From Firmicutes bacterium HGW-Firmicutes-21 (GTDB taxonomy: Bacteria > Bacillota > Clostridia > Oscillospirales > CAG-382), in contig PGZT01000001.1 of the NCBI GenBank assembly GCA_002841455.1, positions 81,919-137,921 of the forward strand: a stretch of 56,003 nucleotides of DNA, read 5' to 3'. The stretch's first letter is position 1, and each line of letters opens with the position of its first letter. The translations under genes and the position numbers were made by a program. Shown one piece after another: positions 1-56,003 of the stretch. Under the pieces are notes generated by a model. It did no database searches. It saw only the letters and a program-made list of their open reading frames with translations, and had not been told where the DNA came from.

Positions 1-1293
1 GGTATAACGCAGCGAGATTATATCAGTGAAAAGCTGATAAAGCCGATGCTTGAGAATATTTCCTCACTCGGCGGGTTTGAGGGTAACTTTGACGCTCTGC
101 TACAGAGCGCAACGATAAAGCATCCGCCCGACAGTAATGTGATATGCGAGGGCTTGCTGCGTGGTGAGGTGCTTGTTGCGGTTGAAAAAGCAGCCGAAAA
201 CAAACTGCATATTGTTCTTGCAAACGCACAGTTTACCGTCGGCAGGAGCATTGCCGAGCCGACAAGCGATATTACCGTTAAAGGTCCTAAGGCTGGTTTC
301 GTGGAGGATGCGGAGACAAACCTGACCGAGATTCGCCGATATATAAGAAACAGCGCTCTTAAATTTGTGCCGATTAATGTTGGTGCGATTACGGGAACGA
401 GAACAACTATTGCTTATGTCGAAGGAAGAGCGGACATAAAGGTTGTCGATGATATAAAATCACGCATCGAAAACGCATATGCCACAGGAATAGTGGATTC
501 CGGAAACATTGAAATGCTTATTGACACCCGCAAATTCCCTGTTTTCCCGATTATGGGGAGCAGCGAAAAGGTGGATAAGGTCGCTTCAAAGCTGCTTTCG
601 GGACGGGTCGCCATAATAGTGGACGGCAGTCCTTTTGTGCTTACCGCACCCTATGTTTTTGCCGAGAGCATACAGTCCGCCGAGGATTATTTGAGGTCGC
701 CGTATTATGCTACATTTATCCGCTTTCTGCGTTTTTTTGCTCTTGTTTTTGCACTCTATCTTCCTGCTCTTTTGGTTACGATTCTTACCTCGCACAATCA
801 ACTTCTCCCCGAAACAATGCTAAAAACTGTTGAGGAAATGCGTGCCGATATGCCCTTTTCGGTTTTTTGGGAGGTATTGATTATACTGATTATTTTTGAA
901 ATGCTCAGAGAGGTTGGCGTGCGTATGCCCCGAACGGTCGGAGACGCTATAGGTATTGTCGGCGCATTAATTTTAGGAAACGCCACTATCGAGGCAGGGT
1001 TTGCGTCTCCCCTTGTCATTATCGTGGTCGCTCTGGCAGCAGTAAGCTCCTTTATCGTACCGGTATATATGTTTTCGACCGTGCTTCTTCGTGTTATCTT
1101 CCTGTTTTTAGGATACAAGTTAGGGTTTTACGGAATCACCTTCGGTACTCTGGCATTATTGTTTTTACTTTGCAGAACAGACAGCTTCGGCTCCTCTTAT
1201 TTAACACCGCTCGCTCCGTTTGACAAGCAGGGTATGCAGGACTTTTTTGTCGCCATACCCCGCAAAACCCTGGGAAGAAAGGAACAATTGTAA
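1..1293 (+). CDS. Spore germination receptor subunit A (GerA family), 5'-truncated by the window edge
   Basis: The frame is open from base 1. It has GerA motifs (EPxSDITVKGPKAGFVE, GRVAIIVDGSP, EMLREVGVRMP, IVGALILG) and a hydrophobic C-terminal half. Confidence 0.9.
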   Translation, partial: GITQRDYISEKLIKPMLENISSLGGFEGNFDALLQSATIKHPPDSNVICEGLLRGEVLVAVEKAAENKLHIVLANAQFTVGRSIAEPTSDITVKGPKAGFVEDAETNLTEIRRYIRNSALKFVPINVGAITGTRTTIAYVEGRADIKVVDDIKSRIENAYATGIVDSGNIEMLIDTRKFPVFPIMGSSEKVDKVASKLLSGRVAIIVDGSPFVLTAPYVFAESIQSAEDYLRSPYYATFIRFLRFFALVFALYLPALLVTILTSHNQLLPETMLKTVEEMRADMPFSVFWEVLIILIIFEMLREVGVRMPRTVGDAIGIVGALILGNATIEAGFASPLVIIVVALAAVSSFIVPVYMFSTVLLRVIFLFLGYKLGFYGITFGTLALLFLLCRTDSFGSSYLTPLAPFDKQGMQDFFVAIPRKTLGRKEQL

Positions 1294-1294
1294 T

Positions 1295-1990
1295 ATGTAT
1301 TTCCTGTTTACAACCGTTCTTACGGCATCTTTTCTCGTTTGCGCCGAGTTTACTGCGGTTACCTTTGCGCCCGCCGTCGTTTTGACCGCTCTGTACCTGT
1401 ATCTTTTTTCGGTCTATTTTAAGCGTTTCCGCAGAACGGCGATTTTTATACCGCTGGTATTGCTATCCGTATCAATACACATTTCATTTTTCCTTATCGA
1501 GCTTCAAAAGGATTATATTAAGGATGTAAGCATATGGATACTTGCGTCGCTTGTAATAACCGTCAGCGGAATTATGGCATACGGAACTAAGAGCATAAGT
1601 GGTATCACCGCAATTACAAATATGGCGGTTCCCATATTTATCACACTGCTGATACTTGCGGTGATAAATATCCTTTCGGGAGAAATAACAAACAATGCGG
1701 TAATCGGAAATAACATTTATCAGTATTTTATAACCGTTATATCTCCGCCCTCAACCGCTCTCGCACTGCTGTATATGCACAAGTGCAGCTTTAAAAAAAT
1801 GTTCCCCGCTTTTGTAAGCTCGATTGTGTTTGCCGTGTGCTTCTTTTTGTTCGATTCGCCCTTCTTCAGAGCAATTGCGCTTAACTTTATCGCACCCCTT
1901 ATTATAGCCGTGGAGCTGCTCGTGATAAAGGAAACCGTTCTGCCGAGTCAGGAGAGTATAAATAAGAATCAGGCGGTAAATATGCAATAA
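1295..1990 (+). CDS. Polytopic membrane protein, possibly a reduced GerB-like subunit
   Basis: ATG lies 2 nt after the gerA stop. The 231 aa product is almost entirely hydrophobic. The GerB assignment rests on position only. Confidence 0.5.
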   Translation: MYFLFTTVLTASFLVCAEFTAVTFAPAVVLTALYLYLFSVYFKRFRRTAIFIPLVLLSVSIHISFFLIELQKDYIKDVSIWILASLVITVSGIMAYGTKSISGITAITNMAVPIFITLLILAVINILSGEITNNAVIGNNIYQYFITVISPPSTALALLYMHKCSFKKMFPAFVSSIVFAVCFFLFDSPFFRAIALNFIAPLIIAVELLVIKETVLPSQESINKNQAVNMQ

Positions 1991-2020
1991 ATCCTTTAAT
2001 TTGACTAACCAAAGACGCAG

Positions 2021-2049
2021 TCATAAATTTGTCCGAGAGCGAATAAATT
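2021..2049 (+). promoter_or_regulatory. Possible sigma-E (sporulation) promoter
   Basis: TCATAAA-N14-AATAAATT resembles the sigma-E consensus (TCATAtt-N14-cATAcanT), just upstream of the gene at 2068. Confidence 0.3.
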
Positions 2050-2067
2050 TTGTACGGGTGAGATTAT

Positions 2068-2730
2068 ATGTTTTTTACAAAAAACGAGACAACCGCGCTA
2101 CAGGATGAGGTAATAAAAAAGACACTTACCGACAAGGACGGCAAAACACTGCTGTATATTAATATTACCTATCCTTCGTTCACGCTAAAGGACAAAAACA
2201 AGCTCAAGCAGAACGCACAGCCGTTTTACGAGAGGAGCGCAAAAAAATTTCTGCACTTTGCAGAGGGCGATTTGCTTGACAGAGCAAAAAAGCTGTCGGA
2301 GAGGGATGCCTTCCGTCCGCTCGGAGCGGTAATGAAGTATACAAACGCATTTGAGGATAAGCATATGCTGTCCCTTTATACCGAGATAAGCGTTTTTGAC
2401 GGAGTAAACGCTCAGAACCAGCTTCGCTCCGCACAGGTGTGGAGCAAGGATAAGGGCTATATATATTCGTTCGGGGATATTTTTTGTACAGGAACAAAGG
2501 AGTATTTGATCGAAAGGTTCTCTACCGAGGGGAACTCCGGCAACCTGTCGGCGGAGGAGTATAAGAAATGCCTAAAGCACTTTTTTAATGAGAGCAACTT
2601 CTATCTGACACAAAAAGCTGCGGCGTTCTTTTATCCCGCAGAACGGTTGGGAGGCAGACAGGGTCTGCGGGTGTTCTATGTTGATTTCGGTACATTAATC
2701 GAAAAAAAACTCCTAAAAGTTTCCGTATAA
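2068..2730 (+). CDS. DUF4163/DUF3298 (RsiV/PdaC-like) domain protein without signal peptide
   Basis: Patterns INITYP, LSLYTE...F.G, YSFGDIF and NFYLT...FFYP are typical of DUF3298-family proteins. Confidence 0.6.
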   Translation: MFFTKNETTALQDEVIKKTLTDKDGKTLLYINITYPSFTLKDKNKLKQNAQPFYERSAKKFLHFAEGDLLDRAKKLSERDAFRPLGAVMKYTNAFEDKHMLSLYTEISVFDGVNAQNQLRSAQVWSKDKGYIYSFGDIFCTGTKEYLIERFSTEGNSGNLSAEEYKKCLKHFFNESNFYLTQKAAAFFYPAERLGGRQGLRVFYVDFGTLIEKKLLKVSV

Positions 2731-2733
2731 CCC

Positions 2734-2761
2734 TTTACATTTCAATTCTCTATGTTATAAT
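2734..2761 (+). promoter_or_regulatory. sigma-A promoter (extended -10)
   Basis: TTTACA-N16-TATAAT with a TG one base before the -10 box. Confidence 0.6.
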
Positions 2762-2795
2762 GTGCCTAAAGCAAGGGAAAGGATGTATATAGTAC

Positions 2796-3860
2796 ATGAA
2801 ACAATTAAGAGTGGTAATAATGGGACAGGGCAGAAGCGGAAGGGATATCCACGGACTGCATCTGAAGAAGGATACCGAGCGATTTAAGGTGGTAGGCGTT
2901 GTTGAACCCCTAAAAAAACGCAGGGACAGAGCTGCGGAGGAGTTTGGCTGTGAGGTTTTCTCGGATTATAAGAAGCTCTACGGAAGAACGGATATAGACC
3001 TGATAATCAACGCAACACCGAGCAATCTTCACTTCAATACTACCAAGAACCTTTTAAGGCAGGGCTTTAATGTATTATGCGAGAAGCCGTGTGTTCCAAC
3101 GGTTAAAAAATTCGATATTTTAACGGAAACGGCAAAGGAAAACAACCGTCATCTTTTGGTGTTCCAGCAATCTCGTTTCGCAAATTATTTTTTAAAGGTC
3201 AAGGAGGTTATCGCATCCGGAGTTTTGGGCAGAATCGTGCATATCGGTATTCAGTTCAACGGATTTGCCCGTCGCTGGGATTGGCAGTGCTGTCTTGAGC
3301 TAAACGGCGGAAACCTTGCCAATACAGGCCCTCATCCGCTGGATCAGGCGCTAAACCTGCTCGATTATTATGATGGAAACCCAAATGTATTTTGCAAAAT
3401 GGACAGAGCGAACACCTTCGGCGACGCCGAGGATTATGTAAAGCTCATACTTACCGCTCCGGACAGACCGCTTATTGACCTCGATATTTCCTCCTGTGAC
3501 GCATATCCCTCATATGTGTATAAGGTGGAGGGAACAAACGGTTCGCTTAAGGGAACCATGTCGCACATCGACTGGAAATATTTCAAGAGCGAGGAGGCGC
3601 CCGCACAGGTTCTTGTCAAGGAGACACTGACCTCCGGGGAAGAAAAATTACCCGCTTATTGCACGGAGAAGCTAAACTGGTACGAGGAATCGTGGGACGG
3701 CGACCCGCAGGCGCCCTTTATAGCAGCCGTTCAGGTTTATTACGACCAGATTTACACGCTTTTCACAGAGGGTAAGGAGCACGAAATTAAATTGAATCAG
3801 GTTCGCCAACAGATTGAGATAATAAACAAAGCACATAAGCAGAACCCACAGATTTCATAA
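2796..3860 (+). CDS. Gfo/Idh/MocA family oxidoreductase
   Basis: Rossmann motif GQGRSG, ATPSNLH, VLCEKP, GGNLANTGPHPLDQ. Confidence 0.9.
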   Translation: MKQLRVVIMGQGRSGRDIHGLHLKKDTERFKVVGVVEPLKKRRDRAAEEFGCEVFSDYKKLYGRTDIDLIINATPSNLHFNTTKNLLRQGFNVLCEKPCVPTVKKFDILTETAKENNRHLLVFQQSRFANYFLKVKEVIASGVLGRIVHIGIQFNGFARRWDWQCCLELNGGNLANTGPHPLDQALNLLDYYDGNPNVFCKMDRANTFGDAEDYVKLILTAPDRPLIDLDISSCDAYPSYVYKVEGTNGSLKGTMSHIDWKYFKSEEAPAQVLVKETLTSGEEKLPAYCTEKLNWYEESWDGDPQAPFIAAVQVYYDQIYTLFTEGKEHEIKLNQVRQQIEIINKAHKQNPQIS

Positions 3861-3866
3861 AAACAG

Positions 3867-3895
3867 AAAAACGGAGCCGCAACGCTCCGTTTTTT
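3867..3895. terminator. Bidirectional intrinsic terminator
   Basis: AAAAACGGAGC-loop-GCTCCGTTTTT between convergent genes. Confidence 0.85.
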
Positions 3896-3905
3896 ATGCC
3901 TGTTT

Positions 3906-4334
3906 TTATTGGGAAAGCTCCTCCTTAAGAGAGAAGGTAACCGATAGGCGATGGGTGCCTGCGTCATACGCAACCGTTACGAAAAGGCTCTCGGTCTGCG
4001 CTGACTTTGGATAAGAGTCCCCGATTAGGTTAAGCTCAGACGAGGATAAGAGCGAAACATAGCTGTCGGCGGCGGCGGATTCAACATTTTGTATAAAAAC
4101 CGCCGTGCTTGTGTCGGTTACCAAAACCGCATAAACCTCACCGTTAAACTCTGGATAGCCTTTGGTATGCTCGTTATGCGGCCACTTGTCCTGAGCGGTT
4201 TTGTAATAACCGTCGGAGTCCTTTTTTTCGGTGTTGTCAATCGAGTTAATTAAAAGAATCGCAACCGATACCATAATGACGAAAACTGCGGCAATTAAAA
4301 TTATTCGAGTTCTTTTATTTATTACATATTGCAT
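3906..4334 (-). CDS. Hypothetical membrane-anchored extracytoplasmic protein
   Basis: One N-terminal hydrophobic helix. It starts 12 nt after the stop of the upstream surface protein. Confidence 0.65.
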   Translation of the reverse strand: MQYVINKRTRIILIAAVFVIMVSVAILLINSIDNTEKKDSDGYYKTAQDKWPHNEHTKGYPEFNGEVYAVLVTDTSTAVFIQNVESAAADSYVSLLSSSELNLIGDSYPKSAQTESLFVTVAYDAGTHRLSVTFSLKEELSQ

Positions 4335-4346
4335 AATACATATGCC

Positions 4347-6572
4347 TTAATATTTTTCCTGACGCCATTTAATAATAAACAAAACCGCAGCGCCCGCAAC
4401 GGCAAGGAATATTATTATAAGCGACACTATAAGCCCGGAATTGGTCTCAATCGGCGGCGAGGGAGGTATATAATCCGCAAGGCGTACAAAGTTCACATGA
4501 ATCGTATGGTCTTTTGCGACAGTATTAAAGGGATAATCATAATTAGTCTCTCCGGAGGCACCTGTATGCTCAACGCCGTTTATTAACAGTGAATTTATAA
4601 CATAGCCCTCGTTTGCTGTTATGTTAAAAACAACACTTCCGCCGGTGTTTACCCGTTTATTGCCTGACGGATTGATGGTTCCGCCTGCCGAGGCAGAGGC
4701 TACAATTGTATAATAAGGGTCTAAAACATTACATAAAACAATATCCGTGCTGTTGTAAAAATAGATTGAAACCCAGCCGTCGTCGTTAATTGCCCGGACA
4801 TCATAGGCCTCGTTTCCGGCGGAATTAAGCGGATTGGTAAGCTTTTTTGTTTCTCCGTTATAAATCAGTTGCTGAACCTCCTGGTTTTCAAAATCAACAC
4901 CGATATTTAATGATAGAATGGTGCCTTTGGGAAAAGTAAAGCTGTTACCGTAGGAAATAAGCACGAAATGCAAATCCTCTACTCTGCTGTTGAGATATTG
5001 CTTGATTTCGTTGTAACGCGCGCCTCCGTCAAACATTATTGCAAGGTCTGCGTAATCTGATTCGATAGAAACATCCGCTCCCTTCGGAAGCGTCCATTTA
5101 TAGTTTGCCGCCGCAAATATGACTATCTTGTTTTTACAGTCGTCTGTTATTTTTTGAAAAACCTCGGCAGAAACCTTTGTATTCTTAGATATATCAATGG
5201 TTATTGTTGTGGGCGAGCTCCAGTTTATATCGTCAACCGAAATCGGGTCGTCGTCGTTATTTTGCTGGGTTGGCTTGAAGGTGGCGATAATATTTTGATT
5301 TGCTCCGACATTTGTAAATTTATACTGACTGTTGGTAAGCGGAACTATCGCTCCGTCAACCTTGACGGAATCTATCTCATAACCGTTGTCCGGAATAATC
5401 GTAAAGGTAATGTCCTTGCCCTCCTCAACAACATTCGTACCGGAAGGTGTAATTGTTCCGTTTGCACCTGCGCTTGAGGTTATTGTATATTGCTTTATAT
5501 TTGTAGCTGCGACAAAGGCTGCCGCAACCTTTTTGTTCTCGCTTATGGCGGAAATGGTGTAGGTGTTTTCGCCATCAAGCGAAACCGTTGCGTTTTCAAC
5601 CTTGAGCGAGGAAACGGTATACCCGAGATTCGGGGAGACCTTTATTATGACATCGCTTCCCTCGGGGACCTTTACCGCGACAGAACTGTTGTATTTTATC
5701 CCGTTTATAGTAACACTGCCGTTAGAGCCTATTGTAACCGTAAGGGTAACGGATTTTACAAAAACAGCGACAACATCTGTGTCCACATCCATTTTTACGG
5801 TATATTTGTTGGAGGAGGATACGGTTTTTGCCACTCCGTTGACGGTAAAGGAGGATAGTATATAGCCTGTTGCGGGGGTGATTGTCAATTCCCTTTCGGT
5901 ACCGGGCGCAAAGCTGCCGCCGTTCGGGGTAACGGTTCCGCTTCCGGTTATTGAAACGGTGAGTATTTTTGGCTCTACAACGACATTCTCCTCAACAGTT
6001 ACAACTATGTTATTGGTCTGAACTACGGTAAACGAATAATTGTTGCCGGAGGTAACCTCTGTTCCGTTAAAAACAATCCTTTTGACCGAATGATTTGCGA
6101 TAGGCGTTATTTTTAAAACCACGGTAGAGCCGACATCCGCCATATTGTTATTATCGGCGCCCTCCAAAACATATGTAAAAAGCTCGCTGTCGTTAACGGT
6201 TATCTCTTTTCTTTCGGGCGTAACGGCTTTGGTTGTAATGACTACATTGGTATTATCTACAAAAGGTTGTGAGTAGGTTTTTTTGCCGCTTACATTTTGC
6301 AGAATGCTGTTTGCGGTAATCGTATTTAGCTCGTAGCCGGAAGAGGTAGTTACGGTCATTGTTGCCGTTGTTCCTTTTACAAAGGTATATGTATGTACAC
6401 TACCGTTGGTTGTATGTACTCCTTCGGGATCAAAGGATACCGTCGCTCCTGTCGGAAGAGTATAAGTTATCGCAAAGGTCTCGTCCTCCTCTGCAAAAGC
6501 AGGTATTGACAGCATCGTAAAAAGCATAACAAAAACAAGCAGCAGTGCAAAAATCTTCTTATTCAGGTTCAT
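4347..6572 (-). CDS. Cell-surface protein with divergent InlB B-repeat (Flg_new-like) domains
   Basis: GGAGGA RBS before ATG 6572; signal peptide ending AFA; repeated 'G.G.I.P.G...V..G....F.I.P..GY.I.S..V.G' modules; C-terminal TM helix and basic tail. Confidence 0.8.
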   Translation of the reverse strand: MNLNKKIFALLLVFVMLFTMLSIPAFAEEDETFAITYTLPTGATVSFDPEGVHTTNGSVHTYTFVKGTTATMTVTTSSGYELNTITANSILQNVSGKKTYSQPFVDNTNVVITTKAVTPERKEITVNDSELFTYVLEGADNNNMADVGSTVVLKITPIANHSVKRIVFNGTEVTSGNNYSFTVVQTNNIVVTVEENVVVEPKILTVSITGSGTVTPNGGSFAPGTERELTITPATGYILSSFTVNGVAKTVSSSNKYTVKMDVDTDVVAVFVKSVTLTVTIGSNGSVTINGIKYNSSVAVKVPEGSDVIIKVSPNLGYTVSSLKVENATVSLDGENTYTISAISENKKVAAAFVAATNIKQYTITSSAGANGTITPSGTNVVEEGKDITFTIIPDNGYEIDSVKVDGAIVPLTNSQYKFTNVGANQNIIATFKPTQQNNDDDPISVDDINWSSPTTITIDISKNTKVSAEVFQKITDDCKNKIVIFAAANYKWTLPKGADVSIESDYADLAIMFDGGARYNEIKQYLNSRVEDLHFVLISYGNSFTFPKGTILSLNIGVDFENQEVQQLIYNGETKKLTNPLNSAGNEAYDVRAINDDGWVSIYFYNSTDIVLCNVLDPYYTIVASASAGGTINPSGNKRVNTGGSVVFNITANEGYVINSLLINGVEHTGASGETNYDYPFNTVAKDHTIHVNFVRLADYIPPSPPIETNSGLIVSLIIIFLAVAGAAVLFIIKWRQEKY

Positions 6573-6614
6573 TTTATCCTCCAAAAATAATATACAAATC
6601 ATACATTAAAGAAA

Positions 6615-6643
6615 TTGACTTAGGGAAAGTTTTCTGATATACT
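6615..6643 (+). promoter_or_regulatory. sigma-A promoter of proS
   Basis: TTGACT-N17-TATACT with an extended TG. Confidence 0.7.
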
Positions 6644-6735
6644 TACCCAATAATAAGTATTATACACATTTATCATAACATTTCAAGACCGTGATAAAAA
6701 ATTTTACTAAAATAAAATGGAAGGATGTTATTGTT

Positions 6736-8172
6736 TTGGCTGAAAAAAAGCTGGTTGAGGACATAACCTCTATGGAAGAGGACTTTGCCAAATGGTACAC
6801 CGATATTGTAAAAAAGGCAGAGCTTATCGAATATACAAGCGTTAAGGGCTGTATGGTTATACGACCCTACGGCTATGCAATTTGGGAGAATATTCAGCGG
6901 ATACTCGATAAAAGATTTAAGGAAACGGGGCATGAGAATGTATGTATGCCTATGTTTATCCCCGAGAGTCTGTTGCAAAAGGAGAAGGACCATGTTAAGG
7001 GTTTTGCTCCTGAGGTTGCATGGGTAACCCGAGGAGGCGACGAGGTTCTGGAGGATAGGCTCTGTGTCCGTCCGACAAGCGAGGTTCTTTTTTGCGAGCA
7101 TTATGCGAATATAGTACATTCCTATCGTGACCTGCCCAAGCTATACAACCAATGGGTTAGCGTTGTGCGGTGGGAGAAAACCACCCGTCCCTTTCTTCGC
7201 TCAAGAGAGTTCCTTTGGCAGGAAGGACATACAATCCACGCCACCGCTGACGAAGCTATTGAAGAAACCGAAAAAATGCTTGGTGTTTATGCCGATTTCT
7301 GTGAGAAAAGCCTTGCCATGCCCGTGATAAAGGGAAAAAAGACGGAGAGCGACAAATTTGCGGGAGCCGAGGCGACCTATGCGATAGAGGCGCTTATGCA
7401 TGACGGAAAGGCGTTACAGGCAGGAACCAGTCATTATTTCGGGGATGGTTTCGCAAGAGCGTTCGACATTATGTATACCAACAAGGAAAATAAAAAGGTC
7501 TATCCCTACCAGAGCTCTTGGGGGGTTACCACCCGTCTGATAGGTGCTATTATAATGACGCACGGCGATGATAACGGGCTTGTGCTTCCGCCTGCGGTAG
7601 CTCCGATTCAAGCGGTAATAATACCAATCGCAATGCATAAAGAGGGCGTTTTGGAAAAATGCAGGGAGTTGAAAACGCTTCTTGAGGGTGAGTTCAGAGT
7701 GAAGCTGGACGACAGCGATAATTCGGCGGGTTGGAAGTTTGCCGAGTATGAGATGAAGGGTGTGCCCGTAAGGATTGAGCTTGGTCCGAAGGACATTGAG
7801 GCTGACCAATGCGTTACCGTAACCCGTCATAACCGGGAAAAAGAGCTTGTTCCTTTGTCAAATATTGTCGAATCCGTAAGGAGCAAGCTGGCGGCTGTCC
7901 AAAACGGGTTATTTGAAAAAGCGTTGAAGAACAGGGAGAAGCGTTCCTATAAATGCGGCACAACCGACGAGATTAATTCTGTCCTTGCCGAAAAGGGAGA
8001 CGGATTTATCAAGGCTATGTGGTGCGGAGACGAGAAATGCGAGGACGAGGTCAAGGAAAAAACCGGAGTTGGCTCCCGTTGCATAATCACGGAGGAAAAC
8101 CCTGTCGGCAACAGCTGTGTATGCTGCGGAAAACCCGCTAAGCACCTTGTTGTATGGGCAAAGGCGTATTAG
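6736..8172 (+). CDS. proS: Proline--tRNA ligase (archaeal/eukaryal type, no INS editing domain)
   Basis: [49 protein letters not shown], and C-terminal Zn-binding Cys residues. TTG start at 6736 follows a GGAAGG RBS. Confidence 0.97.
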
Positions 8173-8253
8173 ATTATAATACAATAGTGGTAAAATAACC
8201 GCAAATAGTTTCATGGAAACAAATTTTTACAAACACACAACTTAAAATAAATT

Positions 8254-8283
8254 AAAAATGTCGACCGAGTGGTCGACATTTTT
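8254..8283. terminator. Bidirectional intrinsic terminator
   Basis: Perfect stem AAAAATGTCGACC-GAGT-GGTCGACATTTTT between convergent genes. Confidence 0.9.
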
Positions 8284-8287
8284 GAAT

Positions 8288-8947
8288 TTAACTTATAATC
8301 GAGCGTTTTATTAAAGCACCGCACCGCTTTATCGAGCCGGAAACGATTTTTACCACGCTTTTGCGGTAATAGAAAAGGTCGTTTCCCCAATCGGTATTAT
8401 CGTCCGGCTTCTTCATAAGACCCTCGTGGACAAAATATTTGTCCAAAACATTTTCCAAATCGTTAATTGTATAATAGGAAGAATAATCTATACCGGTTTC
8501 AATGCCGCAATTATAAAGGACACTGTAAACAAACTCCAAGCAGGTGTAGGATTTCTCGATCAATATCTTTTTATGCAGAGGGGCTATTGCGAGAGCGAAA
8601 AAGTTATATATGTACTGATCCGAGTCGGCTCTGATTGATGCGATATATTCCTCCACCAGATGGTGTTGCTCGGCTGTAAGCGGTATCTTGCATATTTTAA
8701 CCGGTACATCATCCGGATTGTTGTAATAATAACGCAGAGCCGATTCCTCCACGAAACCCGCTACAAGCGGGTCGTTTATGCAGTAACGGGCAAAGGAATA
8801 CATTGTTCGTAGATTTTCGTCAAACGAAATGGCTACATGGCTGTATTTATTCTTGGTAACAAAACGAATAGTTCTGCCTATTCTTGTCGGTGCGGTTAAA
8901 AAAGCTACATATATATAACGGGTCTCTGTGTTTGTTTGATGAATCAT
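8288..8947 (-). CDS. Permuted papain-like (NlpC/P60, YiiX/YebB-like) amidase/acyltransferase
   Basis: The His motif YSHVAI precedes the YN...YTCLEFV Cys motif, which is the circularly permuted order. Confidence 0.6.
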   Translation of the reverse strand: MIHQTNTETRYIYVAFLTAPTRIGRTIRFVTKNKYSHVAISFDENLRTMYSFARYCINDPLVAGFVEESALRYYYNNPDDVPVKICKIPLTAEQHHLVEEYIASIRADSDQYIYNFFALAIAPLHKKILIEKSYTCLEFVYSVLYNCGIETGIDYSSYYTINDLENVLDKYFVHEGLMKKPDDNTDWGNDLFYYRKSVVKIVSGSIKRCGALIKRSIIS

Positions 8948-9052
8948 AACTAATCCTTTTTTAAGATGCGAGATAATTATATACTATTATATCACTTTAT
9001 TTTAGAGAAAACAATACGGAAATAAAATTAAAAGTTTTGTTTTAATTAAATC

Positions 9053-9081
9053 TTGACTATACTGCCAAAAAAGGTTAAAAT
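9053..9081 (+). promoter_or_regulatory. sigma-A promoter
   Basis: TTGACT-N17-TAAAAT. Confidence 0.6.
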
Positions 9082-9095
9082 AACCATAAGAGGAA

Positions 9096-10592
9096 GTGGT
9101 AACAATAGATATAATAAACCGACTTATTGAGAGCGGCGGTATCAGAACCGAATTCTCCTGCGAGGCTGCAGAGCAGGCAAGGATAGCTGCGAATATGCGG
9201 ATAACCGCACACAGCCGTTCAAGGCTTGACCTTAGAGGTAAGACCGTGTTTACCTTTAACAGTATGCCCATAGAAAGCACGGCTTTTAGCGGCTCTTCAA
9301 TCCAAAAAACAGATTGCGCCTACTCGCTTGACAGAAAAAGAGGCATGTTCAGGCTCGGATTGCATATCGCCGATACAAGCGAGTATGTAAGCGAGAGCTC
9401 TCCCCTTGATATTGAGGCAAAGACACGGGGTGTGAGCATAAACATTCCGGGCAGAAGCATACCTATGCTGCACGAGGGCTTGAGTAAAGGAGCCTGCTTT
9501 TTTAAGGAAGGCGAGGATAAGCTTGCCGTTTCTATATTTTTAGATATTGATGAAAAAGGAAGCTTATTAGACATAAGCTTTGAGGAGAGCGTTATAAGAA
9601 CGGCACGAAACTGCATTTTCAGCGAGATTGACACTCTTTACACAAGCACCGATTCATCCTCCGTACTGCCGCTTCGGGAGAAGTATGCCGTACTGCTCCC
9701 CAATATGAACGATATGTACGAGCTTGGCGGAATTCTCTATTCATCAAGAATGGCAAGCGAAAACACAGAGTATATCGAGCTGAAACGGCATTATTCCTTT
9801 GATACAAGCGGAGAAATTACATCCTGTGAGCTTAAGACCGATTACGACTCTAAGCTCTTGGTGCGTGAATTTTTAATTTTTACGGGCAGGGTTCTTGCAA
9901 AATATATGCAGAGGAACTCGGTGCCTTGTATCTACGCAAATCAACCCGTATTAAGCAAAGAGCATTTGTCTATAATGGCAGATATATTAAATTTAAGCGT
10001 CACAGACGAAATATCTGATGTTGAGAAACAAAAATTGATATTCGACACAGCAAAACTTACTCCCGGAACCGATATTATAAACATTCTTGCGTCTCGGGAA
10101 TTGCCGACGATGGATTATTCGGTTCTGCCGCAGCCGCATTCGCTTTTTATGGAGCCTTTAGTCAGGTTTTCAAGCCCAACGAGCAGATATTCAGACCTTG
10201 CGGTACAAAGAGTTATAAAAGAGTTTATGAAAGCAAGAGGAAACACGAACGCCCTTAATCTTACAAGGCTGAAAAAGAATGTTTCCGAAGCGGCGCAGAT
10301 AACAAGAGATGCGGAAGCAAAAGCGGCAAAATTACATTGCGAGGTATCGGATTTATTATCGTTGCGGATAATGCAGAAAAGACCGACAGACGGCTATCCG
10401 GCATATATAACCTCGCTTAACAACGGTGAAATGAGCATATTGCTCGAAAACGGAATAAAGGGCAGGATATATCCCAAGAGTGAATGCAAAAAAGAGCTAT
10501 ACTCGGTCGGTGAAAGAATAGAGGTGGAGCCGTTTGACCTCTCGGGAGGTACCGAGAACGCCCTGTTCTCGATAAAAGCAATAAAGGGTTGA
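9096..10592 (+). CDS. RNB-domain (RNase II/R family) protein with a degenerate active site and no N-terminal cold-shock domains
   Basis: RLDLR, LHIADTSEYV...SPLDIEAKTRG, SKLLVREFLI, FSSPTSRYSDLAVQR, and an S1-like C-terminus. Confidence 0.8.
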   Translation: MVTIDIINRLIESGGIRTEFSCEAAEQARIAANMRITAHSRSRLDLRGKTVFTFNSMPIESTAFSGSSIQKTDCAYSLDRKRGMFRLGLHIADTSEYVSESSPLDIEAKTRGVSINIPGRSIPMLHEGLSKGACFFKEGEDKLAVSIFLDIDEKGSLLDISFEESVIRTARNCIFSEIDTLYTSTDSSSVLPLREKYAVLLPNMNDMYELGGILYSSRMASENTEYIELKRHYSFDTSGEITSCELKTDYDSKLLVREFLIFTGRVLAKYMQRNSVPCIYANQPVLSKEHLSIMADILNLSVTDEISDVEKQKLIFDTAKLTPGTDIINILASRELPTMDYSVLPQPHSLFMEPLVRFSSPTSRYSDLAVQRVIKEFMKARGNTNALNLTRLKKNVSEAAQITRDAEAKAAKLHCEVSDLLSLRIMQKRPTDGYPAYITSLNNGEMSILLENGIKGRIYPKSECKKELYSVGERIEVEPFDLSGGTENALFSIKAIKG

Positions 10593-10595
10593 TAA

Positions 10596-10611
10596 TGTTT
10601 CACATGAAACA
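10596..10611. other. parS centromere-like site 1
   Basis: TGTTTCACATGAAACA is one mismatch from the consensus TGTTTCACGTGAAACA. Confidence 0.85.
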
Positions 10612-10633
10612 TTATACTCGGATTTATCTAAAA

Positions 10634-10649
10634 TGTTTCACATGAAACA
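10634..10649. other. parS centromere-like site 2
   Basis: Identical copy TGTTTCACATGAAACA, starting 38 bp after the first. Confidence 0.85.
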
Positions 10650-10675
10650 TAAGTCGCAAAATAAAGGTGGTCAAA

Positions 10676-12097
10676 TTGAAAAAAACAAGAACAACAGTTC
10701 TGTTGGCGTGCCTGGTTTTTATAAGCTTGGTGTTTACCGCTTGTGAAAACGTTTTCATGCCCCAGGAAAGCAATACAATCTCGGTAGAAAACAAGGAACG
10801 GGAACAGGTTGAGCATTTACCGGAAAAGCAGGAGTACAGCGGAACCGATTTTGTAGTTGCGGTAATTGATGAAAAAAAAGCTCTGTTTTCCACTGATGAG
10901 GTCGGCGAGAGTATTATAAAATCGGCTGTAGAACAGAGAAACAAGCTTGTAACAGATAAATACGGGATAGTACTTGAAATAAAGTATGTAAGAGCAAATG
11001 ATGTTTTAACAAAAATGAAGGCTGCGCAAGCGGCGGGGACACAATATGCCGATCTGCTGTGCTTCCCCGGGGATACCCTTGTTTCCCTTGCCGATAACAA
11101 CCTGTTGTTTAACCTTATCTCCTCGGAGGATTTCAAAATTACAGCAAAATACATTGATACGAATAACGCAAAGAGCGTTGCGGTAAACAATTCCTTATAT
11201 ATGCTTTATGAGAGCGCAACCCAATATTACGATGATGCATGGGTGGTTTTTTACGATAAGGGCTTGATTTCGGAAGCGAATCTGACCGATCCTGCGGCGC
11301 TTGTTGCAAACGGACAGTGGACATGGGGCAAATTCGCCGAATATGCGGAGACTGTTTCGTATAAGGTGATGAACAAGGGCTCGCCTGATTTAAAAACCGA
11401 CATTTTCGGGTACTCGTCCTATAACAACGATACAGAGCTGCCGCTTATTATGTGGGAGAGCTGCGGAACACCTATGTTCGGCAACACATATTTAAAGAAG
11501 GTATCTCTGGATGTCAGCCTCACTAAATTAAACGATTCGGTAGCTTTTTTCAAGGAGATATATACAAGCAAGAGCCGTTATCCTCTCGATAAAAGCAACG
11601 CTTTAGATGCGTTTAGCGACGGAAGGCTTGCGTTTTTGATGTATAAGCTCGAATATGCAGCGGCACTTGAGAGTTCCGACAGGGAGTGGGGGCTGCTGCC
11701 GTTACCGAAGTATAACGAGGAACAGAAGAGCTACTATTCCTTTGTGGATGCAAAGGCATATGCCCTTGCTATACCGTCCAATGTATCTGATCCTCAAAAG
11801 AGTGTCATTCTATTAAACGCATTCTGCGCCGCTTCCGGAGAAGCTGTTAAGGAAGCGGTAAAAACAAAGTATGTTAATCTGTTCTTCCAAAACAACACCT
11901 CTACGGTTATGCTTGGCACTATAATAGACACTGTATACCTTGATATGGCGGCATTATACGGCAGTAAAATGGAAAAGGTGTCGCAAATATCAATTGATAT
12001 TGTGGTTAATGCGATAACGAAGAACGCACCTATCAATAAAACAATAACCGATCTTACCCCCGGCTTTGATAAATTCTCGGAAGAAAAGTTCACTTAG
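10676..12097 (+). CDS. Extracellular solute-binding lipoprotein (carbohydrate SBP family 1-like)
   Basis: Lipobox VFTAC; VFYDKGL, GQWTW..F, F..GRLAF and WGLLPLPKY are typical of clostridial sugar SBPs. Start is TTG 10676 (or GTG 10667). Confidence 0.8.
   Translation: MKKTRTTVLLACLVFISLVFTACENVFMPQESNTISVENKEREQVEHLPEKQEYSGTDFVVAVIDEKKALFSTDEVGESIIKSAVEQRNKLVTDKYGIVLEIKYVRANDVLTKMKAAQAAGTQYADLLCFPGDTLVSLADNNLLFNLISSEDFKITAKYIDTNNAKSVAVNNSLYMLYESATQYYDDAWVVFYDKGLISEANLTDPAALVANGQWTWGKFAEYAETVSYKVMNKGSPDLKTDIFGYSSYNNDTELPLIMWESCGTPMFGNTYLKKVSLDVSLTKLNDSVAFFKEIYTSKSRYPLDKSNALDAFSDGRLAFLMYKLEYAAALESSDREWGLLPLPKYNEEQKSYYSFVDAKAYALAIPSNVSDPQKSVILLNAFCAASGEAVKEAVKTKYVNLFFQNNTSTVMLGTIIDTVYLDMAALYGSKMEKVSQISIDIVVNAITKNAPINKTITDLTPGFDKFSEEKFT
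10744..10757. promoter_or_regulatory. cre-like (CcpA/LacI family) operator inside the SBP gene
   Basis: Perfect palindrome TGAAAACGTTTTCA matches the cre consensus TGWAARCGYTWNCA. Confidence 0.4.
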
Positions 12098-12128
12098 TAA
12101 ATAGTGGGTTAAAAAGCAAAGAAAAAGC

Positions 12129-12157
12129 TTGCTTTTGGCTCGGGTTTGTGCTACAAT
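12129..12157 (+). promoter_or_regulatory. sigma-A promoter of pgk-tpiA
   Basis: TTGCTT-N17-TACAAT with an extended TG. Confidence 0.6.
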
Positions 12158-12205
12158 TGATTGGTTTAATATGGAATACAAATATATTACTGAGGTGAAA
12201 AATTA

Positions 12206-13390
12206 ATGCACGACAAAAAAACTATCGAGGACATTAATGTATCGGGGAAGAAGGTTCTTGTCAGATGCGATTTCAATGTTCCGTTAGAGGACGGAAGAAT
12301 TACCGATGACAACAGAATAGTCGGAGCGCTTCCTACAATCAAATATCTATTGGGGCAGAAGGCAAAAATAATACTTTGCTCTCATATGGGCAGGCCGAAG
12401 GGCGAGTTTAATATGAAGTATACGCTTGCTCCTGTCGCAAAAAGACTGTCCGAGCTGTTAAATACCACTGTTACACTTGCCGCTGATGTTATCGGTGATG
12501 ACGCAGTCGCAAAGGCTACGGCATTAAAGGAGGGCGAAATACTCCTGCTTGAGAATGTTAGATTCCATAAGGAAGAAGAAAAGAACGATGCGGAATTCTC
12601 GAAAAAGCTGGCGTCGCTTGCAGAGATATATGTAAACGATGCATTCGGAACAGCACACAGAGCGCACGCATCCACAGCCGGAGTTGCCGATTATATGCCC
12701 GCAGTGTGCGGTTACCTGATTCAAAAGGAAATAGATATAATGGGCAAAGCGTTGTCGGAACCTAAGCGTCCTTTTGTTGCAATATTGGGCGGCGCAAAGG
12801 TGTCGGACAAAATCGGCGTAATAAACAACCTGATTGAAAAGGTGGACTCGCTTATAATAGGCGGCGCAATGGCATACACCTTCGATAAGGCACTGGGCGG
12901 CAAGATAGGAAAGTCGCTCTGCGAGATAGACAAGCTCGACATGGCAAAGGAATTATTGGAAAAGGCTGAAAATAAGGGCGTTAAGTTCCTTCTGCCGGTT
13001 GATACGATATGTGCAAAGGAGTTCGCTAACGATACCGAGCAGGCTGTTTTCCCGACACAGCAGATACCCGAGGAGTGGATGGGACTGGATATAGGACCCG
13101 AAACCATAAAATTGTTCTCAGAGGAGCTTAAAAACGCAGGAACCGTGGTATGGAACGGACCGATGGGCGTGTTTGAGTTCGATAATTTTGCCAAGGGTAC
13201 AAAAGCTGTTGCCGAAGCGGTTGCGGCAAGCGGTGCAATATCCATAATAGGCGGAGGCGACAGCGCCGCAGCGGTAGAGAAGTTCGGGCTTGCCGACAAA
13301 ATAACACATATTTCGACAGGCGGCGGAGCATCGCTCGAGTTCCTTGAGGGGCTTGTGCTCCCCGGTATAGCCTGCTTAAACGATAAATAA
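12206..13390 (+). CDS. pgk: Phosphoglycerate kinase
   Basis: [48 protein letters not shown]. Confidence 0.99.
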
Positions 13391-13418
13391 CTCAAAACAA
13401 AGGAAAGGTCATAATTAA

Positions 13419-14192
13419 ATGAATAAATCGACAAGAAGAACCGTAATAGCGGGAAACTGGAAGATGAACAAGACACCCGCAGAGGCAAAGCAGCTGATAG
13501 AGGAGATAAAAGCATCCATTTCAGGCATGAATACCGACGGATGTGAGATAGTTGCGTGTGTTCCGTATATTGATATTGATATAGCGGTTAAAACCGCAGC
13601 CGGAAGCGCCGTAAAAATAGGAGCGGAGAACTGCCACTGGGCAAAAAACGGTGCGTTTACAGGCGAAATCAGCGCAGATATGTTAGTAGCCTGCGGTGTT
13701 GAATATGTTATTATCGGACACAGCGAGAGAAGACAGTATTTCGGCGAGACCGATATTACTGTCAACCAAAGAGTAAAAGCGGCTCTTGAAGCAGGGCTTA
13801 AGGTTATACTCTGCGTCGGAGAATTGCTCGAGCAAAGAGAACAGGGAATCACCGACGAAACGGTGTCCTTACAGACCAAAATCGCTCTCTTGGGTATCAC
13901 CGAGGAGCAAATGGCGGATATTATAATCGCTTACGAGCCTGTTTGGGCTATCGGAACCGGAAAAACCGCAACCAGCGAGCAGGCTGACGAGGTTTGCGGT
14001 GTTATCAGGAAGGTAATCGCCTCCCTTTATTCGGACAAGTGTGCAGAGGCAACGACAATCCAGTACGGCGGCTCCATGAACGCAAAGAACGCAAAAGAGC
14101 TGTTGGGAATGGTTAATGTAGACGGCGGACTTATAGGCGGCGCATCTCTAAAAGCAGAGGACTTTTTCTCAATTATAAGCGCAGCGCAATAA
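13419..14192 (+). CDS. tpiA: Triosephosphate isomerase
   Basis: AGNWKMN, GHSERR, AYEPVWAIGTG, YGGS, GGASL. Confidence 0.99.
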   Translation: MNKSTRRTVIAGNWKMNKTPAEAKQLIEEIKASISGMNTDGCEIVACVPYIDIDIAVKTAAGSAVKIGAENCHWAKNGAFTGEISADMLVACGVEYVIIGHSERRQYFGETDITVNQRVKAALEAGLKVILCVGELLEQREQGITDETVSLQTKIALLGITEEQMADIIIAYEPVWAIGTGKTATSEQADEVCGVIRKVIASLYSDKCAEATTIQYGGSMNAKNAKELLGMVNVDGGLIGGASLKAEDFFSIISAAQ

Positions 14193-14227
14193 TTGTTTTA
14201 TCAGGTATTTTGAGCTAATAAGACCTT

Positions 14228-14264
14228 GGGACGAGCATAACCTGCTCGTCCCTGTGTTTTTTTT
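14228..14264 (+). terminator. Intrinsic terminator after tpiA
   Basis: GGGACGAGCA-TAACC-TGCTCGTCCC followed by a T-rich tract. Confidence 0.8.
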
Positions 14265-14295
14265 ATATAAAATGTATTATATAGCGCAAACGCTC

Positions 14296-14520
14296 CTACA
14301 CTCTCCAACGCCTGCCGCAGTTTTGGCAGATCGCCTCTGTGTGCGTTTTCGATTTTGTTTTACTGTTTGTCAATAAGGGTATGATTAAAATCAAACCCAG
14401 GGTCAGGCAGGCGAGTATAATCCAAAAAAACCAGCCCAAGCAACCCCTGTGCGTGGTTTTTACTTTTGTAACCGCTTGCACAAAAATCCTGTCGCTACCG
14501 CATTTGGGACAAATCATCAC
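14296..14520 (-). CDS. Small zinc-ribbon membrane protein (two CxxC flanking a hydrophobic segment; LITAF-like topology)
   Basis: CPKCGS ... WFFWIILACLTLGLILIIPLL ... CQNCG; AGGAG RBS. Confidence 0.8.
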   Translation of the reverse strand: MMICPKCGSDRIFVQAVTKVKTTHRGCLGWFFWIILACLTLGLILIIPLLTNSKTKSKTHTEAICQNCGRRWRV

Positions 14521-14544
14521 AATGCTCCTCTCTTTTATATCATT

Positions 14545-15483
14545 TTATTCCGGCAGAATCAAATTGACCTCATTCGGGAGTATTGATATAGTCGGGTTAG
14601 TCATGGGGACTATCTCTCCGTCAAGGTTGATGTCGATTTTTTTGTCAGATATGATTTTCAGCTCCCTGCAATGCAGATGGGTGCAGTATTTCTTCATTTT
14701 ATCGAGATGCTCTCCCCTCTTGAACGAGCCGACCAAAGAGGCAAAAACAAAGCGGGAAACCGGTTTTATCCGTATAAAATCCATAAGACCGTCCCTTATG
14801 TCGCTAATCGGGGACGCCTTAAAGCCGCCGCCGTAATAACTGCCGTTTGCGCATATGGCGAATAGATACTCGTTGTTCCTGTCCGTTACCTCAACTCCGT
14901 CACAAATCAGAGTAAATTTATAACGCATTTTCGATAAAAGACACTGTAAAATAGATAAATTATACGCCGCACTTCCGTTCACGAGCGGCAGGCGTTTAAA
15001 CCTACTCATCCCCTTGCCGACAGCGGCGTCAAAGCCTGCCGAGACAATATTTATGCTTACCCGTTCGCTATTATCTGTATTATCCTTAACCGATATTATG
15101 TCGCAGCTCTCTATTCGCCCTTTAACCATTTCGGTTAAGGAACGGAACTTCTCGATGGATATTTTGACAAAATACTTGACAAAATCGTTTCCCGAGCCGA
15201 TGGGAACGACTCCAACGGCACAGTTCCTGTTCTTGGAACGGTAAACACCGTCGATAACCTCACATAGCGTGCCGTCCCCTCCGCAGGAATATATGCGCAG
15301 AAAACAATCATCTTTAATTTTGTTCAGCCTGTCCATAACGATATGCGTTGCGTTACCGACACTTGTCGTAACGGCAACCTCGTATGGGTCGACAAGCAGC
15401 AGCCTGTCAATGGCCTTTTTTATAATACCGGAGCGGTCCTTTTTCCCCGCCACCGGATTAATTATAAATAAATGCTCCTGCAT
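14545..15483 (-). CDS. Diacylglycerol/lipid kinase family protein (YegS/BmrU-like)
   Basis: IINPVAG, GGDGT, PIGSGNDF, ANGSYYGGG, NLDGE. Confidence 0.92.
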   Translation of the reverse strand: MQEHLFIINPVAGKKDRSGIIKKAIDRLLLVDPYEVAVTTSVGNATHIVMDRLNKIKDDCFLRIYSCGGDGTLCEVIDGVYRSKNRNCAVGVVPIGSGNDFVKYFVKISIEKFRSLTEMVKGRIESCDIISVKDNTDNSERVSINIVSAGFDAAVGKGMSRFKRLPLVNGSAAYNLSILQCLLSKMRYKFTLICDGVEVTDRNNEYLFAICANGSYYGGGFKASPISDIRDGLMDFIRIKPVSRFVFASLVGSFKRGEHLDKMKKYCTHLHCRELKIISDKKIDINLDGEIVPMTNPTISILPNEVNLILPE

Positions 15484-15494
15484 ATTTGTCTCCT

Positions 15495-16682
15495 TTATAT
15501 AGAGTGTCTGTTTAATATAAACGGAGTCTTTTCCATTATATTAGTATTTTTACCGCCGGAACCTGCCTCGGAAAGAGCAAGCACGCTGTCAACGGTCGCT
15601 TCACGGAAAAAGTCGGCTTGCAGCTCGGCGGACTGCTTTTTTATATGTGACGGCTTGGTTATTACCGGAAGCCCGAACAGCTTTTTTCGGTTTTTCAGGA
15701 AGGCGCAGCCCTCTTCGTCCGCAGCCAATAAAAGCGAGTACAGGGGTATACATAATGCGTCTGAATGCGATACGCCAAAAACCATAGACAAAACGCTTCT
15801 GCGGACTCTTGCGGCTGTATACAAGCTGTTCTGACACACATCAACCAAGTGAGAAAAGGAAGATACCTTCTTAGAAGTAGACATAATACTATTGCGTAAA
15901 TCCACAGGAGTACCGTAAATATCGCATCGAGAGCCGTCGTCATCCATACTGTATCTACGGAGAGCGGCGATTATATACTGCGACAGGTTCTCGGTGCTCC
16001 TGGGCAGCTCGTCCTCACTCAACCCGCCGTAAACAGCGGCACTGTTCAGGGGCAGCATGGACAGGTACACGGCTCTGTCCTTCTCCCTGCGTATTACGGA
16101 GGAGGAATTAAGGGACATATCCCGTTTAACGGGGTGTGGTTTTATCGAAAAGCCGCCGTTTTTTATTGCGGACAGGTATTCTACTGTTAAAATATTATTC
16201 GGTTTTCTGATTATCTCCGCCGAAGACGCTCCCAGAATTTCCTCTATCAGCTTCTCCTTAGCTCTTGGGTAGGATAGCGTTTTCTCTTTTTTAATCAGCT
16301 CGTTGAGTCTTTGCTCAAAGGAAATATCGTTAATAACCTCGGTTATGCGTTTGAGCACCGAAAAATCGTCCTCACAGCCGAACCCGAGAGCATCAACGCC
16401 TAAATTTGCGGCAATATAGACCCCCGCAAAGGTAAAATCACGTGCAGACATCATGCAAAATGGAAAAGGCAGAGACACAACCAGGCTCGCTCCGCACATC
16501 AACGCTGCTTTGGCACGGTGATACTTGTCCGCAACCGCAACCTCGCCCCGCTGGACAAGGTTTCCGCTCATTATGCAGATAATACCGTCATATTCCTTTT
16601 TCAACAGCTCTATCTGCAATAGATGCCCGTGGTGGAACGGATTGTATTCGCAAATAATGGCGGCATATCGTTTTTTTAACAT
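15495..16682 (-). CDS. tmcAL: tRNA(Met) cytidine acetate ligase (HIGH nucleotidyltransferase)
   Basis: IICEYNPFHHGH, MSGNLVQRGE, LGFGCE, PNNIL..EY, SSSVIR, YTAARVRR. Confidence 0.85.
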   Translation of the reverse strand: MLKKRYAAIICEYNPFHHGHLLQIELLKKEYDGIICIMSGNLVQRGEVAVADKYHRAKAALMCGASLVVSLPFPFCMMSARDFTFAGVYIAANLGVDALGFGCEDDFSVLKRITEVINDISFEQRLNELIKKEKTLSYPRAKEKLIEEILGASSAEIIRKPNNILTVEYLSAIKNGGFSIKPHPVKRDMSLNSSSVIRREKDRAVYLSMLPLNSAAVYGGLSEDELPRSTENLSQYIIAALRRYSMDDDGSRCDIYGTPVDLRNSIMSTSKKVSSFSHLVDVCQNSLYTAARVRRSVLSMVFGVSHSDALCIPLYSLLLAADEEGCAFLKNRKKLFGLPVITKPSHIKKQSAELQADFFREATVDSVLALSEAGSGGKNTNIMEKTPFILNRHSI

Positions 16683-16749
16683 TTTAAGCGCTACCTTTTC
16701 TTTACATACAAAGTTAATTCGGTGTTACAGAAAACAAATAAAATTTTCC

Positions 16750-16799
16750 TTGATTTTTATATATATGAGTAGTATAATGAAATTTGGTAAAAAAGTCAA
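16750..16799. promoter_or_regulatory. Overlapping back-to-back sigma-A promoters for ackA (+) and tmcAL (-)
   Basis: Plus strand: TTGATT(16750)-N17-TATAAT(16773-16778). Minus strand: TTGACT(16799-16794)-N17-TATACT(16776-16771). Confidence 0.65.
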
Positions 16800-16822
16800 C
16801 AACTGCAAAAAGGAGATAGAAA

Positions 16823-18016
16823 ATGTTTGTTTTGGTTGTAAACGCAGGGAGCTCGTCGCTTAAATATCAGCTTTTTGATATGGATACCAAAGAGGTGATG
16901 GCAAAAGGACTCTGCGAAAGGATTGGTATTGACGGAAAGCTCAAGCATCAAACCTCGGGCAATCCGATGATTATAAAGGATATTCCGATGCCGACACACG
17001 CACAAGCGGTTTCGGCTTTAGTAGAGAGCCTTACCGATAAGGAGATCGGATGTATTTCCGACATGAGCGAGATTTCGGCTGTCGGGCACAGAGTCGTTCA
17101 CGGAGGCCCTTGGCTGACAAAGAGTGTACTTGTAAACGAGAGCGTTATCGCAGACCTTGAGAAATGCTGTGATATTGCGCCTTTGCATACGGTTCCGCAC
17201 CTTCTGGGTATAAGAGGCTGCATTCAGATAATGCCTAAAACCCCGCAGGTGCTTGTTATTGACACCGCTTTTCATCAGACAATGCCGGAATACGCATATA
17301 TGTATCCCATTCCTTACGAGATTTACGAAAAGCACAAGATTCGCCGTTACGGCTTCCACGGAACCTCGCATCGTTATGTTTCCGAAAAAGCGACCGAGCT
17401 TTTGGGAAAAGCACCGGAGGACACCAAAATAGTCACCTGCCACCTCGGTAACGGCTCCTCTGTAGCCGCCATTAACGGAGGCAAGGTTGTGGATACCAGC
17501 ATGGGCTTTACGCCTCTTGAGGGGCTTATTATGGGCTCTCGCTGCGGTGCCGTGGACCCTGCGATAATTCCTTTTCTTATGGAAAAGGAGGGTATTTCCG
17601 TCTCGGAGATAATTGTTTGGCTTAACAGAAAATGCGGCTTCCTCGGGGTCTCGGAGGTTTCGAGCGATTTGAGAGAGGTTATGGATGCTATTGATAAAGG
17701 CAACAAAAAAGCAAAGCTTGCATATGATATACTTTGCTATCAGATAAAAAAATATGTAGGAGCATATGCGGCGGCGATGAACGGCTTGGATTGCGTGGTG
17801 TTTACCGCCGGAATAGGCGAAAACAACCATTTTATACGCTATGACAGCCTCAGTAATATGGACTATCTCGGCATAAAGATTGATAAGGATAAAAACGAAC
17901 ATAAAAACGCCTGCGAAATAAGCACGGATAATTCGGCTGTAAAGGTTTTCGTTATCCCGACAAACGAGGAGCTTGTTATCGCAACCGACACGGAGGAAAT
18001 CGTAAGCAAGCTGTAA
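16823..18016 (+). CDS. ackA: Acetate kinase
   Basis: NAGSSSLK, GHRVVHGG, DTAFHQT, RRYGFHGTSH, CHLGNGSS, TSMGFTPLEG, FTAGIGEN, IPTNEE. Confidence 0.99.
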   Translation: MFVLVVNAGSSSLKYQLFDMDTKEVMAKGLCERIGIDGKLKHQTSGNPMIIKDIPMPTHAQAVSALVESLTDKEIGCISDMSEISAVGHRVVHGGPWLTKSVLVNESVIADLEKCCDIAPLHTVPHLLGIRGCIQIMPKTPQVLVIDTAFHQTMPEYAYMYPIPYEIYEKHKIRRYGFHGTSHRYVSEKATELLGKAPEDTKIVTCHLGNGSSVAAINGGKVVDTSMGFTPLEGLIMGSRCGAVDPAIIPFLMEKEGISVSEIIVWLNRKCGFLGVSEVSSDLREVMDAIDKGNKKAKLAYDILCYQIKKYVGAYAAAMNGLDCVVFTAGIGENNHFIRYDSLSNMDYLGIKIDKDKNEHKNACEISTDNSAVKVFVIPTNEELVIATDTEEIVSKL

Positions 18017-18047
18017 AAAGATACACATATATACGGGAAGAATGAAT

Positions 18048-18080
18048 AAGTCCGAAGTAGTTCAAACCTACTTCGGACTT
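18048..18080. terminator. Terminator between convergent ackA and GSIII
   Basis: 13-bp perfect stem AAGTCCGAAGTAG/CTACTTCGGACTT. Confidence 0.85.
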
Positions 18081-18131
18081 TAACTTTATCGTTTTAGGTA
18101 TTTTCCCTAATATTTACACGGCGTTGCTTTT

Positions 18132-20234
18132 CTATACAGAATAAAGAATCTCGCCGTATGTGGGGAAGGGCCAGTACTTGGCTCCCACGAGTGTCTCAAG
18201 CTCATCTGCCGTGGCACGGAACTCCTGCATCTCGGCAAGAACCGTTTCCTTGTAGAACATTGCGTGTGCTGCTGTGTTACCGTTCTTATCGCCTGCCGAG
18301 ATAAGTGTTTTTTCTAACAAATCCGCCTTTTTAAACAATATGGAGGCAAGCCTGCCAAGCTTCTCCGCAAGTGCGACCTCGCTGTCGTCGGAAATATCTA
18401 TTCCTATCTCCTTTTTAGCTTTTGCCGCTCCCGCAAGCATCTTTCCGTATTCATAAACTGCGGGAAGAATGTCCTTGCGAACCATATCAAGCATTGTAAG
18501 CGCCTCTATGCTGATTACCTTGCAATAATTCTCGAGCAGCAGCTCGCAGCGGGAATGAATCTCAGCCTCGGTGAAAATCTTGTGCTTTGTAAACAGCTTG
18601 ATATTCTTCTCGCTGACAAAGTACGGGAGTGCCTCCGGTGTGCTCTTGAGGTTGAGCAACCCGCGTTGCTTTGCTTCAGCAACCCACTCTTTTGCATAAT
18701 TGTTGCCGTTGAAGATAATCCTTTTATGCTTAATAACGGTCTCCTTGATAAGAGCATCGACTTCCTTATTAAAATCGGATGCTTTTTCAAGACGATCGGC
18801 AAACTCGGACAGAGCCTCCGCAACTATGGTGTTGAGTATTATGTTCGGACCCGATACAGAAAAGGTCGAGCCGAGCATACGGAACTCGAATTTATTCCCC
18901 GTAAAAGCAAAGGGAGAGGTGCGGTTTCGGTCGGTGGTGTCCTTTTTAAAGTCGGGAAGAACATGGATTCCCGTCTGCATTGTATTAGCCTTGGTACAGT
19001 TATATTCGCAGCCCTTCTCTATTGAATCGAGTATTGAGGTCAACTCGTCTCCCAGGAATATGGACACGATTGCGGGAGGAGCCTCGTTAGCGCCGAGACG
19101 GTGGTCGTTACCCGCACTCGCAACGGAGATACGGAGCAAATCCTGATGCTCGTCGACCGCTTTTATAACAGCCGCAAGGAAGAGCATAAACCGTTTATTC
19201 TCTATCGGGTTTTTACCCGGCTTAAACAGATTTACACCGGTATTTGTGGCAAGCGACCAATTGTTATGCTTGCCGCTTCCGTTTACTCCGGCAAAGGGCT
19301 TCTCATGAAGCAGACACGCCATACCGTGCCGCTCGGCGACCTTTTTCATCATCTCCATGGTGAGCTGATTATGGTCGGTGGCAATGTTTGCGGTTGTATA
19401 AATAGGCGCAAGCTCGTGCTGTGCGGGAGCAACCTCGTTATGCTCGGTTTTTGCGAGTATTCCTATCTTCCACAGCTCCTTGTTAAGGTCCTGCATAAAC
19501 GCCATTACTCTGGGTCTTATTGAGCCGAAATAATGGTCCTCAAGCTCCTGTCCCTTGGGCGGCTTTGCGCCGAAAAGGGTTCTGCCCGAGAAACGGAGGT
19601 CCTTACGCTTGAGATAGCAACCCCTGTCGACAAGGAAGTATTCCTGCTCCGGACCGACCTCGGAGGTTACATGTGTTACAGCACTGTCTCCGAACAATTG
19701 CAAGACACGGCACGCTTGAGTGCTTATAACCTCCATAGAGCGGAGAAGGGGCATCTTTTTATCCAGAACCTCGCCGCTGTAGGAGCAGAAAATTGTGGGT
19801 ATGCATAGAGAGTTATCCTTTATAAACGCATATGAGGTAGGATCCCATGCGGTATAGCCTCTTGCTTCAAAGGTAGCTCTTAAGCCGCCGGAGGGGAAGG
19901 AGGAAGCATCCGGCTCGCCTTTTATCAGCTCTTTTCCGGAGAACTCCATAATAACCTTGCCGTCAGCCTGCGGAGATATAAAGCAGTCGTGCTTCTCGGC
20001 GGTAATGCCGGTCATGGGCTGGAACCAATGTGTATAATGAGTTACGCCTTTTTCGAGAGCCCAATCCTTCATCGCGGTTGCTACACTGTTAGCAACGGTG
20101 ATATCAAGATCGTTACCCTCCTCTATTGTTTTTTTGAGTGATCTGTATATTTCCTTAGGCAGCTTCTCTTTCATAACAGAGTCGCTGAAAACAAGTGAGC
20201 CGTAGATCTCCGGCACTTTCGAGTCGTTAATCAA
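18132..20234 (-). CDS. glnN: Glutamine synthetase type III
   Basis: 700 aa; [80 protein letters not shown]. Confidence 0.97.
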
Positions 20235-20270
20235 ATTTATCGTCCCTCCGATTACAATTGTATATTTAGT

Positions 20271-21278
20271 TTATAAAAGTTCGATACCGGCGGCGGAACA
20301 AATACTCTTTGTCTCGCTGTCCCAAATGGATACCTGAACCTCGCCTATATGAGCTTTTCCGAGCAGCAGCATACAGAACCTCGATTGTCCGATTCCGCCG
20401 CCTATAGAGAGCGGAAGAGTTCCGTCCAATAACAGGCTGTGGAACATCATGCTCTTTCTGTCCTCCGCACCCGCTGCGGCGAGCTGTGTCTCAAGTGAAG
20501 CGCTGTCAACACGGATACCCATCGAGGAAACCTCAAAAGCCATGCCGAGCAGCTCGTTCCAGAATATTATATCACCGTTGAGTTCCCAATCGTCGTAATC
20601 GGGAGCGCGGCCGTCGTGCTTAATGCCGGACTTGAGCTTTCCGCCTATCTTCATTACAAAAACCGTTTTATGTATTTTTGTGTAAGCGTCTTCTCTCTCT
20701 CTCGGGGTGAGGTCGGGATACATATCCTCAAGCTCCTGTGTGGTTACAAAGCTGACCTGATCAGACATCTCTGTGGTAAGCTGCGGAAAGAGCTGCTTAA
20801 TGTAAGCGTTTGTGTCGCACATAGCCTTGACTTCACTGCGGACAATTTCCTTCAGGAAATCAATATTCCGTTGCTGTGCGGTGATAACCTTTTCCCAGTC
20901 CCACTGATCCACATATATGGAATGCAGATTGTCCATAATCTCGTCTCTGCGGATTGCGTTCATGTCCGTATAAAGACCCTCGCTCACCGGGAAACCGTAT
21001 TTATACAGTGCATAACGCTTCCATTTTGCAAGCGAGTGAACAACCGCTCCGTCGGTTTTGGCATCGGCTATATCAAACGACACCGCGCGTTCCGTACCGT
21101 TAAGGTCATCATTCAAACCGGTTGCAGGCTCTACGAACAGCGGAGCCGAAACTCTCTTTATGTTCAGAGCCGCACTCAGCTTATCCTCGAAGCTTCTTTT
21201 AATTATACCGATTGCCATCTGTGTTTCGTAAAGGGACAAAACAGGTTTGTAATCTTTTGGAATAAGAGTTTTGCTCAT
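20271..21278 (-). CDS. asnA: Aspartate--ammonia ligase (asparagine synthetase A)
   Basis: GLNDDLNG, VHSLAKWKR, YVDQWDWE, HDGRAPDYDDW, SSMGIRV, GGGIGQSR. Start is ATG 21278 or 21284. Confidence 0.97.
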   Translation of the reverse strand: MSKTLIPKDYKPVLSLYETQMAIGIIKRSFEDKLSAALNIKRVSAPLFVEPATGLNDDLNGTERAVSFDIADAKTDGAVVHSLAKWKRYALYKYGFPVSEGLYTDMNAIRRDEIMDNLHSIYVDQWDWEKVITAQQRNIDFLKEIVRSEVKAMCDTNAYIKQLFPQLTTEMSDQVSFVTTQELEDMYPDLTPREREDAYTKIHKTVFVMKIGGKLKSGIKHDGRAPDYDDWELNGDIIFWNELLGMAFEVSSMGIRVDSASLETQLAAAGAEDRKSMMFHSLLLDGTLPLSIGGGIGQSRFCMLLLGKAHIGEVQVSIWDSETKSICSAAGIELL

Positions 21279-21300
21279 TTTCATACCGCCTTTTCTGTTT

Positions 21301-21356
21301 AATAATAAAATAGCAAAAGCACTGCGGGCAAGAATTTCCCACAGCGCCTTTGCTGT
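21301..21356 (-). promoter_or_regulatory. ANTAR-type attenuator in the asnA-glnN leader
   Basis: Hairpin ACAGC-AAAGGC-GCTGT (cf. ANTAR motif AGCAANGRRGCY) overlaps the 5' arm of a 17-bp terminator (AGCAAAGGCGCTGTGGG/CCCGCAGTGCTTTTGCT) followed by ATTTTATTATT. Confidence 0.75.
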
Positions 21357-21365
21357 ATGCAAGGT

Positions 21366-21394
21366 ATTATAAACCTTTTTTTTTACCTTGTCAA
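21366..21394 (-). promoter_or_regulatory. Consensus sigma-A promoter of asnA-glnN
   Basis: TTGACA-N17-TATAAT on the minus strand. Confidence 0.9.
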
Positions 21395-21444
21395 TACCTT
21401 TTGTAAAAAAAAATCCCTCCGGCGGAATTTTCGGTTAAAAAGGG

Positions 21445-21473
21445 TTGACAAAATACATTTTTGTTTGTATAAT
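21445..21473 (+). promoter_or_regulatory. Consensus sigma-A promoter of the glutamate synthase operon
   Basis: TTGACA-N17-TATAAT. Confidence 0.9.
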
Positions 21474-21480
21474 GCTGTTA

Positions 21481-21552
21481 GGACAAAGGTGTCTGACATA
21501 TTAACGCAGAGGGCTATATATTTGTGTTATCATGTCAGGCACCTTTTTTATT
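21481..21552 (+). promoter_or_regulatory. ANTAR-type attenuator in the glutamate synthase operon leader
   Basis: Hairpin GGAC-AAAGGT-GTCT overlaps the 5' arm of a long terminator (AAAGGTGTCTGACAT/ATGTCAGGCACCTTT) followed by a T tract. Confidence 0.7.
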
Positions 21553-21577
21553 CAATTATAATATAGGAGATATAAAT

Positions 21578-22684
21578 ATGTTAAGAGAAGGAACGAACGG
21601 ATACAGAATACCTGCCGGCTGCGCTATCTCGGGTATTTTTTCCAAGGAAGGTAAGCGTATCAGCGGCGAAAACATTATTAAATCCATCGGACTTATGCAC
21701 GAGCGTTCAAACGGCTTGGGCGGCGGATTTGCCGGATACGGAATTTATCCGGAATACAAGGACCTGTACGCATTCCATATATTTTATGATAATTTTAAAG
21801 CAAAGGACGAGTGCGAGCATTTTCTGGACCGTCATTTTGATATTGTAAATCTGTCAAAGATACCCACAAAAAAGATACAATCGATAACCAACGAGCCTCT
21901 TATATGGCGTTATTTTGTAAAGCCGTTGCCGACCAAGCTCGCAGACAGTCAGCTTGACGAGGACGAGTTCACAGCCCGTTCGGTTATCAAGGTTAATGTT
22001 AAGATAGAAGGAGCTTATATATTCTCAAGCGGAAAGAACATGGGCGTTTTTAAAGCGGTCGGTTATCCGGAGGATGTCGGCGAATTTTATAAATTGGATC
22101 AGTACGAGGGATATTGCTGGACCGCACACGGCAGGTATCCGACAAACACGCCGGGCTGGTGGGGCGGAGCCCATCCCTTCGCCCTGCTCGGCCTATCTAT
22201 AGTGCATAACGGCGAGATTTCTTCTTATGACGCAAACCGTCGATTTATCGAGATGTTTGGATATAACTGTACATTGCTGACCGATACGGAGGTTATTACA
22301 TATATTATAGATTATCTGTGCCGCAAGCAGGGATTAACAATAAAGGAAGCCGCCGAGGTCATTGCCGCTCCGTTCTGGAAGACAATCGACAAAAAGGACG
22401 AGAAGGACAGGGAGAGGCTGACCTATCTTCGCAACACCTTTGCGAGCCTGCTGATAACAGGACCTTTTTCTATACTTGTCGGCTTTGACGGCGGAATAAT
22501 GGCTCTTAATGACAGGCTCAAGCTGCGCTCTATGGTTGTAGGCGAAAAGGATGATACCGTGTACATTGCGAGCGAGGAAAGCGCCATCCGACTTATAGAG
22601 CCTAATCTTGACAGAGTTTTTGCTCCCAAGGGCGGCGAGCCGGTTATATACACCTTTAACGAGCGAATTAATTCCGAAAGATAA
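21578..22684 (+). CDS. Class II glutamine amidotransferase subunit of a split glutamate synthase (GltB1-like)
   Basis: Ntn nucleophile context GCAISG after a short propeptide; ERSNGLGGG, HGRYPTNT, AHPF, VHNGEI, TDTE, DRLKLR. AGGAG RBS before ATG 21578. Confidence 0.9.
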   Translation: MLREGTNGYRIPAGCAISGIFSKEGKRISGENIIKSIGLMHERSNGLGGGFAGYGIYPEYKDLYAFHIFYDNFKAKDECEHFLDRHFDIVNLSKIPTKKIQSITNEPLIWRYFVKPLPTKLADSQLDEDEFTARSVIKVNVKIEGAYIFSSGKNMGVFKAVGYPEDVGEFYKLDQYEGYCWTAHGRYPTNTPGWWGGAHPFALLGLSIVHNGEISSYDANRRFIEMFGYNCTLLTDTEVITYIIDYLCRKQGLTIKEAAEVIAAPFWKTIDKKDEKDRERLTYLRNTFASLLITGPFSILVGFDGGIMALNDRLKLRSMVVGEKDDTVYIASEESAIRLIEPNLDRVFAPKGGEPVIYTFNERINSER

Positions 22685-22821
22685 ATTTTTCAAATACGGT
22701 TTTGTGCCTTGTCTGCAAGAGGTGCAGTCATTTGTATTTCATACAAAACGGCACAATTCCCGCTCATTGCCGAAAGATATAGTTTTAATCTAAAAAATCC
22801 ACATAGTTAGGAAGATTTGTT

Positions 22822-24327
22822 ATGTCAATTGATTTTATATATCCCGAATACGAAATAGCGAGAAACAAAGATCGCTGTATAAACTGCCGTGTCTGCGAGA
22901 AACAATGCGCAAACGAGGTACATAAATACCACGCAGACCTAAAAATGATGCAGGCTGACGACCTTAAATGCGTCAACTGTCAGCGTTGTGTATCGTTATG
23001 CCCTACAAGAGCGTTAAAGATTGTAAAAACGGATAATACATATAAGGAAAACGCTCATTGGAAGGGACGCACCATGTCCGAGATTTATCTTCAGGCAGGA
23101 AGCGGCGGCGTTTTGCTTTCCTCGATGGGAAACCCTGTCGATTACCCTATTTACTGGGATAAAATACTTATAAACGCCTCACAGGTAACAAACCCCTCCA
23201 TTGACCCGCTCAGAGAGCCTATGGAGACCAGAACCTTTCTCGGACAACGCCCTAACAAAATCGAGAGAGACAAGGACGGCAACATTGTAAACAATATGGC
23301 TCCTCAGCTGGAGCTGTCCACACCGATTATGTTCTCCGCAATGTCCTACGGCTCAATCAGCTACAACGCACACGAGAGTCTTGCGAGAGCGGCTACGGAG
23401 CTGGGCATATATTATAACACGGGAGAGGGCGGACTCCACGAGGATTTCTACAAATACGGAGCAAACACAATTGTTCAGGTAGCTTCGGGACGGTTCGGCG
23501 TACATAAGGATTACCTAAACGCAGGAGCCGCCGTCGAGATAAAAATGGGACAGGGTGCAAAGCCGGGTATCGGCGGACACCTGCCGGGCGCTAAAATTGT
23601 GGGTGATGTGTCAAGGACCAGAATGATACCCGAGGGGTCCGACGCAATTTCACCCGCTCCTCATCACGATATTTATTCCATCGAGGATTTACATCAGCTT
23701 GTAATGTCGCTTAAAGAGGCGACCAATTATACAAAACCCGTTATCGTAAAGATAGCGGCGGTGCATAATGTTGCAGCGATTGCGTCGGGAATAGCCCGCA
23801 GCGGAGCGGATATTATATCGCTCGACGGCTTCAGAGGCGGAACAGGTGCCGCTCCGACAAGAATCAGAGACAATGTGGGTATTCCGATAGAGCTTGCGCT
23901 GGCAAGCGTTGATAAGCGGCTTCGTGACGAGGGAATAAGGAACAATGTGTCGCTTGTTGTGGGCGGCTCGGTAAGAAGCAGCGCGGATGTCGTAAAGGCG
24001 ATTGCTCTTGGTGCGGATGCGGTTTATGTTGCGACCAGCGCATTGCTTGCTCTCGGTTGTCATCTTTGCAGGAGTTGCCACGGCGGTAAATGCAACTGGG
24101 GAATAGCAACACAACGGGCTGATTTGGTAAAAAGACTTAACCCGGAAATAGGATATAAACGGCTTGTCAACCTTGTCGAGGCTTGGACACATGAGATAAA
24201 GGAAATGATGGGCGGTATGGGCATTAACTCAATCGAAGCCCTGAAGGGCAACAGGCTTATGCTCAGAGGCGTGGGGCTTAACGAGAAGGAGCTCGAAATC
24301 TTAGGCATCTATCACGCAGGGCAATAA
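22822..24327 (+). CDS. FMN-binding subunit of a split glutamate synthase with an N-terminal 2x[4Fe-4S] domain (GltB2-like)
   Basis: Two CxxCxxCxxxC motifs; AMSYGS, NTGEGG, QVASGRFGV, EIKMGQGAKPGIGGHLPG, SPAPHHDIYSIEDL, and a [3Fe-4S] Cys motif. Confidence 0.95.
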   Translation: MSIDFIYPEYEIARNKDRCINCRVCEKQCANEVHKYHADLKMMQADDLKCVNCQRCVSLCPTRALKIVKTDNTYKENAHWKGRTMSEIYLQAGSGGVLLSSMGNPVDYPIYWDKILINASQVTNPSIDPLREPMETRTFLGQRPNKIERDKDGNIVNNMAPQLELSTPIMFSAMSYGSISYNAHESLARAATELGIYYNTGEGGLHEDFYKYGANTIVQVASGRFGVHKDYLNAGAAVEIKMGQGAKPGIGGHLPGAKIVGDVSRTRMIPEGSDAISPAPHHDIYSIEDLHQLVMSLKEATNYTKPVIVKIAAVHNVAAIASGIARSGADIISLDGFRGGTGAAPTRIRDNVGIPIELALASVDKRLRDEGIRNNVSLVVGGSVRSSADVVKAIALGADAVYVATSALLALGCHLCRSCHGGKCNWGIATQRADLVKRLNPEIGYKRLVNLVEAWTHEIKEMMGGMGINSIEALKGNRLMLRGVGLNEKELEILGIYHAGQ

Positions 24328-24379
24328 AACCCGAACGAGGCTTGGCTTATATAAAAAATTCCGAAGGGATAAATAATTG

Positions 24380-24838
24380 ATGAAACGAATTATAGTAAAC
24401 GAAAAATGGTGCTTGGGCTGCCGCCTATGCGAATATAACTGTGCTTTCGCAAATTCTGGGAGCATCGGTACGACACCGCTCGATATGGCAAAAGCGCTTA
24501 AGGATATTGTAATAAACCCCCGAATTAAGATAGAAGAAAAGGACGACATCTGCTTTGCGGTATCCTGCCGACATTGCAAGGAGCCTCTCTGCGTCAAGAG
24601 CTGTATAACGGGTGCGCTGACAAGGGTTGACGGCGTTATCCGCATAAACAAAGAGAAATGCGTCGAGTGCCACACCTGTGTGCTCGTATGCCCCTACGGC
24701 GCAATTATGCCGAGCGACGAGGGTGTTATGCAGAAATGCGAGCTTTGTGTACAGAACACGGGAGGAGAGCCGTTCTGCGTTAAGGGCTGTCCGAACAAGG
24801 CGATTGAATTTAAAGAACTTGGAGGGGATTCGGTATGA
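24380..24838 (+). CDS. 4Fe-4S dicluster (four-cluster) electron transfer protein
   Basis: CLGCRLCEYNC, CRHC..PLC..SC, CVECHTCVLVCP, KCELC...CVKGCP. Confidence 0.92.
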   Translation: MKRIIVNEKWCLGCRLCEYNCAFANSGSIGTTPLDMAKALKDIVINPRIKIEEKDDICFAVSCRHCKEPLCVKSCITGALTRVDGVIRINKEKCVECHTCVLVCPYGAIMPSDEGVMQKCELCVQNTGGEPFCVKGCPNKAIEFKELGGDSV

Positions 24839-26082
24839 AATATGTGATTATAGGTAACTCGGCGGCGGCAATAGGCTGCATTGAGGGTATAAGAAGCGTT
24901 GATTCTCAAGGGAGCATTACCGTTATCTCAAAGGAAACACAGCATACATATTCCCGTCCGCTCATATCCTATCTTCTGCTTGGTAAAACCGATTCGGAAA
25001 GAATGAAATACCGAAGCGATAATTTTTATGAAGAAAACAACTGTACCGTAATGTTCGGTACGGAGGTAACAAAAATATCTCCCGATAAAAAAGAGGTTCT
25101 GCTCGATAACGGAAAAAGCGTGAAGTACGATAAGCTGCTTGTCGCAACGGGCTCAAACCCCTTTGTTCCCCCGATAGAGGGAGTAAGCACCGCAAAAAGC
25201 GTACATACTTTTATGTCGCTCGACGATGCGCTTGCTCTGGAAAAGGATTTGACGCCGGACAGCAGGGTAATTATTCTCGGCGGCGGACTTATCGGTCTGA
25301 AATGTGCGGAGGGAATTCTTAAATCCGTTAAAAAGATTACCGTTATTGATATGGCTGACAGGATTCTGCCAAGCATACTCGATTCCGAGGGCTCTTCGAT
25401 AATACAAAAGCACCTTGAATCCAAGGGTATAGAGTTTCTGCTCGGAAACAGCATTTCCAAGGTTGACGGACAGAGAGCGATTCTAAAAAGCGGAGATATA
25501 ATCGAGTTCGACAGCCTTGTAATCGCCGTCGGAGTACGGGCGAATACCGCACTTGTGGCGGAGGCGGGCGGAACAGTAAACAGGGGAATTTACACTGATT
25601 TGAGCTGTAAAACAAGCCTTCACGACATATATTCGGCGGGTGACTGCAGCGAGAGCTACGACATTACCATAGGGCAGCCGAGAGTGCTTGCGCTTTTGCC
25701 TAACGCATATATGCAGGGCGAGGTTGCCGGAGTAAATATGGCAGGCGGAGATATGCTTTATGACCACGCCATACCTATGAATGCCATCGGTTTCTTTGGG
25801 CTGCATGTTATATCGGCGGGCAGCTACGAGGGTGAGTGCTACACCGTAGCAGAGGGAAACAACTATAAGAAGCTGTTTTACAACGACAATAACCTTTTCG
25901 GATATATTCTAATCGGAGAGGTTGCGAGAGCGGGTATTTATACGGCTCTGATTCGTGAGAAAACACCTCTCGACAGCATAGATTTTGAGCTTATCAAGGA
26001 TAAGCCGCAGCTTATGGCCTTTACAAAAAAGGACAGGGCGGCGCTGCTTATAAAGGAAGCTCTGCCAGACAATTGGCAATAA
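24835..26082 (+). CDS. FAD/NAD(P)-dependent pyridine nucleotide-disulfide oxidoreductase (likely reductase for the glutamate synthase)
   Basis: IIGNSAA, ATGS, GGGLIG, IYSAGD; ATGA overlap with the upstream gene. Confidence 0.9.
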   Translation: MKYVIIGNSAAAIGCIEGIRSVDSQGSITVISKETQHTYSRPLISYLLLGKTDSERMKYRSDNFYEENNCTVMFGTEVTKISPDKKEVLLDNGKSVKYDKLLVATGSNPFVPPIEGVSTAKSVHTFMSLDDALALEKDLTPDSRVIILGGGLIGLKCAEGILKSVKKITVIDMADRILPSILDSEGSSIIQKHLESKGIEFLLGNSISKVDGQRAILKSGDIIEFDSLVIAVGVRANTALVAEAGGTVNRGIYTDLSCKTSLHDIYSAGDCSESYDITIGQPRVLALLPNAYMQGEVAGVNMAGGDMLYDHAIPMNAIGFFGLHVISAGSYEGECYTVAEGNNYKKLFYNDNNLFGYILIGEVARAGIYTALIREKTPLDSIDFELIKDKPQLMAFTKKDRAALLIKEALPDNWQ

Positions 26083-26107
26083 ATAATAAGTATAAGGGAT
26101 TGGTATT

Positions 26108-26755
26108 ATGGAAAGAAACTGTATGGGCGAAAGGTATCTGGGCTGCGGCAGTGCGGGAGAGAGGATTATCCTCAACGGAACCCCCGGCAACGCACTCGGC
26201 GCATATCTTGACGGCTCGGAAATAATAATAAACGGAAACGCACAGGACGCTACGGGCGATACCATGAACGGCGGAAGCATAACCATCCACGGCAGCACCG
26301 GGGATGCTTGCGGTTATGCGATGCGCGGCGGCGAGATTTATGTCAGAGACAGTGCGGGCTACCGTGCCGGTATCCATATGAAGGCATATAAAGAGAAGCT
26401 GCCGGTGCTTGTAATCGGCGGCAGAGCGGGCAGCTTCCTCGGCGAATATCAGGCGGGCGGAATTATCATCGTACTCGGACTCGGCTTTGAGGGCAAGAGC
26501 GTGGTGGGATATTTTTGCGGAACGGGTATGCACGGAGGCAAGATTTATCTCCGCACAGAGGAGATGCCGCAGGACCTTCCCGAGCAGGTTATGGTCCGTC
26601 TTGCCACGGAAGAGGATATGAAGGATATCGACAGATATATTACAAGCTATTCGGAAAAGTTCGGGGTAAATAAAGAGGATATAACAAGCAGCGGCTTCTA
26701 TGTCTTGACTCCAAACACAAAAAATCCTTACAAAAGGCTTTACTGTTATAATTAA
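26108..26755 (+). CDS. GXGXG beta-helix subunit of a split glutamate synthase (GltB3-like)
   Basis: Repeated GxMxGG units (GDTMNGG, GYAMRGG, GEYQAGG, GTGMHGG); AAGGGA RBS. Confidence 0.9.
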   Translation: MERNCMGERYLGCGSAGERIILNGTPGNALGAYLDGSEIIINGNAQDATGDTMNGGSITIHGSTGDACGYAMRGGEIYVRDSAGYRAGIHMKAYKEKLPVLVIGGRAGSFLGEYQAGGIIIVLGLGFEGKSVVGYFCGTGMHGGKIYLRTEEMPQDLPEQVMVRLATEEDMKDIDRYITSYSEKFGVNKEDITSSGFYVLTPNTKNPYKRLYCYN

Positions 26756-26839
26756 TTGGTGTATAATAGCAGTGTTATGAGGGTTATAAAGGTTAAACCC
26801 TTAACAAGCCGTTTCGCCGGCGAGAAACGGCTTTGTTTT
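26739..26839 (+). promoter_or_regulatory. sigma-A promoter, leader hairpin and terminator upstream of the GS-like/ANTAR pair
   Basis: TTTACT-N17-TATAAT (26739-26767); hairpin AGGGTT-ATAAAGGTTA-AACCCT; terminator AAGCCGTTTC/GAAACGGCTT followed by TGTTTT. Confidence 0.55.
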
Positions 26840-26878
26840 ACATTGTGTATTTTACAACCGGAGAAACGGACGAGGCAT

Positions 26879-28114
26879 ATGTTTTACACCGATAATGAGG
26901 TAATTGATTTTATAACGGAGAACGATGTTAAGTTTATCCGTCTTTCTTATTGCGATATTTACGGAGTACAAAAGAATATATCAATTATGCCGTCGGAGCT
27001 TAGACGAGCGTTCAGGGACGGAATATCCTTCGACGCTTCGGCTGTACGGGGCTTTGGCGACGAGGTAAGGTCGGATTTATTGCTGTTCCCCGATCCGTCG
27101 ACCCTCGCTCTTTTACCCTGGAGACCGTCACACGGCAGAGTTGTGCGGTTTTTTTGTGATATAAAGCATCCCGACGGCAGAACCTTTGAGATGGACAGCC
27201 GTCATATATTGAAAAAGGCGGTCCGCTATGCGGCGGGCAGGGGTTATACGGTCAGCTTCGGTGCGGAATGTGAGTTTTATCTTTTCAAGTGCGATGCGGA
27301 GGGAAACCCCACCGACATTCCCTTTGACAACGCCGGGTATATGGATGTTTCCCCGCTTGACAAGGGCGAGAATGTAAGACGGGAGATCTGTCTTACGCTT
27401 GAGGAAATGGGTATTATCCCCGAGGCCTCTCATCACGAGGAGGGACCCGGACAAAATGAGATTGATTTCAGATACAGCGAGCCGCTTGTCTCCGCCGATA
27501 ATGTTACAACCTTTAAGTGGGTTGTGAAAACGGTTGCGGCGAGAAACGGACTGTTTGCCACCTTTGACCCTAAACCGATTCCGGACAAGAGCGGAAACGG
27601 CTTCCATATAAATATGGCTCCCAAGCTAATCGGCGGAGTAACCGAGCAGGCTGTGTATGACAGCTTCATGGCGGGTGTTCTCGACCGTGCGGCGGAGCTA
27701 TGTGCTTTTCTTAACCCGACAGAGGCATCCTTCCTCCGTTTGGGAGAGAATAAAGCACCCAAATATATTACCTGGTCCGAGCAGAACCGCTCACAGCTGA
27801 TAAGAATACCTGCCGGAGACGGCGAATACAAGCGTATCGAGCTGCGTTCTCCCGATTGCAGAACCAATCACTATATCGCATATGCATTGCTTATATATGC
27901 GGGCATGGAAGGCATTGAGAATAAAAAAGTCCCACCCGTTCCGATTGACCTAAATCTTTACAAAGCGGATAAGGAGATTATAGATAAGCTAAGCAAGCTG
28001 CCCGAGAGTCTTTCCGAGGCTGTCGAGATAGCCTGCCGCAGCGAATTCATCGGCAGAGTGCTGCCCAAGCGGGTAGCCGAGGCGTATAATCCGCTTTACG
28101 AGAAGCAGGAATAG
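26879..28114 (+). CDS. Glutamine synthetase type I-like protein (flap Glu missing, C-terminally shortened)
   Basis: FDASAV, ECEFYLF, HHEEGPGQNEIDF, GNGFHIN, NRSQLIRIP and RIELRSPD are present, but RLGENKAP replaces RLVPGYEAP. About 411 aa. Confidence 0.85.
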   Translation: MFYTDNEVIDFITENDVKFIRLSYCDIYGVQKNISIMPSELRRAFRDGISFDASAVRGFGDEVRSDLLLFPDPSTLALLPWRPSHGRVVRFFCDIKHPDGRTFEMDSRHILKKAVRYAAGRGYTVSFGAECEFYLFKCDAEGNPTDIPFDNAGYMDVSPLDKGENVRREICLTLEEMGIIPEASHHEEGPGQNEIDFRYSEPLVSADNVTTFKWVVKTVAARNGLFATFDPKPIPDKSGNGFHINMAPKLIGGVTEQAVYDSFMAGVLDRAAELCAFLNPTEASFLRLGENKAPKYITWSEQNRSQLIRIPAGDGEYKRIELRSPDCRTNHYIAYALLIYAGMEGIENKKVPPVPIDLNLYKADKEIIDKLSKLPESLSEAVEIACRSEFIGRVLPKRVAEAYNPLYEKQE

Positions 28115-28125
28115 GGGGCGTTGGT

Positions 28126-28713
28126 ATGTTGTTCGGTAAAACGCCGTACAGCGTGCTGGTCGTTTCGAGCGGAGAAAAAATTAACGATTTTCTAAACGAG
28201 GTTCTTGGGTCAAATATGTACTCGCCCGTCATATTCACAAAAAACGGGGGGGAGGCAAGAAACATTCTTATATCACAGAGCTTTGACCTTGTTATAATAA
28301 ACTCCCCTCTTAGTGATGAATTCGGCAGCGAGCTTGCCTTTAAGCTCACCGAAAATGCGGTATGCGGTGTAATAATGATTATAAAAAGCGATGTGTTCGA
28401 CGAGGTCAGCGAACGGGTTGAGCAATACGGAGTTCTTGCGGTGAGCAAGCCGATTTCCCGTGTGCTTTTCTTGCAGATTCTGAAAATATCCATCGCTACT
28501 CTCGAGCGGTTGAAAAGGCTTGAGCGGGAAAATAAAAAGTTATCGTTTAAAATAGAGGAAATAAGGCTTATTGACAGAGCAAAATGGGTTCTTATAGAGT
28601 ATCTGAAAATGAGCGAGCCGCAAGCGCACCGATATATCGAAAAACAGGCTATGGATATGCGGATAACACGGCGTGAGGTTGCCGAGAGCATTATAAAAAC
28701 ATATGAAAATTAG
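28126..28713 (+). CDS. ANTAR-domain antiterminator with a pseudo-receiver domain (NitR/AmiR-like)
   Basis: C-terminal IDRAKWVLIE...MSEPQAHRYIEKQAMDMRITRREVAE. N-terminal receiver fold reads VLVVSS ... DLVIINSP ... SKP. Confidence 0.92.
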   Translation: MLFGKTPYSVLVVSSGEKINDFLNEVLGSNMYSPVIFTKNGGEARNILISQSFDLVIINSPLSDEFGSELAFKLTENAVCGVIMIIKSDVFDEVSERVEQYGVLAVSKPISRVLFLQILKISIATLERLKRLERENKKLSFKIEEIRLIDRAKWVLIEYLKMSEPQAHRYIEKQAMDMRITRREVAESIIKTYEN

Positions 28714-28736
28714 TTGCTTTTCATATGTTTTTATAA
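28691..28736. repeat. 19-bp perfect inverted repeat spanning the ANTAR gene stop codon
   Basis: TTATAAAAACATATGAAAA-N8-TTTTCATATGTTTTTATAA. Confidence 0.85.
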
Positions 28737-28846
28737 AAGAAAAGTCCTTAAAAGTCAGAGTGACCTTCAGTTATCTTCGGTAAAAACGGACTTTTCCGTT
28801 GGTAATTTTCCATATACGATATTCATAATTTAAAAACAAAAAAGGT

Positions 28847-28875
28847 TTGACAAGAACGGTTTTTTGCTGTAGATT
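28847..28875 (+). promoter_or_regulatory. sigma-A promoter of guaA-pyrG-nadE
   Basis: TTGACA-N17-TAGATT. Confidence 0.6.
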
Positions 28876-28906
28876 TATAAGATAAGATTTATTAAGGAGA
28901 AAATAT

Positions 28907-32087
<3,181 letters not shown>

Positions 32088-32103
32088 TGGGAGTTGCTTT
32101 TAG

Positions 32104-32832
32104 ATGAGAGATTATAAAAAGGAAACGGCGAGTCGTGTCGCTTTTATCAAGGAAGTTCTGCGTGACAGCGGAGCGAAGGGCATTATTTACGGAAACAGCG
32201 GCGGCAAGGACAGTGCGCTTGTAGGCATTTTGTGCAAAAAGGCTTGTGTAGATACGGTCGGCGTTATGATGCCCTGCCAGTCCAAACGAAATTTCGGCGA
32301 GGACATGGACGACGCCTGTGCCGTTGCCAATCAGTACGGTGTGGAATGCCGTGCAATCGATTTAAGCGAATTAAAGGTACTTGCGGTCAAGCTTTACGGC
32401 GAGTACACAGAGCTTTCCGAAGCTGCGATCGCAAATATCGCACCCCGCTTAAGGATGCTCACCCTTTACACGCTTGCGGCTTCGGAGAACCGCATTGTTG
32501 CAGGTACAGGTAACCGCAGCGAGGGATATATGGGTTATTTTACCAAGTGGGGGGACGGCGCATTTGATTTTAATCCGATTGCGGACCTTACCGTTACAGA
32601 GATATATGAGTTTCTCGAATATCTCGGAGCACCTGAGAATATCCGTACCAAGGCTCCGTCGGCGGGGCTGTTTGAGGGGCAGACCGATGAGAAGGAGATG
32701 GGCGTTTCCTATGCTGCGATAGATAATTATCTGCTCAACGGTATTGCGGACGATAAGGATCTTGCAATAATCGAAAGGCTCCATAACAGAAGCGAGCATA
32801 AACGCTGTATGCCGAGTATATACGGCGACTGA
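32104..32832 (+). CDS. nadE: NH3-dependent NAD(+) synthetase
   Basis: SGGKDS, NIAPRLRM, GTGNRSE, GYFTKWGDG, PSAGL..GQTDE; no glutaminase domain. Confidence 0.95.
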   Translation: MRDYKKETASRVAFIKEVLRDSGAKGIIYGNSGGKDSALVGILCKKACVDTVGVMMPCQSKRNFGEDMDDACAVANQYGVECRAIDLSELKVLAVKLYGEYTELSEAAIANIAPRLRMLTLYTLAASENRIVAGTGNRSEGYMGYFTKWGDGAFDFNPIADLTVTEIYEFLEYLGAPENIRTKAPSAGLFEGQTDEKEMGVSYAAIDNYLLNGIADDKDLAIIERLHNRSEHKRCMPSIYGD

Positions 32833-32855
32833 AAAACGCAAAAATAAAGCTCTAC

Positions 32856-32890
32856 GGCTCGGACGGAATTGACATTCCGCCGAGCTTTTT
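32856..32890 (+). terminator. Intrinsic terminator after nadE
   Basis: GCTCGG-A-CGGAAT-TGAC-ATTCCG-CCGAGC-TTTTT. Confidence 0.8.
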
Positions 32891-32910
32891 CATGCAGACT
32901 CTGTGAACTA

Positions 32911-32939
32911 TTGACAGCAAAATAAAAACATGATAAAAT
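32911..32939 (+). promoter_or_regulatory. sigma-A promoter of the lipoprotein-opp operon
   Basis: TTGACA-N17-TAAAAT with an extended TG. Confidence 0.75.
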
Positions 32940-32993
32940 ATGGTATAAAAAGGGGCATAATAGGCTTATTATATATGTCGGAGGCGTGGTTGA

Positions 32994-34256
32994 ATGGGTA
33001 CGAAAAGAACCTATATAATCTTACTTGTTTTAACCGTAACCCTGACTTTTACAATGTCCTCCTGTCGGATAGGCTCTGATTCGTATAAAGAGCCTTGGGA
33101 GATAGACGACAGCTTTGTTTACTGTGTTGTTTACAACGCAATGGGCGGCACAATTAACAACTCGGGGGAGCGAACCACCTATTATTCGGGCGGCTCTCTG
33201 ATAAAGGAACCTAACAGACGGTCGGGTATGCTTGTAGAACCCGTTAACGGTAACAAGCTCGTTTTCGGCTGGTACACCTCATATATAAACATCGGAACGG
33301 AGGAAAACCCCGTTTATTCATTCGATGAGGCGAACAGATGGGATTTTACCGACGACAGAATAAACGACGAAAATACAGACGGGAACAAAACACTGACCTT
33401 ATATGCCCGTTGGACAGACCCGCCCTCCGTTTATTTTGTGGATGCGTCCGAGACGGACAATGTCCTGCTTAAATGGGAGGATGTTGTTGTAAAGAAACCA
33501 TTATCCCGACCTACGACCACCGAAAAAGCAACTATACAAAAAGTTTCGCAGGGGACACCGACGACCTATTCGTTGCTTGATTATTTTTTTGATAAGGACT
33601 GCACCGTTAAGGTAGTATGGGACACGGATACGGTCGAGGATATTATTTACAGGCAGGACAAGGAGAGTATAATATATATCTATTGTAAATATATAGAGGG
33701 AAATTATAAAAGGATAAGGAACGCATCAGACCTGCGTAATATTAATGAACATGACGGAAAATATATACTGGCAAACGACATTTATTTAGGCTCTGTAATC
33801 TGGACACCTTTATGCGACAAGCAGCCCTTTTCCGGCGTTTTTATAGGAAACGGCTATACCATATCCGATTTTAATATAGATGCTGTGAACAGGGAGAGCG
33901 GTGTGGGGCTTATTAACGCAAGGGAAAAATCGTTCGGGCTGTTTTCGGAGCTGTCCGGTGCGTTCTTTTCGGGAATAAACCTGCAGAATGTAACCGTAAC
34001 GGTAAACAAAACCAGCAATGTTCCGCTCTGTATCGGCGTTTTCGGCGGCAGAGCAGCCGACACTGTTTTTGTAAATTGCGGCATTGATGCTTATAAAGTA
34101 AGCTCCGACGGTGAGGTAAAGACAGACCTGTTCCTCGGAACCGCCGCATTTGCTGACAGCACCTGTACTTTAACCGACAATAGCTTTAACGAACCCGATA
34201 TAAGCAATCTTGATATAAAACAAACGCATTTATTTAAGAACACTAAACAAAACTGA
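32994..34256 (+). CDS. Lipoprotein with InlB B-repeat-like and GLUG-like beta-helix regions
   Basis: Lipobox MSSC; YNAMGG...FGWY...WDF...LTLYARW; YILANDI...WTP...FSGVFIGNGYTIS...FGLF. Confidence 0.7.
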   Translation: MGTKRTYIILLVLTVTLTFTMSSCRIGSDSYKEPWEIDDSFVYCVVYNAMGGTINNSGERTTYYSGGSLIKEPNRRSGMLVEPVNGNKLVFGWYTSYINIGTEENPVYSFDEANRWDFTDDRINDENTDGNKTLTLYARWTDPPSVYFVDASETDNVLLKWEDVVVKKPLSRPTTTEKATIQKVSQGTPTTYSLLDYFFDKDCTVKVVWDTDTVEDIIYRQDKESIIYIYCKYIEGNYKRIRNASDLRNINEHDGKYILANDIYLGSVIWTPLCDKQPFSGVFIGNGYTISDFNIDAVNRESGVGLINAREKSFGLFSELSGAFFSGINLQNVTVTVNKTSNVPLCIGVFGGRAADTVFVNCGIDAYKVSSDGEVKTDLFLGTAAFADSTCTLTDNSFNEPDISNLDIKQTHLFKNTKQN

Positions 34257-34316
34257 ATATCCGGGGAACTATTCCCGCTTACGGCATAAATGCCGGGAAA
34301 GGAACGATTATAACTA

Positions 34317-36731
34317 ATGAAAAGATTATTAATACTTTTAATTAGCTTGGCTATTGTTTTCAGCTTTATCTCCTGCGGTAAAACACCCGCAGATAATTCC
34401 ACCGACGATACATCGGGTACTGTCAGGGTTAACCCCGATGTACCCTCCGGCAGACGGGGTGTAATCGAACGAACTGGCAAAAACGCCACCAATCCGCTCA
34501 TTATCGCCATAAACACTATGGACGGAAAGTTCAATCCCTTTTATGCTACAAGCGGATACGACGCCACCATTGTCGATATGACGCAGATAAAGCTTATCAC
34601 TTCAAACGAAAACGCCGAGCCTGTCGCCTCGATTAACGCACGGTCGTTTGCGCTTAACCTTAATATGACGGTGAATGACGATCAGACAGAGAGCAAATAC
34701 GAGTTTGTGCTTAAAAACGGCATTACCTTCAGCGACGGCACTCCCGTAACCGGCAAGGATGTATTGTTCAACCTATACACATACCTTGACCCTGCATACA
34801 GCGGCTCAAGCACTCTTTATTCGATGGATATTAAGGGGCTCAGGTCGTACAGAACACAGGTTCTCGACGAAGCGGAGCTGGAGGCTATGTACGAGGAGAA
34901 CCTTGCAAAGGCACAGGCGGCTGTAGAGGCATACCTTGCGGGCGAGGAAATTGGCGAGACCGAGCTTGATGCAATCTGGGCTGCCGTTAAGGACTGTATA
35001 ACAGCAGACAGTAATCTTCTTATTGAATACGGTTATATGCCGAGTGATTTGGAATTAGACCAGCCCGATGATTACCTTGCAAAATATGCGAGAACAATTA
35101 TACTGTCATATGTCGGTGCGCTTACCTATGACGCCGTGAAGGCTGAATGGAGCGTTAATGAAGCAACGGGTCTTGAACGGAGCAAGCTCTCGGATTATAC
35201 CGAGGAGGAGTGTATAAATGCCGCCTTGTTGTATGTCAAGGCAAATATGACGGCAAACGAGTATGACGCTTCCTTTGCGCATGATACCGTTATGGAGGAT
35301 ACCGCTCAAACAGCGGTAGCTAAAATTATAAAGAGCTATGAGAACTCTTATATAAAAGAAAACAAGGGTATTGTATCATCTATTTCCGGTATTACACTCG
35401 GAAAGGTTATTGACCAAAACGGTGTCGAGAGGGAAAAGCTAACGGTTATTATTAACGGAGTCGACCCAAAGGCTATCTGGAACTTCGCCTTTAATATAGC
35501 ACCAATGCACTATTATTCGACACAGGAGCTTGCCGACAAGGCAAACGGTGTCGATGCCTTTGGAGTTGATTTTGCAAGCATTGATTTTCAGAATCAGCTT
35601 AAGCAAAAGGTAGTTCCGTTAGGAGCGGGACCTTATATACCTGCGGATAATCAGGGCAACGAGACAACCGAATTTACTAAGTTCTTTAAGGACGGTATCG
35701 TCAACTTTGTGGCAAACGACGACTTTATGCTTGCCGCACCGCTTATAAAGTATGTGCGTTATCAAACAATCTCAAGCGGAAGCGAGCTTTCCGTCCTACA
35801 GAGCGGAGCGGTTCATTTTGCGGAGCCTGCCGCTCAGGTTGATACGATCAATCAGATAGCGGGAACAAATTTTTCCGGAATATTAGTGGATGCGCTCGGA
35901 TACGGTTATATCGGGATGAACGCAAAGCTAATACCCGATATTAACGCACGCAGAGCAATAACCTCGGCGTTTGATACGAGCCTTGCGCTTGAGTATTATT
36001 CGAGCGGACTCGCATCGACAATTTATCGCAGTATGTCGAAGGTGTCCTGGGCATACCCGAAAAATGCAACGAATATGTACCCCTTCGACGAAACGGGTGA
36101 AAAATCAAAGGAATACTTCCTCGCCTCCGATAACTTTATCGAACAGGACGGCAGGATTGTTTATGCGGACGGCTCTGCGGTAACCTACACCTTTTCGCTT
36201 CCCGATGATGCGGCAGACCATCCGGCAGGTCAGATATTCCTAAAGGCAAAACAGGTTCTGGCGTTAATAGGAGTTGAGGTTACGATTGACGACACAGATC
36301 CTAATATGATAAATAATCTGCAGGACGACAAGATTTCTGTCTGGGCAGCCGCATGGGGAGCGGAAATAGACCCCGATATGTTCCAGGTGTTTTATTCCGA
36401 CCCGGACGAGAACAACGCAGGCTCGCCCAAGAGCCTTGGCTTGTATTGGATGTTTGAAAACGGTACGGAGGACGAAAAAGGTCTTCTTGTACAAATAAAC
36501 GAGCTTATTAAGCAGGCGCGCGGCTCGTTGAACCCGAATGAAAGAAAGCCTGTTTATACAGAGGCACTCGATTTGATTATGGAGCTGTGCGTTGAGGTTC
36601 CGACCTATCAACGGAAGGATATGTTCGTATACAATACGAGCGTTATAAAGAGCAATACGCTTTGGCAGAATGTTACCCCGTATAAGGGACCTCTCTCCGA
36701 GCTTTGGAATGTCAGCCTTGTGCTTGAATAA
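34317..36731 (+). CDS. oppA: Oligopeptide/SBP family 5 substrate-binding lipoprotein (unusually long, 804 aa)
   Basis: Lipobox FISC; FNPFY, LKNGITFSDGTPVTGKDV.F, PLGAGPY, YGYIGMN, RRAI. Confidence 0.85.
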   Translation: MKRLLILLISLAIVFSFISCGKTPADNSTDDTSGTVRVNPDVPSGRRGVIERTGKNATNPLIIAINTMDGKFNPFYATSGYDATIVDMTQIKLITSNENAEPVASINARSFALNLNMTVNDDQTESKYEFVLKNGITFSDGTPVTGKDVLFNLYTYLDPAYSGSSTLYSMDIKGLRSYRTQVLDEAELEAMYEENLAKAQAAVEAYLAGEEIGETELDAIWAAVKDCITADSNLLIEYGYMPSDLELDQPDDYLAKYARTIILSYVGALTYDAVKAEWSVNEATGLERSKLSDYTEEECINAALLYVKANMTANEYDASFAHDTVMEDTAQTAVAKIIKSYENSYIKENKGIVSSISGITLGKVIDQNGVEREKLTVIINGVDPKAIWNFAFNIAPMHYYSTQELADKANGVDAFGVDFASIDFQNQLKQKVVPLGAGPYIPADNQGNETTEFTKFFKDGIVNFVANDDFMLAAPLIKYVRYQTISSGSELSVLQSGAVHFAEPAAQVDTINQIAGTNFSGILVDALGYGYIGMNAKLIPDINARRAITSAFDTSLALEYYSSGLASTIYRSMSKVSWAYPKNATNMYPFDETGEKSKEYFLASDNFIEQDGRIVYADGSAVTYTFSLPDDAADHPAGQIFLKAKQVLALIGVEVTIDDTDPNMINNLQDDKISVWAAAWGAEIDPDMFQVFYSDPDENNAGSPKSLGLYWMFENGTEDEKGLLVQINELIKQARGSLNPNERKPVYTEALDLIMELCVEVPTYQRKDMFVYNTSVIKSNTLWQNVTPYKGPLSELWNVSLVLE

Positions 36732-36759
36732 TTCAACAAAAATCATATAAAAACCTGTA

Positions 36760-36797
36760 AAAGAGGGGGTTAATAGTCTGCTATTAAGCCTCTCTTT
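36760..36797 (+). other. Intercistronic stem-loop between oppA and oppB (mRNA stabiliser or partial terminator)
   Basis: AAAGAGGGGGTTAATAG-TCTG-CTATTAAGCCTCTCTTT. Confidence 0.65.
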
Positions 36798-36844
36798 CCG
36801 CTCATTATTTTTGAAGGATATATTATTTACTAATTCAGGAGGGA

Positions 36845-37840
36845 ATGCCGTTGCTTAAGTATATCGTTAAAAGGCTGCTGCTCGGGCTGTTGATTCTGTT
36901 CGGCACCTCTGTAATAATATATTTTTTGGTTCGTTCCATGCCTGCCGACTATATCGATATAAATACTGCGGCACAGGTATCGCAGGGGAAGCTGAGCGCC
37001 GAGGATGTCGCCCGTATGAAGGAGCTGTACGGTATAGGCGATAATTCGCTTTGGGGCATTATCGGCAGCTATTTTACATGGCTGGGCAACCTTTTTAAGG
37101 GTGATCTCGGTATATCCTTTATATACGGAAGATCGGTTGCCGAGGTTATCAGACAATATATGTGGGTCTCCTTCGGTATCGCCTTCGTCGCATTGATTTT
37201 TCAAATAATCATCGCTATTCCTCTCGGTATATATGCGGCGACTAAGCAATACAGCGTATCGGATTATTCGGTAACGGTGCTGGCAATGATGGGCATCTCC
37301 CTGCCCTCGTTCTTTTTTGCCGCTCTGCTCTTGCGGGTGTTCTCGGTCGGACTCGGGTGGTTTCCGCTTGTGGGCTTGCGTTCGGCAGAGACCATGCAGT
37401 CGGGTTTTCCCGCCTTTTTAGACCTTGCGCACCATTTGGTTCTGCCCATAATAACGCTCGTGGTTTTATCTATCGGCGGACTTATGCGTTATACGAGGAC
37501 AAATATGCTTGAGGTGCTTAACTCCGATTATATACGGACAGCAAGGGCAAAAGGATTATCCGAAAAAACGGTAATCTACAAGCACGCATTCAGGAACACG
37601 CTCATTCCTATCGTAACAATGCTCGGAGGAGTTCTGCCCACTCTGTTTGGTGGCGCAATGATTGTCGAGAGCGTTTTTGCGATTAACGGTATCGGGTTTA
37701 TTGCTTATAAAGCCGTCTTACAAGCCGATGTTCCCTTTGTAATGGGGTATAATATGTTTCTTGCGGTGCTTACGGTGCTGGGCATTCTGATATCCGACAT
37801 TTTATATATGGTTGTTGACCCTCGTGTCAAGCTGAAGTAG
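36845..37840 (+). CDS. oppB: Peptide ABC transporter permease
   Basis: GDLGISF, SDYIRTARAKGL, HAFRN, VESVF, VDPRVK. Confidence 0.92.
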   Translation: MPLLKYIVKRLLLGLLILFGTSVIIYFLVRSMPADYIDINTAAQVSQGKLSAEDVARMKELYGIGDNSLWGIIGSYFTWLGNLFKGDLGISFIYGRSVAEVIRQYMWVSFGIAFVALIFQIIIAIPLGIYAATKQYSVSDYSVTVLAMMGISLPSFFFAALLLRVFSVGLGWFPLVGLRSAETMQSGFPAFLDLAHHLVLPIITLVVLSIGGLMRYTRTNMLEVLNSDYIRTARAKGLSEKTVIYKHAFRNTLIPIVTMLGGVLPTLFGGAMIVESVFAINGIGFIAYKAVLQADVPFVMGYNMFLAVLTVLGILISDILYMVVDPRVKLK

Positions 37841-37843
37841 GGG

Positions 37844-38860
37844 GTGAGCGATATAGTAAGCAAAACGGATAGCTCATATGACGGTGTAAGGGTTTTATCT
37901 CCGACAAGGCTGGTATTGCGGCGATTTTTCAGGAGCCGGCTCTCTATAATCGGGCTGAGCATGCTCGTTTTCCTGTTTGTTTTCAGCTTTATCGGACCCT
38001 TGTTTACCGATTACAACGATGAGACAATGTTCTACATTCCCCGTACCGTTCCGATGGTCTCGGAGGAAAATTTTATAGGTGCCGACGGGATAGAATACCG
38101 ATTCTTCGATATTTCCAAGGACATTGTAACCGACAAGGCTCCGCCGTCAAGCAAGCATTGGCTTGGTACGGACGCAAACCGAATGGATGTATTTACCCGT
38201 CTTATGTACGGCGGCAGAATATCGCTCACAATAAGCCTTATCGTTGTATTTCTCGAGACCTTCCTCGGTGTTGTTTTCGGGGGATTGGCAGGGTATTTCG
38301 GCAGATGGGTGGATACGCTTATAATGCGTATTGTCGATATATTTATATGCCTACCCGGCTTGCCTATATTGTTGATATCATCTCAAATAATCAGATCTAT
38401 AGGCGTTGACCCAAACCATCGGATTTATTGGCTGATGGGAATATTAACCGTTTTCGGCTGGGCGGGGACCGCCCGTCTTGTAAGGGGGCAGATTTTGTCC
38501 CTGCGGGAGCAGGAATATATGACCGCAGCAGAGGCAACGGGTATAAAAACGAGTGCTAAAATCGTAAAGCACCTGCTTCCGAATGTAATGCCGCAGTTGA
38601 TTGTGGCTATGACGCTCGGCTTGGGCGGTATTATTCTGTACGAATCCGCTCTGTCCTTCCTCGGTCTCGGTGTTCAGTTCCCGAGAGCGGCTTGGGGAAC
38701 AATGATTTCCGCCGCCGATCCGTCAAAGGGGAGCGATATTCTTGCGAATTACCCCAATCTTTGGATACCCCCAGGTATTTTAATCGTTACGGCTGTGCTT
38801 GGCTTCAATTTTGTGGGTGACGGACTGAGAGACGCCTTTGACCCGAAAATGAAACGGTAG
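37844..38860 (+). CDS. oppC: Peptide ABC transporter permease
   Basis: HWLGTD, GGRISL, EYMTAAEATG, HLLPN, ESALSFLGLG, GDGLRDAFDP. Confidence 0.92.
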   Translation: MSDIVSKTDSSYDGVRVLSPTRLVLRRFFRSRLSIIGLSMLVFLFVFSFIGPLFTDYNDETMFYIPRTVPMVSEENFIGADGIEYRFFDISKDIVTDKAPPSSKHWLGTDANRMDVFTRLMYGGRISLTISLIVVFLETFLGVVFGGLAGYFGRWVDTLIMRIVDIFICLPGLPILLISSQIIRSIGVDPNHRIYWLMGILTVFGWAGTARLVRGQILSLREQEYMTAAEATGIKTSAKIVKHLLPNVMPQLIVAMTLGLGGIILYESALSFLGLGVQFPRAAWGTMISAADPSKGSDILANYPNLWIPPGILIVTAVLGFNFVGDGLRDAFDPKMKR

Positions 38861-38886
38861 AGTATTATCGAAGGGAATGGTCTAAA

Positions 38887-40038
38887 ATGAGCAATGACAA
38901 TAACAAGAACCCATATACCCTGACACGCAAGGAAGAAAGGGCAATAAATAAAAACAACAGAAAAGCGATGAAGCTCTTTGAGGACATAAAGAAGCAGAAG
39001 CATGTAAGCGAGAGCGAATATATGTCGCAGATGAAAAACCGAAATAATGTAATAGAGTTCGATAACCTGCACACATATTTCTATACCGATACAGGCACGG
39101 TAAAAGCGGTAAACGGTGTTTCCTTCGAGATTCCCTCGGGCAGCACTGTCGGTGTCGTGGGCGAATCGGGCTGCGGAAAGAGCGTTACCGCTCTGTCGCT
39201 TATGCAGCTGGTTCAAGCACCTCAGGGGCAGATTGCAAAGGGTGCGATAAGATATAACGCAGGAGATAAATGCTACGATGTCGTAAAAATGCCGACAGAG
39301 GCGATGCGGAAAATCAGAGGAAACGATATTACAATGATTTTTCAGGAGCCTATGACAAGTCTTAATCCCGTACTGACAGTCGGCAGTCAGATAGACGAGG
39401 TTATTCTGTTGCACCTTGAGGGATACACCGCTAAAAAAGCGGCTGAAAAATCGGTGGAAATGCTCAGAGCGGTAGGTATTGCAAGACCTGAGGAGGTCTA
39501 CGGCAGCTATGCGCACGAGCTGTCGGGCGGGATGCGGCAGAGGGTTATGATAGCGATGGCTCTCGCCTGTAAACCCAAGCTCATTATTGCGGACGAGCCT
39601 ACAACCGCGCTGGATGTTACCATTCAGGCGCAGATTCTCGACCTTTTAAGAGAGGTAAAGAGGAATACGCTCAGCAGTATAATGCTGATAACACACGACC
39701 TCGGGGTTGTTGCAGAAACGGCGGATTATGTGGTGGTTATGTATGCCGGCAGGATAGTGGAAAAGGGAACCGTCAGGGAGATATTTATGCAGCCCAAGCA
39801 TCCGTATACCGTCGGACTTATGAGGAGCAAGCCCTCGGTGAGCAAGACCTCCGACCGTCTATACAGCATTCCCGGACAGGTACCTAACCCGATAAATATG
39901 CCGGACTGCTGTTATTTTAGGGACAGGTGCGAAAAAAGGTCGGATAAATGCGATGGCACATATCCCAAGCCGATAAGCTTCAGTGACACACACAATACCG
40001 CTTGCTATCTGTATGAAGATTGCGGAGAGGTAAGGTAA
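38887..40038 (+). CDS. oppD: Peptide ABC transporter ATPase with a ~50 aa N-terminal extension
   Basis: [35 protein letters not shown], and C-terminal Cys motif. Confidence 0.93.
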
Positions 40039-41015
40039 TGGAAAACAGGTACAGCATACAGGTAAAGGACCTGAAAAAGTATTATCCGACAGGAAAAACC
40101 TTCTTAGGTACACCGAACAGGTTTTTAAAAGCGGTTGACGGCGTTTCCCTTGATATAGAGAGGGGTACTACACTCGGGCTTGTCGGCGAATCGGGCTGCG
40201 GCAAGACAACCGTCGGACGCAGTATTCTCCGCCTGCATGAGAACACCTCGGGAAGAATTATCTTTAGCGGACAGGATATAACCGAATTATCCCGCGAGAG
40301 GCTGAGGAAGCTGCGACCTAAGATGCAGATTATTTTTCAAGACCCGTACTCCAGCCTCAGCCCCCGTATGCATGTCGGGGAGATAATAGGCGAGGCGGTC
40401 AGGACGCACCGCATTGTTCCGAAGAAGCAATACAAGGATTACATTTTGGGGGTAATGAAGAGCTGCGGATTACAGACGCATTATTTTGACAGGTATCCGC
40501 ATGAGTTCTCCGGAGGTCAGCGGCAACGAATCTGTATTGCCCGTGCGCTTGCGCTAAAGCCCGAATTTATCGTTTGCGATGAGCCCGTTTCCGCTCTCGA
40601 TGTTTCGATACAGGCGCAGATAATCAACCTTTTAAAGGATTTACAGGAGGAATACAACTTTTCGTACCTGTTTATTTCCCACGACCTGTCGGTGGTGGAG
40701 CATATCTCGCACCGTGTGGGCGTTATGTATCTCGGGAGCATTATTGAGCTGGGTACAAAGAAACAGATTTTCGGCAACCCGATGCATCCATACACAAGAG
40801 CGCTTTTAAGTGCGGTTCCTACTCCCGACCCTATGGTAAAAATGAACAGAATTGTCCTGAAGGGCGATATTCCGTCCCCGTCCGAGCCGCCAGACGGATG
40901 TAAATTCAATACAAGATGCCCCGAATGCATGGACATTTGCAGAGCTGTCGCACCCGTTTTTAGGGAATACGAGCGGGGACACAGTGTTGCCTGTCACCTG
41001 TATCCGCAGGATTAA
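40038..41015 (+). CDS. oppF: Peptide ABC transporter ATPase
   Basis: GESGCGKT, FQDPYSSL, FSGGQRQR, CDEPVSALD; TAATG overlap with oppD. Confidence 0.93.
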   Translation: MENRYSIQVKDLKKYYPTGKTFLGTPNRFLKAVDGVSLDIERGTTLGLVGESGCGKTTVGRSILRLHENTSGRIIFSGQDITELSRERLRKLRPKMQIIFQDPYSSLSPRMHVGEIIGEAVRTHRIVPKKQYKDYILGVMKSCGLQTHYFDRYPHEFSGGQRQRICIARALALKPEFIVCDEPVSALDVSIQAQIINLLKDLQEEYNFSYLFISHDLSVVEHISHRVGVMYLGSIIELGTKKQIFGNPMHPYTRALLSAVPTPDPMVKMNRIVLKGDIPSPSEPPDGCKFNTRCPECMDICRAVAPVFREYERGHSVACHLYPQD

Positions 41016-41024
41016 GGAGCGGTT

Positions 41025-41306
41025 ATGAGCAAAAAGAATACAAAAAACACAAAAAAAAGCACCTATATGGCGGAGGGAGCTGTTGACGACGGCAGAGCTG
41101 TCGCCGATATGAATGTCGAGGGCTTCCGTTGGTTTATTCCCGCACGGAATAAACGCCACCGCAAGGAGCTTGCGGAGCTGAACATTACCAAAGCGGAACG
41201 CCGTGCTATGATAAGGGGCGCTCTGCTCGCCGTGCTTCCCGTCGCCTTTGCGTTTATCGGTATGTTTGCCTCGATATTGCTGATTATACATTTTTGGCTG
41301 AGTTGA
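41025..41306 (+). CDS. Small hypothetical protein with a C-terminal TM helix, last gene of the opp operon
   Basis: AAGGAG RBS; DDGRAVADMNVEG motif; hydrophobic C-terminus. Confidence 0.75.
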   Translation: MSKKNTKNTKKSTYMAEGAVDDGRAVADMNVEGFRWFIPARNKRHRKELAELNITKAERRAMIRGALLAVLPVAFAFIGMFASILLIIHFWLS

Positions 41307-41325
41307 ATGATTTATTTAAAAATCA

Positions 41326-41353
41326 AGGACGGCGTTTTGCCGTCCTAATTTTA
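41326..41353. terminator. Intrinsic terminator between convergent genes
   Basis: AGGACGGC-GTTTT-GCCGTCCT with AT tails. Confidence 0.75.
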
Positions 41354-41357
41354 TAGG

Positions 41358-41843
41358 TTAACCTAACCTTTTCAACTTTTCCGCAAAGCTCTCAATTCTT
41401 TCGGGCAGAACACGGGGCAGAGGATTCCCCTTTTTTTCGGATGCGGCCAACATCTTCTTTAAGAAGAATTTAAACAGACCTTTTTGCTTGTTTATATCCA
41501 TTTCACCGCCAAAGCTCTCTGCGCAGACGGCAGCCGTAAGCACCTCCGCCGGTACATTTGCTTTTAGAAACTCGTCTGCTCTTTCGGCATCGGCACTGCA
41601 TACGAATAACGCAACCTTTTTGGTTTTCAACAGCTCGGTGTTGATCTTTATGTATTTTTTTGCCGGTTTGTCAAGCATACCCGCTCTTATTCCGCCGCCG
41701 ATAATAACCAGCTCATAGCCGCTCAAATCGGGGCTGCCGCTTCTCAGGTCAAAAACATCCGCACCGTTAAGCTGTGCGGCGAGTTCCCTTGCGCACCTTT
41801 CGGTAGTACCTGTTTTACTTGCATATGCGATAAGTGTTTTCAT
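41358..41843 (-). CDS. Flavodoxin-domain protein (HemG/Flavodoxin_5-like)
   Basis: IAYASKTGTT FMN loop, IIGGGI, VALFVC, FGG. Confidence 0.85.
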   Translation of the reverse strand: MKTLIAYASKTGTTERCARELAAQLNGADVFDLRSGSPDLSGYELVIIGGGIRAGMLDKPAKKYIKINTELLKTKKVALFVCSADAERADEFLKANVPAEVLTAAVCAESFGGEMDINKQKGLFKFFLKKMLAASEKKGNPLPRVLPERIESFAEKLKRLG

Positions 41844-41921
41844 ATTCCACATCCTTTTTATGGTTTTAAGTGGATTCTATCACATAAAAAGGTGATATTC
41901 AATACAATTTAACAAAAAATG

Positions 41922-42416
41922 CTATCGTATAACCCCACAGGCTATTTTTGCACCCGCAGCACCCGAGGGCTGTGTGGTAAAATCGTCCACATCACGGTGG
42001 ATAATAACGGTACGCCCCAAAATCTCGTCAACCGTAAATCGGTCTGTAAGCACCGCACTCCACGCATAACCGTCGTTATCGAACAACGGCGGCAGATCCC
42101 CCGCATGATGAGGATGCTCGCAATCCTGCGGATTATAATGCCCCGCCGCATCCGCAAACGCGTCCTCCTCGTTGCCTGTGCAGCTCCTTCCCTCGTGGAT
42201 ATGAAAGGCGAACACGCCGCCCTCACAAGGGCCTCGACTGTGTGGGAGCCCGTACACCTCCGCAACAACAAGAACACCCTGATTTGTGGGGTAAAAGTTT
42301 ACGGTTCCGCTTATCTCTGGGTAATCGGGCGCACCCTTTACCACCGCCTTTGCCGCCGGACGGGATTTTTCCATCATACGCGCATAACGCCATGTGTTTC
42401 CAAAATTAATACTCAT
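41922..42416 (-). CDS. sodC: Cu/Zn superoxide dismutase family protein, no signal peptide
   Basis: FHIH, GHYNP, HPHHAGDL, VIIH..DD and IACGVI supply a full set of metal ligands. Confidence 0.85.
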   Translation of the reverse strand: MSINFGNTWRYARMMEKSRPAAKAVVKGAPDYPEISGTVNFYPTNQGVLVVAEVYGLPHSRGPCEGGVFAFHIHEGRSCTGNEEDAFADAAGHYNPQDCEHPHHAGDLPPLFDNDGYAWSAVLTDRFTVDEILGRTVIIHRDVDDFTTQPSGAAGAKIACGVIR

Positions 42417-42462
42417 ATGTAAACCTCCGATTATAATTTATAATGGTATGTATACCTTTTCA

Positions 42463-42492
42463 AGTATATGCCGCTTGTATCGGAGGTTATGA
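42463..42492 (-). promoter_or_regulatory. sigma-E-like sporulation promoter of sodC
   Basis: Minus strand TCATAAC-N15-CATATACT. Confidence 0.45.
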
Positions 42493-42650
42493 ATTGACAG
42501 GTGATAATTATTCCTCTGTCCTGATTATGCATATTTACTTTATATTACAAGGAAAAAAACTGGTACTAAACAAGCACATTCGTTTATCTTTTAAGTAGAT
42601 GCAATAAGGAAGGTAAAAGTATATATTTTCGATAAGTTAAATAAATATTA

Positions 42651-42679
42651 TTGCAATTTATAATTCTGTATGGTATAAA
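42651..42679 (+). promoter_or_regulatory. sigma-A promoter
   Basis: TTGCAA-N17-TATAAA with an extended TG. Confidence 0.55.
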
Positions 42680-42716
42680 CACTTAGTGTAGATTACTTAT
42701 TTTGGAGGGGAAAGCA

Positions 42717-45700
42717 TTGAAAAAGGTTGCATTTTTAATAGCTGTCGTTATGCTGTTTACACTTTTTACCACCTCGTGCTACAAAACGGAGGAGGATTCC
42801 AGCGAGGATGAGTCGATTGACGACACATCAACACCGGTTACACAAATCGAGGAGATTACACCTGAATTTTCTACTGTAATCAGCATTGGAAAAGCATATA
42901 CAGTAAACGCAGAGCCGGGTGAAGCTTACCCTGATACATACGGAAAAGAGCTCACCGACGGAATATTTACGGCGGACGGTGCCGGCTATACCGATTCGAA
43001 ATTAAGCGGATGGACTGCCGACCCGCTTATTGTTACGATAGATTTGGGCGAAACATTTGATAAAATATACGCATTTGAGGCAAGCTATCTCTCAACGAGG
43101 TTGGCAGGAATTGCGCCCCCCTCAAGCGTTACAATTAAATATTCGGAGGACAACAAGAATTGGAGCTCCCTAAACACCGCCAAAATGCCCGAATTTGAGG
43201 AGGGCGTTATGAAGGTCGCCCGTGCGGAGCTGAAGAAGTATGCAAAGGCACGCTATATAATGTTCACATTAAGAAAAGGCTCGGCATGGCTGTTCTTGGA
43301 CGAGCTCTCGGTTATTGCCGATATAGACGGCGGATATAAAAACATACAGTTTATTCAAACACTTACCGAAAGGTACGGTGAGGATGATATGTCTCATGAC
43401 GAGAGAATCCGTTTACTGAACTCCGTTTCCACCGTGCCGATTGACAGAACCTTATATAAGACATCCGTTTCAAAAGGAAAAAATTATACCGTTTCCAGAG
43501 ATGCAGACACAAACTGGTTTACTGATGATAATACGAAGCTTACGGACGGTAAGCCTATCGAGGCTCATTACGAGAGCGGAGACTGGGTCGGATTTAAGGG
43601 CGGACAGCCTTTGGATATTGTTGTCGACCTGGGTGTAAAGATAAACGATGCGGCGGACTTTGAGATAAGCTTTTTCAACAATTTCGAAGCGGGAATCTCT
43701 CTGCCCGACTTTATTACCTTCAGTGTTTCCGAGGACAATAAGAACTTTGTGGAGATAGGTCGCATTTACGGACCGAGCGACAGAGCCTGCACCACCTTCA
43801 ATTATGCGCTCAAGCTGCAATATGCGGTCTCGGCGAGGTATGTTAAGTTTTCCGCTCCCTCCTCGGAATTTGAGTGGTATTTGACGGAGGAAGCCGCTGT
43901 TTACAGATACGGAACAGAGGAGGAGGCAAAGGACAGTCTTTACCCTGATATAATACTTCCCGTTATTACAAAAGAGGAATTCTGGAGCTCATCCGAATCC
44001 GATTACAGCAAGAAGATTAACCTGATAAAGGGACTATATCCTCAGATTATGTCAGCTGTGCCGCTTGATTCCTCCGAAAAGGAATACAATTCAGCAATCA
44101 CAAAGAATATGCTGACAGACGGGTTATATTCGCCGAACACGGATATTCATAACGGCTCCTTCTTCAAATTCCATTTCGGAGCGCATAGAGATGTTGTTTT
44201 TGACCTTACAAAAACGAGTACGGTAACCGGATTTACCGCAAGCTTTGTCCGCCGTAACGAATGGGCGGTAACATTGCCCCCCAGGATACTTTATTATCTC
44301 TCCGACGACGGTATTGACTGGTATATGGTAGGCTCCTCGAGCTTTCCGGAATCCGATAAAATCGAAACTGTAAAGGTAACCTTTAACCTGACAACAACCT
44401 GTAAGGCTCGATTTGTCCGCTTTTCCTTTGATGTAGGCGGATGGGCAGGATGCGACGAGCTGGAGGTCTTCGGTACAAAAAAGGTTGATTCCGGGACAAA
44501 GGCGTTATCTTCACTGGGAATAAAAGCGACAAAGTTTTTGGCAGGCGAATACCTTAAGCCAGGTCCGGATGTGCTCGGCGGCGCCAAAGACATATTGCTC
44601 TCATACCATTGCAGCTATGGAAGCGGAGAAAAGGCGGGGCTTGTTTCTGTTGAGCAATATATGCCTTATGTTGCGTATATCGACAGAGACGGAAACATGA
44701 TAGATGTAATGTTTGACGGTTACCTTTATCTTCCCTCCGGTGGGATGCCCTCGGGCGGGCAGTCTCACAAGAATTCAATTAAATCGGACTGGGAATATGT
44801 TCTGGGCAATATGTTCACCAAGGACTATAATATAGACGCACTTAATCAAGCGGCTCAGATTGTAAAGGATACGCTTAAGCTTGATTCGGACTACAAATAC
44901 AAGGTTTATGTAGCTCTGCTTTACCCCTCGGAGAATGTTCAGTTCGGGGATATCGACGGCGACGGTGTTAGCGACAAGCTTACCGATGTCAAAAAAAGAG
45001 TTCAAGCGATAGAATGGTATATAGACGCTTTCTTTGACAGGTTCGAGTCCGGTAACTATACAAACCTTGAGTTCGCAGGCTTCTATTGGCACCATGAAGC
45101 AATGGAGCGCCATGCAGACGAGATGGAGCTGCTTAACAGCGTATCTAAGCTGGTTCATTCGGTGGGCTATCAATTCTTTTGGATACCTTATTACACCGCC
45201 ACCGGATACAATAAATACAAGGAGTATGGTTTTGATTTTGCCTGTATGCAGCCGAATTACGCATTTAAGGAGTCTACCCCCTACTCGTATCTGACAAATT
45301 GCGCCACATTGGCAAAGCTCTACAATATGTGTGTTGAGATGGAGCTGGAAGCAATGGCGCTGTATAACGATACATTTTATAAGCGCTGGATGGACTACCT
45401 CAAGGGCGGTGTTTACTACGGATATATGGATGCTCTTCATATGTATTATCAGGGTGGAATGCCGGGAGCCTTTTACAGGGCTGCAATATCCGAGGACCCA
45501 AAAGCAAGGCTGATTTACGAATATACCTATGATTTTATCAAGGGTACGCTAAAATTAAAGCCCGATACCGTCGGCGACCTCTCTTTTAACGGAAGCAAGG
45601 ACACAATTCTATCGGACACCCTTATTTCTTCCAAGGATAAAATAAAAAAGTTTATAATATTCGAGTCGCCTAAAAACGGAACGGTTACGATAAACGAAGA

Positions 45701-45821
45701 CGGCAGCTTTATGTATTACCCCAACAAAGGCTTTACGGGGACAGACAGCTTTTCATATGCATATTCGGAGCAGCTCGATTATTCTGATCCTTGTCGTGTA
45801 AATATAAATATAGGCAACTGA
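42717..45821 (+). CDS. Large lipoprotein: three discoidin/CBM32-like domains, DUF4855 (GH-like) and a C-terminal Ig-like (Big_9-type) domain
   Basis: Lipobox FTTSC; three 'LTDG...IDLG/FDL...ARYV.F...E..V' repeats; GFYWHHE, FFWIPYY, GFDFACMQPNY, VEME; GTVTINEDGSFMYYPNKGFTGTDSFSY. GGAGG RBS before TTG 42717. Confidence 0.8.
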   Translation: MKKVAFLIAVVMLFTLFTTSCYKTEEDSSEDESIDDTSTPVTQIEEITPEFSTVISIGKAYTVNAEPGEAYPDTYGKELTDGIFTADGAGYTDSKLSGWTADPLIVTIDLGETFDKIYAFEASYLSTRLAGIAPPSSVTIKYSEDNKNWSSLNTAKMPEFEEGVMKVARAELKKYAKARYIMFTLRKGSAWLFLDELSVIADIDGGYKNIQFIQTLTERYGEDDMSHDERIRLLNSVSTVPIDRTLYKTSVSKGKNYTVSRDADTNWFTDDNTKLTDGKPIEAHYESGDWVGFKGGQPLDIVVDLGVKINDAADFEISFFNNFEAGISLPDFITFSVSEDNKNFVEIGRIYGPSDRACTTFNYALKLQYAVSARYVKFSAPSSEFEWYLTEEAAVYRYGTEEEAKDSLYPDIILPVITKEEFWSSSESDYSKKINLIKGLYPQIMSAVPLDSSEKEYNSAITKNMLTDGLYSPNTDIHNGSFFKFHFGAHRDVVFDLTKTSTVTGFTASFVRRNEWAVTLPPRILYYLSDDGIDWYMVGSSSFPESDKIETVKVTFNLTTTCKARFVRFSFDVGGWAGCDELEVFGTKKVDSGTKALSSLGIKATKFLAGEYLKPGPDVLGGAKDILLSYHCSYGSGEKAGLVSVEQYMPYVAYIDRDGNMIDVMFDGYLYLPSGGMPSGGQSHKNSIKSDWEYVLGNMFTKDYNIDALNQAAQIVKDTLKLDSDYKYKVYVALLYPSENVQFGDIDGDGVSDKLTDVKKRVQAIEWYIDAFFDRFESGNYTNLEFAGFYWHHEAMERHADEMELLNSVSKLVHSVGYQFFWIPYYTATGYNKYKEYGFDFACMQPNYAFKESTPYSYLTNCATLAKLYNMCVEMELEAMALYNDTFYKRWMDYLKGGVYYGYMDALHMYYQGGMPGAFYRAAISEDPKARLIYEYTYDFIKGTLKLKPDTVGDLSFNGSKDTILSDTLISSKDKIKKFIIFESPKNGTVTINEDGSFMYYPNKGFTGTDSFSYAYSEQLDYSDPCRVNINIGN

Positions 45822-45879
45822 TAAAAAGGCTATTTCCTCACTACAATTTTCATAGAGCTACATAAAATAAGCAAGTTAA

Positions 45880-45911
45880 AAAAAAGTAAGAGTTTTGCTC
45901 TTGCTTTTTTT
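45880..45911. terminator. Intrinsic terminator
   Basis: AAAAAAGTAAGAG-TTTTG-CTCTTGCTTTTTT. Confidence 0.75.
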
Positions 45912-46005
45912 ACTTTTTTATCATAAAATAAGGGGACGAAAAATATTTTTTGCAAATGAAACAAAACGGCGAAAAAAAACCATTATTATAGTAGGAGGCA
46001 GTATG

Positions 46006-46539
46006 ATGAGCCGGACTGACCCCAACCGGTATATTGAAAAAGTCTACGAGGAGACCAGCTCATACCTTATAAAATACATAACCGTTAAGTGCCGCTGTAC
46101 AGAGGATATACAGGATATATTGCAAAACACCTATCTCGGATTTATCGATACTATACAAAAACACGGTTATGCGGGTATTTTTAATCCCAAGCATTATCTT
46201 TTAAGAATCGCAAAAAGAGAGATAGCAAAGTATTACGGGGAAAAAGCAGAGCATGACAAGGTCGTTGTCGCTTCAACGAGCGACGAGGATTATATAGAAA
46301 AGGATTTGGAACACTTTTTGGAGCAGGATTTTTGCAACGAAAATGGCTTTTCGGTAGAGATTTGGGATAGCATAGAGAGCCTAGGAGTGCTTACCGCAAA
46401 AATATTCACCCTGCGATTTGTTTATGACCAAACAATAGAGAAAATCGCAAAACAGCTTGAAATCACACCCTCGCAGGTTAAGAACCTCCTTTACAGAGGG
46501 ATTAAGCTATTGAGAGAGGAAATGCTTAATGAAGAATAA
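46006..46539 (+). CDS. ECF-type RNA polymerase sigma factor
   Basis: Region 2 (EDIQDILQNTYL, HYLLRIAKR) and region 4 (IFTLRF...TIEKIAKQL.IT...VKNLLYRG); AGGAGG RBS. Confidence 0.9.
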   Translation: MSRTDPNRYIEKVYEETSSYLIKYITVKCRCTEDIQDILQNTYLGFIDTIQKHGYAGIFNPKHYLLRIAKREIAKYYGEKAEHDKVVVASTSDEDYIEKDLEHFLEQDFCNENGFSVEIWDSIESLGVLTAKIFTLRFVYDQTIEKIAKQLEITPSQVKNLLYRGIKLLREEMLNEE

Positions 46540-47422
46540 GGATTGCATTAAAAAAAGCATACAAGAGAATATAGTTGACCACACTGCGGTGCTTAATAAC
46601 CTAAAAGCGAGAGCATCATCTGCTGGGAGCGGTAAAGCGGCGGGGAATCGGGCTGCTTACTTTGGTTATAAGAGAGCCGTGATCGCAGTGATGCTAATGG
46701 CGATTATCGGAGCAGGCGCAGTAGGAGCGGCTCATCTTTTTGATTCGGGCAACGGCATTTTTCCACCTCAGGATATTTCCGGTTACCCAAATGACAATAC
46801 CGGTTCCGCAGGAAACAATTCCTCCTCTTATGACCAGTATAATAGCATAACAAGTCCCGATGAATACTCTCAAACCGATAACTCATGTGAGAGCGAGAGC
46901 AGAGAGCCGCACAGCGGCGATGAAAGCGGAGGTATAATCACAAGCGACCCGCTTGACCCGATCACCGCAGAATTCTTTGCCGACTTTGCGGGAAAATATA
47001 TTACCTACCGCCAATTGATAGGCACACTCCTGGAGTACCAATATAATTATAATCTAAACTATAACAGCTTAAGCCCGTATTGCTTGGTAACCAATGAAAG
47101 ATTCAGATCCTTGAGTGAGATAGAGAGCTTTCTGTATGATATGATGGTACCTGTGCTTGCGGCGGACATTTATGCCTCTCTTGCGCTTGTCGACAACCCT
47201 AAATATATCGAGAGAAACGGCGAGCTTTATATGGATACCACCTCAGCGGGAAGCAGAGCACCGAGCGTAAACACCGCCTCCGCTTATTTTGTATCAAACA
47301 AAACAGACAAAATGGCTATAGCGGTAATGCTAAGCTGCTGCGAAGAGGGTCAGGATTATTATACAACCTTCCATTTTACAAGGGTTAACGGCAGATGGCT
47401 ATTGGACACCAAGCCCGGGTAA
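46529..47422 (+). CDS. Putative membrane anti-sigma factor with an extracytoplasmic IseA-like domain
   Basis: Overlaps the sigma gene stop. Short cytoplasmic N-terminus, one TM helix, S/D-rich linker, then a domain with F.SL.EI..FL, YIERNGELY, FTRVNGRWLLD. Confidence 0.65.
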   Translation: MKNKDCIKKSIQENIVDHTAVLNNLKARASSAGSGKAAGNRAAYFGYKRAVIAVMLMAIIGAGAVGAAHLFDSGNGIFPPQDISGYPNDNTGSAGNNSSSYDQYNSITSPDEYSQTDNSCESESREPHSGDESGGIITSDPLDPITAEFFADFAGKYITYRQLIGTLLEYQYNYNLNYNSLSPYCLVTNERFRSLSEIESFLYDMMVPVLAADIYASLALVDNPKYIERNGELYMDTTSAGSRAPSVNTASAYFVSNKTDKMAIAVMLSCCEEGQDYYTTFHFTRVNGRWLLDTKPG

Positions 47423-47489
47423 AAATGGTTTTGGGTATTTCGAGCTATTAAAGTTAAGTATAACAAAGTAATTTTAGCATTATTTAATA

Positions 47490-47517
47490 TTGATTTATCC
47501 GCAATTTAATATATAAT
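47490..47517 (+). promoter_or_regulatory. sigma-A promoter ~210 nt upstream of the MFS gene
   Basis: TTGATT-N16-TATAAT. Confidence 0.55.
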
Positions 47518-47737
47518 GGGGCTGTAGCTGATAAACTACCGCCTCATATTTGTTTACGGATGGAATAGGTTGATAGTATACTCAACCGTGAGATGTTTAC
47601 TAAATAAACTTTATAAACCAAAATGCAGTTGATGAATGCATTTTGCATGGTGTACACATACACCGCAGCCATTTGTACGGCGACAAACGGCAGTATATTT
47701 ATTTCAATTTTGTATCACCGGAGAAATGGGACTTGAA

Positions 47738-49072
47738 ATGACGGATCTTAGGACGGCGTGGAATAATTCGGCCTTAAAAAGGCTCTTCAATTTAAGATCG
47801 GACGAGGCTAAGGGGCGGAGCTGTATGCTTGCCTCTGCTGTGCTGTCGGGTATTGTTGTAAACATTACCGGCGGTATTTTTTATACCGGTTATCTTGTGG
47901 AATACGGAATAACAATAATAAATATAGGTATTTTAACCTTCATTCCCTTTATCGCCACCGTGTTCAGTCTGCTCTCCCCGATGATATTGGAACGCATACC
48001 AAAAAGAAGAAATATTCTTGCGATAAGCAGAGCTCTGTCCTATACAATCAGAATTTTGGGTATGATTTTACTCCCTCTGCTCGTGCGGAGCGAGAGCGGA
48101 CGGAATATCGGCTTTGCGATTATCGTTTTTTCGGCAAGCGCAATAAGCTCGTTATTCTCTACGGGATATTCTGTCTGGCATATCAATTTCCTGCCGGAGA
48201 GCATGAGAGCGGATTATTTTAACATTTCCAGCGCCATAGCCAACTTTATTGTGGGTGTTGTAACCCTTGTCGGAGCGTTTGCCACCGATGCTCTTGCCGG
48301 AAGCGATAACAGGATTCAGATAATAACAATGCTATATATAATCGGCTTTGTGTTTGCGCTTATAGATGTACTTGTTCTGAGCCTGCCTAAGGAGTTTGAG
48401 TACGAGCATACATGCAACGGAAAACCTCGTTTATCGGATACACTGCGGCTTGCATTCGGGCAGAAAAAGTTTATGCTTACCATGTGCATTATGTTCGGCT
48501 ATACTTTTGCCTCCAACCTGATAGCTTCGGTCATAAATGTGTATCTGCTTGAAGATATCGGTGTTTCCTATTCGTTTATAACCGCTTTAAACTCGTCTTA
48601 TTTTCTGTTTTTTATCCTGTTCGGAGCGCTTGCAAAAAGGCTGATTATGCGATTTGCCTGGTTCAAGACCTTTGCGTATGCGGTGCTGCTGCTCTTGCCC
48701 TCGTATATTTTGTATTCCTTTATAGACAGTACAAATTACCACTGGCTGATGCCGATTGTACGCCTGTCGCAGCACTTTTTGAGTGTTATGATAGCCATAA
48801 CATATTCAAACTTTCCATACATTAATCTGCCCGCGGGCGATCGTACAAACTATATGTCGTTTTATGTTGTGTTTGTAAACCTAGCCGCATTACTGGCTAT
48901 GCTTTTGGGAACGGGCTTTGTTGCCCGTCTCGGAGAACGCAGTTTATCCCTATTGGGCAAACAGCTTGGCAGCATACAGATTCTTATGATAGTAACAGGG
49001 TTACTGCTCGGGCTGCTTGCCGTTGCGGTATTGCGGCTTATACCTCGTATTACGCCCGATAGGAATGATTAA
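47738..49072 (+). CDS. MFS transporter
   Basis: About 12 hydrophobic segments in two halves. Motifs 'WH..FLPE..RADYF' and 'NLP..DRTNY' are typical of clostridial MFS proteins. The start is uncertain (47726 or 47738). Confidence 0.85.
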   Translation: MTDLRTAWNNSALKRLFNLRSDEAKGRSCMLASAVLSGIVVNITGGIFYTGYLVEYGITIINIGILTFIPFIATVFSLLSPMILERIPKRRNILAISRALSYTIRILGMILLPLLVRSESGRNIGFAIIVFSASAISSLFSTGYSVWHINFLPESMRADYFNISSAIANFIVGVVTLVGAFATDALAGSDNRIQIITMLYIIGFVFALIDVLVLSLPKEFEYEHTCNGKPRLSDTLRLAFGQKKFMLTMCIMFGYTFASNLIASVINVYLLEDIGVSYSFITALNSSYFLFFILFGALAKRLIMRFAWFKTFAYAVLLLLPSYILYSFIDSTNYHWLMPIVRLSQHFLSVMIAITYSNFPYINLPAGDRTNYMSFYVVFVNLAALLAMLLGTGFVARLGERSLSLLGKQLGSIQILMIVTGLLLGLLAVAVLRLIPRITPDRND

Positions 49073-49088
49073 CACAATAAAACGCAAA

Positions 49089-49118
49089 ACAGGATGCACC
49101 GGTGACGGTGCATCCTGT
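49089..49118. terminator. Terminator between convergent genes
   Basis: ACAGGATGCACCG-GTGA-CGGTGCATCCTGT. Confidence 0.85.
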
Positions 49119-49132
49119 AAAATTGTATGGTT

Positions 49133-50611
49133 TTATTCTAAAACAGTAAATCCATATTCAAGGCGGTGATACGGTAAAACAAATGTATCGTACACCTTGA
49201 CAATTTGTTTGTCCGTGTTCTGCATTACCAAATCGCTGATAGAGCCGGAGAAATAGTTGTTTAACACCCAAACCCTGCCCTCGTTTGCATACACCTCCGA
49301 TAGCTCCCGCACTGTTTTCATCTGTGGGCTATATGCTTTATACGCAAGCTCAAGGTTCCAACCCTCACGATTATAAAAATATGTTTTCGTTTCGGGGAAT
49401 TTAACAGCAATTACCGATATAAGACCGATATTGTCACTTACTATAATGTCCCCATCCTTGATGTTTTCGCTTATAAAAACATCGAGTTGGTCATTCTCTT
49501 TCGAATAAACTAACTCCCGCAGCGGAATTATCCGCAGAATAAGAACAGTAGCTAAAAGAAGAATGATAAACGGTTTTATGTAATTTTTAACCTTATCAAA
49601 CGCAAATGCGAGGAAGAAAACCATCAGCCCCGAAAGCACCGTAAGGTAGCGTACATAAAATAAAGGGCGGATAAGAGAAACCCCAAAATAAAAACCGATA
49701 ACAAGCCCCAGTACCTTAAGGACAAGAATTGCCGGCTCCGCTTTAACTTTGTTCTGCCGATAATATAGTACAAAATAATAGATACAAATACCCCAGAACA
49801 AAACAGAAATACCGTCATATATTTTTGCCGTTACTTCGGTAAGGTTTATCATATCCTCAGGCACATCACCTACCAAAAAGAAAGAGAGTGTTTTGTAAAT
49901 AACATCAGGGTATACAATTGTAATCCAAAATGACCCGACAACTCTGAGAGATTGTGTTATCAAGCAATAAAAGCCGAAAACATACGATACACATTGAATT
50001 ACAGCCATTCTTTTCCATATGGGTAATAAATCGTTCCTTCTACAGTAAACAAGCAATAAAAAGTTTATCGCTCCTGTGGCTACAAGGGCATAATAATGAG
50101 TATAAGCACCTAATATACCAAAAACCAAAAACAATATTCTGCTTTTTTTGTCTGTTAAGCCCGATTTATAATAGCGATATGCGTAAATTGCCGTTAGCAT
50201 AACGAGATATGGAGCGAGGGTATACATTCTAATCTCAATTGCATATCTGTAGGTAAAAGCAAATAAAAACATTAGCGTCGTGTACCAAAGTCCGATTCTG
50301 TCACCGAAGTCCTTACGAAGGTGCGTAAATCCGATTCCCGCAAGCAAAGAGGCGAACAAAACCGAGAATAAGCGGAGCGATAAAAGACTTTTTCCGAATA
50401 CAAGGGTAAAGATTTTTAGCAGTAAATAATAAAACGGAGGATGCACATCACCTGAGCTGAAAACACTTATATCAAATAAATTATGATTAATTATTCCGAC
50501 AGTATAGCTCTCGTCGAACCATAAGCAGGTTGCAAACGCACCCGTTATCAAAAAAACGGTTCCTGCAATCCATACCGCTATATGCAGGATGGGAAAAAGA
50601 CATTTTTTCAT
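49133..50611 (-). CDS. GT-C fold membrane glycosyltransferase (GT39/PMT-like)
   Basis: LWFDESYT after TM1, DVHPPFYY, LRLFS, EIRMY, YTHYY, and many TM helices. Confidence 0.85.
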   Translation of the reverse strand: MKKCLFPILHIAVWIAGTVFLITGAFATCLWFDESYTVGIINHNLFDISVFSSGDVHPPFYYLLLKIFTLVFGKSLLSLRLFSVLFASLLAGIGFTHLRKDFGDRIGLWYTTLMFLFAFTYRYAIEIRMYTLAPYLVMLTAIYAYRYYKSGLTDKKSRILFLVFGILGAYTHYYALVATGAINFLLLVYCRRNDLLPIWKRMAVIQCVSYVFGFYCLITQSLRVVGSFWITIVYPDVIYKTLSFFLVGDVPEDMINLTEVTAKIYDGISVLFWGICIYYFVLYYRQNKVKAEPAILVLKVLGLVIGFYFGVSLIRPLFYVRYLTVLSGLMVFFLAFAFDKVKNYIKPFIILLLATVLILRIIPLRELVYSKENDQLDVFISENIKDGDIIVSDNIGLISVIAVKFPETKTYFYNREGWNLELAYKAYSPQMKTVRELSEVYANEGRVWVLNNYFSGSISDLVMQNTDKQIVKVYDTFVLPYHRLEYGFTVLE

Positions 50612-50723
50612 TTAGAACCCTTTCGGCAACCAAATTAACAATATCTACATTCAGTATAACATTGAAAATTATATTTAAATATTCCTGTCAATTTACGACG
50701 AAAAAAAGCACATTTATATAACT

Positions 50724-52010
50724 CTAATTCCCGTTTGGGGTAATATCGGGAATATCGACTTTTTTTATGTCTGCGCCGACGGCACGCAGCTTCTCGATAA
50801 GGTCAACATACCCTCTCTCGATATGGTATATATCGTCTATCCAGGTAACTCCCTTTGTTGCCAATCCGGCTATAACCATAGCCGCTCCGCCCCTAAGGTC
50901 CACTGCTCTTATATTGGCGCAGTGCAGCTCGGGCTTGCCCTCTATCGTTGCGGTTCTGCCCTGAACGGTTATATTTGCACCCATTCTGATAAGCTCGTCG
51001 GTATATTTGAAGCGGTTGTCAAAAACGCCCTCCGTAAGCGTGCTTTGTCCCTCCGCAAGGCATAACAAAACACAAATCTGCGGCTGCATATCGGTTGGAA
51101 ACCCCGGATAGAAAATTGTCTTAACCCTTATTCTTTTAAGCGGGGTTCCGTTCCGTGATACAATAACGGCATCATCAAGTTCGGTTACGGTAACGCCCAT
51201 CTCTAAAAGCTTTGCGGTTATGGATTCAAGGTGCTTTGGGATAACATTGGTTATGGTCAGAGTGCTGTTAGTTGCGGCGGCGGCTATCATAAATGTCCCC
51301 GCCTCTATCATATCGGGGATAATGGCATAGCTCACGCCATGCAGGGTTTTTACTCCCCTTATTTTAATTACCTCGGTTCCCGCACCGGATATATCCGCTC
51401 CGCAGCTGTTTAAAAAGTTGGCAAGGTCGACGACATGCGGCTCTCTTGCGGCATTATCTATAATGGTAAGCCCTTCAAGCTTTGTTGCGGCGAGCATAAT
51501 ATTGATTGTTGCGCCCACCGACGCCACATCGAGATATACCGAAGCCGCCTTGAGTCCGTTCTCGGAGCTGCATTTAATGGAGTCCTCATTTTCAATAACC
51601 GTTGCGCCCAAAGCCTCAAAACCCTTGATATGCTGATCCATAGGTCTTGAACCGAAATCGCAGCCTCCGGGAAACGCCGCCTCGGACCATCCGAATCTGC
51701 CAAGCTCCGCTCCCAGAACATAATAGGAGCCTCTCATTGTATGTGCAAGCTCATCCGGCATAGAGCCGCAATTGATAACCTTTGTATCAACTTCTATCGA
51801 ACCGTTTGAGAGTTCCCGTATTTTAGCTCCCATTGCGGTAAGTATATTTAATGTTGTTTTAATATCGCTGATTTTGGGTAAATTCTCTATTATACACTTA
51901 TCTTCAACAAGTATGGTGGAAAATAAAATAGGCAGCGCAGCATTCTTCATACCTCCCACCTCAATGCTTCCGAGCAGCGGCTTTCCGCCGTTGATGTAGA
52001 TTTTCTTCAT
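50724..52010 (-). CDS. murA: UDP-N-acetylglucosamine 1-carboxyvinyltransferase
   Basis: KNAALP, PGGCDFGSRPMDQH (active-site Cys retained), SVGATIN, AAREPHV, PDMIEAGT, YPGFPTDMQ, DLRGGA, IERGY. Confidence 0.98.
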   Translation of the reverse strand: MKKIYINGGKPLLGSIEVGGMKNAALPILFSTILVEDKCIIENLPKISDIKTTLNILTAMGAKIRELSNGSIEVDTKVINCGSMPDELAHTMRGSYYVLGAELGRFGWSEAAFPGGCDFGSRPMDQHIKGFEALGATVIENEDSIKCSSENGLKAASVYLDVASVGATINIMLAATKLEGLTIIDNAAREPHVVDLANFLNSCGADISGAGTEVIKIRGVKTLHGVSYAIIPDMIEAGTFMIAAAATNSTLTITNVIPKHLESITAKLLEMGVTVTELDDAVIVSRNGTPLKRIRVKTIFYPGFPTDMQPQICVLLCLAEGQSTLTEGVFDNRFKYTDELIRMGANITVQGRTATIEGKPELHCANIRAVDLRGGAAMVIAGLATKGVTWIDDIYHIERGYVDLIEKLRAVGADIKKVDIPDITPNGN

Positions 52011-52269
52011 TTTATAATAACCTCCATGCCCCACCGGGCATAAGTAATAATAAGCAATTCGTTGAGGTACGCAACGACATACCTCTGTTTTTTTTATATA
52101 TCACGCCGAAACCATTCGGCTGTATTGTGTATTCACGCTATCGTGCATTAGTATGTACGCACATATTACATAATACCATTTTTTTGTAAAAAGTCAAGCA
52201 AGATTTCTTTATAAAAGACCTCCGAAAGCATATAATAACAACATTACATTATATGTTCATTTTTAACTA

Positions 52270-52298
52270 TTGACAAAAGTACATAATAACGGCATAAT
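52270..52298 (+). promoter_or_regulatory. sigma-A promoter of rnj
   Basis: TTGACA-N17-CATAAT. Confidence 0.7.
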
Positions 52299-52325
52299 AT
52301 AATTAAGAAAAGAAAGGAAATATTT

Positions 52326-53993
52326 ATGACAAAAAACTCAAAAGTAAAAATTATTCCGCTCGGAGGCGTTGACGGAATAGGCATGAACATCACCGTCTTC
52401 GAATACGAGAACGATATAATAGTCGTTGACTGCGGCATCTCCTTCCCCGAGAACGATATGCTGGGAGTCGACCTTGTTATTCCGGATACGACCTATCTTC
52501 AGAAGAACGCCGACAAGGTTCGTGCGGTTATACTGACACACGGACATGAGGACCACATAGGTGCGGTACCCTATTTTTTAAAGCAATTAAATACCAAAAT
52601 ATACGGTACAAGGCTTACATTAGGGATTCTGGAGAGCAAGCTGACCGAGCACGGTCTGACCAAAACGGCAACCTTGGTTGAGGTTAAGGCGGGTGACAAG
52701 TCCACCATCGGACAATTCTCGATAGAATACATCAATGTAAATCATTCCATGCCGGATGCCGTGGCGTTGTGTATAACGACCCCGGTCGGAAAAATATTAT
52801 ATACCGGTGATTTTAAAATAGATTTCACCCCCATTGGCGACAAGCCCATCGACCTTGGCAGAATAGCCGATTTGGGCAATAAAGGAATTAAGCTGTTAAT
52901 GTGCGATTCCACAAACTCCGAGCGTCCCGGATACACCCCGAGCGAGAGAACAATTGCAGCCTCCTTTGACAGAATATTCTATAATCTCGAAAAGCGTGTC
53001 GTTATTGCGACATTTTCCTCCAATGTTCACAGAGTTCAGCAAATTATTAACGCTTCGATAAAATATAACCGCAAGGTCGCCATAACCGGCAGAAGCATGC
53101 TGAATGTTGTCAAAGCGGCAAACAGGCTTGGGTATATAGACATCCCCGAGGGGCTTATTATCGATGTATCCGATATGAAAAGGTACAGTCCTAACCAGAT
53201 AACATTGGTAACCACGGGCAGTCAGGGCGAGCCTATGAGCGGTCTTTACAGAATGGCGTTCGGAGAGCATCCGACAATCAGCCTCGGTGCAAGCGATTTG
53301 GTTATACTGTCCGCTTCCGCAATTCCGGGCAACGAAAAGCTGATAACAAAAATCATAAACGAGCTTTGCAAAAGAGGCGTTGAGGTTATGAACGACAGCA
53401 ATGAGGTTCATGTAACCGGTCACGCCTGCCGTGAGGAGCTTAAAATAATGCACTCACTGGTCAAAGCGGAGTTTTTTATACCGATACACGGCGAATACAA
53501 GCATCTTACAAGGCACGCCCTGCTCGCAAAGGAGCTGGGTATGGAGGGCAGAAATATATTCCTGCCGGAAGCCGGCAAGGTTTTTGAGCTGTCAAAGCGC
53601 GGGATAAGGATAAACGGGAGCGTTGAGGCGGGTCAGATTATGGTTGACGGCTACGGTGTTGGAGATGTCGGCAGCGTTGTTCTGCGGGACAGAAAGCATC
53701 TGTCCGAGGATGGAATTATCATTGTTGTGGCAAGCATCGATACCGAGAACAAGGAGCTTCTGAGCAAACCCGAGATAGTTTCAAGGGGATTTGTATATGT
53801 CAAGGAGAGCGAGGCTCTTCTGGACGAGCTTGAGAACACGGCGGCGAACATTATCGGTAAATATCTTAATAAGGGCGTAACAGATATAGGAACTCTCAAA
53901 AACAAAATGAGGGACGAACTGTCGGCGGTCATATATTCCAAAATAAAACGCAAGCCCATGATTCTTCCGATATTCTCCCGTATCGTTTTGTAA
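52326..53993 (+). CDS. rnj: Ribonuclease J
   Basis: PLGG..IGMN, THGHEDHIG, TGDFK, DSTN, TGSQGEP, HVTGHA, PIHGE. Confidence 0.97.
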   Translation: MTKNSKVKIIPLGGVDGIGMNITVFEYENDIIVVDCGISFPENDMLGVDLVIPDTTYLQKNADKVRAVILTHGHEDHIGAVPYFLKQLNTKIYGTRLTLGILESKLTEHGLTKTATLVEVKAGDKSTIGQFSIEYINVNHSMPDAVALCITTPVGKILYTGDFKIDFTPIGDKPIDLGRIADLGNKGIKLLMCDSTNSERPGYTPSERTIAASFDRIFYNLEKRVVIATFSSNVHRVQQIINASIKYNRKVAITGRSMLNVVKAANRLGYIDIPEGLIIDVSDMKRYSPNQITLVTTGSQGEPMSGLYRMAFGEHPTISLGASDLVILSASAIPGNEKLITKIINELCKRGVEVMNDSNEVHVTGHACREELKIMHSLVKAEFFIPIHGEYKHLTRHALLAKELGMEGRNIFLPEAGKVFELSKRGIRINGSVEAGQIMVDGYGVGDVGSVVLRDRKHLSEDGIIIVVASIDTENKELLSKPEIVSRGFVYVKESEALLDELENTAANIIGKYLNKGVTDIGTLKNKMRDELSAVIYSKIKRKPMILPIFSRIVL

Positions 53994-54697
53994 TGAAGAC
54001 CGTGCTTGTAACCGGAGGCTCACGAGGCATCGGCAAGGCGATCTGCGAGTCGTTTTCCGCCGCAGGCTATTTTGTCGTCATAAATTATAATAAAAGCGAG
54101 AAAGAGGCGGTGGCGCTCTGCAAGTCCCTAAAGAACGCCGTCGCCTATAAAGCCGATGTGTCAAAAAAGGACGAGGTCGCCGCCATGCTGACAGCGTTTC
54201 CGGATATTGATGTGCTGGTCAATAACGCAGGAGTGTCGCTCTTCGGAGTTTTCCACGGAGCGAACGACGAGGATATAAGACGGCTCTACGAGGTTAATCT
54301 GTTTGGTACGCTGAACATTTCGAGAGCGGTATTGCCCTCAATGATAAGGAAAAAAAGCGGCGTAATAATAAACATTTCGTCTGTTTGGGGCGAGTGCGGA
54401 GCTTCCTGCGAGGTTGATTACTCCGCATCTAAAGCGGCGATAATCGGCTTCACCAGAGCTCTTGCCAAGGAAGCGGGACCTAGCGGAATAAGAGTAAACT
54501 GCGTTTGCCCGGGGGTAATAAACACCGATATGAACGCACGGCTGTCCATTGAAGAGACCGAGTCGCTGGTGGAAAATATCCCTTTGGAACGCTTGGGAAC
54601 TCCGCAGGATGTCGCAAACTCCGTATTGTTTTTGGCGGGTGACAGAGCTGAATATATTACCGGAGCGGTGCTTTCGGTTAACGGCGGTTTTTATTAA
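53993..54697 (+). CDS. Short-chain dehydrogenase, YmfI/EfpI-like (EF-P 5-aminopentanone reductase) / FabG-like
   Basis: TGGSRGIG, NNAG, ISSVWGECGASCEVDYSASK (YmfI-type signature); TAATG coupling to rnj. Confidence 0.75.
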   Translation: MKTVLVTGGSRGIGKAICESFSAAGYFVVINYNKSEKEAVALCKSLKNAVAYKADVSKKDEVAAMLTAFPDIDVLVNNAGVSLFGVFHGANDEDIRRLYEVNLFGTLNISRAVLPSMIRKKSGVIINISSVWGECGASCEVDYSASKAAIIGFTRALAKEAGPSGIRVNCVCPGVINTDMNARLSIEETESLVENIPLERLGTPQDVANSVLFLAGDRAEYITGAVLSVNGGFY

Positions 54698-54757
54698 CCG
54701 TTCTGTTCCGAGAGCTTTTTTCTGTAATTTTTTGTGTAAAGCTGGAGAGATGTTTTT

Positions 54758-55759
54758 ATGCCAAGATCAAAAAACCAAAAGCTTAAGATTCTATACATAT
54801 TGGAAGCCCTAAAAAAGACCGACGAGAACAACATAATCACCGTCAACGCTCTTATCGAGCTGCTCGCATCCAACGGTATCATCGCAGAGAGAAAAAGTGT
54901 TTATGCCGACCTTGAAGCGCTTGAGCTGTTCGGATACGATATAATCCGCACCAAGGGTAAAAACTGCGGTGTGTTTTTAGGTCAGCGGGAGTTTGAGCTG
55001 CCCGAGCTGAAGCTGCTTGTGGATGCAGTGCAGTCAAGCAAATTTATTACAGAGCAAAAGAGCGCAAGGCTGATCGAAAAGCTTGCCGCTCTTGCGGGAG
55101 GCGGTAATCAAACCGCAATTTTAAAGCGTCAGGTGGTTATTCACGGCAGAATAAAAACACAAAACGAGAGTATTTTTAACAGCATAGACCGTATACATAC
55201 AGCAATCTCAGAGAATAGGATGATTAGCTTCTCCTACTACACCTATAAAGTCGAGAACGGTAAAATAAAAAAAATACCCCGTCAAGACGGCAAAAAGTAC
55301 ATTGTAAGCCCTTGGTCGCTGACCTGGGACGACGAGTTTTATTATCTGCTCGCACACGACGAAAAAGCTAATATGATAAAGCATTTTCGGGTTGACAAAA
55401 TGGCAGACATCTGTCCTACCCGCCGAGAACGCAGGGGGAAGCTCCTGTTTGGTGTTTCGGGTATATCCGGCTACACCAAAAGCACCTTTTCAATGTTCGG
55501 AGGAGAGGATGAGAGCGTCCGTATCTCCTGCGATAATGATCTGATAAGCGTTATAATCGACAGATACGGGAGCGATATTACCATACTTAAGGAGAGCGAC
55601 GACCGTTTTGTGGTTACCGCAAAAGTAAAGGTGAGCCCGCAGTTTCTGGCATGGGTGTTCTCGTTCGGAAAAGGCATGGAAATTGTTTATCCCGATAATG
55701 TAGTTATGAGGATGAAACAGCTGCTGGAGGAGTCAAGCAAGCTATATTCTGACAAATAA
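54758..55759 (+). CDS. WYL-domain transcriptional regulator (wHTH-WYL-WCX)
   Basis: N-terminal HTH (ERKSVYADL), ELKLLVDAVQSSKFIT, VSPWSL.W...FYYLLA...HFRVDKM, W.FSFG...EIV.P. Confidence 0.9.
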   Translation: MPRSKNQKLKILYILEALKKTDENNIITVNALIELLASNGIIAERKSVYADLEALELFGYDIIRTKGKNCGVFLGQREFELPELKLLVDAVQSSKFITEQKSARLIEKLAALAGGGNQTAILKRQVVIHGRIKTQNESIFNSIDRIHTAISENRMISFSYYTYKVENGKIKKIPRQDGKKYIVSPWSLTWDDEFYYLLAHDEKANMIKHFRVDKMADICPTRRERRGKLLFGVSGISGYTKSTFSMFGGEDESVRISCDNDLISVIIDRYGSDITILKESDDRFVVTAKVKVSPQFLAWVFSFGKGMEIVYPDNVVMRMKQLLEESSKLYSDK

Positions 55760-56003
55760 AACGACTTGGATAATAATACCGACTCTTTTCGTCATTATAC
55801 TGTTTAATTATACAAATAAAGATAGTCAAAAAAAGTGATTTTTGCCCGAAAAGCTCATTTTTTGTAGTATTTTTACAAATAACAACGCTTATTTTCGTGC
55901 AAACAGCATATAATACCTCCGACAAAAGGCTCTATGTCAATAGTTGGGGTAAAGAAAACCTAAAATAAATCTACATGATCCGGAGTGGTGTTAAACTGCT
56001 CCG

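Follow-up and report, generated by a model that had tools for sequence, protein, structure and literature searches.

Putative single-hexaloop ANTAR antiterminators in the leaders of nitrogen-assimilation operons of Clostridia

Known ANTAR targets and their hexaloops

The published accounts examined here call for two hexaloop hairpins in ANTAR antitermination, a rule on which genome searches for its targets rest. In the eut leaders of Enterococcus faecalis, which are read by EutV, a P1 hairpin, a linker and a P2 hairpin follow one another; the hexaloops show A1 and G4 above a sequence-specific closing pair, and the 3' arm of the hairpin is at the same time the 5' arm of an intrinsic terminator (PMC3369931, PMC8934654). 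The A1/G4 rule and the closing-pair requirement are set out by Ramesh et al. 2012, where both hairpins of eutP are reported as required (PMC3369931). For NalA, mutation of either hexaloop reduces expression (PMC10783516), and the affinity of NasR for the lone P2 hairpin is weak, about 12 uM (PMC7496416). In the AmiR/amiE, NasR/nasF and NasT/NalA systems ANTAR antitermination serves nitrogen-source genes, as is predicted here, and their leaders carry two hexaloops (PMC3369936, PMC7496416, PMC10783516). A first-pass annotation of the DNA studied here had stated that characterised ANTAR targets use two hexaloops, in agreement with the targets described in PMC3369931, PMC10783516 and PMC12591593. 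In the revised definition of Walshe et al. 2022 a single hexaloop is the minimal ANTAR motif, the unit contacted by an ANTAR dimer, and the authors foresee genomic single-hexaloop sites where no transcribing polymerase limits the time, for example in EutX sequestration (PMC8934654).

Table S2 of Ramesh et al. 2012 includes a glutamine synthetase (GS) with an ANTAR gene, glutamate synthase, asparagine synthase and an ammonium transporter with PII, themes that occur in Desulfotomaculum, Carboxydothermus, Alkaliphilus and Clostridium thermocellum (amtB) (PMC3369931). The same themes recur at the loci considered here; however, those matches were found and defined by a dual-hairpin model (PMC3369931), later target searches also demand dual stem-loops (PMC8164766), and the single-hairpin leaders described below would therefore fail the published definition. 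NitR of solventogenic clostridia and the Clo1313_2030-2036 genes of C. thermocellum likewise join an ANTAR response-regulator-like gene to GS/GOGAT genes, with a proposed nitrogen-responsive antitermination, but the RNA target is absent from that part of the account (PMC4676874). No prior description of single-hairpin ANTAR nitrogen leaders was found in a literature search that left subscription papers on clostridial NitR/GlnR outside its scope. In this report we describe leaders of this kind, which on sequence grounds are probably natural single-hexaloop ANTAR antiterminators; they would be read by ANTAR proteins of a pseudo-receiver subfamily whose genes are linked to glutamine synthetase genes.

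Two divergent leaders and the genes behind them

The window, that is, the whole stretch of 56,003 nucleotides that was analysed, contains two divergent leaders and their operons, with the following features.

18132..21284, minus strand: asnA-glnN operon, with asnA (aspartate-ammonia ligase) at 21284-20271 and a type III glutamine synthetase at 20234-18132
21308..21354, minus strand: intrinsic terminator of the minus leader with U-rich tail UUUUGCUAUUUU; helix 21354-21338 with 21328-21312
21340..21357, minus strand: putative antiterminator hairpin of the minus leader, UACAGC (21357-21352), AAAGGC hexaloop (21351-21346), GCUGUG (21345-21340)
21366..21394, minus strand: asnA-glnN leader promoter, TTGACA (21394-21389), 17-nt spacer, TATAAT (21371-21366)
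21445..21473, plus strand: glt operon leader promoter, TTGACA (21445-21450), 17-nt spacer, TATAAT (21468-21473)
21481..21494, plus strand: putative antiterminator hairpin of the plus leader, GGAC, AAAGGU hexaloop (21485-21490), GUCU
21485..21549, plus strand: intrinsic terminator of the plus leader; outer helix 21485-21499 with 21532-21546, inner helix 21502-21510 with 21521-21529, U6 at 21544-21549
21578..26755, plus strand: split glutamate synthase, first part of the plus operon (Pfam GATase_2, Glu_synthase, ferredoxin-like, pyridine nucleotide-disulphide oxidoreductase, GXGXG)
26756..28114, plus strand: type I glutamine synthetase gene (Pfam Gln-synt_C 5.3e-84), directly 5' of the ANTAR gene
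28126..28713, plus strand: pseudo-receiver and ANTAR protein of 195 aa (Pfam ANTAR 1.6e-17), last gene of the attenuated operon

The two promoters had been read in the first pass as perfect, divergent TTGACA-N17-TATAAT sequences; each indeed matches at 12/12 positions, and they are the only 12/12 sites of this form within 18000-29000. Transcription is predicted to start at about A21480 on the plus strand, judging from the usual distance of ~7 nt, and at about 21359/21358 on the minus strand, a position taken from the promoter only. The sequencing runs listed as containing this DNA are DNA contig sets, one of them perhaps from the source sample, and no RNA run is among them. In the minus operon the Pfam matches are AsnA (7.8e-103) and GSIII_N (1.3e-81), and a terminator-like site lies 3' of it at 18080-18048.

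Close behind each promoter lies a single hairpin, beginning 7 nt past the -10 box on the plus strand and 8 nt past it on the minus strand, and in both leaders the hexaloop (AAAGGU and AAAGGC, respectively) is closed by a C-G pair. This is the AAAGG(C/U) hairpin that the first pass had placed near each predicted start, and its further claim, that loop and 3' arm double as the 5' arm of the terminator, is borne out by both folds. The plus terminator (21485-21546) folds at -32.9 kcal/mol (z -5.96) and the minus terminator at -32.1 kcal/mol (z -4.42), with 0/200 shuffles as good in either case, and in both leaders a stable, G+C-containing stem-loop with a U-run stands between promoter and start codon, as in an intrinsic terminator or attenuator. 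The hairpins alone reach merely about -3.5 kcal/mol (plus) and -5.6 kcal/mol (minus), and termination would therefore be the default state. Compared with the eut leaders, there is one hairpin instead of P1, linker and P2 (PMC3369931, PMC8934654), it lies at the extreme predicted 5' end of the transcript, and the terminator body is long.

A third leader, constructed in the same way, lies before amtB-PII and contains two tandem attenuators, with hexaloops AAGGGU and AACGGC. The regulon in this genome thus consists of three leaders with four attenuators, every one 5' of nitrogen genes; GS-GOGAT, asnA and amtB genes as targets set it apart from the AmiR, NasR and NasT systems. The structures are specific to the strand that is transcribed, as had been claimed: across the four attenuators the sense fold is 5-10 kcal/mol more stable than the antisense fold (-32.9 vs -23.2 kcal/mol in the plus leader, -29.3 vs -20.5 in the minus leader, and -24.3 vs -14.4 and -26.0 vs -21.3 at amtB). 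With the covariance models (CM) described below, the minus leader scores 49.4 bits (CM R1) and 45.7 bits (CM R2). CM R1 run over the window matches the two leaders only, a simple scan stays at the level of shuffled sequence, and no operon-internal attenuator-like element was found. Rfam at gathering thresholds gives 0 matches in the whole window; sub-threshold matches in the region (E up to 10), among them PyrR (27.1 against a cut-off of 54), RefA1 and microRNAs, were set aside as noise.

Conservation of the leaders and the number of hairpins

Among relatives of the same family, 25 of the 26 glt upstream regions have a hairpin with a stem of at least 4 bp, the 26th having a 3-bp stem, and in 23 of the 26 the hairpin lies 1-12 nt past the -10 box. 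At the level of the class the hairpin is present in 28 of 39 glt leaders (24 with A1/G4, 3 with G1 and 1 with a UGUAAC loop), and all 28 genomes concerned carry an ANTAR gene, whereas 9 of the 11 leaders that lack the hairpin come from genomes without a close ANTAR homolog at 1e-20. The few relatives with G1 or UGUAAC loops are a point against our preferred reading. Leaders were also detected in two cultured strains that carry the module, Papillibacter cinnamivorans DSM 12816 (locus L141) and Clostridium methylpentosum DSM 5476 (locus L144). Within the family, CM matches with E <1e-4 occur in 18 genomes, 18/18 of them ANTAR-positive against a background of 42/121. The ANTAR gene and the glutamine synthetase gene are adjacent, and therefore co-occurrence cannot assign the action on the RNA to one or the other.

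A set of 81 elements was then collected without any constraint on the loop letters. In this set A1 is present in 66, A2 in 65, G4 in 67 and the C-G closing pair in 67 elements, while loop position 3 is unconstrained and covariation is seen in the remainder of the stem; the signature of A1, G4 and C-G closure agrees with the A1/G4 rule and closing-pair requirement of PMC3369931. Part of the conservation at loop positions 4-6 is structural, because these letters are base-paired in the terminator as well. The stem begins 6-10 nt past the -10 box in 57/81 elements, and the distance from loop to U-run has a median of 43 nt. The first pass had proposed a covariance model built from homologous leaders; in the homologous leaders now aligned both helices covary. 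In the terminator helix 98.2% of positions are paired and both sides have changed in 6/10 pairs, and in the helix between the 5' and 3' arms of the hairpin 97.3% are paired with 28 double-change cells, although the alignment model did not contain this helix. The leader architecture, recurring at amtB and in dozens of relatives with covariation of both helices, is hereby confirmed to be beyond chance.

These data bear on the idea that no switch exists, and that the leaders are leaky terminators or insulators between divergent genes with a hairpin that is a by-product of A-tract and terminator, or a 5' stabiliser. We regard it as very improbable. The AAAGG 5' of the stem is complementary to the U-run, like in bidirectional terminators, and in six ANTAR-less genomes weak matches to CM R2 came from simple gene-end terminators with the pattern AAAGGCGC...GCGCCUUU. 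Yet the two arms of the hairpin covary to the extent just given, and loop position 3, which is nearest to the terminator stem, is the least conserved, where an A-tract would predict the opposite. Moreover, in many families the elements are flanked by a consensus promoter on one side and the start codon of a nitrogen gene on the other, and strong model matches are confined to ANTAR-positive genomes.

Simpler searches were of less use. A loose genome scan for hairpin plus terminator returned 986 matches with no A/G enrichment; it was too permissive, and stricter scanners were used instead. An IUPAC pattern of promoter and loop gave 68 matches as opposed to 1 for the reversed control, but was dropped as a motif count because the 12/12 matches examined in ANTAR-less genomes had neither hairpin nor terminator; one of these was a tRNA leader, and the others lay in SD-like or start-codon contexts. 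The six weak CM R2 matches mentioned above were likewise rejected as ordinary gene-end terminators.

The first-pass annotation had left two options, a single-hairpin mode of ANTAR recognition or a further hairpin hidden within the terminator, and had noted that there is no room for an upstream hairpin. The latter observation stands, the stem lying 7-8 nt past the -10 box here. Measured against the dual-hairpin definition of Ramesh et al. 2012, the window and amtB loops have the A1/G4 hexaloop, the terminator uses the 3' arm of the hairpin in its own 5' arm and the genome encodes an ANTAR protein, but tandem P1 and P2 hairpins with a short linker are absent. A canonical dual-hairpin site could still be present if the second hexaloop were hidden in the terminator, or if it lay upstream and the real start further 5'. 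An A1/G4 hexaloop hairpin inside the terminator is found in only 5/59 leaders, within the background of 3-17 for the other 15 letter pairs, and the apex loops of the terminators are 10 nt and 9 nt in the window leaders and 3 nt at amtB, none of them of the form A..G... In the 20 nt upstream, 7/102 elements have an A1/G4 hairpin, all with 3-6 bp, none closed by C-G and several overlapping the -10 box, while the 57 elements counted above have kept a near-perfect promoter 6-10 nt before the stem. Elements that do not lie beside a promoter are also without a partner hairpin. A different situation is seen in one genus (loci L009, L011 and L016), where the terminator apex is a C-G-closed AAGGGU/AAGGGA hexaloop and nested P1 and P2 hairpins are possible. 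The targets described in PMC3369931, PMC10783516 and PMC12591593, including those in the PMC12591593 table, are all dual, which counts for a dual site and against our reading. Also against our reading are the requirement for both eutP hairpins, the effect of either NalA mutation and the weak binding of NasR to a lone P2. All in all a dual site seems quite unlikely to us; the leaders in general lend no support to a second ANTAR-type hairpin, and the single-hairpin mode is favoured by the A1/G4/C-G signature, the nitrogen-gene context and the co-occurrence with ANTAR genes.

A predicted switch and its reader

The single ANTAR gene found in the genome lies inside the attenuated glt-GS operon, and since it is the last gene there its product is probably autoregulated. 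Like EutV, this protein is a REC-coiled-coil-ANTAR protein of about 190 aa. It matches Pfam PF03861 with 63.5 bits (cut-off 27.3), whereas Response_reg at 25.6 stays below its cut-off of 30.2, and its nearest solved relatives are Rv1626 (1.4e-13) and EutV (1.5e-08; phmmer, 6wsh). In the alignment a Ser-Ser takes the place of Glu-Asp of Rv1626, and Asn59, nearly invariant among 23 homologs, takes that of the phospho-acceptor Asp in the DLV(I/L)MD motif of Rv1626 and EutV, so that the acidic pocket and phospho-acceptor of a phosphorylatable receiver are both missing. No kinase gene was found beside the ANTAR gene in the Pfam gene context of the locus, another difference from EutV. Because the phospho-acceptor Asp is replaced by Asn, control by a partner protein rather than by a kinase is probable. 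AmiR provides a precedent, being a non-phosphorylated pseudo-receiver controlled by a partner protein that is encoded alongside (PMC3369936).

In the mechanism that we propose, each consensus promoter would be constitutively active, and the first 15-20 nt of the transcript would fold into the weak C-G-closed hairpin with an AANGRY hexaloop (A1, A2 and G4 conserved). Some 30-60 nt later the 3' arm of the far more stable terminator would be made, displacing the hairpin and stopping transcription at the U-run. If an active ANTAR protein were bound to the single hexaloop hairpin, the 5' arm of the terminator would be locked away and RNA polymerase would therefore pass the terminator and transcribe asnA-glnN, the glt-GS-ANTAR operon or, at the third locus, amtB-PII. 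One hairpin would do both jobs, with no separate upstream hairpin for recruitment, and the time window for binding may come from the length of the terminator body that separates the hairpin from the terminator 3' arm. The minimal motif of Walshe et al. 2022 is a precedent for a single hexaloop; their expectation of such sites where no polymerase limits the time counts against our reading, since the hexaloop would here be the antiterminator of a co-transcriptional switch (PMC8934654). We consider it probable that the leaders are transcription attenuators of nitrogen assimilation switched by the REC-like ANTAR protein of 28126-28713, although its binding to them is inferred.

An antiterminator hairpin could also be read by a factor other than ANTAR, either another RNA-binding protein, for instance the glutamine synthetase encoded next to it, or a choice dependent on start site or NTP that includes or omits the 5' arm. 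The 5' arm falls exactly at the predicted start, and therefore a shift of the start by a few nt would delete it; the tandem second attenuators, however, keep the same hairpin far from any start. The glutamine synthetase gene is directly upstream of the ANTAR gene in 76/80 related loci, and the two are inseparable by co-occurrence. ANTAR, on the other hand, is a known hexaloop-binding domain, while an RNA-binding role of GS was not found in the literature examined, and conserved A1, G4 and C-G closure fit ANTAR specificity (PMC3369931, PMC7496416). A histidine occupies in this subfamily the position aligned with Tyr164 of EutV, which stacks on G4; this counts against our reading and speaks for a different reader. 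On balance we hold a non-ANTAR reader to be unlikely, and return to the ANTAR protein as the probable reader.

We lean, by a small measure, to the broader view that a large pseudo-receiver ANTAR subfamily, GS-linked and present in many Clostridia families, runs a core regulon (GS, GOGAT, AsnA and AmtB-PII) via single-hexaloop antiterminators at the first nucleotides of consensus-promoter transcripts. If this view is true, nature can do without the recruitment hairpin that the present ANTAR model assumes, the unusually long terminator acts as a timer in its place, and every published dual-hairpin search has systematically missed the single-hairpin class. With a conserved and widespread one-hairpin form the revised "one dimer, one hexaloop" model could be tested on natural leaders, and three questions follow: whether any recruitment hairpin is necessary, whether terminator length sets the binding window and whether His for Tyr in the RNA-binding face matters. 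In many Clostridia of the gut, the rumen and the environment the system is likely the master switch of ammonium assimilation, and the compact motif and covariance model can now be used for annotating the single-hairpin ANTAR nitrogen regulon.

The leading candidate for the partner is the adjacent glutamine synthetase, in contrast to AmiC or NasS in the AmiR and NasT systems; gene order points to a possible contact between GS and ANTAR protein and suggests that GS is the sensor, which would supply the signal. Such an arrangement resembles the control of TnrA/GlnR by glutamine synthetase in Bacillus. Many positions of the type I GS are invariant across 21 homologs, and some of these invariant stretches are presumably typical GS active-site stretches.

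The asnA/glt intergenic region and the regulon

The 294-nt intergenic gap between asnA and the glt (split glutamate synthase) operon holds two back-to-back promoters, each followed by a leader in which a small hairpin shares its nucleotides with a long terminator. Transcription starts in the list are predicted, being inferred from the promoters.

Features of the two window leaders, the regulator locus and the amtB-PII leader of the same genome
21284, minus: start of asnA
21394-21366, minus: promoter of the minus leader, perfect TTGACA-N17-TATAAT
near 21359, minus: predicted start of the minus leader
U21357-G21340, minus: hairpin UACAGC/GCUGUG, 6 bp, loop AAAGGC
21445-21473, plus: promoter of the plus leader, perfect TTGACA-N17-TATAAT
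near A21480, plus: predicted start of the plus leader
G21481-U21494, plus: hairpin GGAC/GUCU, 4 bp, hexaloop AAAGGU
21578, plus: start of the first gene of the split glutamate synthase operon
26756-28114, plus: type I glutamine synthetase (GS), last-but-one gene of the glt operon
28126-28713, plus: REC-like ANTAR protein, 195 aa, 11 nt past the type I GS gene
L002 1328-1452 (contig C28): tandem single-hairpin attenuators of the amtB-PII leader, ~64 nt apart

The first-pass annotation had described both promoters as perfect, each with an AAAGG(C/U) hexaloop hairpin a few nucleotides from its predicted start, and the listed features agree with it; these two are also the only 12/12 promoter matches in 18000-29000. 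Its further claim, that loop and 3' arm of the hairpin form the 5' arm of the terminator, is borne out by folding in both leaders. In the plus leader, the hairpin nucleotides from A21485 on also serve as 5' arm in a long terminator of two tiers with a U6 end (-32.9 kcal/mol, z -5.96), and in the minus leader the loop and 3' arm make up the 5' end of a 17-bp terminator followed by UUUUGCUAUUUU (-32.1 kcal/mol, z -4.42); equally stable shuffles numbered 0/200 for each. Termination is the default state, because the isolated hairpins reach only -3.5 kcal/mol (plus leader) and -5.6 kcal/mol (minus leader). Owing to G-U pairs, the sense folds of both leaders are better than the antisense folds by 9-10 kcal/mol, which is the strand specificity that had been proposed. 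The terminators have apical loops of 10 nt and 9 nt. In the stretch 21395-21444 an A-run with GG stands 5' of each -35 hexamer, read along the strand of that promoter (plus strand, AAAAAGGG-TTGACA; minus strand, ACAAAAGGTA-TTGACA); genus relatives share this arrangement, which may be an UP-like element.

The minus leader serves asnA and a type III glutamine synthetase gene, and the plus leader serves GATase_2, Glu_synthase, a ferredoxin-like gene, a pyridine nucleotide oxidoreductase and a GXGXG protein, then type I GS and the only ANTAR gene found in this 1.55-Mb, 91%-complete genome. A 9-bp hairpin (22702-22727) that lacks a clear U-run is found in the 137 nt separating the first glt gene from the second (22685-22821). 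The genome has one ammonium transporter gene, an AmtB-PII fusion on a separate contig, whose leader is built like those of the window, with promoter, CAGC-AAGGGU-GCUG hairpin and terminator (apical loop 3 nt), and after it a second attenuator with the hairpin CAC-AACGGC-GUG; similar tandem attenuators occur in the loci L010, L014 and L017. Since a genome scan and covariance models found no further attenuator copies in the genome, the regulon comprises three transcription units that together carry four attenuators; all of them are for ammonium assimilation, and the regulator is encoded within one unit. Its theme is not new, as ANTAR was already tied to GS, GOGAT, asparagine synthase and amtB in several Firmicutes (Ramesh et al., Table S2, PMC3369931).

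Conservation and covariation of the element

Among 121 sampled genomes of the same GTDB family the first glt gene is present in 28, and 26 of these have usable upstream DNA. Of these regions 25/26 have an A..G.. hexaloop hairpin that is closed by C-G and whose stem measures 4 bp or more (3 bp in the 26th), and in 23/26 a near-perfect promoter has its -10 box 1-12 nt before the stem. When homologous leaders were put to the covariance check that the first-pass annotation had suggested, both helices were found to covary. Pairing in an 11-sequence alignment reaches 98.2% for the terminator helix, with double-sided changes in 6/10 pairs and a score reached by 0/500 shuffles, and 96.4% for the hairpin helix. 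In a 22-sequence alignment made with a covariance model that left the hairpin helix out, pairing of that helix is 97.3%, with 28 double-change cells, against 30-58% in slid controls.

At the class level the first glt gene was present in 76/301 sampled genomes, from which 40 upstream regions of >30 families were taken; one was cut by a contig end, leaving 39 usable leaders. The same hairpin stands beside a consensus-like promoter in 24/39; in three more the loop of this hairpin starts with G, and one has a UGUAAC loop. Some families (L111, L114, L115, L117) retain hairpin and terminator with a G1 loop (GAAGAU, GAAGGU, GAAGAC) or a UGUAAC loop, although they have an ANTAR ortholog. With the loop letters left free, a finder for promoter, hexaloop hairpin and terminator using the hairpin 3' arm gave 81 elements over all loci: A at loop position 1 (A1) in 66, A2 in 65, G4 in 67 and C-G closure in 67, some of the 14 non-consensus elements being the same leaders read in a shifted register. 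In 57/81 the stem begins 6-10 nt past the -10 box, and the median loop-to-U-run distance is 43 nt. Loop position 3 tolerates all four letters (A 44, U 23, C 8, G 6), which argues against simple pairing of an A-tract with the U-run. The cis-regulatory element is real, widespread and conserved, and it is highly improbable that there is no switch at all. In a Peptococcaceae MAG (L207) a hairpin UGAAC-AAAGGC-GUUCA is followed by a long terminator, an apparent small ORF and then a GS gene.

One hairpin or two

All ANTAR systems described in the literature cited here, namely EutV, AmiR, NasR, NasT and Rv1626, are listed with dual hairpins (PMC12591593; PMC10783516; PMC3369936), as the first-pass annotation had stated for EutV, NasR and AmiR, and ANTAR RNA search models demand two stem-loops (PMC3369931; PMC8164766). 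The window stems begin at or within ~2 nt of the predicted start, and most relatives at 6-10 nt from the -10 box, so that a first hairpin has no space upstream, as had been noted. Around orthologs of the ANTAR gene, 80 named loci yielded 102 hairpin-plus-terminator elements in 58 loci, 60 directly past a promoter. An A1/G4 hexaloop hairpin no more than 20 nt upstream accompanies 7/102, with 3-6 bp, C-G closure in 0 and several lying over the -10 box; the 42 elements not adjacent to a promoter, tandem second attenuators included, have space for a partner hairpin, and none was found. A cryptic second hairpin within the terminator, the other option of the first-pass annotation, did not hold up outside one genus: A1/G4 hexaloop hairpins of at least 3 bp lie inside the terminator in 5/59 leaders, which is no enrichment because the other 15 letter pairs give 3-17. 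In that genus of the family (L009, L011, L016) the glt terminator carries at its apex a hexaloop (AAGGGU or AAGGGA) with C-G closure; this could be a nested form with P2, the second hairpin of canonical targets, at the terminator top. This apex speaks for a canonical dual site with a hidden second hairpin, and the missing upstream space and the internal and upstream counts make such a site very unlikely for the leaders at large. The single-hairpin ANTAR mode, the first option of that annotation, stands as far as sequence evidence reaches.

The leaders are probably single-hexaloop ANTAR antiterminators. The small hairpin would fold first, because it is made first, and the terminator would have to displace it later; a bound ANTAR dimer would block this displacement, and the 30-60 nt between hairpin and terminator 3' arm would provide time for binding, replacing pre-recruitment at P1, the first hairpin of canonical targets. 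The EutV dimer contacts a single hexaloop at any one time, P1 being for recruitment and P2 the antitermination hairpin, and single-hexaloop sites are considered possible where the transcribing polymerase sets no time limit (Walshe et al., PMC8934654), whereas the window leaders would place a single hexaloop in a co-transcriptional switch, a case not foreseen there. The weak points of the single-hexaloop reading include the weak binding of NasR to a lone hairpin (~12 uM; PMC7496416) and a His in place of the stacking Tyr of EutV. A literature search, whose scope left aside older clostridial NitR/GlnR papers, found no earlier description of single-hairpin ANTAR leaders. Such leaders are clearly of interest for work on ANTAR proteins and attenuation, and they lend themselves to direct tests.

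The ANTAR protein and the adjacent glutamine synthetase

Pfam ANTAR is above cut-off in 42/121 family genomes, and covariance model R2 has matches at E <1e-4 in 18 genomes, all ANTAR-positive (18/18). Six weaker R2 matches in ANTAR-negative genomes are ordinary gene-end terminators with no proper 5' arm. An ANTAR gene is present in 28/28 class-level genomes with a hairpin-bearing glt leader (26 by search with the window ANTAR protein, 2 more by Pfam), and a close homolog at 1e-20 is absent in 9 of 11 genomes with hairpin-less glt leaders. The link between hairpin and ANTAR is consistent in direction at two taxonomic depths, the counts overstating its statistical weight because relatives are not independent. 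A1 and G4 are reported to be essential, and the identity of the closing pair matters beyond pairing alone (PMC3369931, PMC7496416); the conservation pattern, with recognition letters and closing pair fixed and the remaining stem covarying, fits this specificity. That the hairpin is read by something other than ANTAR is unlikely. A further weak point of the ANTAR reading is that ANTAR and GS are inseparable by co-occurrence. In 76/80 ANTAR loci (L131-L210) the gene immediately 5' of ANTAR, in the same orientation, is a type I GS gene.

The nearest solved relatives of the window ANTAR protein are M. tuberculosis Rv1626 (1.4e-13) and EutV (1.5e-08). In alignments to both, the acidic pair is changed to Ser-Ser, and Asn59 stands at the Asp of the DLV(I/L)MD motif; EutV Asp54 bears BeF3 density (Walshe et al., PMC8934654), the EutV chain numbering in the alignment being offset by two relative to Asp54. 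His168 of the 28126-28713 product aligns to the Tyr with which EutV stacks on G4 in its RNA-bound structure (PMC8934654). Across 23 homologs (49-81% identity) Asn59 is nearly invariant, and His168, Arg151 and Lys153 are invariant. Because the Ser-Ser, Asn59 and His168 replacements are kept in these homologs, the protein is, judged by alignment, a distinct pseudo-receiver subfamily, whose members carry only generic annotations, such as 'response regulator NasT' and 'ANTAR domain-containing response regulator'. Many positions of the type I GS are invariant across 21 homologs, some of them presumably typical GS active-site stretches. The GS and ANTAR gene pair looks like a sensor-regulator module, and from the analogy with AmiC-AmiR and NasS-NasT we infer that the adjacent GS, or a state of it, may gate the ANTAR regulator.

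Follow-up and report, generated by a model that had tools for sequence, protein, structure and literature searches.

In Clostridium saccharobutylicum and Clostridium acetobutylicum, the glnA-nitR pair places an ANTAR regulator gene directly after a type I glutamine synthetase (GSI) gene, and in the sections that treat it the regulator is said to antiterminate glutamine synthetase (GS) as well as glutamate synthase (GOGAT) genes under nitrogen limitation (Stutz et al. 2007; Fierro-Monti et al. 1992, as cited in PMC6316151 and PMC4676874). In Clostridium thermocellum, one cluster comprises the receiver-ANTAR gene Clo1313_2030, the type I GS gene Clo1313_2031, and the GOGAT genes Clo1313_2032-2036, and the portions of the reports cited here propose no link between the GS and ANTAR proteins (PMC4676874, PMC9888227, PMC5887222). 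Deletion of glnA in this species is described, in a passage summarizing Rydzak 2017 (PMC10967112), as eliciting a nitrogen-starvation response despite higher glutamine; the deletion may have had polar effects on the ANTAR gene.

Two other lines of work bear on these pairs. In AmiC-AmiR and NasS-NasT, the ligand-binding product of a neighboring gene holds an ANTAR protein that lacks the phospho-acceptor Asp (excerpts of PMC3369931, PMC3369936, and PMC3795266). In Bacillus subtilis, GS controls TnrA by contact and so reports glutamine status (PMC6316151, in the part concerned with nitrogen control), and ANTAR regulons of GOGAT, PII, Amt, and GS genes were described in Firmicutes by Ramesh et al. 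(2012; PMC3369931, relevant section). Our literature search found neither a GS partner for an ANTAR protein nor a GS with Lys at the flap position, and little is known of how the Clostridia that abound in gut and rumen control nitrogen. Here we analyze a locus that, with about even probability, is a kinase-free nitrogen antitermination system, a derived form of Clostridium glnA-nitR in which a GS-like protein would be the sensor that holds the antiterminator.

Organization of the locus

The window (the whole stretch of DNA analyzed, 56,003 nt) carries its nitrogen assimilation genes in two units, each behind a promoter that matches the consensus at 12 of 12 positions (TTGACA-17-TATAAT). On the plus strand, the promoter at 21445-21473 precedes genes for the class-II glutamine amidotransferase subunit of GOGAT (21578-22684; Pfam GATase_2), its FMN subunit with an N-terminal 4Fe-4S domain (22822-24327; Glu_synthase, 474.7 bits), a small 4Fe-4S ferredoxin-domain subunit (24377-24838, start codon uncertain; Fer4_11, 54.8 bits), an NAD(P)/FAD pyridine-nucleotide-disulfide oxidoreductase subunit (24835-26082; Pyr_redox_2, 202 bits), and the GXGXG subunit (26108-26755; GXGXG, 98.4 bits). 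The GS-like gene follows (26879-28114; 411 aa, GSI-alpha fold, the proposed nitrogen sensor), and the ANTAR gene (28126-28713; 195 aa) starts 11 nt past its stop. The operon probably ends at an A+T-rich hairpin and U-run, read from the sequence, that spans the ANTAR stop codon (28697-28734, plus strand); guaA, which lies downstream, is preceded by a separate promoter-like site (28847-28875).

On the minus strand, the promoter at 21366-21394 precedes asnA, encoding aspartate-ammonia ligase (20271-21284; Pfam AsnA, 343.6 bits), and the type III GS gene (GSIII, glnN; 18132-20234), which starts 36 nt past the asnA stop. A first-pass annotation of this DNA had called GSIII intact, and it is indeed a complete 700-aa ORF with GSIII_N (272 bits), Gln-synt_C-ter (148 bits), and Gln-synt_C (76 bits) matches. 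Its flap, RLGANEAP, retains Glu, and GSIII is likely the catalytic glutamine synthetase of the locus. The window holds no histidine kinase, as had also been noted: the HATPase_c profile has no match within it, the nearest being ∼18 kb before its start (C46:63331). The genome's only PII domain is fused to AmtB.

The GS-like protein, its ANTAR neighbor, and their linkage

By sequence the GS-like protein belongs with GSI-alpha. It matches Pfam Gln-synt_N (80 bits) and Gln-synt_C (283 bits); it scores 342.2 bits against the type I-alpha equivalog TIGR00653, below the cutoff of 429.15; and its best matches among structure chains are true GSI-alpha enzymes, with 334 bits to Methanosarcina mazei GS. 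Its AlphaFold2 model (pLDDT 90) has a TM score of 0.95 to M. mazei GS, and a Foldseek search with the model returned 8tfk and 4lni (B. subtilis GS), each at TM 0.95. One member of the family is annotated by NCBI as "type I glutamate--ammonia ligase."

Two departures from the canonical enzyme that the first-pass annotation had pointed out hold up. Positions 27737-27760 translate to RLGENKAP, paired by HMMER with "rlvpgyeap" in the M. mazei enzyme; Lys therefore stands where the flap Glu would be (Lys292, codon 27752-27754, plus strand). This Glu, which we take to be E327 of the Escherichia coli enzyme, is also retained in GSII. In addition, the Gln-synt_C match stops at profile position 322 of 344, and alignment to canonical GSI shows that ∼25 C-terminal residues are absent; the C-terminal helix of GSI locks the two hexamer rings together. 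The same alignment further reveals the loss of an 11-residue hairpin that follows the GxGxH motif in canonical GSI. In most members, the residue two positions ahead of the flap Lys is a Glu; it is not invariant, but could partially substitute for the flap Glu. The ammonium-site motif FDGSSI is changed to FDASA[IV] throughout the short-flap clade.

The binding sites are otherwise kept, in agreement with the earlier observation that metal, ATP, and glutamate motifs persist. Across 62 clade members, D52, E130/E132, Y154, H185/H186/E187, E194, H243, R287, R304, R309, and R319/E321/R323 are invariant or nearly so; the ligands E130/E132, E187, E194, H243, R287, R304, R309, E321, and R323 among them are invariant or >90% conserved and align with M. 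mazei residues. Presumably they correspond to E129/E131, E212, E220, H269, R321, R339, R344, E357, and R359 in E. coli numbering. Mean column identity in these 62 sequences is 66%, with ∼80 positions invariant. At least 579 species genomes encode a relative, among them Oscillospiraceae, Christensenellaceae, Lachnospiraceae, and Acutalibacteraceae, and the frame is open in all 80 related loci that we read. The GS-like proteins are a large, strongly conserved subfamily in which the flap Glu is replaced and the ligand-binding residues are all retained.

The ANTAR protein scores 63.5 bits against Pfam ANTAR (PF03861; cutoff, 27.3), and its receiver falls below threshold (Response_reg, 25.6 bits; cutoff, 30.2). 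Aligned with Rv1626 (1s8n), "vliaedea" pairs with "vlvvssge" and "dlvimdvkmp" with "dlviinspls"; positions 28285-28308 translate to DLVIINSP. The acidic pocket is therefore S14 and S15 and the phospho-acceptor position is Asn59 (codon 28300-28302, plus strand), as first reported for this gene. Among its 120 best homologues, S14 is found in 107 and N59 in 114, K108/P109 are retained, and none has Asp or Glu at position 14 or 15. Judged from these residues, the receiver is one that cannot be phosphorylated on Asp. The predicted structure has a receiver fold of five strands and five helices, a long coiled-coil helix (residues 112 to 160), and the ANTAR three-helix bundle; its nearest folds are EutV, Rv1626, and AmiR (TM 0.78 to EutV 6ww6 and 0.60 to 0.66 to AmiR).

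Linkage of the GS-like gene to the ANTAR gene is close to obligate. An ANTAR gene lies directly downstream in 77 of the 80 related loci, the other 3 being cut by contig ends; the gap has a median of 31 nt and is <100 nt in 62 of 67 cases, with overlap in 2. We also sampled 200 genomes evenly across the Clostridia (the class sample), 71 of which have an ANTAR homologue, 69 with room upstream. A GSI gene is directly upstream in 63 of these 69 and no GS in the other 6; conversely, 50 of the 51 sampled genomes with a GS ≥50% identical to the GS-like protein have the ANTAR gene, the exception lying at a contig end. In a Clostridiaceae sample, GS-adjacent ANTAR proteins are Asp-less at eight loci and carry Asp at two. 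Clostridiaceae also have two orphan Asp-less ANTAR genes, for which no GS lies closer than 1.5 kb.

Flap residues were K or R in 76 and E in 4 of the related loci, and K in 116, R in 1, M in 1, and E in 2 of the 120 best database homologues. Among the 63 ANTAR-linked GS genes of the class sample, 29 lack the flap Glu (23 K/R and 6 other); two linked copies (L183 and L186) have also lost the arginines of NRSxLIRIP, and their genes are intact. We fetched 10 second GS-family genes from these genomes: all 9 without an ANTAR neighbor retain Glu, and the one that does not (L122) is followed by an ANTAR gene. Thus the proposal that flap loss goes together with Asp-less ANTAR neighbors stands in one direction, the loss being seen only in ANTAR-linked GS, but not in the other: Asp-less ANTAR genes also follow fully canonical flaps (RLVPGYEAP or close variants) at the eight Clostridiaceae loci and in 14 of the 63 class-sample pairs. 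This distribution implies that the GS-ANTAR link, which matches the published glnA-nitR arrangement, is older than the flap loss; because of it, adjacency could also be that of a regulator sitting beside its main target. The accompanying proposal, that flap loss tracks GSIII, is not supported: genomes with Glu-flap GS-ANTAR pairs carry GSIII-type genes too, so co-occurrence with GSIII is uninformative on flap type. A further GS-family gene is present in all 50 related genomes searched (of 80) and in the window's own genome, and in none of these is the Lys-flap protein the sole GS. In a quick tree (SH-aLRT support only, midpoint rooted, so that the order of events is insecure), a long branch with full support leads to the short-flap clade, which is internally conserved.

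Three other comparisons were less informative about a partnership. In a mirror-tree comparison, distance matrices of the GS-like and ANTAR proteins correlate (r = 0.82 to 0.84) no better than those of the GS-like protein and GSIII (0.84 to 0.87), and the pair is no stronger than either member is with GSIII; there is thus no specific coevolution signal. No fused GS-ANTAR protein scored among the longer homologues, which is a weak test, and complex prediction with a single copy of each protein gave a score of 0.00, which is uninformative.

Leader RNAs and the predicted nitrogen regulon

Both assimilation units begin with an attenuator directly 3′ of the consensus promoter. In the GOGAT leader (21481-21552, plus strand), the hairpin GGAC-AAAGGU-GUCU starts at about +2 of the transcript and overlaps the base of a long terminator; the region folds at −32.9 kcal/mol (z, −7.9). 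In the asnA-GSIII leader (21301-21355, minus strand), the loop and 3′ half of CAGC-AAAGGC-GCUG open a terminator stem of 17 bp, with a U-run after it (21296-21362 folds at −29.3 kcal/mol; z, −5.3). The GOGAT element recurs before the GATase gene in 20 of the 80 related loci, and the asnA-GSIII element in the closest relative (L004). The general form is a 4-bp hairpin with a closing C-G pair and a hexaloop AAnGnn (AAnGGn; consensus, AAAGGC), in which the loop plus the 3′ half doubles as the 5′ base of an intrinsic terminator. The window also has an atypical leader before the GS-like gene (26739-26839, plus strand), with a promoter-like site (26739-26767), an 8-bp hairpin with a 10-nt loop, AUAAAGGUUA (26778-26803), and an intrinsic terminator (26806-26833) with a U-run; it is absent from L004.

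Earlier pattern scans were too permissive (97 hits versus 21 to 37 in shuffled sequence, and 30 versus 8 to 21). A fold-based scan of 1.22 Mb of related loci found 118 attenuator hits versus 5, 2, and 4 in shuffles, and 88 of them precede GSIII, GS-like, GOGAT, pyrG, asnA, or guaA genes. When the stem was not required, all four pairs were present in 88 of 105 nitrogen-gene leaders versus 30 of 153 elsewhere, and the stems covary (AGGC/GUCU, GAGC/GUUC, GAAC/GUUC, AAAC/GUUU, CAGC/GCUG). In the window's own genome, the element stands before the GOGAT/GS-like/ANTAR, asnA-GSIII, amtB-PII, and asnB units. The hairpin-terminator leaders define a predicted nitrogen regulon.

The first-pass annotation had placed ANTAR-like target RNAs before both assimilation operons. 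The leaders are real, as their folding scores show, but they carry a single hexaloop hairpin rather than the classical pair: by eye, no second hexaloop hairpin (the classical P1) was seen in the leaders, and there is no room for one upstream because the hairpin begins a few nucleotides from the predicted transcript start. Several GSIII and amtB leaders have two complete attenuators in tandem. No Rfam family matched anywhere in the window at gathering thresholds.

Proposed mechanism, alternatives, and known systems

These elements suggest how the switch might work. The ANTAR protein would bind the nascent hairpin and withhold the terminator stem's bottom ∼7 nt, beside the U-tract, so that RNA polymerase reads through. 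The GS-like protein would no longer be the cell's glutamine synthetase, a role that GSIII could fill; its nucleotide, metal, and glutamate/glutamine sites would be preserved for reading nitrogen status. During nitrogen excess, glutamine-loaded GS-like protein would grip the Asp-less receiver and keep the antiterminator off the RNA, and under nitrogen limitation it would let go. The conserved flap Lys/Arg might, speculatively, fill the ammonium pocket. Control of the antiterminator by a nitrogen-sensing GS-like protein fits the comparative data; its contact with, or sequestration of, the ANTAR protein is what we infer, and in many gut Clostridia the pair probably serves as the chief switch for nitrogen. 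More broadly, and at a little less than even probability, a GSI subfamily in hundreds of Clostridia species may have given up glutamine synthesis to become a dedicated glutamine/energy sensor that holds an Asp-less ANTAR protein, an "anti-antiterminator" acting as master switch of an amtB-PII, GSIII, GOGAT, asnA, asnB, and pyrG regulon; in classical glnA-nitR pairs, canonical GlnA would then already be moonlighting in this way.

The GS-like protein may still be an enzyme, because all catalytic residues but one are retained. It is possible, though we think it somewhat unlikely, that it works as a glutamine synthetase which tolerates the Lys or has another residue in the role of the Glu, simply cotranscribed with the regulator as in classical glnA-nitR, and that the ANTAR protein senses nitrogen through a small ligand on its pseudo-receiver, the AmtB-fused PII, or an unlinked partner. 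The conserved metal, ATP, and glutamate ligands are as expected of such an enzyme, as are a predicted fold nearly identical to that of active GSI-alpha and the NCBI name of one member; moreover, the regulated leader also governs the GS-like gene, similar Asp-less ANTAR proteins stand beside canonical-flap GS genes, and 6 of 69 ANTAR genes have no adjacent GS at all. Against this, canonical GSI and the window's GSIII keep the flap Glu, whereas a basic residue is fixed in the GS-like proteins, and the loss was seen only in copies linked to an ANTAR gene (0 of 9 second GS genes that are unlinked show it). The ring-tying helix is gone, some linked copies lack the phosphate-binding arginines while their genes stay intact, and a Lys-flap protein was never the only GS in the 50 related genomes searched or the window's own. 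A further point against it is that the genome's only PII domain is the AmtB fusion.

In other branches of the GS family, ammonium-site residues are altered along with a change of substrate. The GS-like protein might be a gamma-glutamyl ligase whose amine substrate is not ammonia, or might make a small signal read by the ANTAR receiver; either would make it an enzyme-coupled sensor and not a partner that binds. The altered FDASA[IV] motif of the short-flap clade would suit this idea, as would weaker NCBIfam matches to gamma-glutamylputrescine synthetase and the "type III" glutamate-ammonia ligase TIGR03105 and a match to glutamate--methylamine ligase (9qur). We nevertheless find it improbable, since true GSI-alpha is far ahead of the 9qur and "type III" (7cql) chains (334 versus 164 to 167 bits), the neighbors are solely ammonium and glutamine assimilation genes with no amine-catabolic genes nearby, and loss of the ATP-site arginines in some lineages speaks against any ligase chemistry. 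It is more improbable still, indeed scarcely credible, that the Lys-flap gene has lost all function of its own as a GS copy in decay, and that the ANTAR protein acts constitutively or through its abundance alone. Loss of a catalytic residue, the hairpin, and the C-terminal helix could be read as decay, as could the terminator between the GOGAT and GS-like genes in the window; against decay stand open frames in 80 of 80 loci, relatives in so many species, the column identity and invariant positions given above, and a clade that is internally conserved at the end of its long branch.

If the sensor reading is correct, one gene pair and a 14-nt RNA hairpin would explain how ammonium uptake, GS/GOGAT, and asparagine synthesis are switched on without a kinase in gut and rumen Clostridia, and the sensor role that glutamine synthetase is known to play for DNA-binding regulators in B. 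subtilis would extend to an RNA-binding antiterminator. The family would then offer a natural series, from moonlighting enzyme (Glu flap) through the Lys-flap form to clear pseudoenzymes without the ATP-site arginines. It would also supply a testable mechanism for the unexplained deregulation reported after deletion of the type I GS of C. thermocellum, relevant to engineering that organism, and the hairpin-terminator element could be used to predict nitrogen regulons of uncultured Clostridia.

Compared with known systems, the locus shares with glnA-nitR the order of a GSI gene followed by an ANTAR gene and the terminators in GS/GOGAT leaders. It differs in that the Clostridiaceae GS is ∼443 aa with RLVPGYEAP or close variants, whereas the GS-like protein has RLGENKAP and lacks the 11-residue hairpin and C-terminal helix, and in that GOGAT is split here over five subunit genes. 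The seven-gene layout is the same as in C. thermocellum Clo1313_2030-2036: GATase II, glutamate synthase, a 4Fe-4S protein, a further two GOGAT genes, type I GS, and receiver-ANTAR. The leaders share with the ANTAR dual-hexaloop motif, as described in the relevant section of PMC3369931, a short stem, a hexaloop with A1 and G4, terminator overlap, and downstream nitrogen genes, but have one hairpin where the ANTAR dimers studied recognize two; some of the leaders found here may already be in the hit lists of Ramesh et al. (2012). EutV, a true two-component receiver, has the phospho-acceptor Asp and acidic pocket that are absent from the ANTAR protein here. Like AmiC-AmiR of Pseudomonas and NasS-NasT of Paracoccus, the locus pairs a pseudo-receiver ANTAR gene with an adjacent gene for a protein with a ligand site, here a candidate partner; the established partners are periplasmic-binding-protein folds for amide or nitrate, whereas the candidate has a glutamine synthetase fold. 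With B. subtilis GS, finally, the GS-like protein shares the GSI-alpha fold (4lni); the B. subtilis protein is a working enzyme whose partners, TnrA and GlnR, are DNA-binding MerR-type regulators, whereas here the flap Glu is lost and the proposed partner is an RNA-binding regulator.

A GS-like gene and its ANTAR neighbor

The nitrogen-assimilation island in the window has two divergent arms. asnA (20271-21284) and a type III glutamine synthetase gene (GSIII, 18132-20234) lie on the minus strand; on the plus strand are five GOGAT subunit genes, encoding a class-II amidotransferase, an FMN subunit with an Fe-S domain, a small 4Fe-4S protein, a pyridine-nucleotide oxidoreductase, and a GXGXG subunit. 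Downstream of the GOGAT genes lie a GS-like gene (26879-28114, plus) and, 11 nt past it, an ANTAR gene (28126-28713, plus), followed by guaA, pyrG, and nadE, which have their own promoter-like site. The 1.55-Mb, 91%-complete assembly encodes only two GS-family genes (GSIII and the GS-like gene) and one ANTAR gene. GSIII is complete, as the first-pass annotation had noted in suggesting that it could supply catalysis.

The GS-like protein is of the GSI fold, with Pfam matches to both GS domains and an AlphaFold model (pLDDT 90) that superposes on the Methanosarcina mazei and Bacillus subtilis enzymes with a TM score of 0.95. It nevertheless scores 342 bits, below the NCBI equivalog cutoff of 429. 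The HMMER alignment pairs its RLGENKAP with RLVPGYEAP of M. mazei GS, in a loop shorter by one residue, and places Lys292 at the flap Glu position. The protein lacks its last ∼25 residues and the 11-residue hairpin that follows the GxGxH motif, while the remaining metal, nucleotide, and glutamate ligands are all kept and are invariant or nearly so in 62 relatives. The alignment and the Pfam matches thus bear out the first-pass description of kept ligand motifs, a Glu-to-Lys flap, and a lost C-terminal part. The flap Glu is retained in the window's GSIII (RLGANEAP) and in canonical GSI (RLVPGYEAP), and likewise in GSII.

The ANTAR protein consists of a receiver fold, a long coiled-coil helix, and an ANTAR domain. 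Its receiver had been described as lacking the acidic pocket and the phospho-Asp, with no histidine kinase in the window, and this also proved correct: Ser14-Ser15 occupy the pocket, Asn59 replaces the phospho-acceptor, and a search for histidine-kinase ATPase domains found none in this stretch. These features are widely shared. Partner ANTAR proteins from related loci (n = 78) have Ser at position 14 in 74 cases and Asn at the phospho-site in 70; among the best 120 homologues, the phospho-site is Asn in 114, and none has an acidic residue at either pocket position. Residue 87 (28384-28386), which follows strand 4 and in most receivers is the switch Thr/Ser, is basic (Lys or Arg) in 113 of these 120.

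Linkage and flap residue among relatives

A scan of species-representative genomes found GS-like relatives in at least 579, of which the best 80 loci were kept. The ANTAR gene lies directly 3′ of the GS gene in 77 of these (median gap among related loci, 31 nt); the other three are truncated by a contig end, at the GS gene or shortly past it. The flap residue is Lys or Arg in 76 of the 80 and Glu in 4. The best 120 database homologues agree, with Lys (n = 116), Arg (n = 1), Met (n = 1), or Glu (n = 2) before the Ala-Pro. A further GS-family gene is present in our genome and in every related genome searched for one (50 of 80).

We also searched 200 evenly drawn genomes of the class, using first the ANTAR and then the GS-like protein as query, and read every ANTAR neighborhood. 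One ANTAR homologue each was found in 71 genomes; where the upstream sequence is long enough to judge (69 genes), a GSI gene precedes 63 but not the remaining 6. The flaps of the 63 linked GS genes carry Lys or Arg (n = 23), another non-Glu residue or no recognizable flap (n = 6), or Glu, in a short loop (n = 20) or a canonical long flap (n = 14). Genomes in this sample encoding a GS with 50% or higher identity to the GS-like protein also encode an ANTAR protein in 50 of 51 cases, the exception lying at a contig end. Two ANTAR-linked GS-like proteins of 391 to 395 amino acids (L183 and L186) have Ser or Phe in the flap and have also lost the NRSxLIRIP arginines (EESELMYIG and KKSELIYIE), although their genes are intact and an Asn-type ANTAR gene follows; on these residues, both are clear pseudoenzymes. 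The ANTAR gene comes straight after a GXGXG glutamate-synthase gene at two other loci (L141 and L163), with no GS gene intervening.

For comparison we took ten second GS-family genes from genomes with a Lys-flap pair. The flap Glu is kept in all nine that lack an ANTAR neighbor; the only gene without it (L122, RLGKGYAP) has an ANTAR gene behind it, and its genome (G008) has two GS-like/ANTAR pairs, the other (L011) being of the Lys-flap type. A short-flap, Glu-type GS with a 445-amino-acid frame (L121, RFGSFEAP) occurs in a genome (G009) whose Lys-flap/ANTAR pair lies elsewhere; no ANTAR gene was found in the ∼550 nt downstream of it.

In a quick tree, a single long branch (length, 0.99 changes per site; support of 100) carries all short-flap GS proteins; outside it lie canonical GSI proteins, including the canonical ANTAR-adjacent GS of Clostridiaceae. 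The ∼400-amino-acid Lys-flap proteins form a subclade (support of 99), at whose base are Glu-flap proteins of ∼438 amino acids and one 439-amino-acid Lys-flap protein. Judging from the alignment, loop shortening and the change of FDGSSI to FDASA may have come first, then Glu to Lys, and last the loss of the hairpin and C-terminal helix; with a quick, unrooted tree, this order is no more than suggestive.

The Clostridiaceae have GS genes with flaps of the RLVPGYEAP type adjoining ANTAR proteins that are mostly Asp-less (8 loci without Asp, 2 with), and no ANTAR protein with a full DD...D receiver adjoins a GS in that sample. Both the linkage of GS to ANTAR and the loss of Asp from the receiver therefore predate flap loss. 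The expected co-occurrence of flap Glu loss with an Asp-less ANTAR neighbor holds in one direction: among all GS genes examined, Glu is lost only from ANTAR-linked copies, but Asp-less ANTAR proteins also accompany canonical flaps. Two orphan Asp-less ANTAR proteins of Clostridiaceae (L086 and L087), with Asn and Ser, respectively, at the phospho-site, are ∼32% identical to the partner in Clostridium cuniculi (L056); no GS lies within 1.5 kb of either, and their neighbors include nitroreductase-like and acyl-CoA-synthetase-like genes.

The unrecognized feature is a large subfamily of truncated GSI proteins with a Lys flap, encoded only next to ANTAR genes among the loci examined. In a literature search that included passages of the ANTAR RNA paper, we found no description of such a subfamily, and none of an ANTAR protein with GS as its partner.

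Attenuators in nitrogen gene leaders

The divergent asnA-GSIII and GOGAT units both have promoters with 12/12 consensus matches. Within a few nucleotides of each predicted start is a 4-bp hairpin with a closing C-G pair and AAAGGU or AAAGGC as its hexaloop. The loop and 3′ half of this hairpin begin a long terminator stem, after which comes a U-run. ANTAR-like target RNAs had been described before both assimilation operons, and such hairpin-terminators do follow both promoters, but each has one hairpin rather than two. A bound hairpin would likely withhold the lowest terminator pairs beside the U-tract. The loops obey the A1/G4 rule of the published ANTAR motif (PMC3369931); the leaders differ from the motif in having no room for an upstream hairpin. 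Since the same paper already describes ANTAR-controlled nitrogen regulons in Firmicutes, the RNA target is a variant of something known.

A fold-based scan of our genome gave 20 matches, versus 1 to 10 in ten shuffles. Besides the window leaders, the convincing ones lie before a gene for a 577-amino-acid AmtB-PII fusion and before asnB, encoding glutamine-hydrolyzing asparagine synthase (GAAC-AAGGGC-GUUC plus terminator; G000:C88:10571-10618, L124). Inspection of the AmtB-PII leader showed two complete attenuators in tandem (G000:C28:5532-5653, L123), directly after a consensus-like promoter. The 80 related loci gave 118 matches, versus 5, 2, and 4 in shuffles, located before GSIII (33), the GS-like gene (27), the GOGAT amidotransferase gene (20), pyrG (5), asnA (1), guaA (1), a fused gltB (1), or elsewhere (30). 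Hairpin stems covary across these leaders, and in a search without a stem requirement all four pairs form in 88 of 105 nitrogen gene leaders versus 30 of 153 elsewhere. Because CTP synthase (pyrG; L012, L014, L039, L052, and L080) and GMP synthase (guaA; L011) are glutamine amidotransferases, the regulon extends into nucleotide synthesis in these loci; guaA-pyrG-nadE of the window has no attenuator. Together, an antitermination regulon and a kinase-free receiver are well supported.

The GS-like gene is preceded by an atypical element (26739-26839) comprising a promoter-like site, a hairpin whose 10-nt loop contains AAAGG, and a terminator; it is absent from the closest relative. Read on the minus strand, this terminator (26802-26838) forms a canonical hexaloop hairpin (AAAC-AAAGCC-GUUU) and stem, although its U-run is poor. 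Since the glnA region of Clostridium has a described antisense RNA, an antisense role is conceivable here.

Role of the GS-like protein and known systems

Tight, nearly universal linkage, conserved ligand sites, a fixed basic residue at the flap position (Glu in working GS enzymes), further catalytic decay in some linked lineages, and a second GS gene together suggest that the GS-like protein has been retained to act with the ANTAR protein in regulation. It would probably read glutamine and nucleotide status and, under nitrogen excess, probably hold the Asp-less receiver. That it is the sensor partner of the ANTAR protein is the best-supported reading, at about an even chance. Adjacency alone could perhaps reflect a regulator beside its target, as canonical GS genes have the same type of neighbor, and distance-matrix correlation of the GS-like and ANTAR proteins gave no specific signal. 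The six ANTAR genes without an adjacent GS (of the 69 assessed) and the two orphan relatives also speak against a sensor partner, and the GS-like protein may still be an enzyme. A working enzyme, with the signal reaching the ANTAR protein from elsewhere, is the less likely reading of the two. As for the source of another signal, a free PII partner is unlikely, since AmtB carries the genome's sole PII domain as a fusion; other inputs are conceivable.

A sensor partner would have counterparts in AmiC-AmiR and NasS-NasT, where an ANTAR receiver is held by its partner, and in B. subtilis GS with TnrA/GlnR. Clostridium thermocellum has a syntenic cluster of ANTAR (Clo1313_2030), GS (2031), and GOGAT (2032-2036) genes (PMC4676874 and PMC9888227). 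Its GS deletion is reported (PMC10967112, on Rydzak 2017) to elicit a nitrogen-starvation response though glutamine rose; this fits a negative role of GS, with polar effects possible. The glnA-nitR arrangement of C. saccharobutylicum (PMC6316151) corresponds to ours in the linkage of GS to ANTAR and in the Asp-less receiver. The GS-like/ANTAR pair is related to glnA-nitR and to partner-switch ANTAR systems that are already known.
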